NCBI GenBank assembly: GCA_963740355.1
Contig: CAVUDW010000002.1
Coordinates: 1,600,001-1,664,000, forward strand
Length of the DNA: 64,000 nt
Origin: an uncultured Gemmatimonadaceae bacterium
GTDB taxonomy: Bacteria > Gemmatimonadota > Gemmatimonadetes > Gemmatimonadales > Gemmatimonadaceae
Direction: 5' to 3'
The position numbers and the translations under genes were made by a program. Each line of letters starts with the position of its first letter. Positions within the stretch are counted from its first letter, which is position 1. The notes beneath the pieces are model-generated. The model saw only the letters and a program-made list of their open reading frames with translations, ran no database searches and was not told the DNA's origin. Positions 1 through 64,000 of this stretch are shown piece by piece.

Positions 1-177
1 ACGATGCATTGCGATTGCGGTTCAGAAGCGTGTGCGCGCTTCGCAATCTACTTGCCTCAGCGGGCGTGCCGCATCAAGTCCCTGAGCGCGACGCACCACA
101 CGATCGATGCTCCCTTGGGCGAGCCCGCGTGGCGTACGCGATCTCGATTTATGGCCTGTGTGTAACGAGTGACAGGC

Positions 178-894
178 TCACACTGCCGACAATCGATCCA
201 GCCACTCGCCCAGCAGCACCAGTTCCCCCGGCGACAGCACCGCCGGTGCGCTCGAGAGCACGGCGCGCAATGCAACCGCGCGCGCGGCGACACGACTCGA
301 TCCCGCTGCTTCGCCGCCTCGCTTCTTTTGGTCAGGAGTGACGGTGATCGCCGCAATCACCGCCTCCCGCGTGTCGTGCGACAGCCGCGCATCGCGCTCG
401 ACCACTGGCGTGGAAATGAGCGACAACGCCACCCCTCGACCGGCGGCAGAGATCATGTGCACGGCGTGCGGGATGGCCACCGCCAGGCGCCCCGATTCCG
501 CGACACGCGTCAGGAGATCGCGCAGGATCGACTCCCCCTCGCGCAGCGCGGGCGAGTTCGCCAGCTCGGCCGGGTTGCTGTAGATGAGTTGGTATGCCGA
601 TGGATTGCCGATCCCGAAGCCGATGTGGTGATCCCACCCGCGACGCAGGTCTTCGAGCGGATCGTCACTGCGCTCCAGCACGCGTTTCTGCTGCACGTAA
701 TCGGCGAGGATCTCGGCCGCGACCGCTTGTAGCAGCCCCTGCATGTCCCCGAATTGCCGGTAGATCGTGGGCGCCTGCACCCTAGCAGCGGCGCTGACAG
801 CCCGCGTCGAAACGGCCTCTCGCCCGCCGGTGGTCAGCAGCTCGGTTGCCGCACGGATGATGCGGGCTCGGACGTCCAGCGAGTCGTCGGTCAT
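178..894 (-). CDS. TetR/AcrR family transcriptional regulator
   Basis: N-terminal HTH 'IIRAATELL..GREAVSTRAVSAAARVQAPTIYRQFGDMQGL'; divergent from the aldo/keto reductase gene. Confidence 0.92.
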   Translation of the reverse strand: MTDDSLDVRARIIRAATELLTTGGREAVSTRAVSAAARVQAPTIYRQFGDMQGLLQAVAAEILADYVQQKRVLERSDDPLEDLRRGWDHHIGFGIGNPSAYQLIYSNPAELANSPALREGESILRDLLTRVAESGRLAVAIPHAVHMISAAGRGVALSLISTPVVERDARLSHDTREAVIAAITVTPDQKKRGGEAAGSSRVAARAVALRAVLSSAPAVLSPGELVLLGEWLDRLSAV

Positions 895-969
895 GTAATC
901 GAAGGTAACACGGAACTGTTATCGCCCTTGCGTTAGCGATGATAGCATAATAGTGTATTCGGCGATAAC
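895..969. promoter_or_regulatory. Divergent promoter region with repeated 15-bp semi-palindromes (consensus GTTATCGNNGATAAC), candidate TetR operators
   Basis: GTAATCGAAGGTAAC 895-909, GTTAGCGATGATAGC 932-946, GTATTCGGCGATAAC 955-969, half site GTTATCG 918-924; region is AT-rich relative to its flanks. Confidence 0.65.
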
Positions 970-1017
970 ATAGCCGGGCGCCGACTTCCGGCGGATCGGG
1001 ACTCACGAGGAGATGTC

Positions 1018-1926
1018 ATGACGGATCAGAAGAACATCCCGGCGCTTGGCGGCCAATTCGCCCTGCCGAATTCATCGGTCACTGTGCACCGGGTCGGCTA
1101 TGGCGCCATGCAGCTTGCCGGCCCTGGCGTCTACGGACCGCCACGCGACCCCGAGGCGGCGGTGGCCGTGCTGCGCGAAGTCATCGCCTCCGGCGTCGAT
1201 CATATCGACACCAGCGACTTCTACGGCCCGCACGTCACGAATCAGACCATCAAGCGTGCGCTCCATCCGTATCCCGACACACTGACGATCGTGACCAAGG
1301 TCGGTGCTCGTCGCGGTACCGACAAGTCGTGGATCCGTGCCGATGCGCGGCAGGAGCTGATCGACGCGGTTCACGACAACCTCCGCAATCTTGGCGTCGA
1401 TGTCCTCGATGTCGTGAACTACCGCGCCATGGGCGGCGTCGATGGGCACGGATTCTCGAGCGAATCACTCGAGGCCCAGGTCACGACGCTCGCAGAGCTG
1501 AAGCAGCAGGGGCTGATCCGGCACGTCGGCCTGAGCAACGTCTCGTTGCAGCAGGTCACCCTGGCGCAGGCGATCACTGACATCGTGTGCGTGCAGAACA
1601 TGTACAACGTGGCGCAACGCAACGACGATGCACTGATCGACGCGCTGGCGGCGCAGGGCATTGCGTATGTCCCGTTCTTCCCGCTCGGCGGGTTCACGCC
1701 GCTGCAGTCGTCAGTGCTGGATGACGTGGCAGCGACGGTCGAGGCCACGGCGATGCAGGTCGCGCTGGCCTGGCTGCTGCAGCGATCACCGAACATGTTG
1801 CTGATTCCCGGCACCTCTTCGATCACGCATCTGCGCGAGAATCTTGCCGCAGCGACGCTGCAGCTGCCGGCGGATTGTATCGCTCGACTGGACGCGATCG
1901 GGAGTGCAGACGCGGTAGCGCACTGA
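1018..1926 (+). CDS. Aldo/keto reductase family oxidoreductase
   Basis: GYGAMQL, IDTSDFYG, TKVG, GLSNV, QNMYN, LIPGTSS..HLREN motifs; GAGGAG RBS upstream. Confidence 0.95.
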   Translation: MTDQKNIPALGGQFALPNSSVTVHRVGYGAMQLAGPGVYGPPRDPEAAVAVLREVIASGVDHIDTSDFYGPHVTNQTIKRALHPYPDTLTIVTKVGARRGTDKSWIRADARQELIDAVHDNLRNLGVDVLDVVNYRAMGGVDGHGFSSESLEAQVTTLAELKQQGLIRHVGLSNVSLQQVTLAQAITDIVCVQNMYNVAQRNDDALIDALAAQGIAYVPFFPLGGFTPLQSSVLDDVAATVEATAMQVALAWLLQRSPNMLLIPGTSSITHLRENLAAATLQLPADCIARLDAIGSADAVAH

Positions 1927-1948
1927 CGGGACCGCAGTACATTCGCGC

Positions 1949-2653
1949 ATGCCCGTCTTCCCGATCGCCGCGCTCTGCGGCCTTCTTGGCGCCCTTGCCG
2001 CGCACGTCACCTACGTCCAGTCGAATCTCTTCCTTCTGGGCGACGTCACGCGACGTGGGCGCCATGTGCTCTGGGACCCAGCGTTTTTCGACGGTGTTGG
2101 GCTCCTCTGGGGAATCGTGGTGGGAATCGTGGTCGCACGATTCTTCGCCGCGAGCCCGGGGAAGGCGCTGGTGGTCGGGCTTGCGGTGACGGTGATCGGC
2201 GTCGGCCTCGTTGGTGGCGCCACGACCATCAGTCGATATTCGGCTCAGCCCCGCGCGCCGCTGATCGCTGGTCGCAAGGTGGAACTCGAGTTCGAGTTGC
2301 GACTGCCTTCGACGCGAACCGACGGCGCCGTACAACCATCACACGGCGTGATCCGCTCAGATCTTCGCGACGAGACCGATGCCGTCCTGGAGCGCGGTGC
2401 GATGCGCATGGTCGAAGGCCGGACGGTCATCCCAGGTCACGTCGCACTTCGGCGTGCAGAAAGTCCGCGCCTGCTGACGTTCGAAGATCCCGGTGATGTC
2501 TGGATAAATTTCATGCTGCCGCTGGCCGAGTCACCGACCAGCGCGGACGAAGCGTGGAGCGACTGGATGCAGGCCGCCAACGCAGACCCGGCGCTGCCGG
2601 TCACGGAGACATTCGAGATCCGCTATCGCGTGCGGTTCGGCCTCGCACGCTGA
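1949..2653 (+). CDS. Hypothetical membrane protein (about 3 N-terminal TM helices plus a soluble C-terminal domain)
   Basis: Hydrophobic N-terminal segments; starts 22 nt after the AKR stop; codon usage looks coding. Confidence 0.6.
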   Translation: MPVFPIAALCGLLGALAAHVTYVQSNLFLLGDVTRRGRHVLWDPAFFDGVGLLWGIVVGIVVARFFAASPGKALVVGLAVTVIGVGLVGGATTISRYSAQPRAPLIAGRKVELEFELRLPSTRTDGAVQPSHGVIRSDLRDETDAVLERGAMRMVEGRTVIPGHVALRRAESPRLLTFEDPGDVWINFMLPLAESPTSADEAWSDWMQAANADPALPVTETFEIRYRVRFGLAR

Positions 2654-2685
2654 CGTCAGTCGAACGAGACGCAGGGAGCGACCGC

Positions 2686-3426
2686 TCACCGAACGCCAGC
2701 TTTGCTCGATGACTCAGGCCGTTGCCGAGCCGAAAGCGAATCCAGCATCACCTTGAGCCCTGCCGACCAGCCGTCGTAGCCCGCCGACGTCATGTGCAGG
2801 CCATCCTCGACGAACAACTCCGGCCTCGGCTTTCCATCCGCGCCGAGCATCGGAGTCGCGAGGTCCACGTAGTGCTGATGTGCATGTGCCTTGGTGTGCG
2901 TCAGGACTCGGGTATTCAACTCGCTCATGCGCGGCCACAACGCCCATCGCTGCAGGCTTGGCTTGATCGGAATGAAGATGATGTCGATGGTCGAATCCGA
3001 CGCGTGCACCGAGCGCACGAACGTTTCGTAGTCCGCGAGGACCTGGTCGTTGGTCTTGCCGGCATTGATGTCGTTGTCGCCGGCGTAAAGCACCACGATT
3101 CGCGGTTGATAGCGGAGGACTGTCTCCTTCACGTAGCGATTGACGTCCGCGAGTTGTGAACCACCAAAGCCGCGATTGATGATCGGCATCCCCGGAAATC
3201 GCTCGGCCGTGTTCCAGAATCGGATGCTCGAGCTACCGGCGAACACGATCGGATCGCGCGGGGTCGCGTTTTTTGCGTCCCACGCGGCGAACGCCTCGAT
3301 CTCGGCGGCGAAACCGGGTGCGGTGGGCGCGGCTGTGCTGGGCGTGGCAGGCGGCGCCTTCGAGGTGCACGCGGGCAATACGGCGACGAGCGCCAGGCAA
3401 TAGCGTACTGCTGGAGCGAATCGCAT
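2686..3426 (-). CDS. SGNH/GDSL family hydrolase, probable lipoprotein
   Basis: GSSSI, NRGFGGS, YAGDND and DGLH blocks; start placed at MRFAPAVRYCLALVAVLPAC (lipobox-like). Confidence 0.9.
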   Translation of the reverse strand: MRFAPAVRYCLALVAVLPACTSKAPPATPSTAAPTAPGFAAEIEAFAAWDAKNATPRDPIVFAGSSSIRFWNTAERFPGMPIINRGFGGSQLADVNRYVKETVLRYQPRIVVLYAGDNDINAGKTNDQVLADYETFVRSVHASDSTIDIIFIPIKPSLQRWALWPRMSELNTRVLTHTKAHAHQHYVDLATPMLGADGKPRPELFVEDGLHMTSAGYDGWSAGLKVMLDSLSARQRPESSSKAGVR

Positions 3427-3786
3427 CCGGGGTTCTCGAAATTCAGGGGGTCGACATGCCCGCGCGAGGGATCGGGCTGCTGGATGCAGTCTAATGACTG
3501 CGCTGGTCTGCTCAGGGGCGGCAGTCGACCGTGGAAAACAGGAGGACCGTACTTGCTCTGGCGCGACAGGGGCGATGCCATCGAACTCACCGGTGCGTTT
3601 CAAGACACAAGCGCGACGCCGCCGTGACAGTTTCGTTGGTCGTCCGTGAGGGAGCGAGGTGAGCATGGGTGGTCTCGCCAGATCTGTCCGGCCGGGGCGC
3701 CCCGATCGACACGCGGGTCACGTCGTGCGACGAGGGCTCGGGTCGGATTCCGCCTCTCACGTTTCAGCGACCGAAGGACTCCCCTG

Positions 3787-5247
3787 ATGAATCGCGCAAC
3801 ATTCCGTCTCGCCGGCTTCGGCTCGGCCGGCCTCCTCACTGTCGCTCTCGCGGGCTGCGGCTACTTCGACAAGAACTTTCCGGGCGGCTCGGGTGCCGAT
3901 ATCGAGCTCCGCAACCAGTCCACCACGCCATCGCTCATCAAGAGCCTCGTCAGTGGCGTGGAAATCTACAGCGTGATCAGCAGCGACGATGTGCTGCCCG
4001 CCTCGCCGGGCTTCGTCTTCGGCGGCTCTGCAGATGGCTCGGGGCTGCTGCGGAATTCCGACGGCACGTTCACGCTGCTGACGAATCACGAAGACAACTT
4101 CGCCGTCTCTCGCCTCCAGTTCGACAAGGACTTCAAGCCGATCCGCGGCGACTACGTCGTGAATTCGACCGCCGGCAAGTACCGACTGTGTTCGGCGACG
4201 ATGGCCACGCCCGCGATCCACGGGTTCGGACCAACCTTCATTACCGCCGGTGAGAGCAACGAGGAGTCGCAGGTGCTGGCCGTGGATCCGTTCGGCCTCG
4301 CCAACACGCCGAAGTACCTGACGGGTTTCGGTCGCTGGAACACCGAGAACGCCGTGCCGCTGCCGAAGTCTGCCTACCCGGGAAAGACCGTCGTCGTGTT
4401 GGGTGATGACGATTCCGGCGCAGAAGGCGGCCAGGTGGCGATGTACCTCTCTGCCACCGTCGGTGATCTCGACAACGGCAGCCTGTACGCGCTGGCACGT
4501 ACAGACGACGTGACGCGCGAAAAGGACATGGTCGTCGGACAGTCATATCCGGTGGCATTCCGTGCCATCGAGAACCACAAGGCGCTCACCGGTCGCCAGA
4601 TCAACCAGGCGACGACAGCGCTGAAGGCGATCGCATTCGGCCGCGTGGAAGACCTCGACTACCGCAAGAGTGGCGCTGGTCGCGAGATCTACTTCACGGT
4701 TACGGGCCAGAACAACACCGGTGTGAATGCTGCCTCCGATCGCACCAAGTATGGCCGGGTGTATCGCCTCAAGCTCGACGCCAACGATCCGAAGAAGGGG
4801 ACCCTCGAAGTCATCCTCGATGGCGACGACCGCAGCGGGCCCGCCGGCCTGTTCCAGAATCCCGACAACATCTTCGTCGGCGAGAACTACGTCTACGTGC
4901 AGGAAGACGACAACGGCTATGGTGATGAAGCGCACGACGCCTACATCTACCAGTACAACATCGCCACCAAGGCACTGAAGCCGGTGTTGCAGCTCGACCA
5001 CCGCCGCACGCAGCCTGACGCCGCGATCTACAACGCGGTCGGCGCACGTCCGGAAGGCAAGGCGGGTTGGGAGTACGGTGCCCTGATCGATGTCTCGTCC
5101 GATCTCGGCAACCGCAACACCTTCATGCTGTCGATCCAGCCGCACTCGTGGCGCGCGGCGAAGTACGCCGGCGTTGATGGCGGCACGGTTCGCCCGACCG
5201 AAAACCAGGCCAGCATGCTGGTGCTCGTGAAGGGACTGCCGCGCTAA
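3787..5247 (+). CDS. PhoX-like (DUF839-type) beta-propeller alkaline phosphatase family lipoprotein
   Basis: LTNHE, RLCSA, GE, GRWNTENAV, RVED, QNPDNI, VQED, WEYG and IQPH motifs resemble PhoX; lipobox LAGC. Confidence 0.7.
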   Translation: MNRATFRLAGFGSAGLLTVALAGCGYFDKNFPGGSGADIELRNQSTTPSLIKSLVSGVEIYSVISSDDVLPASPGFVFGGSADGSGLLRNSDGTFTLLTNHEDNFAVSRLQFDKDFKPIRGDYVVNSTAGKYRLCSATMATPAIHGFGPTFITAGESNEESQVLAVDPFGLANTPKYLTGFGRWNTENAVPLPKSAYPGKTVVVLGDDDSGAEGGQVAMYLSATVGDLDNGSLYALARTDDVTREKDMVVGQSYPVAFRAIENHKALTGRQINQATTALKAIAFGRVEDLDYRKSGAGREIYFTVTGQNNTGVNAASDRTKYGRVYRLKLDANDPKKGTLEVILDGDDRSGPAGLFQNPDNIFVGENYVYVQEDDNGYGDEAHDAYIYQYNIATKALKPVLQLDHRRTQPDAAIYNAVGARPEGKAGWEYGALIDVSSDLGNRNTFMLSIQPHSWRAAKYAGVDGGTVRPTENQASMLVLVKGLPR

Positions 5248-7223
5248 TGCAGCGAGTCGGATTGCGGTGGGTCGTGGCGTTGTCGCCACGGCCCACCGTG
5301 TCGCAGCGTATGCTGCTTGGCGTCATTGGTGCTTTACTGACGGCGTGCAGTGGACCCGCCGCAATTTCGCGCGCGCCGTCGGCTGTGCCGACGAGCACGC
5401 GTGCCGACGCGGTACGCGATGACTGGGCGTCTGGCATTGCGCGCTTGCAGGCGCAGGTGGGGCGCCTGGAGCAACTGGTGGCCCAATTACCGGCGAAGCC
5501 AGACAGCGCATCGGCGAATTCTGTTCAGCAGGCGTTCATTGCCGCTCGGCTGGCGTTCAAGAACATCGAATTTCTGGCGGCGTACTACGAGCCCTCCACG
5601 ACTCGTGCGATGAACGGCCCAGCGCTGCCGCGCGTGGATGACGAGGAGGGACCAGAAGCCGTGATCGCTCCTGAGGGCTTCCAGGTCATTGAAGAATTGC
5701 TCTTTCCAGCAATCGATCCCACCGCGCGAAAGCAGCTGGTGGACGAAACACGCAACCTGTCTGCATATATCACGCGCCTGCACACCACCGCATCGCGCCA
5801 GCAGATCACGGACGACAGGCTCTGGGACGCCGCCAATCTCGAGGTGGCGCGCGTCGTGTCATTGGGGGTGACCGGCTTCGACTCGCCGGTCGCCCTGCGC
5901 TCCCTGCCCGAAGCGTCTGCTGCTTTGGCGGGTATGCGCAGCGCCTTTTCGCACTTTCGAGATACGTTGGGCACTGTGCAGTGGGGCGCCCTGGACCATG
6001 CTTTCGCGCGCGCGATTTCCACCCTTGATTCCGCGCGGTCGTTTGAGACGTTCGATCGGCTCGCATTCATCACCGGCGCAGCCAACCCGCTGTCAGCCGA
6101 ACTGGCCAGGACTCGCCGGTCACTCGGGATCGGTGCGCCCGCGGAACGTCGCGCGTATCGTGTCGCGGCCGTCAGCGTGTTCGACAGCGGAGCGTTCGAT
6201 GCCACTGCATTCGCGGCGCCACACACGGAGCCGGCGACACCGGCACAAGTGGCCCTTGGCAGACGGTTATTCTTCGAGCCGAAGCTGTCAGGGAGTGGGG
6301 AGTTGGCGTGCGCCAGTTGCCACGATCCGGAGCGCGCCTTCACCGACGGACGCGTGCGATCGCTGTCTCGTTCCGGGCGGATGGCCCTTCGCAACTCGCC
6401 GACAATGATCAATGCCGGGCTGCAGGTCGGCTCGTTCTCCGATCTACGCACGACGTATCTCGAGGACCAGGTGACGGACGTCGTCGGGAATGCGGAGGAG
6501 ATGCACGGCAGTGTCGAAGCCGCGGCGGCGACGCTTTCGTCCGATAGCGCGTACGTCAGCGCCTTCAAGCAGGCCTTCAACACGACGGGCAAACCGTCCA
6601 TCAGCGGAACCTCTGTTCGCTCAGCCGTTGCCGCCTACGTGCGATCTCTGGTGGCGCTCAACTCCCGGGTGGACCGGGCCTTTCGCGGCGACACGGCAGC
6701 CATCACTGCCGAGGAGCGCCGCGGGCTGAACCTCTTCATGGGCAAGGCGAAATGCGCGACATGTCATTTCGCCCCGTTGTTTAACGGCACCGTGCCGCCG
6801 ATGTACCAGGAAACCGAGGTGGAAGTGCTCGGTGTGCCGTCGCAGGCCGTCATTAGCGGCGCCTCGGTCGACCCCGATTCCGGGCGGTTCCGCGTGACAC
6901 GCAGCGCGCCCCATCTTCATGCCTTCAAGACGCCAAGCGTTCGGAACGTGGCGCTGACAGCGCCCTACATGCATAACGGTGTCTATCGCACGCTGGAACA
7001 GGTGGTGGATTTCTACAATCGTGGTGGCGGGGCAGGGATCGGCATCTCGTTGCCCAATCAGACGCTGCCTGCGGATCCGCTCCGACTGAGCGCCGGCGAG
7101 CAGCGGGCACTGGTGAGGTTCATGGAGGCCTTGAGCGACACGACTGCGATCACGGAATCAGCCGAGGCACGGGCTTACAAGGCAGGGCTCCGACTGCGTG
7201 TCGCGACGGCGCGCGCACGCTGA
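5247..7223 (+). CDS. Diheme cytochrome c peroxidase/MauG-family protein with an N-terminal imelysin-like helical domain
   Basis: Heme motifs CASCH and CATCH, LGRRLFFEPKLS, RNSPT, FKTPSVRNVALTAPYMHNG; N-terminal EGFQVIEELLF resembles the imelysin GFHxxE motif; TAATG overlap with the upstream gene. Confidence 0.88.
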   Translation: MQRVGLRWVVALSPRPTVSQRMLLGVIGALLTACSGPAAISRAPSAVPTSTRADAVRDDWASGIARLQAQVGRLEQLVAQLPAKPDSASANSVQQAFIAARLAFKNIEFLAAYYEPSTTRAMNGPALPRVDDEEGPEAVIAPEGFQVIEELLFPAIDPTARKQLVDETRNLSAYITRLHTTASRQQITDDRLWDAANLEVARVVSLGVTGFDSPVALRSLPEASAALAGMRSAFSHFRDTLGTVQWGALDHAFARAISTLDSARSFETFDRLAFITGAANPLSAELARTRRSLGIGAPAERRAYRVAAVSVFDSGAFDATAFAAPHTEPATPAQVALGRRLFFEPKLSGSGELACASCHDPERAFTDGRVRSLSRSGRMALRNSPTMINAGLQVGSFSDLRTTYLEDQVTDVVGNAEEMHGSVEAAAATLSSDSAYVSAFKQAFNTTGKPSISGTSVRSAVAAYVRSLVALNSRVDRAFRGDTAAITAEERRGLNLFMGKAKCATCHFAPLFNGTVPPMYQETEVEVLGVPSQAVISGASVDPDSGRFRVTRSAPHLHAFKTPSVRNVALTAPYMHNGVYRTLEQVVDFYNRGGGAGIGISLPNQTLPADPLRLSAGEQRALVRFMEALSDTTAITESAEARAYKAGLRLRVATARAR

Positions 7224-7256
7224 CTCGTAGTGGATGGCTGTTCGGTGGAGCGCTGA

Positions 7257-8735
7257 TCAGTGAATGGCGACGAGGCCGAGGGAGTCGGCTGCAATGCCGA
7301 GCACGGGATCCATGTCGTAGCCGAAGAGCCGTGGATTGGCACCGATCACCGCGGCCGAAAGCACGCGAAACACGTAGTCATACGTCTCGTTGGGGATTTC
7401 CTTCCGGTGTTTCGACAAGAGTTTCCAGAAGTTGCGATCGGATGGCGACTCGGGCATGGCGCGAATGAGTTTCAGCAATCGCGTCTCGCCCATGTTGTAG
7501 GACGCCATCACCAACAAGCCTGACGCCTGGGCGTCGGTGGTGTACAGGTCCTCGAGGTAGCGCGCCGCGGCGTTGGATGCCTTTGCGACGTTGTGGCGCT
7601 CGTCGGCAGGGTCGTAGGTCCGTTCGCCTTGCAGGGGGCCCAGCTTCAACCCGTACATCTCGGCCGTCGGCGGGATGAACTGCCACAATCCCTTGGGCAC
7701 GCCAAAACGCGTCTGTGGCCCAATCGCCCTCGGATTCAGTCGGCTCTCCTGCATGGCGAGGTAGAAGAACTCACGCGGCAGGTTGTGCTTCAGCATGATG
7801 TCGCCGATGAGCGGCCCCATGTCCCTGGCCGATGCGCGCGTCAGGAATGGGCGGATGTCCTCCGTCTTCCACCGCGCGATGTACTTGCGCACCTCGTCCA
7901 CGAAGTCGCGGGGGACCGTCGCCTCCGACTCGCCCAGTCGATGCACCGTGCGATAGATCAACTGCACGTCGGCAGGGGTGCGGCTGTTGTAGATGCCGAG
8001 CGTCTTCAGCAGATCCTCGTACTGTCGCTCGAGCCGAGCGCGGCGTTCCTGGATCGACTTGTCCGGTCCTGACTTCGCTTCGAGGCGGCGCAGGTCCAGA
8101 TCGAGCGACTTCATCGTGCTGAACACCGCATCGGCCGACGCCCGGAGTGCCTCGGCACGGCGCGCCTGCCACACTGCGGTCGCTGCTGCACCGGCTGCGA
8201 CGGCGACCAGGATGCCGACGGCCACGCGGTAATGGCGAACGCGCTTGGTCCAGGTGCGTGTCTCGATCGTGCGCCGTTCCTGAACGGCGACACGCATCAT
8301 CTGCGTATGGGCCGACATGTTCTCTGGCGCCTCAGCCGAGAAATACCGGTCCACCTTGCTCGATGGTTCCACCTTGACGGTGGTGTCGCGTGGTGCGCTG
8401 TCTTCGCGCGGCAGCACCTTGACCGTCTTGTCGCGTGCCACGACGTCGGGGACGGTCAGGCGGACTTCGGGGCCGCCGTACCCCAGCTGCAATGTCGTTG
8501 CAGCTCCGACACGTGCGCTGGTGATCGACTTCCCGTCGACGAAGGTCCCGTTGGTGCTGCCCAGATCGACGATCTCCCACTCGTCGCCGAGGCGGCGGAG
8601 TTCGAGGTGCTCGCTGCTCACGACGGCGTCGAGGATCACGATCCCGTTGGACTCAGCGCGACCGAGGCGGACCGTGTCCGAGAAGCGGAGCGGGTGTGCG
8701 GCCCCGGGCACGACTACTTGGATTTCGCGCGACAA
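7257..8735 (-). CDS. FHA domain - TM - coiled coil - lytic transglycosylase (SLT/MltD-like) fusion
   Basis: FHA motifs LGRAESN, VSSEH, DLGSTNGTF; TM VAVGILVAVAAGAAATAVW; SLT motifs QES, GLWQF, ASYNMGE, ETYDYV; TTG start with GGAG 5 nt upstream (alternative ATG at 8759). Confidence 0.85.
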   Translation of the reverse strand: MSREIQVVVPGAAHPLRFSDTVRLGRAESNGIVILDAVVSSEHLELRRLGDEWEIVDLGSTNGTFVDGKSITSARVGAATTLQLGYGGPEVRLTVPDVVARDKTVKVLPREDSAPRDTTVKVEPSSKVDRYFSAEAPENMSAHTQMMRVAVQERRTIETRTWTKRVRHYRVAVGILVAVAAGAAATAVWQARRAEALRASADAVFSTMKSLDLDLRRLEAKSGPDKSIQERRARLERQYEDLLKTLGIYNSRTPADVQLIYRTVHRLGESEATVPRDFVDEVRKYIARWKTEDIRPFLTRASARDMGPLIGDIMLKHNLPREFFYLAMQESRLNPRAIGPQTRFGVPKGLWQFIPPTAEMYGLKLGPLQGERTYDPADERHNVAKASNAAARYLEDLYTTDAQASGLLVMASYNMGETRLLKLIRAMPESPSDRNFWKLLSKHRKEIPNETYDYVFRVLSAAVIGANPRLFGYDMDPVLGIAADSLGLVAIH

Positions 8736-9183
8736 TCTGACTCCGCAGCAGGGGACCATCGCGAACTTGCCACGGTGGGTGGCGAGTGTCGATCCGTCGG
8801 GGCGCGGCGTGGTGCGGCTCCCCGTCTCCAAGAAGTGACCGCAGACGAGCCAAGAGGATGCGGCAGGGGTCGCCTGATGGCAAGCGCCGGTGGAAGGACG
8901 GGCCTGTGGGGAGGGTGGACTCGACTCGGCTGGCGGGCTTCTTGGGGGCGGGAAGTGGCCTGAAAGGAGGCGTGCCGCCACCAATGTCACGACTCGCACG
9001 GCGTCATGTAGCGCACACGTCACAGTCAGCACAACACGTGGCAGGCGTCGGGATCGCGCATTCAATATCAGAGGGTAGGGCACTCTCGAAACCAACCGCG
9101 TCACGATCGGCGGCAACCGCCGATCTGCGTTGGGTGCTGCCCTCTTCGCATTCCCTGATGGATCACTTCGAACACCACCCCAC

Positions 9184-10665
9184 ATGCAACTCCCCGTGAA
9201 GCGTCTCGTCTCGTCCGTACTCGCTGCCGTGGCCCTCGGCGCCTGTTCGGACAACTCGCCGGTCGATCCCTCGACGTCACAAGAGGCCAGCCTGACCTTC
9301 GGTCGTGGCGGCCGCACCGTCTACGTGCTCAACACCAATGATGCCGGTGCTGGCTCGCTCCGCGCAGCCATCGCGCTGGCAAACGCGAATTCAGCGATCA
9401 GTGCGATCGAGGTCCGGCCGAGGCAGAAGACCATCGCGCTCAAGAGCACCGTGGAGTTCACCGGGAGTCAGGCGCTGACGATCGATGGCAACCGCACCAC
9501 GATCGACGCGGCGGCCGCTGGCGACGATGCGCTCCGCTTCACCGGCGGTGGTAACCTCCGCATCTCGAGCCTGACTGTGCGGAATTCCGCCCAGGAGGGC
9601 ATCGATGTGGAAGTCCCGTCCGGGGCGACCGGGACAGTGGAAGTGACCCTCGTCAATGTGGCCATCGAAGACAACAAGGGGCACGGCGTGCTGGTGAATG
9701 ACCAGGTCGATCAGAGTGCGCCGGAGAATCAGCAGCCGCCATCGGAAGGCTCAGCGGCGTCGTTGGATGTGACGGTCATCGGCTCGACGTTCAAGCGCAA
9801 TGGCTACAGCGTCTCTGATCGCGACGGCTTGCGCGTGAATGAAGGGGGCGTCGGCTCGCTGACGTTCAACTTCTCGCTCAGCCAGGCCGAGAACAATGCG
9901 GCGGACGGCGTCGAGCTCGACGAGCGCGGGGAGGGCGACGTCGTGTTCAATGTCACCGGTTCCACCTTCCGCGAGAACGGCACCTTCGATCCTGAGGATC
10001 TCGACGACGGTTTCGACATCGACGAGTACAACGAGGGAAGCCTGATCGGCAAGGTGAGTTTCAGCGCGGCCATCGACAATTTCGAGGAAGGCTTCGATTT
10101 CAACGAGAACAACACCGGCGACTTCCGCGTCGACATGAGCTTCGTTGAAGCCACGGGCAATCGCGAGGAAGGCATCGATTTCGAGGAGGACGATGACGAC
10201 GCGACCTTCGGGTCGGTTGGTGGCGGAGACCTCGTGACGCGCTTGGTCGCGATCAAGGCCAACCGCAACGGCGTGGATGACGGTGATGCAGGCGTGAAGA
10301 TTCGCGAGAAGTTGCTGGGGAATCTCGATGCCACGATCAACGGCGTGGAAGCGTCGGAGAACTTCCGCAGTGGTATCAGCGTTCGCGAAGACGGTGCCGG
10401 CAACCTCGTCTCCGCGATCTCGAATGCGCGCGTGCTCACCAACGTTGGACAGGGCATCGACTTCGACGAGAACAGCACGGGTGACTTGACGGCCAGTGTG
10501 ACGTCGTCGACGTCAGCGGACAACAACCTGTTTGGTATCCGTGCCGATCAGCAGCTGGCGTCTGGTGCAGGTGTTGGCAGCCTGTTGCTCACCAAGGTGA
10601 CGCTGACTGGCAACGTCGGTGGTACGACCACGGGCGCGAATGTCGTGACTACCGTCGCGCCGTAG
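9184..10665 (+). CDS. Lipoprotein with right-handed beta-helix repeats, acidic-rich
   Basis: Lipobox LGAC; NTNDAGAGSLRAAI cap motif; repeated turns N..DG(V/F/I)(D/E)x(D/N)E. Confidence 0.75.
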   Translation: MQLPVKRLVSSVLAAVALGACSDNSPVDPSTSQEASLTFGRGGRTVYVLNTNDAGAGSLRAAIALANANSAISAIEVRPRQKTIALKSTVEFTGSQALTIDGNRTTIDAAAAGDDALRFTGGGNLRISSLTVRNSAQEGIDVEVPSGATGTVEVTLVNVAIEDNKGHGVLVNDQVDQSAPENQQPPSEGSAASLDVTVIGSTFKRNGYSVSDRDGLRVNEGGVGSLTFNFSLSQAENNAADGVELDERGEGDVVFNVTGSTFRENGTFDPEDLDDGFDIDEYNEGSLIGKVSFSAAIDNFEEGFDFNENNTGDFRVDMSFVEATGNREEGIDFEEDDDDATFGSVGGGDLVTRLVAIKANRNGVDDGDAGVKIREKLLGNLDATINGVEASENFRSGISVREDGAGNLVSAISNARVLTNVGQGIDFDENSTGDLTASVTSSTSADNNLFGIRADQQLASGAGVGSLLLTKVTLTGNVGGTTTGANVVTTVAP

Positions 10666-10683
10666 TCGCGCGCACGCATCAGG

Positions 10684-10722
10684 AGGGTCAGAGGTCTTGC
10701 ATGGTGCAAGATCTCTGACCCT
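10684..10722. repeat. 18-bp-stem palindrome (REP-like or terminator)
   Basis: AGGGTCAGAGGTCTTGCA-TGG-TGCAAGATCTCTGACCCT with one G.T mismatch, 19 nt after the beta-helix gene stop. Confidence 0.6.
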
Positions 10723-11060
10723 TTGACTGCACAGCAGATTGACACCTGCCGCGGGCGACCCGTGACGCAGGCAGGTACGGACCTCGACGCTCCGTCCACG
10801 AACGCATCCGGCATCGCGATTCACCTCATAGTCGCTGACGTCGACACGGGCGTGGCCGGCGTGGAGGTCGTTGCCGGCACGATCGTCGAAGCCCTTTGGG
10901 CATATTCTGCCAGCAATCGTGGCGCGATTCAGAGATCTGCCGGAAACTCATGGCCTCTGGAATGGAAGCGAGCCTGGCGGGGAGACGGGTTGGAGATCGT
11001 CGTTAGCATGGCGCCGGTCCTTACAAAAAGTGATGGCGCTCAGGCGTACCTTCGGTGTCG

Positions 11061-11588
11061 TCACCACGCATCTCCCGGACGCCACTCGACCGAGAGCGGC
11101 GCATCGAGATCGAGTGATGCCGGCGTCTTGGGAAGGCGCAGGATCATCACCTGCTCCTCAGCGTCGGAGGGCTGCTCGCCAGCGTGGTCGCGCACGGAGA
11201 GCGGTCCTCGCCACTGCTCCCAACCGAGTGCCTGGTAGAAGTCCGGCACCGCCGGCGACAGGGCCGCGATGTCGTGGCCCTGCATGCGCGCCACGAGGGC
11301 GCGCATGATGCTCGAGCCGCACCCACGACGCTGATACGCGGGGTGCGTAGCGACCAGTTCGACGTATGCGGCGTGCAGACTGGTATGACCGTCGACGATA
11401 AGCGTGCGATTGACGAGCATGGCGTGCGTGACGAGGGTGTCGCCAACGGTGCCGAGCGCGTGGAGGCCCGGCCCAACGTTACGGAACTCCTGCGCGAGCG
11501 GCTCCGCATAGGCTGCTTCACAGAGAGCGAGTACGGATTGCAAGGTGGCCGGCGTGAGTTGACTGGAGTGCTGGAAGTCGATGTGCAT
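11061..11588 (-). CDS. GNAT acetyltransferase, aminoglycoside 2'-N-acetyltransferase (AAC(2')-I)-like
   Basis: AYVELVATHPAYQRRGCGS (motif A), FYQALGWEQWRGPL, C-terminus LSVEWRPGDAW. Confidence 0.75.
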   Translation of the reverse strand: MHIDFQHSSQLTPATLQSVLALCEAAYAEPLAQEFRNVGPGLHALGTVGDTLVTHAMLVNRTLIVDGHTSLHAAYVELVATHPAYQRRGCGSSIMRALVARMQGHDIAALSPAVPDFYQALGWEQWRGPLSVRDHAGEQPSDAEEQVMILRLPKTPASLDLDAPLSVEWRPGDAW

Positions 11589-11754
11589 GAGCAGGGCATT
11601 GAATGTCCAGCTTAGTCGTCCCTATCCGGGGCTCTCCATCGGGCCCCTTGCGGTGGGCAGAGTCCGCGAGGCGATGCACGAACTCCAACGCGTGGATTGA
11701 AGGAAGCTGACTCCACGCGCCGCAAAGACGCTGCCCCAATCGAGCGTGCGGCAA

Positions 11755-12240
11755 TCACCCCCGCCGCGCCGCCTCGAGCACGGCAATGTCGATCTTGGTC
11801 ATCGACATCATCGCATCAAACGAGCGCTTCGCTGCTGCCGGATCCGGGTCAGTGACGGCCTTCGACAGCGCTGTAGGCGTGATCTGCCAGGACAATCCCC
11901 ACTTGTCCCAGCACCAGCCGCACCGACTCTCCTTGCCGCCGTTGCCGACGATCGCGTTCCAGTAGCGATCCGTCTCGGCCTGATCACTCGTCGCAACTTG
12001 GAACGAGAAGGCCTCGCTGTGCTTGAAGGTCGGTCCCCCATTCAGTCCGAGGCATGGAATACCAAGCACCGTGAATTGCACCGTGAGGACATTGCCCTGC
12101 TTGCCACCCGGGAAATCGCCCGGCGCGCGGTGCACGGCATCGACTGACGAATTGGGAAAGGTTGCTGCATAAAACTCCGCGGCCTCCTGCGCGTCGCCAT
12201 CGTACCACAGACAGATCGTCACCTTCGCTGGCTGGCCCAT
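11755..12240 (-). CDS. VOC family protein (PhnB / 3-demethylubiquinone methyltransferase-like)
   Basis: CLWYDGDAQEAAEFY, LNGGP.F..SEAFSFQV, CGWCWDKWGLSWQI, AMM.M.KIDI. Confidence 0.92.
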   Translation of the reverse strand: MGQPAKVTICLWYDGDAQEAAEFYAATFPNSSVDAVHRAPGDFPGGKQGNVLTVQFTVLGIPCLGLNGGPTFKHSEAFSFQVATSDQAETDRYWNAIVGNGGKESRCGWCWDKWGLSWQITPTALSKAVTDPDPAAAKRSFDAMMSMTKIDIAVLEAARRG

Positions 12241-12693
12241 GTGTCATCTCCGTTATGAAGAGCGCGCCACACCTGCGTCGGGGAGATCCTCGCGCGCGAT
12301 GGGCGGTGGCTCGGTGAACTACCGGACAGTTCGACTCCAGTACCACTGCAATATCATCGGTCGTAGTGATTTTGCATGCTCATTCCTGCCTGTCGGCCCG
12401 CCACTCGAGACGCCGACGCGCCGGCCAGTGCAGTGCCCGTACGTGAGGCACATGCCGCAAATGCTGATCGGGAAAAGACGCCAGCGCGTGACGGCGCAGC
12501 ACGTTTCTGCGAATGCAAAATAATTCGCTATTCGCTGTAAGGATCGCGTGAACTTTCTCTTCCCAGGCTGAGTACGATTCGCCCATCGCTGCGACACAAA
12601 CAGCGCGCGTTCTTCGCCGAGTGTTCCGCACGCACGGTCGCTGATGTTGTGCCTGTCGCGTATTCGTCGCTGCCTGTCTCAATTCTCTCGCAC

Positions 12694-13776
12694 ATGACCT
12701 CGAAGCCACTCCTCGCCGGGCTCGTCGCCCTCGCCCTGTTGTCTGCATGCCAGAAAGAAGCGGAGAAGAAGGAGGAGGCTCCCCAGTTCCTGGCCACGCG
12801 GCCGATGATCGTCGATACGTCGTACGAAAAGCAGTACGTGGCGCAGCTTCGGTCGTTCCGCAACATCGAGATTCGGGCACAGGAGAAAGGCTTCCTCGAC
12901 CAGATGCCGGTGGATGAAGGTCGGACCGTGCGTCAGGGACAGTTGCTGTTCCGGATCATGCCCAAGGTCTATGAGGCGGAGCTGCAGAAGGCGGAGGCGG
13001 AGGTACGAGCAGCAGAAATCGAACTCCAGAACGCCCAGACGCTCGTCAACAACAACGTCGTCTCGAAGAATGAGCAGGCGATGGCGCAGGCGAAGCTCGA
13101 TCAGGCGCGGGCTGAGGCGACGGCTGCGCGGCTGCATGTCGGATTCACCGCCATTCGCGCGCCATTTGACGGCGTGCTGGACCGCATTCCGAAGAAGCTG
13201 GGAAGCTTGATCGAGGAAGGGGAGCTCCTCACCACGCTCTCCGACAACCATCGGATGTTCGCCTACTTCAACGTCTCGGAACCCGAATACCTGGACTATC
13301 GCGCGAATGCCGCAAATCGCGCCAGCCAGAAGGTCTCGCTCCTGCTCGCCAACAACACGCGATTCCCGCACCAGGGCGAGGTCGAGACGATCGAAGGCGA
13401 GTTCAACAGCGAGACGGGCAACATTGCGTTCCGGGCTGTCTTCCCGAACGCCGAGCAACTGCTGAGGAACGGTGAGACGGGCAAGGTCCTGCTGACGGTG
13501 CCGTATCGCCATGCTCTGCTCATTCCGCAAAAGGCAACCTACGAGATCCAGGACAAGACCTACGTATTCGTGATCGACAAGAGCAATCGCGTCCATGCAC
13601 GGCTGATCACGATTGCCGGCCAGCTGCCGGATCTCTACATCGTGGGCAGCGGATTGTCGGTTGACGACCGAATCCTGCTCGAAGGCGTGCAGAAGGTGAA
13701 GGACGACGAGGTGGTCCGATTCGCGATGAAGGACCCGCGCGACGTGCTGTCATCACTTCGGCTGAAGGCGGAATAG
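12694..13776 (+). CDS. RND efflux periplasmic adaptor (membrane fusion) lipoprotein
   Basis: Lipobox LSAC; EGRTVRQGQLLF, IRAPFDG, FPN..QLLRNG; first gene of the RND operon. Confidence 0.95.
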   Translation: MTSKPLLAGLVALALLSACQKEAEKKEEAPQFLATRPMIVDTSYEKQYVAQLRSFRNIEIRAQEKGFLDQMPVDEGRTVRQGQLLFRIMPKVYEAELQKAEAEVRAAEIELQNAQTLVNNNVVSKNEQAMAQAKLDQARAEATAARLHVGFTAIRAPFDGVLDRIPKKLGSLIEEGELLTTLSDNHRMFAYFNVSEPEYLDYRANAANRASQKVSLLLANNTRFPHQGEVETIEGEFNSETGNIAFRAVFPNAEQLLRNGETGKVLLTVPYRHALLIPQKATYEIQDKTYVFVIDKSNRVHARLITIAGQLPDLYIVGSGLSVDDRILLEGVQKVKDDEVVRFAMKDPRDVLSSLRLKAE

Positions 13777-13804
13777 TGGGCGACGCCTTCTGGGGTGACG
13801 TCAC

Positions 13805-16800
13805 ATGCTGAACCGATTCATTCAGCGCCCGATTCTTTCGATCGTCCTGTCCTTGATGATCGTGTTCATCGGTGGCCTGGCCCTGATGGGGCTTCCGGTG
13901 ACGCAGTACCCGAACATTTCGCCGCCCAAGGTGACGGTGGTGGCGGACTATCCCGGCGCCAACAACGAGCTGCTGATCAAGGCAGTCGTCATTCCGCTGG
14001 AGCGGGCGATCAATGGTGCGCAGGGCCTCAAGTACATCGCCTCCGACGCGGGCAATGATGGTGAGGCGAGTATCCAGGTCGTCTTCAACCTCGGCACGGA
14101 CCCGAACCAGGCCACACTCGCGGTCCAGAATCGCGTGGCGTCGGTGGTGAACAAGCTTCCGCCGATCGTCGTCCGCGAAGGCGTCAAGATCTCGCGCGAG
14201 GAGCCGAACATGCTCCTCTACATCAACCTGTACAGCGACGACAAGACAGCCGACCAGAAGTTCCTGTTCAATTTTGCGGACATCAACCTGATCTCGGAAT
14301 TGCGGCGGGTGGACGGCGTGGGGTTCGCCGACATCCTTGGCAATCGCGAGTACGCCATGCGGATCTGGCTCAAGCCTGACCGCATGACGACCTTCAAGAT
14401 CTCCGCCGATGAGGTGATGGAGGCACTGAGCGCGCAAAGCCTCGAGGCGTCGCCGGGCAAGACGGGCGAAAGTTCGGGCAAGCGCTCGCAGGCGTTCGAA
14501 TACGTGCTCAAGTATCCTGGCCGTTTCACGACCAAGGAGCAGTACGAGAACGTCGTCGTGCGGGCGAGCCCGAACGGGGAGATCCTGCACCTCAAGGACA
14601 TCGCCGAGGTGGAGTTCGGTAGCTCGATGTACGACATCTACTCGAGCATCAATGGCAAGCCGTCAGCGGCGATCACGCTCAAGCAGTCCTACGGAAGCAA
14701 CGCCAGTCAGGTCATCAAGGACGTAAAGACCCGGCTCGACGAGATCAGCCGGGCGTCGTTCCCGAAGGGGATGCACTACGAGATCAGCTACGACGTCTCG
14801 AAGTTCCTCGATGCCTCCATCGAGAAGGTGCTGCACACACTGGTCGAGGCGTTCCTGCTCGTTAGCGTGGTGGTGTTCGTCTTCCTTGGTGACTGGCGTT
14901 CCACGCTCATCCCGGCGATCGCGGTTCCGGTTTCGCTGATCGGCACCTTCGCGTTCATGCAGGTGTTCGGGATCACGCTCAACATGATCACGCTCTTCGC
15001 ACTGGTGCTGGCGATCGGCATCGTGGTGGACAACGCGATCGTGGTGATCGAGGCGGTGCACGCGATCATGGAAGCCGAGGGGCTCGATCCGCTGCGGGCG
15101 ACGCGCAAGGCAATCCGGCAGATTGCCGGTGCCATCATCGCGATCACGTTCGTGATGGCGGCGGTGTTCATACCGGTGGCCTTCCTCTCCGGTCCGGTCG
15201 GCATCTTCTACCGGCAGTTCTCGATCGTCATGGCGACGGCGATCATGATCTCGGGATTCGTGGCCCTCACGCTGACGCCAGCGCTTTGCGCCATGCTCCT
15301 CAAGCCGCATACGAAGGTCGGCGAGCATTCGCTCATCGGTCGATTCCTGGCGACCTTCAACCGGATCTTCGGCCGCGCCACAGATCGTTACGTCGGGCTG
15401 CTGTCGGCGATCGCATCGCGGCGCGTGGTGACGTTTGGTGCACTCGCGCTGCTCTGTGCGGCGACGTGGCTCACTGGGCGCTCGGTGCAGGCTGGCTTCA
15501 TCCCCAATGAAGACCAGGGGATGTTCTACGCGATCGTTCAGACGCCCCCTGGCTCGTCGCTGGAGCGCACCAACGCAGTCGTGACGCAGCTGCAGAAGGC
15601 GGCCGAGTCGGTTGACGGCGTCAAGTCGGTCTCGGCGTTGGCGGGGTACGAAATCCTCACCGAAGGCACCGGGTCCAACACTGGCACCTGCCTGATCAAC
15701 CTGAAGGACTGGAGTGAACGGACCCACTCGGCACAACAGATCATCGATGAGATGGAAGCCAAGGTCCGGGACATCAGCGGCGCGAATATCGAGTTCTTTC
15801 TTCCGCCAGCGCTGCCTGGATACGGTGCGGCCGGTGGCTTCGAACTGCGACTGCTCGACAAGGCGGGCTCCGGGGACTACAAGCGCATGGAGCAGGTCAG
15901 CAACGATTTCGTGGCCGAACTGAACAAGCGCAAGGAACTGAGCTCCGTGTTCAGCTTCTATAGCGCCAGCTTCCCGCAATACATGCTGCACATCGACAAC
16001 GAACTCGCGCAGCAGAAGGGAGTCAGCATCGATAACGCGCTCAACACGCTGTCGACGCTGCTCGGCAGCAACTACGAGATCAGCTTCATCAAGTTCGATC
16101 GCCAGTACAAGGTCATCACGCAGGCGGCGCCCGAATACCGCGCCCTCCCTGAGGATGTCCTCAAGCTTTCGGTCAAGAACAATCGCGATGAGATGGTGCC
16201 GTACTCGGCATTCATGCGCATGGAGAAGGTGTACGGCCTGTCCGAGATCACGCGGCACAACATGTCGAATTCCTCCGAGATCAGCGGTGCGGCGGCGGCT
16301 GGGTACAGCAGCGGCGACGTGCTTGGAATCATTGCGGAGACAGCGCGGAGGACGCTGCCGCGAGGGTTCGACATCGATTGGGCCGGCATCTCGATCGACG
16401 AGGTGCGACAGGGCAACCAGGCGATCTACATCTTCATCGTCTCGCTGGTCTTCGTCTACCTCATTCTTTCGGCACAGTACGAAAGCTTCATCCTCCCGCT
16501 GGCGGTGATCCTGTCGCTGCCGGCCGGTGTGCTTGGAGCGTTCCTGCTCCTGCTGGTGACTGGGCTCGAGAACAACATCTATGCCCAGATCGCGATGGTG
16601 ATGCTGATCGGCCTGCTGGGCAAGAACGCAGTGCTGATCGTGGAGTTCGCGTCGCTGAAACACAGCGAGGGCGCCTCGGTGCGTGATGCGGCCCTCGAGG
16701 GAGCTCGGACGCGATTCCGCCCGATCCTGATGACGTCGTTTGCGTTCATTGCGGGGCTGATCCCACTCATGTTCGCGACGGGGCCGGGCAGGATCGGAAA

Positions 16801-16960
16801 TCGCACCATCGGCTCGGCGGCGTTTGGCGGCATGCTGGTGGGAACGGTGCTCGGCGTGATCCTCATCCCTGGGCTCTACTACGCCTTCGCGCGGACGTCG
16901 GAACGGCACCCGTTCCATGCCGACGAAGATGAATCCCCGCTTTCGGAAGTCGAACAGTGA
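13805..16960 (+). CDS. RND efflux permease, HAE1/AcrB family
   Basis: 1051 aa; FIQRPILSIV, LPVTQYPNISPP, GIVVDNAIVVIE, GKNAVLIVEFA, RFRPILMTS. Confidence 0.97.
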   Translation: MLNRFIQRPILSIVLSLMIVFIGGLALMGLPVTQYPNISPPKVTVVADYPGANNELLIKAVVIPLERAINGAQGLKYIASDAGNDGEASIQVVFNLGTDPNQATLAVQNRVASVVNKLPPIVVREGVKISREEPNMLLYINLYSDDKTADQKFLFNFADINLISELRRVDGVGFADILGNREYAMRIWLKPDRMTTFKISADEVMEALSAQSLEASPGKTGESSGKRSQAFEYVLKYPGRFTTKEQYENVVVRASPNGEILHLKDIAEVEFGSSMYDIYSSINGKPSAAITLKQSYGSNASQVIKDVKTRLDEISRASFPKGMHYEISYDVSKFLDASIEKVLHTLVEAFLLVSVVVFVFLGDWRSTLIPAIAVPVSLIGTFAFMQVFGITLNMITLFALVLAIGIVVDNAIVVIEAVHAIMEAEGLDPLRATRKAIRQIAGAIIAITFVMAAVFIPVAFLSGPVGIFYRQFSIVMATAIMISGFVALTLTPALCAMLLKPHTKVGEHSLIGRFLATFNRIFGRATDRYVGLLSAIASRRVVTFGALALLCAATWLTGRSVQAGFIPNEDQGMFYAIVQTPPGSSLERTNAVVTQLQKAAESVDGVKSVSALAGYEILTEGTGSNTGTCLINLKDWSERTHSAQQIIDEMEAKVRDISGANIEFFLPPALPGYGAAGGFELRLLDKAGSGDYKRMEQVSNDFVAELNKRKELSSVFSFYSASFPQYMLHIDNELAQQKGVSIDNALNTLSTLLGSNYEISFIKFDRQYKVITQAAPEYRALPEDVLKLSVKNNRDEMVPYSAFMRMEKVYGLSEITRHNMSNSSEISGAAAAGYSSGDVLGIIAETARRTLPRGFDIDWAGISIDEVRQGNQAIYIFIVSLVFVYLILSAQYESFILPLAVILSLPAGVLGAFLLLLVTGLENNIYAQIAMVMLIGLLGKNAVLIVEFASLKHSEGASVRDAALEGARTRFRPILMTSFAFIAGLIPLMFATGPGRIGNRTIGSAAFGGMLVGTVLGVILIPGLYYAFARTSERHPFHADEDESPLSEVEQ

Positions 16961-18411
16961 TGCGCAGACTCGTGATCGTGATTCGTGAGAGGCTGTGGGG
17001 CATTGGTCTGCTGACGCTGGCGGGCTGTGTGGCGCCGACCATGGCTCCTACACCGAAAGTGGCGGCCGTACCGGCGTCATTTGGCGTCGCTGGGCAAACG
17101 GCGCGCAGCGGCGACAGTGTGAGTTCAGGTGACATCGCCTGGCGCACGTTCTTCGAGGACACGACGCTCGTTGCACTGATCGACACGGCGGTTCACAACA
17201 ATCCGGAGCTGCTGGCCACGTTGCAGGAAGTCGAGATGGCGCGCTTCGAGGTGCAATCGGTGCGAGGGCGACTATTGCCGCAGGTCTCGCTGGCGGCAGG
17301 CCTCGGTGTGGAGAAGAGTGCGCGATACACCTCCGAAGGCGCCGGCAACGCGTCGACGGACATCACCGACGGCAGGAGGGTGCCGGAGCCGCTGACGGAT
17401 CTCAGCCTCGGGTTCGTGGCGGGGTGGGAAGCGGATATTCGTGGGAAGATCCGGAGCCAGAAAGGCGCGGCGCTCTCACGGTATCTGGCGACCGTCGAGG
17501 GCAGCCGGTACGTGAAGACGGGGCTCGTCGCTGAAGTGACGAACAGTTACTACGAGCTGGAAGCGCTCGACGCCAAGCTGGCGATCGTTCGGCAGAGCAT
17601 CGTGCTGCAGCGCAGCGCGTTGACGGCGGTGCGGGCCCAGCGCGAAGCGGCGGTGGTGAGCGAACTCGCGGTACAGCAATTCTCGGCGCTGCTGCTCAAT
17701 GCGGAGGCACTGGAGTACGAGTTGCTGCAGCAGATCAAGGAGGTGGAGAACCGGCTCAACCTGCTGCTCGGTCGTTACCCGCAGGTGGTTTCGCGCGGCC
17801 ACGTCGACTCGACGTCGGCGCTGCGCCCGCTCGTGCATGGCCTCCCATCGCACTTGCTCGAGAATCGGCCGGACATCAAGGCCGCGGAGTGGGCGCTGCA
17901 GGCTGCGCATTTCGATGTGAAGGCCGCGCGGGCCGAGTTTTTTCCCGGGGTCAATCTCAGCGCGGGGCTTGGCGTGCGCGCGTTCAAGCCAAGCCTTCTG
18001 TTCACCATCCCTGAGTCGATGGCGTATGCACTGGGTGGTGATCTGATGGCACCGCTGTTCAATCGCCGCGCCATCAAGGCCGAGTATGGGCTGGCCAGCG
18101 CGGCGCAGCAGCAGGCGCTGCAGAATTACCGGCGCAGCATTCTCGGGGGGGTGACGGAGGTTGCCACACTCATGTCGGCGCTCGACAATCTCGAGCACGT
18201 GTACAGCTTCAAGTCGCAGCAGGCGGCGGCGCTCGATCGATCCACTGGCATTGCGGGGCAACTCTTTGCGTCGGCCCGCGCAAACTATCTCGAGGTGCTC
18301 ACGGCGCAGCGTGAGGCGTTGGACGTGAAGCTGGAGCTGGTGGAGACACGGCTAAGGCAGCAGGTCGCGATGACCAATCTGTATCGAGCACTCGGGGGTG
18401 GGTGGAAGTAG
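16957..18411 (+). CDS. Outer membrane efflux lipoprotein (TolC/OprM family)
   Basis: NNPEL, WEADIRGK, LLENRPDIKAAE, YLEVLTAQR, LYRALGGGW; GTGA overlap with the permease. Confidence 0.95.
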   Translation: MMRRLVIVIRERLWGIGLLTLAGCVAPTMAPTPKVAAVPASFGVAGQTARSGDSVSSGDIAWRTFFEDTTLVALIDTAVHNNPELLATLQEVEMARFEVQSVRGRLLPQVSLAAGLGVEKSARYTSEGAGNASTDITDGRRVPEPLTDLSLGFVAGWEADIRGKIRSQKGAALSRYLATVEGSRYVKTGLVAEVTNSYYELEALDAKLAIVRQSIVLQRSALTAVRAQREAAVVSELAVQQFSALLLNAEALEYELLQQIKEVENRLNLLLGRYPQVVSRGHVDSTSALRPLVHGLPSHLLENRPDIKAAEWALQAAHFDVKAARAEFFPGVNLSAGLGVRAFKPSLLFTIPESMAYALGGDLMAPLFNRRAIKAEYGLASAAQQQALQNYRRSILGGVTEVATLMSALDNLEHVYSFKSQQAAALDRSTGIAGQLFASARANYLEVLTAQREALDVKLELVETRLRQQVAMTNLYRALGGGWK

Positions 18412-18534
18412 GTGTTGGGCCGCAGTTTGTCGGCGCAGCGTGCGTTGGGCGGCAGAGATCGTGATCGGTTCACGACCTCTGCCCCCCCCTCAGTGCACGT
18501 CGATCAGCGAGTCAGCCGTGCAACAGTCGGACAC

Positions 18535-20517
18535 TCAGGGCCGCACAGTGAGTTCGACGGTCGACACGCTCGCGCCGAGTGCCGACGTTCCATCGTGCAT
18601 CACCGAGATGGTGTGTATGCCCGCTGTGAGCGAGATCGCGGGAAAGGTCACCCGACCGGCAGCGTCGGCTATGACAGTGCCGCCGGCGATTGGTTGGTTG
18701 TCGACGACCAGTCGGAGGGGGCCGACGATGGGACCACTGAGCGGCGGTGCCAGTGACAGCACGGCACTTACCGTGATCTGTTGTTGTGACGTTGCGCCAC
18801 TCGGCGAAATCGTGGTCGTCACCTGCGTGGGCGTGCGCCCGGGGCTTGGTGTGAAGGTGATGACTGCGCGGCCGTCGCCCACGTTCACACCGGTTGCGAA
18901 GTTGGCGCCCTGTGGGCCGTAGCTGCTGCCTCCGCCGCCGCCGGCGCCTGACTGAGGATATTCCCACGACGGGCCTCCGCCACCGCCCGCAAACCAGCCA
19001 CCGCCGCCGCCACCTCCGCCGGCGCCTCGACGAACGTGACCGACGTTCAGCGGGTTGTTGTCCGAGCCACCGTTGCCGCCGCCATTCAGGAGTGTGCCTG
19101 CATCGCCTGGCGTGAGGTACTTCGCGACACCGGCACTCGAACTCGCGCCGCCCGTGCCGTACGTGGTTTGCGTACCGGGATTTCCGCCGGTGGCAGACGA
19201 ATACACGAAGCCTTCCGTGACGTAGGAGAGCCCATCAGCACCGCGTGACGCCGACAGCCCACCGTCACCGCCGCGGGCGCCTGGGTCGTCGACTACGAAC
19301 GTCGTGCTCACTGCATCGAAGAGCCTGATGCTCGGCCCGCCGTCGCCACCCCCGCCACCAGCCACGAGAATGCGCCCGTGCAAGCCGGGGGCGTTGATCA
19401 GGTTCGGCACACCGCGTCGAACATCAGTCGCGCCACCGCCTGAGCGTCCATCGCGGTAGAGGATTGCAATGGTGTCCGCGATGAGTGCGCGATACGCCCC
19501 GCCGTCGCCGCCGCGGCCGCCGCCATTGGAGGCGTTGACGCGGTTTCCGGCCCCACCGAGACGGATCTGCAACTGCTCACCAGGAAAGACCTGAATCGTG
19601 GCTGTCGTGCGACCGCCCTTTCCACCAAGCCCTGCGCCCGCGTTGCCACCGCCCGATGCCCCATACAGATCGAAGGTCGCCTGGTACACATCCGCTGGCA
19701 CGGTCCAGATGTTGATTCCGGAGATGCCGCAGTTGCCCGGGAGCGAGCATGTCGGGCCGAGCTTCGTCAGCGTGATCATCGTTTCTTGTGCGCTGGCACC
19801 TGCCAGTACCGCATAGCTGCTGAACGACCCTGTCGGTCCTGTGACTGTGCGCGCCACTGTGTCTACGCTGCTGCCTGGCACCTCGATCCACGCGCCACTG
19901 GTGAGACGGTGCAGCCTGAGTGTCGTCGCGGATGCACCCGTCGGGAGGCTGCCCGCCTCGTACCGCAGCGCCAGCGTGACGGGTGATGCGAACGTACCGC
20001 TTGGTCCGAACTCGAAGGCCGTACCGGTGACCAGTCGCGCATCGGCGACGGGAGTCGTGATTCGTGAAATGCTTATTGGTCGATCGGTGGAGAGCGCGCC
20101 GGCCGGGATCGTGACGCGAGCAGCACCGCCGACAAATGAAGCCGAACCGCCAGCGGCGCCTACGACCGCACCGTCGAGTACTGTCACGGTCGCCGTGTCC
20201 GCCTTGCCATCGACGCTGGCAATCACCGTGGCACTGCCGGGCCCAACTCCGGTCACGAGGCCACCGGACACCGAGGCGACGGAAGCCGAACTACTCGTCC
20301 AGGTAATCGCGCGCCCGGTAAGGCTGGCACCACTCTGGTCGAGGGCCTGTGCCGTCAGTTGACGCGTTTGTGCCGCGACGAGGGTTGCCGTGTCGCTCAC
20401 CAGCGCGACGCGAGTCACCGTGGTTGGCGACGGGGGCGGCGGCGTCGTGGGTTCTGACCCGCCGCCACCACAGGCGGCGAGCAGGAGGGCGGTGATCAGG
20501 ATCTGAACGCGGGACAT
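18535..20517 (-). CDS. Surface lipoprotein: Ig-like + ZU5-like + glycine-rich (ALK/LTK-type) + Ig-like domains
   Basis: Lipobox LAAC; ITWTSSSASVASV (Big_2-like); VTIPAGAL..FEFGPSG.FASPVTL (ZU5-like); WTVP..LYGASGG..ILVAGGGGG..GGGGGSSY (glycine-rich domain). Confidence 0.75.
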   Translation of the reverse strand: MSRVQILITALLLAACGGGGSEPTTPPPPSPTTVTRVALVSDTATLVAAQTRQLTAQALDQSGASLTGRAITWTSSSASVASVSGGLVTGVGPGSATVIASVDGKADTATVTVLDGAVVGAAGGSASFVGGAARVTIPAGALSTDRPISISRITTPVADARLVTGTAFEFGPSGTFASPVTLALRYEAGSLPTGASATTLRLHRLTSGAWIEVPGSSVDTVARTVTGPTGSFSSYAVLAGASAQETMITLTKLGPTCSLPGNCGISGINIWTVPADVYQATFDLYGASGGGNAGAGLGGKGGRTTATIQVFPGEQLQIRLGGAGNRVNASNGGGRGGDGGAYRALIADTIAILYRDGRSGGGATDVRRGVPNLINAPGLHGRILVAGGGGGDGGPSIRLFDAVSTTFVVDDPGARGGDGGLSASRGADGLSYVTEGFVYSSATGGNPGTQTTYGTGGASSSAGVAKYLTPGDAGTLLNGGGNGGSDNNPLNVGHVRRGAGGGGGGGGWFAGGGGGPSWEYPQSGAGGGGGSSYGPQGANFATGVNVGDGRAVITFTPSPGRTPTQVTTTISPSGATSQQQITVSAVLSLAPPLSGPIVGPLRLVVDNQPIAGGTVIADAAGRVTFPAISLTAGIHTISVMHDGTSALGASVSTVELTVRP

Positions 20518-20680
20518 GTGATGGCTCCGGTGAATGGGGGCGATGTCCAGTCACGCGCAGAGGTGCCGGATTCTCTCTCACCGTGCGGTCTGGCCTCCTG
20601 CCGCGTGCGCCGCGATCCGACGTACTTTGTGCGCATCGAGCCGCATCGCACTGCCTGACCGTTCGCCACCCGGAGCCCGT

Positions 20681-22357
20681 GTGCGCCGTCCGTCCCGCAT
20701 CACACTGTCGTTCGTCGCCGCAATCGGCTGTTGCCTCGCGCAAGCTGCTCACGCCCAGCGTAACGCGTCCATGGCTGGGCGCTCGACGGTGTATGCGCCG
20801 TCCGGCATGGTCGCCACCAGCCAGCCCCTGGCGTCGGCGGCCGGACTGGAAGTGCTTCGGACCGGGGGCAACGCCATTGACGCCGCCGTCGCTGCCGCCG
20901 CCGTGCTGAGTGTCACCGAACCGCACATGACGGGGATCGGTGGCGATATGTTCGCGATCGTCTGGCTGGCGAAAGAGCAGCGCCTGGTTGCGCTCAATGC
21001 CAGTGGGCGCGCCGGTTCGTTGATGACACGCGAAACGCTCACCGCTCGCGGCTTCAGGCCGGGATCACAGCAAGGCGTGCTCTCGGTCACCGTGCCAGGC
21101 GCGTTGGCTGGCTGGGAGAAACTCGTTCGCACTTACGGGAAGCGCACCTTCGCCGCCGCGTTGCAGCCAGCCATTCGGTACGCGCGGGATGGATTCCCCG
21201 TCACGCCGATCATCGCCGAGCAATGGGCGGCCGAAACCGCGCTGCTACAGAAGGACTCTGCTGCGGCAGCGACATTCCTGCCGGGAGGGAAGGCGCCGCG
21301 CGCGGGCGACTGGTTCGTCAATCGTGATTACGCCACGACGCTTCAGACGATTGCCCGCGATGGCATAGCGACCTTCTATGGTGGCCCGCTCGGTCGACGC
21401 ATCGTGGCACGCCTCGCCGCCCTCGATGGGCTGGTCACGAACGACGACATGCGTCGCAACGCACCTTCGTGGGTGACGCCGATCTCGGTGCCGTTCAAGG
21501 GCTATCGCGTCTGGGAGTTGCCACCGAACAACCAGGGCATCGCCGCGCTCGAAATGCTGCGCATCCTCGAGACGTATGACCTGAAGGCAATGGGTCACAA
21601 TTCGGCGCCATATCTGCACCACCTGATCGAGGCGAAGAAGCTGGCCTATGCCGACCTCGATCGGTTCGTGGGTGACGCGGATCATCTCGATATGCCGGCG
21701 GGGAACATGCTCACCGACGCATTCATCGCCGAGCGGCGCGGGCACCTCGATGCGGGCAAGGCGCAGCCGCGCGTCGATCCCGGCCCGCTTCGGACTGCCA
21801 GCGAAACCATCTATCTCACGACGGCCGACGCCGAGGGGAACATGGTGTCGCTGATCAACTCCAACTACGACGCATTTGGCTCAGGCATCGTGGTGCCTGG
21901 CACCGGTTTCGCACTGCACAATCGTGGGGCGGGGTTCACACTCACTCCTGGTCTGCCGAACACTGTTGCGCCGGGCAAGCGGCCGTTTCACACGCTGATT
22001 CCGGGGTTCGTGACGCGCACCGACGGCGCGCGCGAGCAGCCCTACATGAGCTTCGGGTTGATGGGTGGAGGCATGCAGGCGCAGGGTCATGTGCAATTCC
22101 TGCTCAACCACCTCGTGTTCGGGATGGACGTGCAGCAGAGCATCGACGCAGCGCGGTTCCGTCATCTCGATGGGCAACGGGTCGCGATCGAGACGCCGGT
22201 AGGTGATGGCGTGCGCTCCGCACTCACCGCGATGGGGCATCAGCTGGTGGATGAGCGGCCGGTGTCATTCGGCGGCGCGCAGGCGATCGTGCGGCTGGCG
22301 CGAGGGTATTCGGCGGGGAGTGATCCGCGGAAGGATGGGATGGCGGTGGGGTACTGA
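20681..22357 (+). CDS. ggt: Gamma-glutamyltransferase family (Ntn hydrolase), exported
   Basis: GMVATSQPLAS, GGNAIDAAVA, EPHMTGIGGD, nucleophile ETIYL, PGKRPFHTL, GSDPRKDG; GTG start with a GGAG RBS. Confidence 0.93.
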   Translation: MRRPSRITLSFVAAIGCCLAQAAHAQRNASMAGRSTVYAPSGMVATSQPLASAAGLEVLRTGGNAIDAAVAAAAVLSVTEPHMTGIGGDMFAIVWLAKEQRLVALNASGRAGSLMTRETLTARGFRPGSQQGVLSVTVPGALAGWEKLVRTYGKRTFAAALQPAIRYARDGFPVTPIIAEQWAAETALLQKDSAAAATFLPGGKAPRAGDWFVNRDYATTLQTIARDGIATFYGGPLGRRIVARLAALDGLVTNDDMRRNAPSWVTPISVPFKGYRVWELPPNNQGIAALEMLRILETYDLKAMGHNSAPYLHHLIEAKKLAYADLDRFVGDADHLDMPAGNMLTDAFIAERRGHLDAGKAQPRVDPGPLRTASETIYLTTADAEGNMVSLINSNYDAFGSGIVVPGTGFALHNRGAGFTLTPGLPNTVAPGKRPFHTLIPGFVTRTDGAREQPYMSFGLMGGGMQAQGHVQFLLNHLVFGMDVQQSIDAARFRHLDGQRVAIETPVGDGVRSALTAMGHQLVDERPVSFGGAQAIVRLARGYSAGSDPRKDGMAVGY

Positions 22358-22476
22358 GGATTCGATTTCGCTACCTACCACAGAACTCGTGGTGGGAGGT
22401 GTGATCGGCGAACGCTTCTCTCGCGCCGGGTCTCTCACCACGAAACATCAAGTCGCTTCCACGGCACGCGTCGAAC

Positions 22477-22863
22477 TCACTGCCCCTTGGCGCGCACCGA
22501 GTCGTACCGCATGCCGAGGTTGCGTGAGTCGCCGCCGCGGATATCAACCTTGAGCACTGCCGTCTTTTCGGACCTGTTCGAAAAGACCGCCATCTCGCGC
22601 GACTGAAATTCGGCCTCGATCGTGGAATCGGGAGCGAGCACTATCACCGGTCGGCGGGTCCCGCCCGCGTCGACGAAGACCTCCACTGGCACGGCGCCGG
22701 TATTCTTCACCGTCGCGCTGAACCGTCCGGCCTGCCCACCACCGAGGAGGAACGACTGGCCGGCACCGATTGACGTTTCGCTGTGCAAGCTGCTCCAACT
22801 TGCGCAGGCGGCCGATGTGGCGAGGACGGCGATGAGGCGGGTCCAGCGGTGGGTGATCGACAT
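22477..22863 (-). CDS. Hypothetical small lipoprotein
   Basis: MSITHRWTRLIAVLATSAAC signal/lipobox; beta-rich mature part. Confidence 0.6.
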   Translation of the reverse strand: MSITHRWTRLIAVLATSAACASWSSLHSETSIGAGQSFLLGGGQAGRFSATVKNTGAVPVEVFVDAGGTRRPVIVLAPDSTIEAEFQSREMAVFSNRSEKTAVLKVDIRGGDSRNLGMRYDSVRAKGQ

Positions 22864-23012
22864 GGCCTTAAGCTCCGCAGTGTTTCGGTGTCTGGCGATT
22901 GACCTGCTGCAGACCTGTTCGTGTAATCGCCGACAATGGATGCAGGCCGGGCGACGACGCACATCTCGACCGGCGGATCGGCCGCCCGCGCAGTATTTCA
23001 ATGCGAGTAAGT

Positions 23013-23054
23013 CATGCGGGGCGTGCGCCGTAGAAACAGCGCACGCCCCGCATG
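23013..23054 (-). terminator. GC-rich hairpin downstream of the fasciclin gene
   Basis: CATGCGGGGCGTGCGC...GCGCACGCCCCGCATG, perfect 16-bp stem 20 nt past the stop; weak U tail. Confidence 0.55.
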
Positions 23055-23074
23055 GTCACCGCTGGAGCCGTGAA

Positions 23075-23989
23075 TTACGGCAGCAACACCCGGTCAATCA
23101 CATGAATGACGCCGTTCTTGGCGACGATGTCAGCCGGCCCGACTGTCGCAGTGTTCGACGGACCAGCCACGGTGATCGTGCCACCGGTGATGCCGACGGT
23201 CAACTGCGGCCCCTGCAGCGTGGTCAGCTTCTGACCGTTGGTCAGGCCACTCGAGAGCGCGCGCGCGCCGATCACGTGCAGCTTGAGCACGTTGCCGAGG
23301 GTCGTGGTGTTGGTCGGAGCGCCGCCGGGGATCGCGGCAAATGCCGCGTTGGTCGGTGCGAAGACCGTCAAGCCGGCTGTGCCACCGCCGCGCAATGCGG
23401 TCACGAGATCTGCGGCGGCGACCGCGCCCACCAGCGAGGAGAAGCCGCGAATGGTGGCCTGATCCACGATGTCCAACGAGCCGAGCAACACACCGTCGAT
23501 CAGGTGCACCACGCCATTCGATGCGGCGATGTCAGCCGAGGTGACCGTTGCGCCGCCAACCTTCACCACGCCTGCCGCAATCGACACGGTGAGTTGCGTG
23601 CCTTCGACCGTCGTCAGCACCTGACCGTTGGTCAGGTCCGCTGCGCGGAAGCGACCAGACACGACATGGTAGCCGAGCAGCTTGGTCAGGATCGCGGCAT
23701 TGCCACTCGCGAGCAGATTGTCCACGACACCGGCCGGCAGGGCGGTGAAGGCACTGTTCACCGGTGCGAACACGGTGAAGGGCCCGGCGCCATTGAGCGT
23801 GGCCGTCAAGCCTGCCTGTGTCAGCGCCGCCGTCAGCGTGGACAGCGAAGCCGTCGTCGCGGCGGTCTGCGTGATGGTCACTGGGGTCGGCTCAGTGCTG
23901 GAATTGCTGTCGCACGCTGCCGTTCCGAACAGGGCCAGCGAGAGCGACGTCGCCGCGAAGGCACGACGCGTGAGGGAATTGATGTTCAT
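23075..23989 (-). CDS. Tandem fasciclin (FAS1) domain lipoprotein
   Basis: Two repeats of TVFAP.N.AF ... ADI.A.NGV.H.ID.VL; lipobox TAAC. Confidence 0.93.
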   Translation of the reverse strand: MNINSLTRRAFAATSLSLALFGTAACDSNSSTEPTPVTITQTAATTASLSTLTAALTQAGLTATLNGAGPFTVFAPVNSAFTALPAGVVDNLLASGNAAILTKLLGYHVVSGRFRAADLTNGQVLTTVEGTQLTVSIAAGVVKVGGATVTSADIAASNGVVHLIDGVLLGSLDIVDQATIRGFSSLVGAVAAADLVTALRGGGTAGLTVFAPTNAAFAAIPGGAPTNTTTLGNVLKLHVIGARALSSGLTNGQKLTTLQGPQLTVGITGGTITVAGPSNTATVGPADIVAKNGVIHVIDRVLLP

Positions 23990-24191
23990 GTCGCGTATGT
24001 CGAGTAGAGGAAAGGGTCCGTCGTCACGATTCGTGACGTGGTCGCTTCCAGAGAACACGCGACACGCGATGCATGACTAGTCCGCGCAAGTACAAGATGG
24101 ATGGATCGCATCCGAGCCGGACACGATCCGCTGTCTCGTCGCGCGTGATGTGTCGTGCACTCGCGCCCAACCTGTCTCGGCGGCTTGGCCG

Positions 24192-26987
24192 TCACGGCGC
24201 AATGCGCAGTGTCAATGCGAACTGCCGCGCAGGCAGGTAGCGGGGAACCATGCGCAGTTCGCTGCCGCCCGGCGTGACGCGCTGCAGACCAAAGTCGAGC
24301 ACATTGCGTCGGTCGAAGAGATTCTGCAGCGACGCACCGATCGCAACATGCGTCGCGCCGATCGCTCGCGTCCACGTGGCACCGAGATCGGCGTCCACGA
24401 TGGCCGGTCGTGCCATCGTACCCGGCGCATCGAGCGCCAGGTCGGTATTCGACTGCGAGGCGCCGAACAGGTCGTAGAATGTCTGCCGAAGTGCCCAGCT
24501 CCGTCCCCAGACGCCGCGCGTGCGCGCCGCGATCACCAATCCGTGCGCGGGCTCCACTTCGACGGCGAGAAGCGCGCGCAGTGGTTCGAGCCAGGGGGGC
24601 GGCTGCATCGTGCCGCCGAAACGCGAGGGATACGTGCGACGCGCCACGCCGCCGTCCACACTCAGCGCGAGTCGCGCGGGCCACGTGCGCACCCGGCCGT
24701 CTCGCAAGGCGCGCACCCCGGCACCGGCCGCATATCCTCTCGCCCGCTGTGCGTAGCGACTCGAAGACAACGGCGCCGCGGCCGCGGTGCTGTCGAAGAG
24801 CGCGCCGTAGTCAAACGCGAGCAGTACGGGCTGCCACTTCCCGTATAGTTCACCGCGCAGTTCCCATCCATTCCACGGGCGCGCTGTACCCTCGAATGCG
24901 GCATGCCATGCCTGCGGAACGCCGGTGGTGGAATTTGCCGGCAACCAGAAGCGAACACTTGGCACCAGTGCCACCGGCATCGTGGTTGCCACGTCGAACT
25001 GGTTGACGAACTGATGGTAGCCGCCCGCCGACAGTCGCCAGGCATACGTGCCGAGCGTCGAGTGATCACCATCTGCCCGCATCGCGAGGCGTGGTTCGGC
25101 ATAGCGACCACCCCCGGCGAGCGCAGTGATGCGAACACCAAGGTCGAGCCAGTGCCGACTGCCAAGCTGTCGCGTCGCTTCGCTCCACACTGTTCCACGC
25201 GATTCGATCATCGTGGCATCGAGCGGACGAAGCACCGTGTTGGCGAGACGCATGTGTGCCGACGTACGCGTTGCCTCGCCGCCCCAGCGCAGCTCCCAGT
25301 TTGCCGACCCGGCGCGCGTCCACTCCGCACTGAGCGCTGCCTCACGCAGCGTGTCCCCTTCGGCGCCAACCATGTTGCCACCGGCGCCACCGTCGAGCCG
25401 CAACCACCCATCATGACCGAGATCGTGCTGCAGGGCGCGAAGTTGAATCGTCTGCGTCACACGGGAACCAAGCAACATCGTGTGACGCCCCTGAATGGAC
25501 TGGGTGCGCCACGAATAAGCATCCCGTGACTGCAGGCCAGTTGCGACAGGGTCGCGCGCGAGCGCCTCAGTCGCAATGCCGTGGCGTCCGCGATACGCGG
25601 ATACGTCGAGACGCTGAAAGTCCCCGAATTCCGCTCGAACCGCCGCATGGTACTCCTGCAAGTCGATCCGCGTCTCGGCGGCAGGCACCTGAAGTGTGGA
25701 ACCGTCACGCCCTGCACTCGTCGACGTGCTGTTCGCTCCGGTCAGGCGCTCGATCAGCACCGCGTCAGGCGCATTCCAGTCCCGGAACGCACGCGAGAGC
25801 GAGGACGGAGCCGACCATGACCACAAGCCACCGCGCGCGGCAACCATCGAGCGCAGTCGCACGTCGCCCACCGTGAGTGGAGCGGTGATGCGTGCCGAGA
25901 CCGCCAGTGGATCCACCTCGACGACCGTGGATGGCCGCGTGGACGCCTGATCGCCGAAGGAGTGCGTGAGGTCGATGACGCCAGCGGTGAACGAACCTTC
26001 GCGTGCGCCGAAACCTGCCCGGCGCACGGTGACCTGCTCGATTGCCGGTGCTGCGACACTCCCCAGAAGCCCCGACAGCATGGAGGCATCGTAGAGTGGA
26101 ACGCCGTCCAGCCGCCACGGGAACTCGCCAACCTCGCCACCCTGCACGTGCAGGTCACCCGTACCATCACGACGCGATACGCCCAGCAGGACGGGGGCGC
26201 CCGGCAGGAAGAACGCCGGCGCGCGAAGCCAGAGGGACGCTGCCGAGTCGGCGAGGCGCTGGGCACCGAGTCCCGCGCTCACATCTGGCGCGATGCCGTT
26301 GATGATGATGGGTGTCGGCAGTGCGTCGAGCCGTTCCAATACGAATCTTCGGCGTTCCCGACCCGCCGGAATGAGTTCGAGCTGGCCGCGCCACGGGCGA
26401 TATCCGATTGCCTGAACGAACACCGCGTAGCGGCCGGGCAACAGGCGCTCGAACGCAAACTCTCCGGACGTGCCCGCGAATCGGGACGCGACAGATTCTG
26501 CGAGGCCGATGCGCGCCGATGGAACCGGCGACAGCGTTGCGGCGTCGAGCACGACTCCAGACAGACTTGCAAATGCCGCGGGCCGCTCTGCGCGATCGAC
26601 GACGACGTAGGTGCCTGACGACAGCCGGTACCAATCAAGCCCCGCCTCGCGCGTGATGCAGTCGAGCACGCGTTCCGCATTGGCATCACGGAGGCGGCAC
26701 GAGATGCGCGCCGGCGCCCGACGGAGCGAGTCCGCCGAGTGTGCGAGGTCACCACCCCAGACCAGGCTCATTCCGCTCAGCGTCGCCAGTTGTTCGAGTG
26801 CGTCAGTGACCTGCACTCCGACAAAGGCCACCGTCACGTTGCGGATCGGCTCCGTGCGTACAGCCTCGACTCGCGCAGGTGCCTGGGCACCGGTCGATCG
26901 GAGCGGCGCGAACAGCGACAACGACAGCAGCACTGCGCACATGCTGAGTCGACGCGCAGGTCTGCGACACTTCACACGAGCGTTCAC
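24192..26987 (-). CDS. TonB-dependent receptor/transducer with an N-terminal signalling domain and a carboxypeptidase-regulatory-like domain
   Basis: STN-like N-terminus, LSGVVLDAAT..PVPSA, plug LHVQGG..LDGVPLY..GVIDL, EPRL, C-terminal QNLFDRRN; GTGA overlap with the FecR gene. Confidence 0.85.
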   Translation of the reverse strand: MNARVKCRRPARRLSMCAVLLSLSLFAPLRSTGAQAPARVEAVRTEPIRNVTVAFVGVQVTDALEQLATLSGMSLVWGGDLAHSADSLRRAPARISCRLRDANAERVLDCITREAGLDWYRLSSGTYVVVDRAERPAAFASLSGVVLDAATLSPVPSARIGLAESVASRFAGTSGEFAFERLLPGRYAVFVQAIGYRPWRGQLELIPAGRERRRFVLERLDALPTPIIINGIAPDVSAGLGAQRLADSAASLWLRAPAFFLPGAPVLLGVSRRDGTGDLHVQGGEVGEFPWRLDGVPLYDASMLSGLLGSVAAPAIEQVTVRRAGFGAREGSFTAGVIDLTHSFGDQASTRPSTVVEVDPLAVSARITAPLTVGDVRLRSMVAARGGLWSWSAPSSLSRAFRDWNAPDAVLIERLTGANSTSTSAGRDGSTLQVPAAETRIDLQEYHAAVRAEFGDFQRLDVSAYRGRHGIATEALARDPVATGLQSRDAYSWRTQSIQGRHTMLLGSRVTQTIQLRALQHDLGHDGWLRLDGGAGGNMVGAEGDTLREAALSAEWTRAGSANWELRWGGEATRTSAHMRLANTVLRPLDATMIESRGTVWSEATRQLGSRHWLDLGVRITALAGGGRYAEPRLAMRADGDHSTLGTYAWRLSAGGYHQFVNQFDVATTMPVALVPSVRFWLPANSTTGVPQAWHAAFEGTARPWNGWELRGELYGKWQPVLLAFDYGALFDSTAAAAPLSSSRYAQRARGYAAGAGVRALRDGRVRTWPARLALSVDGGVARRTYPSRFGGTMQPPPWLEPLRALLAVEVEPAHGLVIAARTRGVWGRSWALRQTFYDLFGASQSNTDLALDAPGTMARPAIVDADLGATWTRAIGATHVAIGASLQNLFDRRNVLDFGLQRVTPGGSELRMVPRYLPARQFALTLRIAP

Positions 26988-28045
26988 TGCGGTTGACTGA
27001 CCGCCGAGACGCGGAACCCGCGGCTGGTTCGCGTGAACCGGAGCCCGCGTGCAGCGCTCAGATCGGCGAGTACACGTTCCAGCGAGGGGGCCTCCGCATA
27101 GAAAAATGTGACCGTTGACTCCGCAGCGACGCCGCGCTCGAGTACGATCTCGACGCCAGTGCGGCGCTCGAGATCGGCCAGGACGTCGCCCAGCGATTCA
27201 TTCACGGCAGACAGCCCCCCAGTGCGCCAACTGGTGGCCTGGGTGATGCTCGCCACCTTGCGTCGCTCGGCAGCGCCGCTGACACCGATCACCGCTGCGT
27301 CCCCCGCAGCCAGTGTGAGCGCGACCGCTGTGCCGACGCGCCCCTCCACGCTGACGCGGCCCTCCTCCACCAGAACGCGCGTTCCTGAACTGGCCGTCGC
27401 TGACCGAACGTCGAAGTGCGTGCCGAGCACTCGCACGACGGCGTCGCCGGTCATCACGGTGAATGGTCGTCCGTCGCGAGCGACATCAAAGAATGCCTCG
27501 CCTGAAAGCTGCACATCGCGCACGGGGAGCTGAGCGCCGAACCAGGCGCGGAAGCCTCGCGCCACGCGCAGCTCAGAGCCGGGTGCCAACGTCACGGTCG
27601 ATCCATCGACGAGCATCATGGTTTTCGGAGCTGCACCAGCAACGACGGCGTGTCGCTCCGGAACGGATTGCCATAGCCCGGCACCGCCAAGAAGTACGGC
27701 AAGCGTCGCGGCAACTCGCCACGCTGTCACACTGAACCGTCGAGCGAACGGGTGCGGTTCCCGGGTGTTCCGAAACAGGGCATTGGTGCGACGCGCAACG
27801 ACGCCCTCATCTGGCAGAACGGCAATCGGCGGCGCTTCCACGGTGAGGGAGCGCTCCGGGTCGTGGATACGCGCAGCCACGCGTTGCCAGGCGGCCTCAC
27901 GACGGGTGCGGCTCTCCGCATCGTCGGGGTGCGCTTCTGCCGACGGCAAGGCGTTCCAGAGCTCACCGAGCGCGGCTCCGTCGGTGCGTTGTTCAAGCGC
28001 TTCACGGAGCGCCGATGGAACCGGGGTGCGCGGAGAGTTCGTCAT
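26984..28045 (-). CDS. FecR-family anti-sigma factor
   Basis: TM followed by LVDGSTVTLAPGSEL, LSGEAFFDVA, VRVLGTHFDV, VEEGRV; ATGA overlap with the sigma gene. Confidence 0.93.
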   Translation of the reverse strand: MTNSPRTPVPSALREALEQRTDGAALGELWNALPSAEAHPDDAESRTRREAAWQRVAARIHDPERSLTVEAPPIAVLPDEGVVARRTNALFRNTREPHPFARRFSVTAWRVAATLAVLLGGAGLWQSVPERHAVVAGAAPKTMMLVDGSTVTLAPGSELRVARGFRAWFGAQLPVRDVQLSGEAFFDVARDGRPFTVMTGDAVVRVLGTHFDVRSATASSGTRVLVEEGRVSVEGRVGTAVALTLAAGDAAVIGVSGAAERRKVASITQATSWRTGGLSAVNESLGDVLADLERRTGVEIVLERGVAAESTVTFFYAEAPSLERVLADLSAARGLRFTRTSRGFRVSAVSQPQ

Positions 28046-28641
28046 GACAGCATCCAGGACAATGAGGCAACGAGGGCGCCGCTCAGTTGCTGACGCAGAA
28101 ATGCGAGGGCCGCGACGAGATGATTGTTCACCGTGCGCGGGGCGCATCCCATCACGTCGGCCACTTCATCGTGCGACAGTCCCTCGATGCGCGACAAGGT
28201 GATTGCTTCACGCTGCCGAGCGGGAAGGGCCGCGATGAGGCGTGTCAACTCTTCGCCCAGTTCGAGCGCCGCGAGATGCTCGCCTGGCGCGACCGCCGCC
28301 TGCGGGATCACGGCGGTCCCGACGAGGCTTACATCATCGAGCAGGCGCTGTCGCGTGCGATCGTCACGCAGATGGTTGAGCGAGAGGTTGCGCACGATGC
28401 GGTAGAGGTAGGCGCGGAGCGGTTGGTCGGGAGCGAGCGAGCTGCGGCGATCCCAGGTGCGGACGAACGCCTCCTGCACGAGATCTTCGGCCGCCGTGAC
28501 GTCTCGCACGATCCCCAGCGCGAAACGCACGAGGGGGTCGTAGAGGCCGTCGAAGAGGGTCCGGAAGGCGCGTTCGTCGCCCGCCTGAATCGGCCCGGCC
28601 AGTTGGCCGAAAGGATCGGGAGGCGCAGGTGGGGTCGTCAT
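28042..28641 (-). CDS. ECF RNA polymerase sigma-70 factor (FecI-like)
   Basis: GDERAFRTLF, AEDLVQEAF, YLYRIVRN, LPARQREAITL..EGLSHDEVA. Confidence 0.95.
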   Translation of the reverse strand: MTTPPAPPDPFGQLAGPIQAGDERAFRTLFDGLYDPLVRFALGIVRDVTAAEDLVQEAFVRTWDRRSSLAPDQPLRAYLYRIVRNLSLNHLRDDRTRQRLLDDVSLVGTAVIPQAAVAPGEHLAALELGEELTRLIAALPARQREAITLSRIEGLSHDEVADVMGCAPRTVNNHLVAALAFLRQQLSGALVASLSWMLS

Positions 28642-28783
28642 CACTCGTATGAACACGCAAGATGAGGGGCATGACCAGTGCTGGGGCGTTTGGGCATGCC
28701 CAGAAATCCCTCCATTCGGTCGAGAGCCGCAACCGCTTCCCTCGAAACTGGACAGCCATCAGCCCCGCCGCTACGCTTTCGGC

Positions 28784-30307
28784 ATGGTCACAAAATCAGC
28801 GGACTGCGGAGCTCGCCGGGCTCTTGTAGCGCGCCGATTGTCGGTTCTTCTGGCGGCCCTGCTTGCGGCGCTTCCGCATTCCGTGGCCAACGCGCAATCG
28901 CCGACCTCCCGCACCGGACAGGCTTCCGCGGTTACGGGCATCGTTTACGACAGCATCGCGCAACATCCGCTGGCGTCCGCACGCGTCGAACTGGTCAACG
29001 CGGACAACCCTGCCGCGCCTTCCAAGAGCATCGAGACCGATACGCTCGGCCGTTTTCGCTTCGATGATGTCGCACCGGGTCGGTACCTGATTGGATTCCT
29101 GCATCCGATCCTCGACTCGATCGGTGTCGAGCGCGCTCCACGTGCGTTGAAGGTCAATGGCAAGGAGCCGGCGATACGAATCGATCTCGCATTGCCGTCG
29201 CCGCAGTCGTTACGGACTGCCATCTGCGGCACCACCGCCGTCAAGGACTCGGCTTCACTGATCATCGGCGTGGTCCGCGACGCTGGCACTCGCGAGGCCG
29301 TACCGTCGTCGATCGTTGACGTGCGCTGGGCTGACTTCGTCCTCGGGTCTGGTGGGCTCAGGCGGAATACCGAGCACCGCACCTTCGTGACACAGGAGAC
29401 CGGCTGGTACTCACTCTGCGGCGCACCGGCCGGTGGCAGCATCGTGCTCTCGGCGTCGCATGATGCTGAGCGCACCGAGGCACTCGAACTCGAAATGCCA
29501 TCCGGTGGGTTCCTGCGCCGCGACCTCTACTTCGGTGTTGCGCACAGTGCCCAAGACGACAGCACCGTCGGTGGCAGGCCTGCGGTGGCCGACACTCTGA
29601 TTTCACCGGCAACGCCCCGTCGCACCGGTGATGGTCGCCTGAGTGGCGTCGTCGTGACAGCGGCAGGCGGGCGGACATTGCCTGGATCAAGCGTGACCAT
29701 CTCGAATGGCCCTCAGGCGCGCTCTGATGCGAACGGAGCCTTTTCCCTGAGCGGAATTCCGACCGGCACGCGGATGCTCGAGGTCCGGGCGGTGGGATAC
29801 TCTCCCTTGGTACTGCCCGTCGACGTCGTCGATGGCGCTCTGCCACTACGTCTCGCGCTGGTGTCGTTGAAGGCCGTCCTCGACACCGTGAAGGTGCGCG
29901 CGAATCTCCTCGGCAATCGTGACATGGAAGGCTTCGACAGGCGGCGCAAGCACTCCGGCGCGAACGGGCGCTTCATGACGACGGAGGATATCGCGCGGCG
30001 CAATCCGGTCGAGGCAGCTGACATCTTTCGATCGATGCCCGGCATCCTGATCGCACGGGACCCGGACTACAAGGAGATCTTGGCGCAGCGCAATTTCTTC
30101 ATCAATCTCTTCAACGGCGGTGGGCCATTCTGCCGTGTCTCGGTGTTCGTCAACGGCATTCGCCTGAATGATCCGACCGTCGACGCGCTCAACGGCTACC
30201 TCCGTGTGAACACGCTGCTTGGCATCGAGGTTTATTCGGGCGCCACCGCACCGCCTGAGTTCTCGAAGCGAGACGGGTGTGGGAGCGTCGTGATCTGGAC
30301 GAAGTGA
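28784..30307 (+). CDS. Exported protein with carboxypeptidase-regulatory-like domains and a C-terminal TonB plug-like domain (no barrel)
   Basis: VTGIVYDS..PLASARV, LSGVVVT..GSSVTI..SDANGAF..AVGY; C-terminal TTEDI..ADIFRSMPGI..VFVNG..IEVY..CGSVVIWTK then stop. Confidence 0.75.
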   Translation: MVTKSADCGARRALVARRLSVLLAALLAALPHSVANAQSPTSRTGQASAVTGIVYDSIAQHPLASARVELVNADNPAAPSKSIETDTLGRFRFDDVAPGRYLIGFLHPILDSIGVERAPRALKVNGKEPAIRIDLALPSPQSLRTAICGTTAVKDSASLIIGVVRDAGTREAVPSSIVDVRWADFVLGSGGLRRNTEHRTFVTQETGWYSLCGAPAGGSIVLSASHDAERTEALELEMPSGGFLRRDLYFGVAHSAQDDSTVGGRPAVADTLISPATPRRTGDGRLSGVVVTAAGGRTLPGSSVTISNGPQARSDANGAFSLSGIPTGTRMLEVRAVGYSPLVLPVDVVDGALPLRLALVSLKAVLDTVKVRANLLGNRDMEGFDRRRKHSGANGRFMTTEDIARRNPVEAADIFRSMPGILIARDPDYKEILAQRNFFINLFNGGGPFCRVSVFVNGIRLNDPTVDALNGYLRVNTLLGIEVYSGATAPPEFSKRDGCGSVVIWTK

Positions 30308-30321
30308 GCGGGCATTGCGCG

Positions 30322-30489
30322 TAATCCGGGGGCAATCCGGTGACAGGGGGCAATCCGGTGACAGTGCACTCAATTCGGGTGCAATCCTTTGGGTGCAATC
30401 CGGTGACAGTGCACTCAATTCTTTGAATTGAGTGCACTGTCACCGGATTGCTGTCACCGGATTGCGTGAGTGCACTGTCACCGGATTGC
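30322..30489. repeat. REPIN-like cluster 1
   Basis: Perfect 27-bp stem 30395-30451 GCAATCCGGTGACAGTGCACTCAATTC-TTT-reverse complement, with forward partial copies on the left and reverse partial copies on the right. Confidence 0.9.
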
Positions 30490-30623
30490 CGGGCGGTGCG
30501 GCGCCTGCGAGCCGCGGCAGGGCCGCCGCCGCCCTACGAGGGAACCGATTCTCAACGCGGCCGCCCATCCCGTGCGTAGCAGTCCACTTGCCCGGTCCTT
30601 TCCACCTTCGACCGTCTCCGCCC

Positions 30624-32702
30624 ATGCTGCGCCTCCCACGCACGGTTCTGCTCACCACCCTCACGCTGGCGGCGGCGTCGCTGCCGGCGCAGTCACGCGG
30701 CCTGAGCGACGCCGATCTCCTCCGCATGCAGGCCGTTGGCGGTGTCGCGATCGCTCCGGCTGGGGATCGCATCCTCTATACGGTCACCGCCTGGGAGCAC
30801 CCGAACGCCAAGGCTGATACGGTGCTCGGCGACAAGCATGACCGGCGCTCGCACGTCTGGATCGTGCCGTTTGCCGGTGGCACACCACGACAGCTGACCT
30901 TCGGCGAGCGCGGTGAGACGCAGCCGGCATGGTCGCCAGACGGCCGGACGATCGCCTTCGTGTCGGCGCGCGGCGCGGGCACTGGCGACGAAGCGCCGAA
31001 GCCGCAGGTCTGGATGCTGCCGGCTGATGGCGGCGAGGCGCGGCAGGTCACCACGCTGCGCGACGGCGTGGTGGCGTTTGCCTGGTCGCCCGATGCGAGC
31101 CGCATTGCCGTCGTCACTCCGGACACTCTCTCGCGTGAGCAGGAAGCGCGCACCCGCCGCCGCGACGACGCCAAGGTGTACGAGAGCGACTTCCGCCTCA
31201 ACCAGCTCTGGGTGGTCACCGTTGCGTCCGGTGCCGCGACCAAGGTGACGTCCGGCGCCTTCACCGTGCGTGGTGCACCGTCCTGGTCACCAGACGGCAC
31301 ACGCCTCGCATTCGACGCGTCGCCGACACCGATGATCCGTGATGAGCGCCGTGATGCCTACGTGGTCGATGTTGCGTCGCGGCGCCTCGATCCCGTGACG
31401 ACCGGCCACGATGCGCAGAGCACGCCGCAATTCTCACCGGACGGCAAGACGCTCGTCTTCACGTCGCTCCCCAGTGAGTTCAAGGCACACGGCGACAGCA
31501 TCAGCGCGCGCACTTTGCGCAACGATCGGCTGGTGACGTACGACCTCGCCACGCGCACCCTCACCAATCATGCACAGCCGACATTCGACGTCAGCGTCGG
31601 ACAGCCGCGGTGGTCGGCGGACGGCTCCTCGATCTGGTTTTCGTCCAGTGATCGCGTCTACAACACGATCTACAGCTACACGATCGCGACCAAGCGCTAC
31701 GCCGCGACGACGAAGGACCTGATGGTGCAGGGAATGAGCGCCAGTCGTGACGGATCGAAGATGGCGTTCGTGATCGACTCGCCGAGCTGGCCGAGCGAGG
31801 TGTATGTGCAGGACGCGTCGTTGCCGCAGCCGAAGCGGATCACGACCACCAACGCATGGCTGAGCGAGCGTTCCCTTGGCGAGACGCGCCTGATCTCGTG
31901 GAAGTCGAGCGACGGCAAGCCGGTGGAAGGCATCCTGCTGCTGCCGGTTGGTTATCGCGAAGGGACGCGGGTGCCGACGATCGTGTCGGCGCATGGTGGC
32001 CCCACCGCCGCGTGGACGAACGGCTTCAAGGGCGGCACCGGCGCGCCGGGACAGACGTGGGCAGCGCGCGGGTGGGCCGTGCTGTACCCGAACCCGCGCG
32101 GCTCGACAGGCTACGGTGAATGGTGGATGCGCGCCAACACCGGCGACTGGGGCGGCGGCGACTATCGCGACATCATGACCGGCACCGACGAAGTGGTGCG
32201 GCTGGGCATTGCAGATCCGGAGAAGTTGGCATTCGAGGGGTGGAGCTACGGCGGCTACATGACGTCGTGGGTTGTGTCGCAGACGACGCGCTTCAAGGCC
32301 GCGATGATGGGTGCTGGGTTGCCGTCACTGCTCTCGATGGCCGGCACCACCGACATCCCCGGCTACATCAACACCTTCTTCGGCGACCCGCAGTACGATG
32401 GTTCGATCATCAATCCGAACATCAAGAAGTACCTCGAGCGCTCGGCCATCAGCTACACGAGCCGCATCACTACGCCGCTACTGATCCTGCACGGCGGCAA
32501 TGACGAGCGCGTGCCGATCGGCCAGCCGATGGAGTTCTATCGGGCACTGAAGGATCGGGGCAAGGCGGTGGAGCTGGTCTTCTATCCGCGCGAGGGCCAT
32601 GGCCTGTCCGAGTACTACCACCAGGTCGATCGCATGAAGCGTGAGTACGAGTGGATCGCGCAGCACACCCTCGGCGCGCCACGGGCGACGGTGCAGCCGT
32701 AG
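30624..32702 (+). CDS. S9 family (prolyl oligopeptidase / acylaminoacyl peptidase-like) exported peptidase
   Basis: PD40-like WSPDG repeats; HGGP, NPRGSTGYG, GWSYGG, HGGNDERVP, EGHG triad motifs. Confidence 0.95.
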   Translation: MLRLPRTVLLTTLTLAAASLPAQSRGLSDADLLRMQAVGGVAIAPAGDRILYTVTAWEHPNAKADTVLGDKHDRRSHVWIVPFAGGTPRQLTFGERGETQPAWSPDGRTIAFVSARGAGTGDEAPKPQVWMLPADGGEARQVTTLRDGVVAFAWSPDASRIAVVTPDTLSREQEARTRRRDDAKVYESDFRLNQLWVVTVASGAATKVTSGAFTVRGAPSWSPDGTRLAFDASPTPMIRDERRDAYVVDVASRRLDPVTTGHDAQSTPQFSPDGKTLVFTSLPSEFKAHGDSISARTLRNDRLVTYDLATRTLTNHAQPTFDVSVGQPRWSADGSSIWFSSSDRVYNTIYSYTIATKRYAATTKDLMVQGMSASRDGSKMAFVIDSPSWPSEVYVQDASLPQPKRITTTNAWLSERSLGETRLISWKSSDGKPVEGILLLPVGYREGTRVPTIVSAHGGPTAAWTNGFKGGTGAPGQTWAARGWAVLYPNPRGSTGYGEWWMRANTGDWGGGDYRDIMTGTDEVVRLGIADPEKLAFEGWSYGGYMTSWVVSQTTRFKAAMMGAGLPSLLSMAGTTDIPGYINTFFGDPQYDGSIINPNIKKYLERSAISYTSRITTPLLILHGGNDERVPIGQPMEFYRALKDRGKAVELVFYPREGHGLSEYYHQVDRMKREYEWIAQHTLGAPRATVQP

Positions 32703-32738
32703 CACTCCATTCGGGCGGAAGTTCATTACGCACCAACG

Positions 32739-33848
32739 TCACCGCGTGTCGAGAAACGGCTGATCGATCTCGTTCATCACGCGGTGCACGTTGATGCCAG
32801 TCGCATTGGTCAACACGGCGGCGCCAAACCCGGCGTCGGGATAGAGCCGCATCAGGCCGTGAAAACCACCGCCTCCCCCTTCCTTGTAGAGCACGCGCTG
32901 GCCCGCGACCTGCGCAACGTGCCAGGCGAGCGTCATCGGCACGAGCGACCCGTTGCTCACGCGCTGCTGCTCGCATAGCAACCGACAGCCGTCCGGCGTC
33001 AGCAACACCGATGCCGGGCGCAGCTGGTCCTGCAGAAACGCCGCGACGCCGCGCAGAGAGCCAACGATGCCGCCGAATGCGTTGCCGTCGACATGGTGAT
33101 CGCGGATGTTAACCCAGCCGCCCGTAGTGTCGCCGATCAACGTGCGGTCGATGACGAAGGACTTGCACAGGTTCAGGAACGACCATCGCTCGAGGTAGCC
33201 GCGCGCGTGCCTTCCGGCGTCCGGGATGGCATATCCGAGGGCCGATGCGGGCGGCCCAAGGCGGTTGAAGACGTGCACGCGCATGTATTCAGCAAAGGTT
33301 TCTGTGCGCACTCGTTCCACGAGACGACCGAGTAGCCAGTATCCGATGTTCGAGTATGCATATCGGCGACCAGGCCGGTCCGATTGGGCGGAGTGCTTCG
33401 CGAGGATCTTTTCCAGCGCTGCACTGTCGTCGAAACCTGGATGCCTGGCCGCCGCGTGCACCCATCGCAGTGGAAGGGGATTCGGGATGCCGGCCGTGTG
33501 AGAGAGCACCTGCCGAATCGTGATGGCGCGATCGTACGGCCAGGGCGAGATGTATCGTGCCATCGACTCGTCGACCTGCACCGCGCCTGACTCTACTAGC
33601 TGCAGCACCGCCACCGCGGTGAATGTCTTCGACATCGAATACGTCATCAGCGTCGTCTCCATGTCCATCGGTCGCTGCCGACCGATGTCGGCCCACCCGG
33701 CGGCATGTTCGAAGAGCACGCGGTCCGCCGTCACGACGATGTACTGCAGACCCGGCGCTCTCCCTGCCGAGCACAGGTCGTCGAGCTGCTGCGCGAGACG
33801 CCGGTGCAGGGCAGGCGAGATATCGTCGGTGGCTGGTGTCATCGACAC
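32739..33848 (-). CDS. Serine hydrolase, beta-lactamase-related family
   Basis: SMSK (SxxK), LSHTAG, YSNIGY..LG; no signal peptide. Confidence 0.9.
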   Translation of the reverse strand: MSMTPATDDISPALHRRLAQQLDDLCSAGRAPGLQYIVVTADRVLFEHAAGWADIGRQRPMDMETTLMTYSMSKTFTAVAVLQLVESGAVQVDESMARYISPWPYDRAITIRQVLSHTAGIPNPLPLRWVHAAARHPGFDDSAALEKILAKHSAQSDRPGRRYAYSNIGYWLLGRLVERVRTETFAEYMRVHVFNRLGPPASALGYAIPDAGRHARGYLERWSFLNLCKSFVIDRTLIGDTTGGWVNIRDHHVDGNAFGGIVGSLRGVAAFLQDQLRPASVLLTPDGCRLLCEQQRVSNGSLVPMTLAWHVAQVAGQRVLYKEGGGGGFHGLMRLYPDAGFGAAVLTNATGINVHRVMNEIDQPFLDTR

Positions 33849-33854
33849 GACACG

Positions 33855-34328
33855 TCAGGCAGGCGCACCGCTGAGCACGCGGATGCCGTGACGAGCGCAC
33901 GCGTCCAGCAACGCGGCGATCTCCTCGTCCGAAGGCGGGTTTGCAGGAGGCGGTTCGTGGCGCCCGACATCGCGGAAGAAGTCACGCATTGCTCTCTCCA
34001 CGACGACCAGCATGCGGGCGGTGGTGCTTCCCGCGTTGCGGTAGTTGTGCGGCATCTCCGATGGCACGGTCACGACGGCTCCGGGGCCGACGACAGTTTC
34101 ACTGGCGCCCTCGTCACCGAATTGACCGAAGGTGATCTCACCGGCCACGACATGGAAGATTTCCGGTGATGTGTGCACGTGGGGCGGCGTTCCAGAGCCG
34201 CTCGGCACCTCCACGTCGAGAACGGCGAGATCGGTACCATCGAGCTCGCCCATGAAACGAACGCGGTCGCGTACGACCCAGACTGCCTCGGCGTCTGCCG
34301 CGCGAGTGATGTGCATGGTGCTTGGCAT
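33855..34328 (-). CDS. Cupin domain protein
   Basis: PPHVHTSPEIFHVVAG and GAVVTVPSEMPHNYRN cupin motifs; ends 6 nt before the serine hydrolase start. Confidence 0.9.
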   Translation of the reverse strand: MPSTMHITRAADAEAVWVVRDRVRFMGELDGTDLAVLDVEVPSGSGTPPHVHTSPEIFHVVAGEITFGQFGDEGASETVVGPGAVVTVPSEMPHNYRNAGSTTARMLVVVERAMRDFFRDVGRHEPPPANPPSDEEIAALLDACARHGIRVLSGAPA

Positions 34329-34615
34329 GTTAATCCCCCGACGACGTGTCGGACTGCGAGATGTTGGAGTGGTGCCTCGATCGGCGCGTGAGATGTGCAC
34401 ACGGTGTCGGTGCGGGCACTTATCACCCACGACGACACGCGCTCGGATCGAGACACGTTTGGCGGCGGGATGATTGCTTGTCCCGAACAGTGGCACGGCG
34501 TGCGGATCGCGAAAATAGGTTGAACGACCCATCTCACGTTCGACGATTGCATCCGGCCGGGCTGGCGCGCATTCCTCAGCTCGCGTTTTCCTTCGCGACG
34601 GAGGGCGACGACCTG

Positions 34616-36652
34616 CTACAGCGGCATGACCGCACGCTCCGGCGCACTGATCTCGACCATCAGTAGCGCCATCTCGAGCGCAGACACCCGCCGTGGCGCA
34701 CTCGTTGCTGCCGCTACCACCACGCGCCGCGCATCGGCGACCCATCGAAGGTCGCCAGTCAGCTGGTGACGCCGCAGCAACGCAAAAACACGAGGAAGCG
34801 GATTTCTCGGGAGACGCGCAGCCAATGCCGATCGCCTGAATTGCTCGTCGCCATACATGTCGTACGCGGTGGCCCAGAGCCACACGTCGCCCGCGCGATT
34901 CTCGCGCAGGGCCTCGATTCGCGCGACCAGGTCATCCCGCACTGCGACGGTGCCGCTGACGGCAAGCGTCAATGCGACTCGCACGAGCGTCGCTTCTGTC
35001 GAGCGAACGGCGTCGTAGCGTGCGGCTGATGCGTGCAGCAGGTGGTCGAGACGTTGCTCTGCCCACGATGCCAGCTCCAGGATGTTTGATGCCCGCGACG
35101 CGTCGCCGTGGAGCAGCCGCGCGGCCGCGAGAAGCGCCACGGCCGCTTCGGGGCCGTCACGGAGCTTGTCTGCCGTCGTCATGAGGCGGGTGATGGCGAG
35201 TGTCTCTGCACGCACATCCGATCGCGCACGCGCAACCTGCACCGCAGTCGCAAGACTCCGCCAGCCCCGCTGTGCGCCAGCGATCAGGATGTCGGCAGCC
35301 GCCAGAAGCTCGGCGTCCTCGAGCGCCACAGCGGCGCGAAGCGCGAACCATGCCTGGGCGGCCGGATCAGTGTTTCGTGCCAGCGCGCGCACGTCAGCGA
35401 CGCTCTCGTCGAACGCACGTTGTGTTGCGGGTGGCCAGGGCGTACTCGTGTCCGTCGGCAGGACGGCCGACGAGAACGCCTCCGCCATCACCGAGACATC
35501 CAGGAATCGGTGCGCTGGCTCCTTGCTCAGTGCGCGTCTGAGAACGGCCTCGCCGGTTGGCCAAGCCGGGATCCCGCGCGCGGCGAAGGGCAGCATGGGC
35601 CGACAGACGATGTTCCTCAACAACTCATCGTGGATGGCGGGCGCGTTGATGGGAGGCAATCCCGTCAGCAACAGGTAGCCGAGCACTGCGATCGCGTACT
35701 GCTCCGATTTCGGCGTGGCTGCAGGAGGCAGTTCGCCAGCCAGCAATGCAGCGGCCATCTGCGGATCGTGGAACTGTGGAATGCCCGAACGCAGGGGATC
35801 GACCACGTCGTGTGCCGCAGTCGACCTCGCATTCCCGAAATCCAGCAGCACGACGCGACCATCGTCGCGCACGAGACAGTTGCCCGGATGGATGTCACCA
35901 TGCAGCACGCCCATGTGATGCAGTCGACCGTAGGCAGCGAACAGGTCGCTCACGATCTTCTGCAATCGGCGTGGGTCGCGCGCCGCACGTGCCTGTTGTG
36001 CTGCCGTGGCGATGGAGACGCCGTCACACCACTCCATGGCCACATACACCCGCCCATTCACCGATCCGTGATGCAGCAGACGCGGGCTGTCGTCGCCGCC
36101 GAGGCGGTCGAGCACACGCGCCTCGTGCGCCATCATGGCGATGATGCCGGGCCGATCATCGCGCGCGATCTTCAGCGCTACCGACACCGCGTCGGGACCG
36201 CGCGCCCGATAGACCTCCGAATCCTCGAGCGAGCGGATCAGCGCCTCGATCTCGAACCCGTCGAACTCCTGACCGGCAGCGAGGCTTGGCGCGGTGGCGT
36301 TCGCGTCAGGCGATCCGGCGGGCACGAGGATCCGTGTCTCGACGAGCGTCGCAATGGCATCGAACGCCAGCTCCAGCATTTCGTTGGGTTCCTGATCGTG
36401 CGCACGCGAAAATCGAAGGACGGCGTCAGTGATCAGACTGGGTGCGCGAAACTCACCGATCAGATCGGCGAGTGGACCCGGCACGAGCCGTGTCGTCACC
36501 CGAAAGCCCGGACGGGTGATGACGGCCTGCCCGACATCCACTGGGCCGATCCGCGTGCGCAGTCGACCCGATAGTTCCGATACCGCCAGAAACCTCGCAT
36601 CTGGCGGCAGGATGAAGCGTGTCGTGGCGACGTCTGGTGGCGCATTCGTCAT
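34616..36652 (-). CDS. RRE-like domain + Ser/Thr protein kinase + degenerate LanC-like helical domain
   Basis: Kinase motifs VALK, HEARVL, HGDIHPGN, LLDFG; PqqD-like N-terminus ending ATLVETRILVP; C-terminal FALLRRHQLTGDLRWVADARR resembles LanC helices; ATGA overlap with the upstream gene. Confidence 0.75.
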   Translation of the reverse strand: MTNAPPDVATTRFILPPDARFLAVSELSGRLRTRIGPVDVGQAVITRPGFRVTTRLVPGPLADLIGEFRAPSLITDAVLRFSRAHDQEPNEMLELAFDAIATLVETRILVPAGSPDANATAPSLAAGQEFDGFEIEALIRSLEDSEVYRARGPDAVSVALKIARDDRPGIIAMMAHEARVLDRLGGDDSPRLLHHGSVNGRVYVAMEWCDGVSIATAAQQARAARDPRRLQKIVSDLFAAYGRLHHMGVLHGDIHPGNCLVRDDGRVVLLDFGNARSTAAHDVVDPLRSGIPQFHDPQMAAALLAGELPPAATPKSEQYAIAVLGYLLLTGLPPINAPAIHDELLRNIVCRPMLPFAARGIPAWPTGEAVLRRALSKEPAHRFLDVSVMAEAFSSAVLPTDTSTPWPPATQRAFDESVADVRALARNTDPAAQAWFALRAAVALEDAELLAAADILIAGAQRGWRSLATAVQVARARSDVRAETLAITRLMTTADKLRDGPEAAVALLAAARLLHGDASRASNILELASWAEQRLDHLLHASAARYDAVRSTEATLVRVALTLAVSGTVAVRDDLVARIEALRENRAGDVWLWATAYDMYGDEQFRRSALAARLPRNPLPRVFALLRRHQLTGDLRWVADARRVVVAAATSAPRRVSALEMALLMVEISAPERAVMPL

Positions 36653-37407
36653 GCGAGACACCCCTCCACGAATGCGTCGGGGTTCGCGTGCCAACGCACC
36701 GGATCGACACCCATCGCGCGCATGTCGGCGAGCACGGCGTTGGCGACATTACCCAACGGTGATGCGCGGTGCGTGGTGAGGCTGGCCGCGAGGCGCTTCG
36801 TGATCCATGATCGCCAGCTGACAGGTGTTTCGCTGGCGGGTGGATCGACGCCAGCGGAGAGGAGCCCGTTGCCGGCCAGCCCGGTGGTGAAGGGCACGCC
36901 TTGCGCGGGGCATCCCAGCAGCACTCGATCGAGCTCACGTGCAACCGTGTCGAGGTGGTCGTGCCCATCGAAGTAGGCGACGAGTTTGTCTGGGCGCAGC
37001 AAGCCTTCGATGCCGCGTCCCACCTTGAACGATCGCACGTTGCTTCGTGCGAGCACGTCTACGATGCGCGGAAACGCCTCCGCGAGTGCCTCCGGCCTCG
37101 GACTGACGTAGAGCTTGCAGGCCGGCTCGAACTGTAGCTGCAGCGGTAGTCGCGCGAAGGAATACCAGCCAGCGAATGAGGTGGCTTCGTACTCTGCCTC
37201 GAGTCTACGTCGTGCGGCGCCGCCGACAGTCAGGCCGAGCACGGCCATCGGGTCGTCGTCAGGCCCGAAGTCGCGCTCAATGGCTGGACCGCGCGGCAAC
37301 GTGCCGAATCGGTACAGCCACTGGGCGACGACGCCTGAATCCATCGACGGCACGCTGGCTGCCATTCGAAGCGCAGCCAGCGACAGCTGCTCGATACGCT
37401 CAGGCAT
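36649..37407 (-). CDS. HopA1/LanY-like putative phosphoSer/Thr lyase
   Basis: CKLYVSP, SFKVG, RPDKLVAYF, VPFT..G, SWRSWI..RLA resemble the HopA1-type / lanthipeptide lyase motif order. Confidence 0.6.
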   Translation of the reverse strand: MPERIEQLSLAALRMAASVPSMDSGVVAQWLYRFGTLPRGPAIERDFGPDDDPMAVLGLTVGGAARRRLEAEYEATSFAGWYSFARLPLQLQFEPACKLYVSPRPEALAEAFPRIVDVLARSNVRSFKVGRGIEGLLRPDKLVAYFDGHDHLDTVARELDRVLLGCPAQGVPFTTGLAGNGLLSAGVDPPASETPVSWRSWITKRLAASLTTHRASPLGNVANAVLADMRAMGVDPVRWHANPDAFVEGCLA

Positions 37408-37427
37408 GCGGCATCTCGGTAAAGGCG

Positions 37428-45107: not shown

Positions 45108-47939
45108 ATGGACACCCTCACGAACCCCGACCTTGCGGCCGGGCACCCGTTCGCATCGAGCGGCCAGCACCTCGAACTGATCGAGCAGCTCGCCGGCCTG
45201 GGCAGCTGGGAAATTTCGCTGCACACCGACGCCATCACCTGGTCGCGCGAACAACAGCGCATCCACGGCGTTGATGCCACGACCATGCCGCGGACCCACA
45301 CCGCGTTCATGAAGATGGTGCATCCCGACGACGTCGAGATCATCAATACCGGTATGGCGGAGCTCGAGCACGGGGCGCCGGTGACCGTGGAATTCAGGAT
45401 CATCCGCCCCGATGGGCAGGTGCGGCTGCTGCAGGCGCGCGGCCTCCTGCAACGTGATGCGGAGGGCTCGCCCGCGTGGGTCAGAGGCACGTCGCTCGAC
45501 ATCACCGAACGCCGCGCCACCGAGGCGGCGCTGCGGGCCAGTGAGGAATCGTACCGCACCATCTTCCAGCACGCGTCCGATGCGATGTGGCTGCATGACA
45601 TCGATACCGGCGCCTTCCTCGCCGTCAACGAAGCCGCCTGCCAGATGTACGGCTTCTCGATGGAGGAACAGCTGCAACTGGGTGTCGCCGGGCTCAGCGC
45701 TGGGGTCGCTCCCTACCGTCTCGAGGATGCCCTCGCCTTCATCACGCGCGCCGTGGCCGGCGAGCCACAGCGATTCGAGTGGCTCGGCAAGCACAAGAAC
45801 GGTGGCACGGTGTGGGGCGAGGTTCGTCTCCGTCGCGTGCGATTGAACGGCGTCGACCGTATCCTCGCGACAGCGCGCGACATCAACGATCGCGTGAGTG
45901 CCGAGCGTGCACTGCGCGACTCGTACGAGCAGCTCGAACGCCGCGTGGAAGAACGCACGCAAGAATTGGCAGCCAGCAACGCGGCGCTCGAACTGGAAGT
46001 CGCCGGACACACGCTCGCACGAAAGGCGCTCAGCGCGCGCGAGGAACACTTTCGCCGCCTGATCGAGGAATCGAACGACTACGTGATGATCGTGGACGCC
46101 TCAGGCGCGGTGACGTCGGTGGGTTCATCGGTGGAACGCGTGCTCGGCTATCATCCGGACGAGATGATCGGACTGCGCCCGGATGCGCAGCTGCATCCGG
46201 ATGACATAGCGCAGGCAGGCATCGTGCTCGCCGACGTGCTGGCGCACCCCGGGCTGACGCGTACGCTGGAGTGCCGGATCCGCCACAAGAATGGAAGCTG
46301 GCGCGTGATCGAGGCAATCGGTCGCACGGTCTCACCGACGAGTGTCGAGGAAGGCATCGTGGTGAATGCCCGCGACATCACCGAGCGGCTGAACGTCGAG
46401 CGTGCCGTGCGCGAGCGCGATGAGCGCTTCCGACAGATCATCGAGAACGCTGCCGATTTCGTGATGACATGCGATAAAACTGGTGCGCTTACCTATGTCG
46501 GGCCCTCCTCGCTCAAGATGCTCGGCTATGAGCCCAATGAGTTGCTGGGGACGCGTCCAATCGACCTGCTGCATCCGGACGATGTCGCCCGCACGATGCG
46601 CGAACTCGAGGTGGTGGTCCGGAATCCCGGACAGTCGATCACCAGCACGTTCCGCATCCGACGCAAGGATGGCAGCTACGTCGTGATGGAGAACGTGGGC
46701 CGGACCATGTCGCCGCACTCTCCTGACGAAGGTGTCATCGCATTCGGTCGCGACGTCACTGGCCGGCGCCAGGCCGAGGAAGCGCTGGCGCGCGCCAAGG
46801 AGGAGGCAGAGCGCGCCAACCGCGCCAAGAGCGAGTTCCTCAGCCGCATGAGCCACGAGCTCCGCACGCCGATGAACAGTATTCTCGGCTTCGCGCAGCT
46901 GCTCGCACGCGGGGAACTCTCACCACAAAACGGCAAGTCGGTCCAGCACATCCTCAAGGCAGGTCGACACCTGCTGCACCTGATCAACGAAGTGCTGGAA
47001 ATCGCGCGCATCGAGGCAGGCCGAGAACAATTCTCACTAGAGCCCGTGCTGCTGGCGCCGGTGCTCGAGGAAGCGCTCGGCCTCGTGCGACCGCTGGCCC
47101 ATCAGCATGGGGTGACGCTGCGGGGCGACGCCTGGCCCGCTGAACTGTACGTCCACGCCGATCGGCAACGATTGCTCCAGGTGCTGCTCAACCTGCTCAG
47201 CAACGCCATCAAGTACAACCAGCCTGGCGGGACCGTGGACCTCTATGCCACCGGTGATGCGACACAGCGTTGCCGCATTCGAGTGCGAGACTCGGGGAAG
47301 GGCATCGCAGCCGAGCGCGTGGACGAACTGTTCACGCCATTCGCGCGACTTGGTGCCGAGCAATCGGAGGTGGAGGGAACGGGCCTCGGTCTCGCGCTCT
47401 CTCGACGCCTCTGCGAAGCGATGGGAGGCCAACTCTCGCTCGAACATTCCGGAACGAACGGCAGCACGTTCGTCGTGGAACTCGATGCGACCATCAGCCC
47501 GCTGGCAGAGTTCGTGGACGCCGAGCGCGCACCGACCGAGCGCGCCGCCTATCGCGACGCAACACTGCTCTACATCGAGGACAACCTTGCGAACCTCGCT
47601 CTCGTGGAGACGATCCTGCTGTCACGGCCCGGCTGGCGCGTGGTGCCAGCCTTGCAGGGGCAGCTTGGCCTTGAACTCGCGCGCGAACACCAGCCGGACG
47701 TCATCCTGCTCGACGTGCACCTTCCCGACCTTTCCGGGCTCGAGGTACTGCGCAGGCTGCGCTCCGAGACGCGTACCGCCTCCACCCCAGTGGTGGTGGT
47801 CAGTGCCGACGCTACCTCGGCATCGGTTGAGCGCCTGCGCTCTGCCGGTGCCAACGCGTACCTCACCAAGCCGCTCGATGTCGACGAATTCCTGTCTGTC
47901 CTCGATCGGTACATCCCCATCGTGGAGCCGACGCGATGA
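45108..47939 (+). CDS. Cytoplasmic multi-PAS hybrid histidine kinase (4 PAS - HisKA - HATPase - REC)
   Basis: HPDD...DITER PAS repeats; FLSRMSHELRTP, NLLSNAIKY, DSGKG, GTGLGL; REC LYIEDN..LLD..KP. Confidence 0.95.
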   Translation: MDTLTNPDLAAGHPFASSGQHLELIEQLAGLGSWEISLHTDAITWSREQQRIHGVDATTMPRTHTAFMKMVHPDDVEIINTGMAELEHGAPVTVEFRIIRPDGQVRLLQARGLLQRDAEGSPAWVRGTSLDITERRATEAALRASEESYRTIFQHASDAMWLHDIDTGAFLAVNEAACQMYGFSMEEQLQLGVAGLSAGVAPYRLEDALAFITRAVAGEPQRFEWLGKHKNGGTVWGEVRLRRVRLNGVDRILATARDINDRVSAERALRDSYEQLERRVEERTQELAASNAALELEVAGHTLARKALSAREEHFRRLIEESNDYVMIVDASGAVTSVGSSVERVLGYHPDEMIGLRPDAQLHPDDIAQAGIVLADVLAHPGLTRTLECRIRHKNGSWRVIEAIGRTVSPTSVEEGIVVNARDITERLNVERAVRERDERFRQIIENAADFVMTCDKTGALTYVGPSSLKMLGYEPNELLGTRPIDLLHPDDVARTMRELEVVVRNPGQSITSTFRIRRKDGSYVVMENVGRTMSPHSPDEGVIAFGRDVTGRRQAEEALARAKEEAERANRAKSEFLSRMSHELRTPMNSILGFAQLLARGELSPQNGKSVQHILKAGRHLLHLINEVLEIARIEAGREQFSLEPVLLAPVLEEALGLVRPLAHQHGVTLRGDAWPAELYVHADRQRLLQVLLNLLSNAIKYNQPGGTVDLYATGDATQRCRIRVRDSGKGIAAERVDELFTPFARLGAEQSEVEGTGLGLALSRRLCEAMGGQLSLEHSGTNGSTFVVELDATISPLAEFVDAERAPTERAAYRDATLLYIEDNLANLALVETILLSRPGWRVVPALQGQLGLELAREHQPDVILLDVHLPDLSGLEVLRRLRSETRTASTPVVVVSADATSASVERLRSAGANAYLTKPLDVDEFLSVLDRYIPIVEPTR

Positions 47940-49579
47940 CCGCCACCGTCGAACCCATCGCCGCGCTTCGGCATGCACGGACACGTGCATGCACGATCCT
48001 GCTCGTGGACGATGAACCGGCGAATCTCGACCTGCTCGAGGCGCTGCTCTCCGGTGAGGGGTACACGAGCCTCCTGCGCGCGAGCGATCCGCGTGTCGTC
48101 CCATCGCTCGTTGAGGCGCACGCCCCCGACCTGGTGCTGCTCGACCTGCATATGCCGCATCGGCATGGGCTCGATGTGCTGGCGGATCTTGCGGAGCTCA
48201 CACCCGCTGGTGACTACCGACCCGTACTCGTGCTCACGGCCGACGTGACGGCCGACGCGCGCGATCGAGCACTGGCGCTCGGGGCGCGTGACTTCGTGAC
48301 GAAGCCGTTCGATACCACCGAGGTGGTGTTGCGTGTGCAGAACTTGCTTGACACTCGTGTGCTCTACCTCGCGGAACGCGAAGCTCGCGTGCGCGTCGAG
48401 CAGGCGGAGATGCGTGCGGCGCTACTGGCGACGTGGAGCCGGATTCTTGCATCCGTCATCGACCCGCGGCAGGCGATCACCCACCTGCCGCGCCTGCTCC
48501 TGCCGCGATGGACCAGCGCCTGCGCGATGGGCGTTGGACTCGAACCTGGCGAGAAGATCGACTGGATAGGGGCAGATAGCGGAAGTGACGTCGACGCCGC
48601 TTCGCTCGAGACGGTTGCGAGGGTGGTGGTCGAGTCGCCGACGATTGCACGGGATGAAGCGATGTTCGTCTCGCCGATCATCACACGCGACGGCGTGGTC
48701 GGTGCACTGGTCGTGGCGCGGACGGCCAGCGCATCCGGCATGGACCAGACGCTGCTCAATGAATTGGCGGCACGCCTCGCGCTGGCTGTGGAGCATGCGC
48801 GACTGCTCGCCTCCGCAGAGCTGGCCGTGACGGAACGCGAGCGACTGCTTGCCGTGGTGGCGCATGACCTGCGCAATCCACTCGGTGCCGTCTCGATGTA
48901 CGCCGAGATGCTGGCCAACCTGCAGCCGTCACCGGATGACGATGCGCCGTCGCCGCCGGATGCGGAAACACGTCGGTTCGCCCATTCCGCGGTACAGACG
49001 ATCCATCGAAACGCGGCCGCGATGCAGCATCTGGTCGAGGATCTGCTTGACGCCTCGACGCTCCGTGCGAGTGCCATGCGCATTCATCGATCGCCGGTCG
49101 ATGTCGAGCCGCTCATCGATGATCTTCACCGGATGATGCGAGCGCGCGCGGACGACGCTGGGGTAACCCTCGACATGGAGTCTGACGGACCCGTCGGCGT
49201 CGTGACACTCGACGGCATTCGCGTCAGGCAGTTGCTGTCGAATCTCATCGGGAACGCGATCACATTCACGCCGCGCGGGGGTGAGGTGCGCCTGCGCTAT
49301 GCCGTCGCGTCCGACACGGTGACGCAGCACCCGGTATTGCGAGGCAGCGTGTCCGACACAGGGCCCGGGATTCCAGCTGACGAGCTCCCGCATCTGTTCA
49401 CGGCATTCTGGCGCGGCGATCGGCGCGACCGGAAGGGGGCGGGGCTCGGGCTATGGATCGCCAATGCGATCTGCGAGGCGCACGGTGGCGACCTGCGCGT
49501 CGAGACCTTGGTCGGCGCCGGTTCGACGTTTCATTTTACGTTGTCGCTGGTAGACACGTCTCGGCGGCCGGAAGACTGA
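47936..49579 (+). CDS. Hybrid response regulator/histidine kinase (REC - GAF-like - HisKA - HATPase)
   Basis: LVDDE..LLDLHMP..KPF; VAHDLRNPL, NLIGNAI, DTGPG, GAGLGL; ATGA overlap with the upstream kinase. Confidence 0.93.
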   Translation: MTATVEPIAALRHARTRACTILLVDDEPANLDLLEALLSGEGYTSLLRASDPRVVPSLVEAHAPDLVLLDLHMPHRHGLDVLADLAELTPAGDYRPVLVLTADVTADARDRALALGARDFVTKPFDTTEVVLRVQNLLDTRVLYLAEREARVRVEQAEMRAALLATWSRILASVIDPRQAITHLPRLLLPRWTSACAMGVGLEPGEKIDWIGADSGSDVDAASLETVARVVVESPTIARDEAMFVSPIITRDGVVGALVVARTASASGMDQTLLNELAARLALAVEHARLLASAELAVTERERLLAVVAHDLRNPLGAVSMYAEMLANLQPSPDDDAPSPPDAETRRFAHSAVQTIHRNAAAMQHLVEDLLDASTLRASAMRIHRSPVDVEPLIDDLHRMMRARADDAGVTLDMESDGPVGVVTLDGIRVRQLLSNLIGNAITFTPRGGEVRLRYAVASDTVTQHPVLRGSVSDTGPGIPADELPHLFTAFWRGDRRDRKGAGLGLWIANAICEAHGGDLRVETLVGAGSTFHFTLSLVDTSRRPED

Positions 49580-49601
49580 CGTTGTCCTTCGCCTGACCGC
49601 C

Positions 49602-50249
49602 ATGCCGATCGCCACCACTGCGCACCGCGCTGCGCGCATTCTCGTCGTCGAGGATACGCCCGACTTCGCCGAGGCGCTATCCAGCATCCTGCGACTCGAA
49701 GGGCATGAGGTCATCGTCGCTGGTCGCGCCATGGAGGCGTTGGCGCGCGCACGCGCGGAACCGCCGGACCTCGTGCTCCTGGATCTGGGCTTGCCTGACC
49801 GCGACGGCTATCACGTGCTGCGTGAGCTTCGGGCGCGAGGCTGCGACTGCCCGGTGCTGATCCTGTCGGCGCGCTCGCTCGAGAGTGACAAGGTCGAGGG
49901 GTTTCGACTCGGCGCCGATGATTACGTGACCAAGCCGTTCGGCGCGCTGGAACTGATGGCACGCATCTCCGCACTTTTGCGCAGGTCGCGCGCCGTTGTC
50001 GTACCGACGACGCAGGCAGCGACGATGCGCCGGCTCGACGACGTCGACCTGCAGGCGCGGTTCGGGCTGACCGAACGACAGATCGCCGTGGCGCGCTTGA
50101 TGGCCGATGGGTGCACGAATGCCGAAGTTGCGGCGCGCCTTGGGCTGAGCTTCTTCACCGTCCGCAATCACGCCGAGCAGGTGATGTTGCGACTCGGCGT
50201 GAACAAGCGCTCGGCGGTCGGGCCGATGCTGCATGAGCAACTGCCTTAG
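49602..50249 (+). CDS. Response regulator transcription factor (REC + LuxR-type HTH)
   Basis: VVED..LLDLGLP..GADDYVTKPF; LTERQ..GCTNAEVA..LS..TVRNH. Confidence 0.93.
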   Translation: MPIATTAHRAARILVVEDTPDFAEALSSILRLEGHEVIVAGRAMEALARARAEPPDLVLLDLGLPDRDGYHVLRELRARGCDCPVLILSARSLESDKVEGFRLGADDYVTKPFGALELMARISALLRRSRAVVVPTTQAATMRRLDDVDLQARFGLTERQIAVARLMADGCTNAEVAARLGLSFFTVRNHAEQVMLRLGVNKRSAVGPMLHEQLP

Positions 50250-50267
50250 GCCGAACGCCAATGCGGG

Positions 50268-51209
50268 TCACCGCTGGCCAAACGGTTTCGGTGGCACTGA
50301 CTGCAGGTAGGCCCAGAGCGCGCGCAGTTCCACGTCGTTGAACGATCTCGTGAACTTCCACGGCATGAGATCATTGACCTTCGTGCCAGCTGGACGCATG
50401 CCCGTGCGCAACAGCCGTGCGAGATCGTCGTAGCTGTAATGACCGATGCCCGTGGGCGTGATGTTCGCAGCCGCCATCCAGTCCGGCGGTGCACCAGGAA
50501 TCGGTCCGCCCGAGAGCCCGGGGCCGTGGCATCCGGTGCAGGTACTGGCGAGGTACTTCCCGTATTCACGGGTCGGCTCTTCAGGCAGCGATGCCGTGTG
50601 CGGCGCCGTGTGGTCGATTTCCGCGGCTGCGTAGACCGACACCTTGCCTCCGAGATCCAGCGCCCGCAACACCGGGCCCAGTTTGAGCGCACCATGCTGT
50701 GCGGTGCTCGATGGTACGGAGCGGGCATAGGCGATGATGTCACCCAGATCTTCGTCGGTGAGCGACGCAAACTCATGCGACGGCATGATCAGGAGGCCGG
50801 TGCCGTCGCGCCGCACGCCATGGCGCACCGCGCGTTCCCAGTCCGTGTCGGAGAGGCGCGCACCGGCGCCGCCTGTGGTGAGGTTGGGTGCGGCGATCCG
50901 TCCGACGGCGGCTTCGTCGAGCATCACGCGCCCAACGAGCCCCTCGCCATGACAGTCCTGGCAGAATCGCACCGTGGCGAGTCGCTTCCCGCGCGCGGCG
51001 GCCGCGGCAGTGGACGGCGCAGTGAACGCGTGTGTCGGCACATTGAACGTGCGACGCGCCTTCCATTCAGAGGCAGCGAACGCGGTGACGACTGTTCCGA
51101 GCAGCAGCAGGACGCCGACGATGACGAGCCGGGAGAGGAATCGCCCGATCCGTCGCGGGCGCGACGGTCGGCGAGTCGACGCACTGGAAGTGGCGTGGTG
51201 GATTGCCAT
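50268..51209 (-). CDS. Membrane-anchored diheme cytochrome c
   Basis: CQDCH and CTGCH; APNLT / AANITP; MPS / MPW candidate axial Met. Confidence 0.9.
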   Translation of the reverse strand: MAIHHATSSASTRRPSRPRRIGRFLSRLVIVGVLLLLGTVVTAFAASEWKARRTFNVPTHAFTAPSTAAAAARGKRLATVRFCQDCHGEGLVGRVMLDEAAVGRIAAPNLTTGGAGARLSDTDWERAVRHGVRRDGTGLLIMPSHEFASLTDEDLGDIIAYARSVPSSTAQHGALKLGPVLRALDLGGKVSVYAAAEIDHTAPHTASLPEEPTREYGKYLASTCTGCHGPGLSGGPIPGAPPDWMAAANITPTGIGHYSYDDLARLLRTGMRPAGTKVNDLMPWKFTRSFNDVELRALWAYLQSVPPKPFGQR

Positions 51210-51328
51210 GAGCAGGACCTCGTCGAGCAGCGGGTGTCGATAGTCATGATCGCGCGTGGCGCGCGTTCACGTTGTGCTGCAGGATGTCTGGTGGCGGTTC
51301 TGCCCGCGTGGGTGGAATGACCTAAACA

Positions 51329-51449
51329 GAATCCGGTGACAGTGCACACAATTCCGCGAAGGCGGGAGACCAGGGAATCCGGTGGCAGTGCGGAATCCGG
51401 TGACAGTGCACACAATTCCTCGGAATTGTGTGCACTGTCACCGGATTCC
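51329..51449. repeat. REPIN-like cluster 4
   Basis: GGAATCCGGTGACAGTGCACACAATTCC-TC-reverse complement at 51392-51449, plus upstream forward copies. Confidence 0.9.
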
Positions 51450-51535
51450 CACCCACGGTCGCCAGTTTACGGGAGGGTCAGATGACCCAGCTCACGTCGG
51501 CTAGATGTGCACCGTGACGCGCCCAGGCCACGCGC

Positions 51536-52375
51536 TCAACTGCGCGATGGTTTCCCGATCCAGAGCCGGCTATTGCGCAAGTCGAAGGTCAGAACGTACT
51601 GACTCAAGAAGGGCTGGCCGAGGTTGCCGTCCAAGATCAGGTCCGTGACCAGCACTGGGCTATCGACGGTGATGTCCGGAGTGAGTGCGAAGTGGAGCCG
51701 CTGTTCCTTGATCGCTGGATCGAGGCCGAAGGCGCCTGCGTATTCACGGGCGATCAGCGACACGCCGCCCGCGCCGGAGTCGAGAGTCAACCAGGTGAGG
51801 CCACGTGGAGTGCGAACGCCCATGAATGCATCCAGCCCGCGCGCGGATGCCCCGCGCACGAGGCGAAATGGCATTTCGTGCATCGTCGTGATTCGCCTCG
51901 CAAGGCTCGCGGGTGTTTCAATCGTCAGCGTCGCTGCCTGCTGATCGAGCGTGATGCACCTGCCATCGAATGCATCGAGCGACAGCAGGCCATCCGGCGA
52001 GACGTCACCGCTGAAGCGATCGCCAAAATCGAACTTGCCGACGTCGACCGCTGTCAGCGCAACCTGACCTGCAGTGAGCTGCACGCCGTCGCAGTGTGGA
52101 CCGTCGCCGCGCTGGCCGAACATGTTGAACCCCGTCGTGCGGCCCCAGAAGGTGCAGGTCAGCCGGGATGCAAATCCCTCGGTCACCATTGTATTCCCGC
52201 CGCCGGTGTCGAGGAGAAAGTTGCCTGAGACGCCCTGCACGGTGACGTTCACTTTCCACAACGCTTTTCGGAAGCGCTCGAGTCGAATGACTTGCGGTTC
52301 GTCGCGGGCCACGGTGGGAAGGCCAGCCAGAAGCAGGAGCCCGCTCAGGAGCGCTGACGAGAGGGTCGGAAGCAT
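51536..52375 (-). CDS. Exported tandem retropepsin-like aspartic protease
   Basis: FLLDTGG..DGLL and LTLDSGA..DGNLG, two lobes; signal peptide. Confidence 0.82.
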   Translation of the reverse strand: MLPTLSSALLSGLLLLAGLPTVARDEPQVIRLERFRKALWKVNVTVQGVSGNFLLDTGGGNTMVTEGFASRLTCTFWGRTTGFNMFGQRGDGPHCDGVQLTAGQVALTAVDVGKFDFGDRFSGDVSPDGLLSLDAFDGRCITLDQQAATLTIETPASLARRITTMHEMPFRLVRGASARGLDAFMGVRTPRGLTWLTLDSGAGGVSLIAREYAGAFGLDPAIKEQRLHFALTPDITVDSPVLVTDLILDGNLGQPFLSQYVLTFDLRNSRLWIGKPSRS

Positions 52376-52489
52376 GTTTATCAGAGATTGGGGGGATTGG
52401 CGGGCGCAGTGCCGCGCGCCCGTGCCATCCGTAGGACAGGGGATTGCCCAAATGCGTTGTGTGGGGCGACTCGCCTGCTGTCGGGTTCG

Positions 52490-52540
52490 AATTCCGGTGA
52501 CCGTGCACTCGAATTCGGCGATTGAGTGCACTGTCACCGG
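52490..52540. repeat. REPIN-like cluster 5 (degenerate)
   Basis: ATTCCGGTGACCGTGCACTCGAATTC-GGC-GATTGAGTGCACTGTCACCGG. Confidence 0.82.
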
Positions 52541-52593
52541 TATTGGGACCGCCCATCACGGTGCCAGTGCACTCCAATCAGCTGCGGAGCGCA

Positions 52594-52977
52594 CTATCGC
52601 CGCAGCGTTGACTCCGAATTACGGCGTCGGCCCCGACTTGCGGCGATGAGCGCTGCACCCACGACGATGCCAGCGACGGTTTGGAGCATGACTTGCTGCC
52701 AGAACCGCCGAGAGTCGGATAAATCGTGCCTGTGCATATCTGCGCCTTGGAGACGCGTGGCGTATCGAACCGGACTTTTGCTGATCTGCGTCCGACCACC
52801 GATGAGATCGCCCGAGGAGAATCCGAGCGTGAGCACCACGATCACCCACCCGCCGATGAGTAGCAGACGTCGGCGCGCGTTCCAACGGATCGGCAGAAAC
52901 TGAGGTAGCCAGTAGTCCGTCTGGCGCCACGCGAACGCGGCGAGGACGATGCTGAACGCGAGGAGGAGATTTGCCAC
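52594..52977 (-). CDS. Hypothetical small membrane protein
   Basis: Three hydrophobic segments; GGAG upstream of a GTG start. Confidence 0.5.
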   Translation of the reverse strand: MANLLLAFSIVLAAFAWRQTDYWLPQFLPIRWNARRRLLLIGGWVIVVLTLGFSSGDLIGGRTQISKSPVRYATRLQGADMHRHDLSDSRRFWQQVMLQTVAGIVVGAALIAASRGRRRNSESTLRR

Positions 52978-53082
52978 GAATTCTCCCGTGATGATCGGGT
53001 GGAACCTGAGCCGTTCGTCGATGTTCTACGGCACCGAATGAATCGGAGCGCTCGCGCCGGTGATTCCTGCAACGCTAGCACG

Positions 53083-55245
53083 CTAGGTCGTTCCGAATTC
53101 GATGACCCGCCAGCCGGTTTTTGTTCGCTGAAGCGTGATCAGCCACCGCTCCTCGCGGGACGTCGGGCTACCTCGTACTGGTACGAGTCGCATCGTGACG
53201 TTCGCCTCGATATCGGTATGTGACCCAACTGTAGCGTCGTAGTCGCCTGAGCCGTTGATCGAAACTCCTTGGACTCGGATTCGCACCGACTTCAGCGTCT
53301 TGACCGAGTCCGAAAGCTCCGCAACGTCCTCCTCCGCGACAACAGCAGGGAACCGATTCCTGATCAGGCGCAAGTCGAGTGTTTCATGCGCCCGGGCAAG
53401 CGACTCGACGACAGCCCGCGCCTCCGATGCCAATTGCGCTTGCGTGATAGTTGTCACGAGCGGCGCGCCTCCGCCGCCAGCGACGCGAACCACGATGTCT
53501 ACGCGCCGCCGCCCGGCTTCGCCCGCATCCACCGTAATGAACGCACGGCCCGGAGCGATTGCCGTGACCATTCGCGTGACCGGATCAACGACGGCGACGC
53601 TACTGTCGCTTGTTGTGAAGCTGATTGCGGCGTTCACAGGTCCACCGGTCACAAGACTTTGGACCCAAGTGTGGAGCTGGACGCGCTGACTTGGCCGTAG
53701 CTCGCCCTCGCTTCCCCTGTTGACCACTAGCCTGGTTTGTCCGATTGTCGTGGTCTCCCTCACGGGAGTCGTTACAGCTGCTATGACGGCCTTGTTCGAG
53801 GGCACCGCTCGTCGCGGCGCTGCAGTGTCAGATGTGACCGTGCTTGAAGCACGCTCACGCTCCACCGCTGGCTCACCGCGCAGAAGCGCCCAGCCGCCGA
53901 CAACGGCCCCGAGGACGCCGCCGCCGATCGCGACCAACGGATGGCGTTTTACTGGTGCCGTTCGCGGATCGACGGTCTTTGGCCCGGCGGCACGCGATTT
54001 CGGCGGAGAGGAATCCGTCGCTGCTTTGACAGCGGGCGCCTGCGCAACCTGCCGCCCTCCGTGCCAAATATCTTTGACCGCCGAGGCCTCGATCGCCTCA
54101 GCCTCGCGCACCGGCGGCGCGCTTGGCGTATCGGCGACCGGGCGGGGGAGCGGAATAGGAATGACGGGTGGGCGGAGCGGGTCGCCGAGTGCTGCCCTTG
54201 GCTCCTGTTCCGCGGCCAGATGCACGATCACGGCGCGCACCTGCGAATCGTCGCCGACTGGATATGCCTCCAGAGATTGCAGTGCCTCGGGGATGCTCGG
54301 AAAGCGATCGGTTGGCGACTTCGCCAGCATGCGAAGGATCGTACGCTCCACCGACTCGGGAATAGCAGGCATGACGGCACGAATGGACGGCACTGATTGT
54401 CCGATGTGCCCGGTCATGATGGAAATCGGCGAACCGGAGAACGGAACACCGCCAGTCAGCATATGGTAGGCAACGATGCCCAGTGAATACTGGTCGCTCC
54501 TGCCATCAAGTTCCCCTGCATGACACTGCTCGGGACTCATGTACGCCGGTGTGCCAATCACCATCCCAGTCACGGTGTGTGACGGTGCCGCGGCGACCTT
54601 CGCGATGCCGAAGTCGGTGACGAGGGCATCGCCGTCGCTGGAGAGGAGCACGTTCCCCGGCTTGATGTCGCGATGGATCACGCCGCGGCGGTGCGCGTAC
54701 GCGAGCGCAGTTCCGACCTGGTAGAGAATTGGGCGCGCGATGTCGAGCGGTAGCGCGTGATGGTGGCGCAGGACGGCTTCGAGTGACTGCCCCTCGATGT
54801 ACTGCATGACGAAGAACTGGAGGTCCTGAAGCTGCCGCACGGCGTGCACCGTCACGATGTTTGCGTGCTGCAAATTCGCGATCGTGACGGCCTCCTGTCG
54901 GAACCGATCGATCATCCCCTCGCCCATCAGGAGGCCGGGCGCCATCACCTTGATCGCGACCTTTCGGTTCAGCGCCAGGTCGTGTGCGAGGAACACCGCA
55001 GCCATGCCACCGCGTCCGAGTTCGCGACCGATGTCGTACTCGCCGAGAGTGGCCTGTCGCAGCCGAGCAAGCACGCCGTCCCATGGCGAGTGCTGCGCAG
55101 CGAACGCTATCAACGACGGTGACCAGTTCCCACCAGTCACTAGCCCCACACCGCTGACCGCTGCCCCGCACTGGGGACAGTACCGACTCTGGTCAGAGAC
55201 TGGGCTGCTGCAACTCGGGCAGGTAGCAGTGCGCGACGCGGTCAT
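53083..55245 (-). CDS. Hanks-type Ser/Thr protein kinase with N-terminal zinc ribbon, TM and extracytoplasmic Ig-like domain
   Basis: CPSC..CPQC; LGRGGMAAV, VAIK, HRDIKPGN, DFG, GTPAYMSPE; TTSDSSVAVVD Ig-like motif. Confidence 0.95.
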   Translation of the reverse strand: MTASRTATCPSCSSPVSDQSRYCPQCGAAVSGVGLVTGGNWSPSLIAFAAQHSPWDGVLARLRQATLGEYDIGRELGRGGMAAVFLAHDLALNRKVAIKVMAPGLLMGEGMIDRFRQEAVTIANLQHANIVTVHAVRQLQDLQFFVMQYIEGQSLEAVLRHHHALPLDIARPILYQVGTALAYAHRRGVIHRDIKPGNVLLSSDGDALVTDFGIAKVAAAPSHTVTGMVIGTPAYMSPEQCHAGELDGRSDQYSLGIVAYHMLTGGVPFSGSPISIMTGHIGQSVPSIRAVMPAIPESVERTILRMLAKSPTDRFPSIPEALQSLEAYPVGDDSQVRAVIVHLAAEQEPRAALGDPLRPPVIPIPLPRPVADTPSAPPVREAEAIEASAVKDIWHGGRQVAQAPAVKAATDSSPPKSRAAGPKTVDPRTAPVKRHPLVAIGGGVLGAVVGGWALLRGEPAVERERASSTVTSDTAAPRRAVPSNKAVIAAVTTPVRETTTIGQTRLVVNRGSEGELRPSQRVQLHTWVQSLVTGGPVNAAISFTTSDSSVAVVDPVTRMVTAIAPGRAFITVDAGEAGRRRVDIVVRVAGGGGAPLVTTITQAQLASEARAVVESLARAHETLDLRLIRNRFPAVVAEEDVAELSDSVKTLKSVRIRVQGVSINGSGDYDATVGSHTDIEANVTMRLVPVRGSPTSREERWLITLQRTKTGWRVIEFGTT

Positions 55246-55499
55246 GTCGAGAGTCGAGTGTGGAGGAGCGGGGCGAACGGCTCTCAGGCAGTGACCGGTG
55301 GACGGCCGTGGCAGTCGATCCGGCGGTCCCGCCGCCCCTTCAGCGGGATAGATAGCATCGTGTCGCCAAAGTGGCACTGGAATCGGGCCCCGCGGCAACT
55401 GGCGGTGCATTCGCCGTGTTTCCGGTGGACCGATCTGGGTATCCTTGTAGGCTAGCCAGCGCACCACTCGGCCCTATCCCGGCCCTTTTCCAGCTCCGC

Positions 55500-57122
<1,623 letters not shown>

Positions 57123-57156
57123 CACTGTCGTAGGGATCGTGTCGCGAAATGCGCCG

Positions 57157-58655
<1,499 letters not shown>

Positions 58656-58806
58656 GTGAGCGGAGTGGAGTACGGGCGCAGCGTCGATGGCGGCGCCTCG
58701 GGCGCCTGGGAAAGCGGAATCTCGGCTCCGGACCGGAATGCACAAGGCGTGTGTCGGGAGGCGATGCGTGCGCTGCGTTCCACGTCCGTCGCGGGGTGCT
58801 CCGGTC

Positions 58807-58865
58807 AGAATTCCGGTGACAGTGCACTCATTTCGTAGAAATGAGTGCACTGTCACCGGAATTCT
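58807..58865. repeat. REPIN-like cluster 6 (perfect hairpin)
   Basis: AGAATTCCGGTGACAGTGCACTCATTTC-GTA-GAAATGAGTGCACTGTCACCGGAATTCT, 28-bp stem. Confidence 0.92.
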
Positions 58866-58974
58866 TAGCGCGCATCGCCACGCGCCCAACGGGCGTGATT
58901 GGGAGCGGCCTCGATCGTCCTTGAGTGGCCACCGCACGACTGAAGTGCACCGGAACTCCCCCTGCCACCCGCGC

Positions 58975-64000: not shown

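Follow-up and report, generated by a model that had tools for sequence, protein, structure and literature searches.

A kinase-fused minimal LanC-like domain without zinc ligands and its three-gene cassette in a Gemmatimonadaceae genome

Genes of the locus

In the window, the whole stretch of 64,000 nucleotides that was analysed, a kinase gene, a lyase-like gene and a gene for a substrate-like protein were found side by side on the minus strand (Table 1). The interval from 34616 to 35460 was the 3′ end of the kinase ORF and comprised aa 398–678 and the stop codon. The ORF listing gave this frame as 34616..36694 (692 aa) with a TTG start. Translation almost certainly begins instead at the ATG at 36652, for a protein of 678 aa, because the database copy (P0002) is also 678 aa long, the alignment of homologues begins at that methionine, and the ATG overlaps the TGA stop of the upstream gene as ATGA. 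Judged by this overlap, the gene of the 252-aa protein is translationally coupled to the kinase gene.

Table 1. Positions of the kinase gene, its parts and the two partner genes in the window
Feature	Position	Strand	Basis
Whole gene, 678 aa: N-terminal domain, Ser/Thr-type kinase and minimal LanC-like domain	34616..36652	-	
Stop codon of the 678-aa kinase gene	34616-34618	-	
Minimal LanC-fold domain, aa 434-678, first helix AWFALRAA, zinc ligands absent	34619..35353	-	
Linker and one extra helix, aa 393-433, between kinase and LanC-like part	35354..35476	-	
Kinase domain, about aa 130-392	35477..36265	-	Pfam and invariant catalytic residues
N-terminal domain, aa 1-125, no family assigned	36278..36652	-	Alignments, dN/dS
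Stand-alone phosphoSer/Thr-lyase-like protein (LanY/HopA1-like), 252 aa	36649..37407	-	
Substrate-like protein, 192 aa	37428..38006	-	

The kinase domain scored over the Pfam cut-offs as Pkinase (50.9 bits), ABC1 (48.2) and APH (38.8), and its catalytic set (K161, E177, D253, N258 and D271-F272-G273) was invariant across the family in the homologue alignment. Sub-threshold NCBIfam matches to the kinase parts of LanL and LanKC were also obtained. The N-terminal domain was the best-conserved part of the 678-aa protein and was common to all three architectures described below; Pfam and PDB sequence searches with these 125 aa gave no match. A PqqD-like RiPP recognition element was considered for this region and rejected, since its hhalign comparison with 12 PqqD domains from related genomes had an E of 0.23 and a probability of 0.3%, which was not significant (controls, E 0.09–0.49).

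For the 252-aa protein, the AlphaFold2 model had a pLDDT of 90.7. The best Foldseek match was LxmY (9dk1_B, E 4.7e-7), followed by HopA1 (E 7.5e-6), and the lyase domains of SalKC, CuvL and ThurKC were matched as well. The VIA-align Z values were 15.2 for HopA1, 15.0 for CuvL, 14.3 for LxmY, 12.9 for ThurKC, 12.0 for SalKC and 9.6 for SpvC, and the next value dropped to 7.4. Pfam and NCBIfam, with the HopA1 model included, gave nothing for the 252-aa and 192-aa proteins of the window, and the Pfam HopA1 model matched 3 of 34 relatives of the 252-aa protein, weakly. PDB sequence-profile searches with both proteins gave no significant match. By sequence comparison, the lyase-like protein and the kinase both retained catalytic-type residues.

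The 192-aa protein started with a strand motif (DFLIKDL) and contained a Gly-rich/LP.PD/[ST]-P-rich motif twice. Its lone Cys, C121, lay within P-D/E-C-G-G-T-S-L-E-T-I-P-P-T-L-T-P, and an amphipathic helix after this motif ended the protein. The earlier note had spoken of a substrate with exactly one Cys, and this was seen both in the protein and in its alignment (18 sequences, 53–81% identity). Moreover, the layout was shared with the Cys-rich precursors of the long-form relatives, in which a strand motif at the N-terminus and a helix at the C-terminus likewise flank an S/T/C-rich core. From gene order, design and motif content, we infer that the 192-aa protein is the substrate of the cassette. 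The ESM Atlas held no usable match for it. A complex prediction of the C-terminal domain with the 192-aa protein gave a score of 0.00 in two runs; the controls were not folded, and the result weighs neither way.

In 56 of 65 loci, the lyase-like gene and the kinase homologue were neighbours. The substrate-like gene was found in 25 of the 65, upstream of the lyase gene, and in all 23 assessable short-form loci, while the other five window neighbours that were checked were conserved in 0/65. Across 24 short-form loci, the cassette had no conserved transporter, protease or immunity gene beside it. Among 31 related genomes the cassette was present in one, and the three genes are an accessory element. 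A scan of 34300–38400 found 0 sigma-70-like sites and one opposite-strand terminator-like site, against 2.0 expected. A known defence system was also considered and rejected: PADLOC gave the kinase generic kinase models alone (PD-T4-6, mad6 and MkoA), and the 252-aa and 192-aa proteins had no match there.

Fold and descent of the C-terminal domain

There were 0 Cys and 4 His in the last 281 aa, where G..HG, WC.G and C[HC]G motifs were all absent, and the last Cys of the 678-aa protein was residue 350. The absence of Cys and LanC motifs claimed in the earlier note was thus borne out, and the four helix strings named there were found at aa 434, 592, 623 and 662. The uninterrupted series of barrel-like helices that it had described was likewise seen in the AlphaFold2 model of aa 393–678, built from an alignment of 22 sequences, which was all-helical with 14 helices (mean pLDDT 90.1, pTM 0.87). 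In this model, construct residues 1–15 of the linker had low or mixed confidence, and a helix (16–30) preceded the LanC-aligning region.

Just two Foldseek matches were obtained at E ≤ 0.001, LanCL2 (TM 0.68) and LanCL1; TPR proteins stood further down the list (E > 0.07). In VIA-align over 48,161 chains, the top four were GCR2 (Z 20.5), MadC (16.0), LicM2 (15.4) and NisC (15.2), and the best non-LanC toroid had a Z of 13.2. The superposition on GCR2 aligned 277 of 286 residues. The structural superposition proposed earlier thus placed LanC proteins at the top. Furthermore, 15 long-form relatives supplied LanC domains for an hhalign comparison, which gave a probability of 99.6% and an E of 1.1e-24 over 249 columns. 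Pfam LANC_like (PF05147) had no match at E ≤ 1 in the whole 678-aa protein, and a PDB sequence-profile search with the C-terminal domain had no significant match. The 14 helices match the two layers of seven that make up a LanC α/α-toroid. The predicted α/α-toroid fold and the homology to bona fide LanC domains support a LanC-derived origin of the region, with a resemblance well beyond chance.

In the distant relatives, which are about 790 aa long, the corresponding part of the protein was a complete LANC_like domain by Pfam, and GxxHG, WCxG and CCG were all in place. Nine of the 10 relatives put through the Pfam scan matched LANC_like (E between 1e-15 and 1.4e-30), so that the long forms passed the gathering score that the 678-aa protein did not reach. 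GxxHG, WCxG and C[HC]G were all present in 15 of 17 proteins examined, and the other two belonged to a clade without any LanC domain. The short and long forms also matched each other by HMM in both directions, at the same protein position.

Relative to its full-length relatives, the short form had 99 residues absent in 8 in-frame gaps, with 0 insertions, in agreement with the claim that the loops were deleted in frame and the helices kept. The gaps removed the Asp motif (DLTL), GxxHG and WCxG, and CCG was replaced by P-R-N. Accordingly, the zinc ligands of WCxG and C[HC]G were missing, and the DLTL and GIAHG of the long form, the acid/base motifs, fell within the gaps; in NisC these residues are Asp141 and His212 (PMC10604976). 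Helices 1–2 and the C-terminal P-E-x-A-x-x-P tail were conserved in both forms. In the short form, W591/W593 and R627/H629/Q630 were invariant, on helices after the deleted ligand loops. Partial and independent loss of motifs was found in other lineages (P0134, P0146 and P0150).

There were 89 homologues of the 678-aa protein, mostly of 670–720 aa, and 33 representatives at E ≤ 1e-30 among 1.84 billion. The short forms made up one clade (SH-aLRT 97) of at least 24 loci from several phyla, with a long-form locus, L025, as the sister (99). The tree was a quick IQ-TREE search, midpoint-rooted, made without L050 (contig end) and without loci that matched aa 1–400 over fewer than 300 residues, such as L018, L026, L040 and L048. 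L037 was classed as a long form, its LanC match being cut by a contig end. The C-terminal domain was an open frame with 35–52% identity across 21 loci. Its dN/dS was 0.23–0.42 (10 pairs), the highest of the three domains, compared with 0.05–0.23 for the N-terminal domain; the values indicate purifying selection rather than neutral decay. As judged from the tree and these ratios, the short form is under purifying selection and of single origin, and is not the decay of one copy. Read as a change in this copy, the deletion in the earlier note did not hold; it was instead an old, one-time event that defines the clade. The direction is probably loss rather than gain of loops, mainly because LanC is an old and widespread fold.

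In the genome that contains the window (5.45 Mb, 94.5% complete), the long-form LanC profile matched the 678-aa kinase gene alone, which points to no LanC acting in trans. The Pfam LANC_like search of the same genome gave no match, though its control was found in 0 of 14 genomes.

Substrate Cys content tracked the state of the LanC domain, a correlation between precursor Cys count and cyclase integrity that had been proposed as a check. The substrates had 2–21 Cys in the long-form loci with intact LanC and 1–2 in the short-form loci with stripped LanC, and 0 Cys in 15 of 15 in the no-LanC clade. All 23 intact short-form substrates had the single invariant Cys, which was also present in L025. 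In addition, the D-C-G-G-x-[ST] motif occurred in a long-form Streptomyces precursor (locus L032). This distribution suggests that the Cys still takes part in the chemistry, probably in one thioether. The term 'cyclase-dead' used for the domain is plausible at this point and goes no further, because the invariant Cys suggests that one thioether may still form.

Proposed role of the remnant

The reading that we favour, with a probability of roughly 0.5, is that the C-terminal ~245 residues are what remains of a zinc-dependent LanC cyclase domain that has lost its catalytic parts and has been kept for structural reasons. The ancestor would have been like today's ~790-aa relatives, with the N-terminal domain, the kinase and an intact LanC, and with a separate LanY/HopA1-like lyase gene adjacent. 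One lineage would have lost eight loop segments (99 residues), including the Asp/His acid/base motifs and the three zinc ligands, and all 14 barrel helices would have been retained through this loss. The need for a cyclase may have been relaxed, because the Cys count of the substrate falls with the state of the domain and other lineages lose motifs too. Most likely, the remnant would serve a split dehydratase as a 'palm' without catalytic function. Packing against the kinase is probable, because helices 1–2 and the P-E-x-A-x-x-P tail are conserved in both forms, and the remnant may also help to hold the substrate loop; both contacts are proposed roles. There is a precedent in ThurKC, whose zinc-less cyclase domain was described as a 'palm' that was needed for dehydration even when supplied in trans (PMC10604976).

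The chemistry may proceed in three steps. The kinase would phosphorylate Thr/Ser of the 192-aa protein, encoded two genes upstream, within its S/T-P-rich motifs; the candidate stretches for dehydration are TPPSPISP and TSLETIPPTLTP. The stand-alone lyase would then eliminate the phosphate to give Dhb/Dha. Finally, a dehydro residue close by could be attacked by the single invariant Cys in a zinc-independent addition, which would be spontaneous or would use the remnant as a template.

Several results stand against a structural role. The kinase-lyase pair also occurred in the clade without any LanC-like domain, so such a scaffold is not generally required. The Cys in 23/23 short-form substrates against 0/15 in the no-LanC clade fits a domain acting on Cys at least as well. 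Moreover, class III enzymes cyclise without zinc, and the dN/dS of the C-terminal part was the highest of the three domains.

A possible but less probable explanation is that the remnant has kept cyclase activity, as a LanC fold of minimal size that works without metal and is about 100 residues smaller than the class III LanKC domains. It would bind the P-D-C-G-G-T-S loop and add Cys121 to a neighbouring Dhb/Dha, forming one (methyl)lanthionine ring. The Cys distribution, including L025, the D-C-G-G-x-[ST] motif shared with L032, the domain's own invariant residues after the deleted ligand loops and the purifying selection are all consistent with this. Furthermore, ThurKC still cyclises without zinc ligands (PMC10604976), and the premise of the earlier note that LanC cyclases need a zinc site is therefore not general. 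However, the cyclase domain of ThurKC is full-size (residues 491–862; PMC10604976), whereas here the Asp/His acid/base motifs and 99 loop residues of the active-site face are gone in addition to the zinc ligands. The dN/dS also lay above that of the kinase or the N-terminal domain, and several related lineages have lost motifs independently, which suggests that catalysis is dispensable in the superfamily.

It is rather unlikely that the domain has a new function unrelated to lanthionine chemistry, as a docking or regulatory module or an oligomerisation domain, with the 192-aa protein as its partner or regulator. Such a role would agree with the accessory nature of the cassette (1/31 related genomes), with an unusual length and conservation of the 192-aa protein for a precursor (53–81% identity), and with the 24 loci in which, unlike in ordinary lanthipeptide clusters, transporter, protease and immunity genes were not conserved. 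However, the 192-aa protein has the design of the long-form Cys-rich precursors, the catalytic residues of kinase and lyase are both kept, and the number of Cys in the substrates changes with LanC integrity. Lastly, a region not derived from LanC (a generic TPR-like repeat) or the decaying pseudogene tail of one genome could account for the missing LANC_like match at E ≤ 1, the empty PDB sequence-profile search and the TPR proteins lower in the Foldseek list, but was refuted by the hhalign match to intact LanC domains, which occupy the corresponding place in homologous proteins (99.6%, E 1e-24), by VIA-align (Z 20.5, 277/286 residues) and by dN/dS below 0.45; the open frame, at 35–52% identity across 21 loci, speaks against it as well.

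LanC-like domains that lack zinc already occur in class III enzymes. The present family is a more extreme natural case, with a LanC barrel cut to 14 helices and conserved across several phyla. Relatives with an intact domain and relatives without one allow the non-zinc contribution of the LanC fold to be compared, as scaffolding or kinase activation on one side and ring templating on the other. The family also bears on how multi-domain lanthipeptide synthetases are assembled or dismantled in evolution. For LanL, Goto et al. (2010) proposed an origin from kinases, lyases and thiol-alkylating enzymes that had each stood alone (PMC2843593).

Tentatively, and with less confidence than in the structural relic itself, the cassette could be a protein-level lanthionine or dehydro-amino-acid system of an undescribed kind, in which the kinase-minimal-LanC protein and a LanY-like lyase in trans modify a folded protein of ~190 aa with a single zinc-independent thioether. 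If so, Dhb/Dha and one thioether would be installed without leader cleavage or export. Intact (2–21 Cys), stripped (1) and absent LanC (0) would be a natural series of stepwise cyclase loss, and no functional LanC fold would be smaller than the 245-residue remnant. In a literature search, no description was found of a protein with this N-terminal domain, a kinase and a LanC domain and with its lyase in trans. The precursors of that architecture are long and have a conserved C-terminal helix.

Comparison with known lanthipeptide enzymes

The closest solved folds were GCR2 (3t33), LanCL1 (3e6u), LanCL2 (6wq1), NisC (2g0d) and MadC (8byk), with 8–15% identity to solved LanC-fold proteins in the structural alignments. 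The eukaryotic LanC-like proteins (GCR2, LanCL1 and LanCL2) and the class I cyclases (NisC and MadC) have about 400 residues with catalytic loops, whereas the remnant is without those motifs.

The class III LanKC enzymes (ThurKC, PDB 8sam; SalKC, 9ugq) likewise have a LanC fold without zinc ligands C-terminal to a Ser/Thr-type kinase, and the VIA-align Z values were 12.5 and 12.0 for ThurKC and SalKC, respectively. The LanC-like domain without zinc ligands is thus a class III trait found here. However, the ThurKC domain is full-size (491–862), compared with ~245 residues and 99 deleted loop residues in the window protein (PMC10604976). In class III the lyase is the N-terminal domain, whereas here it is encoded by a separate upstream gene, so the functions are not joined in a single polypeptide. 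The class III model NF038151 of NCBIfam scored 45.9 bits, in the kinase part only, against a cut-off of 575. Class III substrates are short peptides, while the putative one here is a 192-aa protein with one Cys.

The kinase was nearest to that of class IV LanL (CuvL, PDB 8cav/8car), with an E of 1.7e-19 for NF038150 at positions 189–496 of 851. The long-form relatives matched LanL across kinase and cyclase, with the zinc motifs kept. Against the cut-off of 650, NF038150 gave 69.7 bits for the window protein, where the match covered the kinase only, and 117–144 bits for the long forms. The lyase domain of CuvL resembles the 252-aa protein (Z 15.0). LanL has a zinc site and a fused lyase, of which the window protein has neither, and the place of the LanL lyase domain is taken by a different N-terminal domain of ~125 aa.

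With the class V LanK/LanY pairs (LxmK-LxmY, 9dk1; CaoK-CaoY), the cassette shares the stand-alone HopA1-like lyase encoded beside the kinase. CaoK/CaoY act as a heterodimer, as do LxmK/LxmY (PMC9486802, PMC12141560). Class V kinases were described as APH-type, and class V clusters as being without class I–IV synthase genes (PMC9486802, PMC11186320). In contrast, the kinase here scored best as Pkinase and has LanC-derived and extra N-terminal domains in addition. Class V pathways are defined by having no LanC-type domain, whereas here a LanC-derived domain is fused to the kinase. Class V precursors are dehydrated at Ser/Thr by phosphorylation and elimination, and of the machinery for this, catalytic-type residues are conserved here in both the kinase and the lyase-like protein.

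A LanC-like fold without its catalytic loops

The region 34616-35460 is the 3' end of an ORF on the minus strand, which the ORF listing read from a TTG (34616..36694, 692 aa). Translation almost certainly begins instead at the ATG at 36652 and yields a protein of 678 aa, because a database copy (P0002) is also 678 aa long, the homologues align from the same Met, and this ATG and the stop codon of the upstream gene share the bases ATGA. Three modules of the protein were conserved in an alignment of 32 sequences with 46-66% identity to it (see the table), and K161, E177, D253, N258 and D271-F272-G273 of the kinase were invariant.

The earlier note had described the C-terminus as a Cys-free series of LanC-like helices. 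Accordingly, the last 281 residues contained no Cys and four His, and none of the motifs G..HG, WC.G and C[HC]G was present in them; the four helix strings quoted in that note were found at aa 434, 592, 623 and 662. The Pfam scan of the protein gave no LANC_like match at E ≤ 1, and the sub-threshold NCBIfam LanL and LanKC matches were confined to the kinase part. The helical fold itself was recovered by structure prediction. The AlphaFold2 model of aa 393-678 (22 sequences) had a mean pLDDT of 90.1, a pTM of 0.87 and 14 helices, and Foldseek returned for it, at E ≤ 0.001, only LanCL2 (6wq1, TM 0.68) and LanCL1, followed by GCR2 and the synthetase CuvL, with TPR proteins only at E > 0.07. Furthermore, alignment of the model to all 48,161 PDB representatives, independent of Foldseek (VIA-align), placed GCR2 first (Z 20.5, 277 of 286 residues aligned), followed by MadC (16.0), LicM2 (15.4) and NisC (15.2); the best non-LanC toroid scored 13.2, ThurKC 12.5 and SalKC 12.0.

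A scan of species representatives yielded 65 loci with a kinase homologue, in three architectures. The short form (~680 aa) comprised the window and L001-L024. In the long form (~790-800 aa), the C-terminus matched Pfam LANC_like across nearly the whole model (9 of the 10 proteins scanned, E 1e-15 to 1.4e-30). Of 17 proteins examined, 15 had the motifs GxxHG, WCxG and C[HC]G, canonically spaced, and the remaining two belonged to the third group. This third, actinobacterial form had the N-terminal domain and kinase with the same lyase-like gene, and neither the short nor the long C-terminal profile matched in its loci (Actinomycetota: L039, L041-L047, L049, L051-L056). It may serve purely for dehydration or phosphorylation. 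The profile of the short-form C-terminus matched that of 15 long-form LanC domains with 99.6% probability (E 1.1e-24, 249 columns), and in HMM searches each form was found by the profile of the other, the match lying at the equivalent position of the protein. The observation was confirmed, and the resemblance of the region to LanC is real. Compared with the long-form locus L031, the reference of the deletion map, the window's domain lacked 99 residues in eight gaps and had no extra residues. The structural proposal of the earlier note, in-frame deletion of the loops with the helices kept, is correct.

Features of the window and deletions in the kinase protein relative to L031
Feature	Position	Strand	Size	Remarks
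N-terminal domain		-	~125 aa	Conserved module
Kinase domain		-		Pfam Pkinase 50.9 bits, ABC1 48.2, APH 38.8, each above cut-off
C-terminal region	34616-35460	-	~280 aa	LanC-like
Gaps	after aa 463 and 465		24 + 4 missing	No motif noted
Gap	after aa 501		4 missing	DLTL, conserved Asp
Gap	after aa 521		1 missing	No motif
Gap	after aa 552		10 missing	Ends in HGIAHG (GxxHG)
Gap	after aa 586		33 missing	Ends in GWCNGP (WCxG)
Gap	after aa 615		12 missing	Ends in FDLC; remaining C-C-G aligned to P-R-N
Gap	after aa 657		11 missing	No motif noted
Lyase-like protein	36649-37407	-	252 aa	Adjoins kinase homologue in 56/65 loci
Substrate-like protein	37428-38006	-	192 aa	Present in 25/65 loci
Palindromic repeat	38413-38473			~350-400 bases upstream of the cassette's first gene; perfect hairpin, 29-nt arms, 3-nt loop
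Palindromic repeat, second site	30328-30490			Several nested copies clustered
Region without same-genus match	32704-39450			Beta-lactamase-family gene, cupin gene, cassette, bicupin gene
Gene	39463-40215			73-75% match in 2/4 same-genus genomes
ORF	28649-30307	+		CarboxypepD_reg above cut-off; TonB Plug 21.5 bits, just under the 23.9-bit cut-off
ORF	28042-28656	-		Presumably ECF sigma factor-like
ORF	26984-28147	-		Presumably FecR-like anti-sigma protein
ORF	24192-26987	-		Presumably large outer-membrane receptor

The lyase-like partner and the putative substrate

Two genes upstream of the kinase gene, on its strand, accompany it and form with it a conserved three-gene cassette. The 252-aa protein matched no family in Pfam or NCBIfam, and its model showed a clear fold (pLDDT 90.7). 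The best Foldseek match was LxmY of the lexapeptide dehydratase LxmKY (E 4.7e-7), followed by HopA1, the lyase domains of SalKC, CuvL, ThurKC and PneKC, and then OspF/SpvC. Similarly, VIA-align gave Z scores of HopA1 15.2, CuvL 15.0, LxmY 14.3, ThurKC 12.9, SalKC 12.0 and SpvC 9.6, with the next match at 7.4. Among 34 relatives scanned, three weakly matched Pfam HopA1 and three matched RamC_N. The invariant residues included K98, K128, R138 and D140, whose spacing may resemble that of the Lys, Lys and Arg with which OspF-type lyases catalyse. The cassette therefore encodes a putative split dehydratase like that of class V, with a kinase and a LanY-type lyase. Five other neighbours in the window were found at none of the 65 loci, and no further conserved gene beyond the cassette was observed around the 24 short-form loci.

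The 192-aa protein showed 53-81% identity across 18 loci. It has an N-terminal strand-like motif D-F-L-I-K-D-L, two copies of a Gly-rich, L-P-x-P-D and [ST]-P-rich motif (consensus GGRGGTWLPGPDDETPPSPISPI and GGGSVGLPNPDCGGTSLETIPPTLTPVV), a single invariant Cys (C121) and a C-terminal amphipathic helix. The single actinobacterial motif aligned to both aa ~23-47 and aa ~112-137, an internal duplication, and the Cys-bearing C-G-G insertion was confined to the second copy.

The Cys content of the putative substrate tracked the state of the LanC domain across loci. The P-[DEN]-C-[GS]-G-[TS]-S Cys was present at all 23 short-form loci with an intact upstream gene (1-2 Cys), and the long-form locus L025 carried the same upstream protein with the same Cys (2 Cys). 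At the loci without a LanC domain, the upstream proteins were remote homologues (E 5e-8 to 6e-2) with one motif, such as LPADDTTLYTIPTPITPIV, and no Cys in 15 of 15. The other long-form loci (L027, L028, L030-L038, L057, L058) encoded upstream proteins with the strand motif, a Cys/Ser/Thr-rich core and the C-terminal helix (2-21 Cys); that of L030 had 21 Cys within repeated S-x-x-C-P units. L011 (no upstream DNA) and L026 (fragmented) were left out of the count. The correlation between precursor Cys count and cyclase integrity that the earlier note had put forward as a check was thus positive and graded (0, 1-2 and 2-21). The long-form upstream ORFs (L030:4522-5220, L032:4458-4796, L035:4204-4764, L036:4257-4814, L057:4300-4761 and others) shared a strand motif F-x-[FI]-[KR]-D-L and ended in a conserved coiled-coil-like helix. 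They may be a family of precursors with a long "follower" at the C-terminus, and no description of such a family was found.

Distribution, selection and acquisition

The C-terminal region as query retrieved 89 proteins, nearly all of 670-720 aa. When 1.84 billion representatives were searched exhaustively with a profile, 221 proteins had E ≤ 1e-3, and 33 of these reached E ≤ 1e-30. The N-terminal and kinase part was used for a quick IQ-TREE tree of 54 rows, in which all 24 rows of the short form fell into one clade (SH-aLRT 97) with the long-form L025 as sister (99), and the 15 rows without a LanC domain formed a separate clade (100). The short clade was mixed in taxonomy (Chloroflexota, Acidobacteriota, Verrucomicrobiota and several Pseudomonadota classes), which points to horizontal transfer. 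L045, from a MAG labelled Brevundimonas, was nested in the Cellulomonas clade of the form without LanC, reflecting either a recent transfer or a binning error.

The dN/dS values (Nei-Gojobori, 10 pairs) ranged over 0.23-0.42 in the C-terminal, 0.11-0.19 in the kinase and 0.05-0.23 in the N-terminal domain. Selection on the stripped domain is purifying, yet the most relaxed of the three, and the stripping is a family trait of single origin, not the decay of a single copy. Moreover, among relatives whose C-termini are of intermediate length, one (P0122, 745 aa) retained the motifs with shorter loops, two (P0134, 729 aa; P0146, 740 aa) lost the motifs and retained longer loops, and in P0150 (682 aa) CCG was the sole motif left. 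These partial losses were apparently independent, so loss of the catalytic apparatus recurs in the superfamily.

The cassette, searched by its first gene, was present in one of 31 related genomes, the window's own, and in none of 18 same-genus genomes. The region 32704-39450 had no DNA match in four same-genus genomes except for a ~50-base stretch of the upstream palindromic repeat. A flanking S9 peptidase gene matched at 82-85%; the gene at 39463-40215 lies ~130 kb from the peptidase gene in one of the four, G016. The region is accessory and was probably acquired. The palindromic repeat (core GGCAATCCGGTGACAGTGCAC and its complement) made up most of 71 matches in the same-genus genome G009 and is thus a REP- or MITE-like family of dispersed copies. 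No other LanC-like gene was found in the window's genome (5.45 Mb, 94.5% complete), where the long-form profile matched the kinase gene alone.

Possible function and comparison with known systems

The stripped LanC domain that the earlier note had proposed is real, old and conserved; its description as "cyclase-dead" is not settled, and the interpretation in that note is supported in part. The best reading, with a probability of about one half, is that the barrel has been kept for structural reasons and that catalysis has been lost. As the Cys content of the substrate fell to one, zinc catalysis would have come under weaker selection and the active-site loops would have been lost, the helical barrel being retained because the structure of the enzyme would depend on it. 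Short and long forms alike conserve helices 1-2 and a C-terminal P-E-x-A-x-x-P tail. The accessible text of PMC10604976 describes the zinc-less cyclase domain of ThurKC as a "palm" whose presence, even in trans, is required for dehydration. In the proposed pathway, the kinase would phosphorylate Thr/Ser of the S/T-P motifs in the putative substrate, the lyase would remove the phosphate by elimination, and the lone Cys might close a small ring, spontaneously or templated.

The main rival, a possible but tentative one, is that the remnant (the minimal LanC-fold part, aa 434-678) continues to act as a cyclase, minimal and independent of metal. The substrate's Cys is invariant in the presence of any LanC-like domain and absent without one, class III enzymes cyclise without zinc (PMC10604976, accessible text), and the clade without LanC shows that the scaffold is not generally needed. 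It is rather improbable that the domain has taken on a new function unrelated to LanC chemistry, and a non-LanC helical repeat or a decaying pseudogene, hardly credible at all, was ruled out by the profile comparison, VIA-align and dN/dS.

Compared with known systems, the remnant was most like the cyclase domain of class III LanKC, both being zinc-less and kinase-fused. However, the window's protein scored 45.9 bits against the NCBI cut-off of 575 bits and is not a member; the lyase is separate in the cassette, and the size of the remnant also differs. Against LanL it scored 69.7 bits (cut-off 650) and the zinc site is absent, while the long-form relatives reached 117-144 bits with the LanL lyase part unmatched. 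A separate LanY-type lyase is common to the cassette and class V, as the latter is described in the accessible parts of PMC9486802 and PMC12141560, whereas the kinase of the cassette is LanL-like and carries a LanC-derived domain. Neither a kinase-LanC fusion with a LanY-like lyase in trans nor a loop-stripped LanC was found described in the openly searchable full-text literature. In the accessible text of Goto et al. 2010 (PMC2843593), LanL was proposed to derive from stand-alone kinases, lyases and thiol-alkylating enzymes. The family of kinase-LanC proteins with a lyase in trans looks like an alternative assembly of the parts of LanL.
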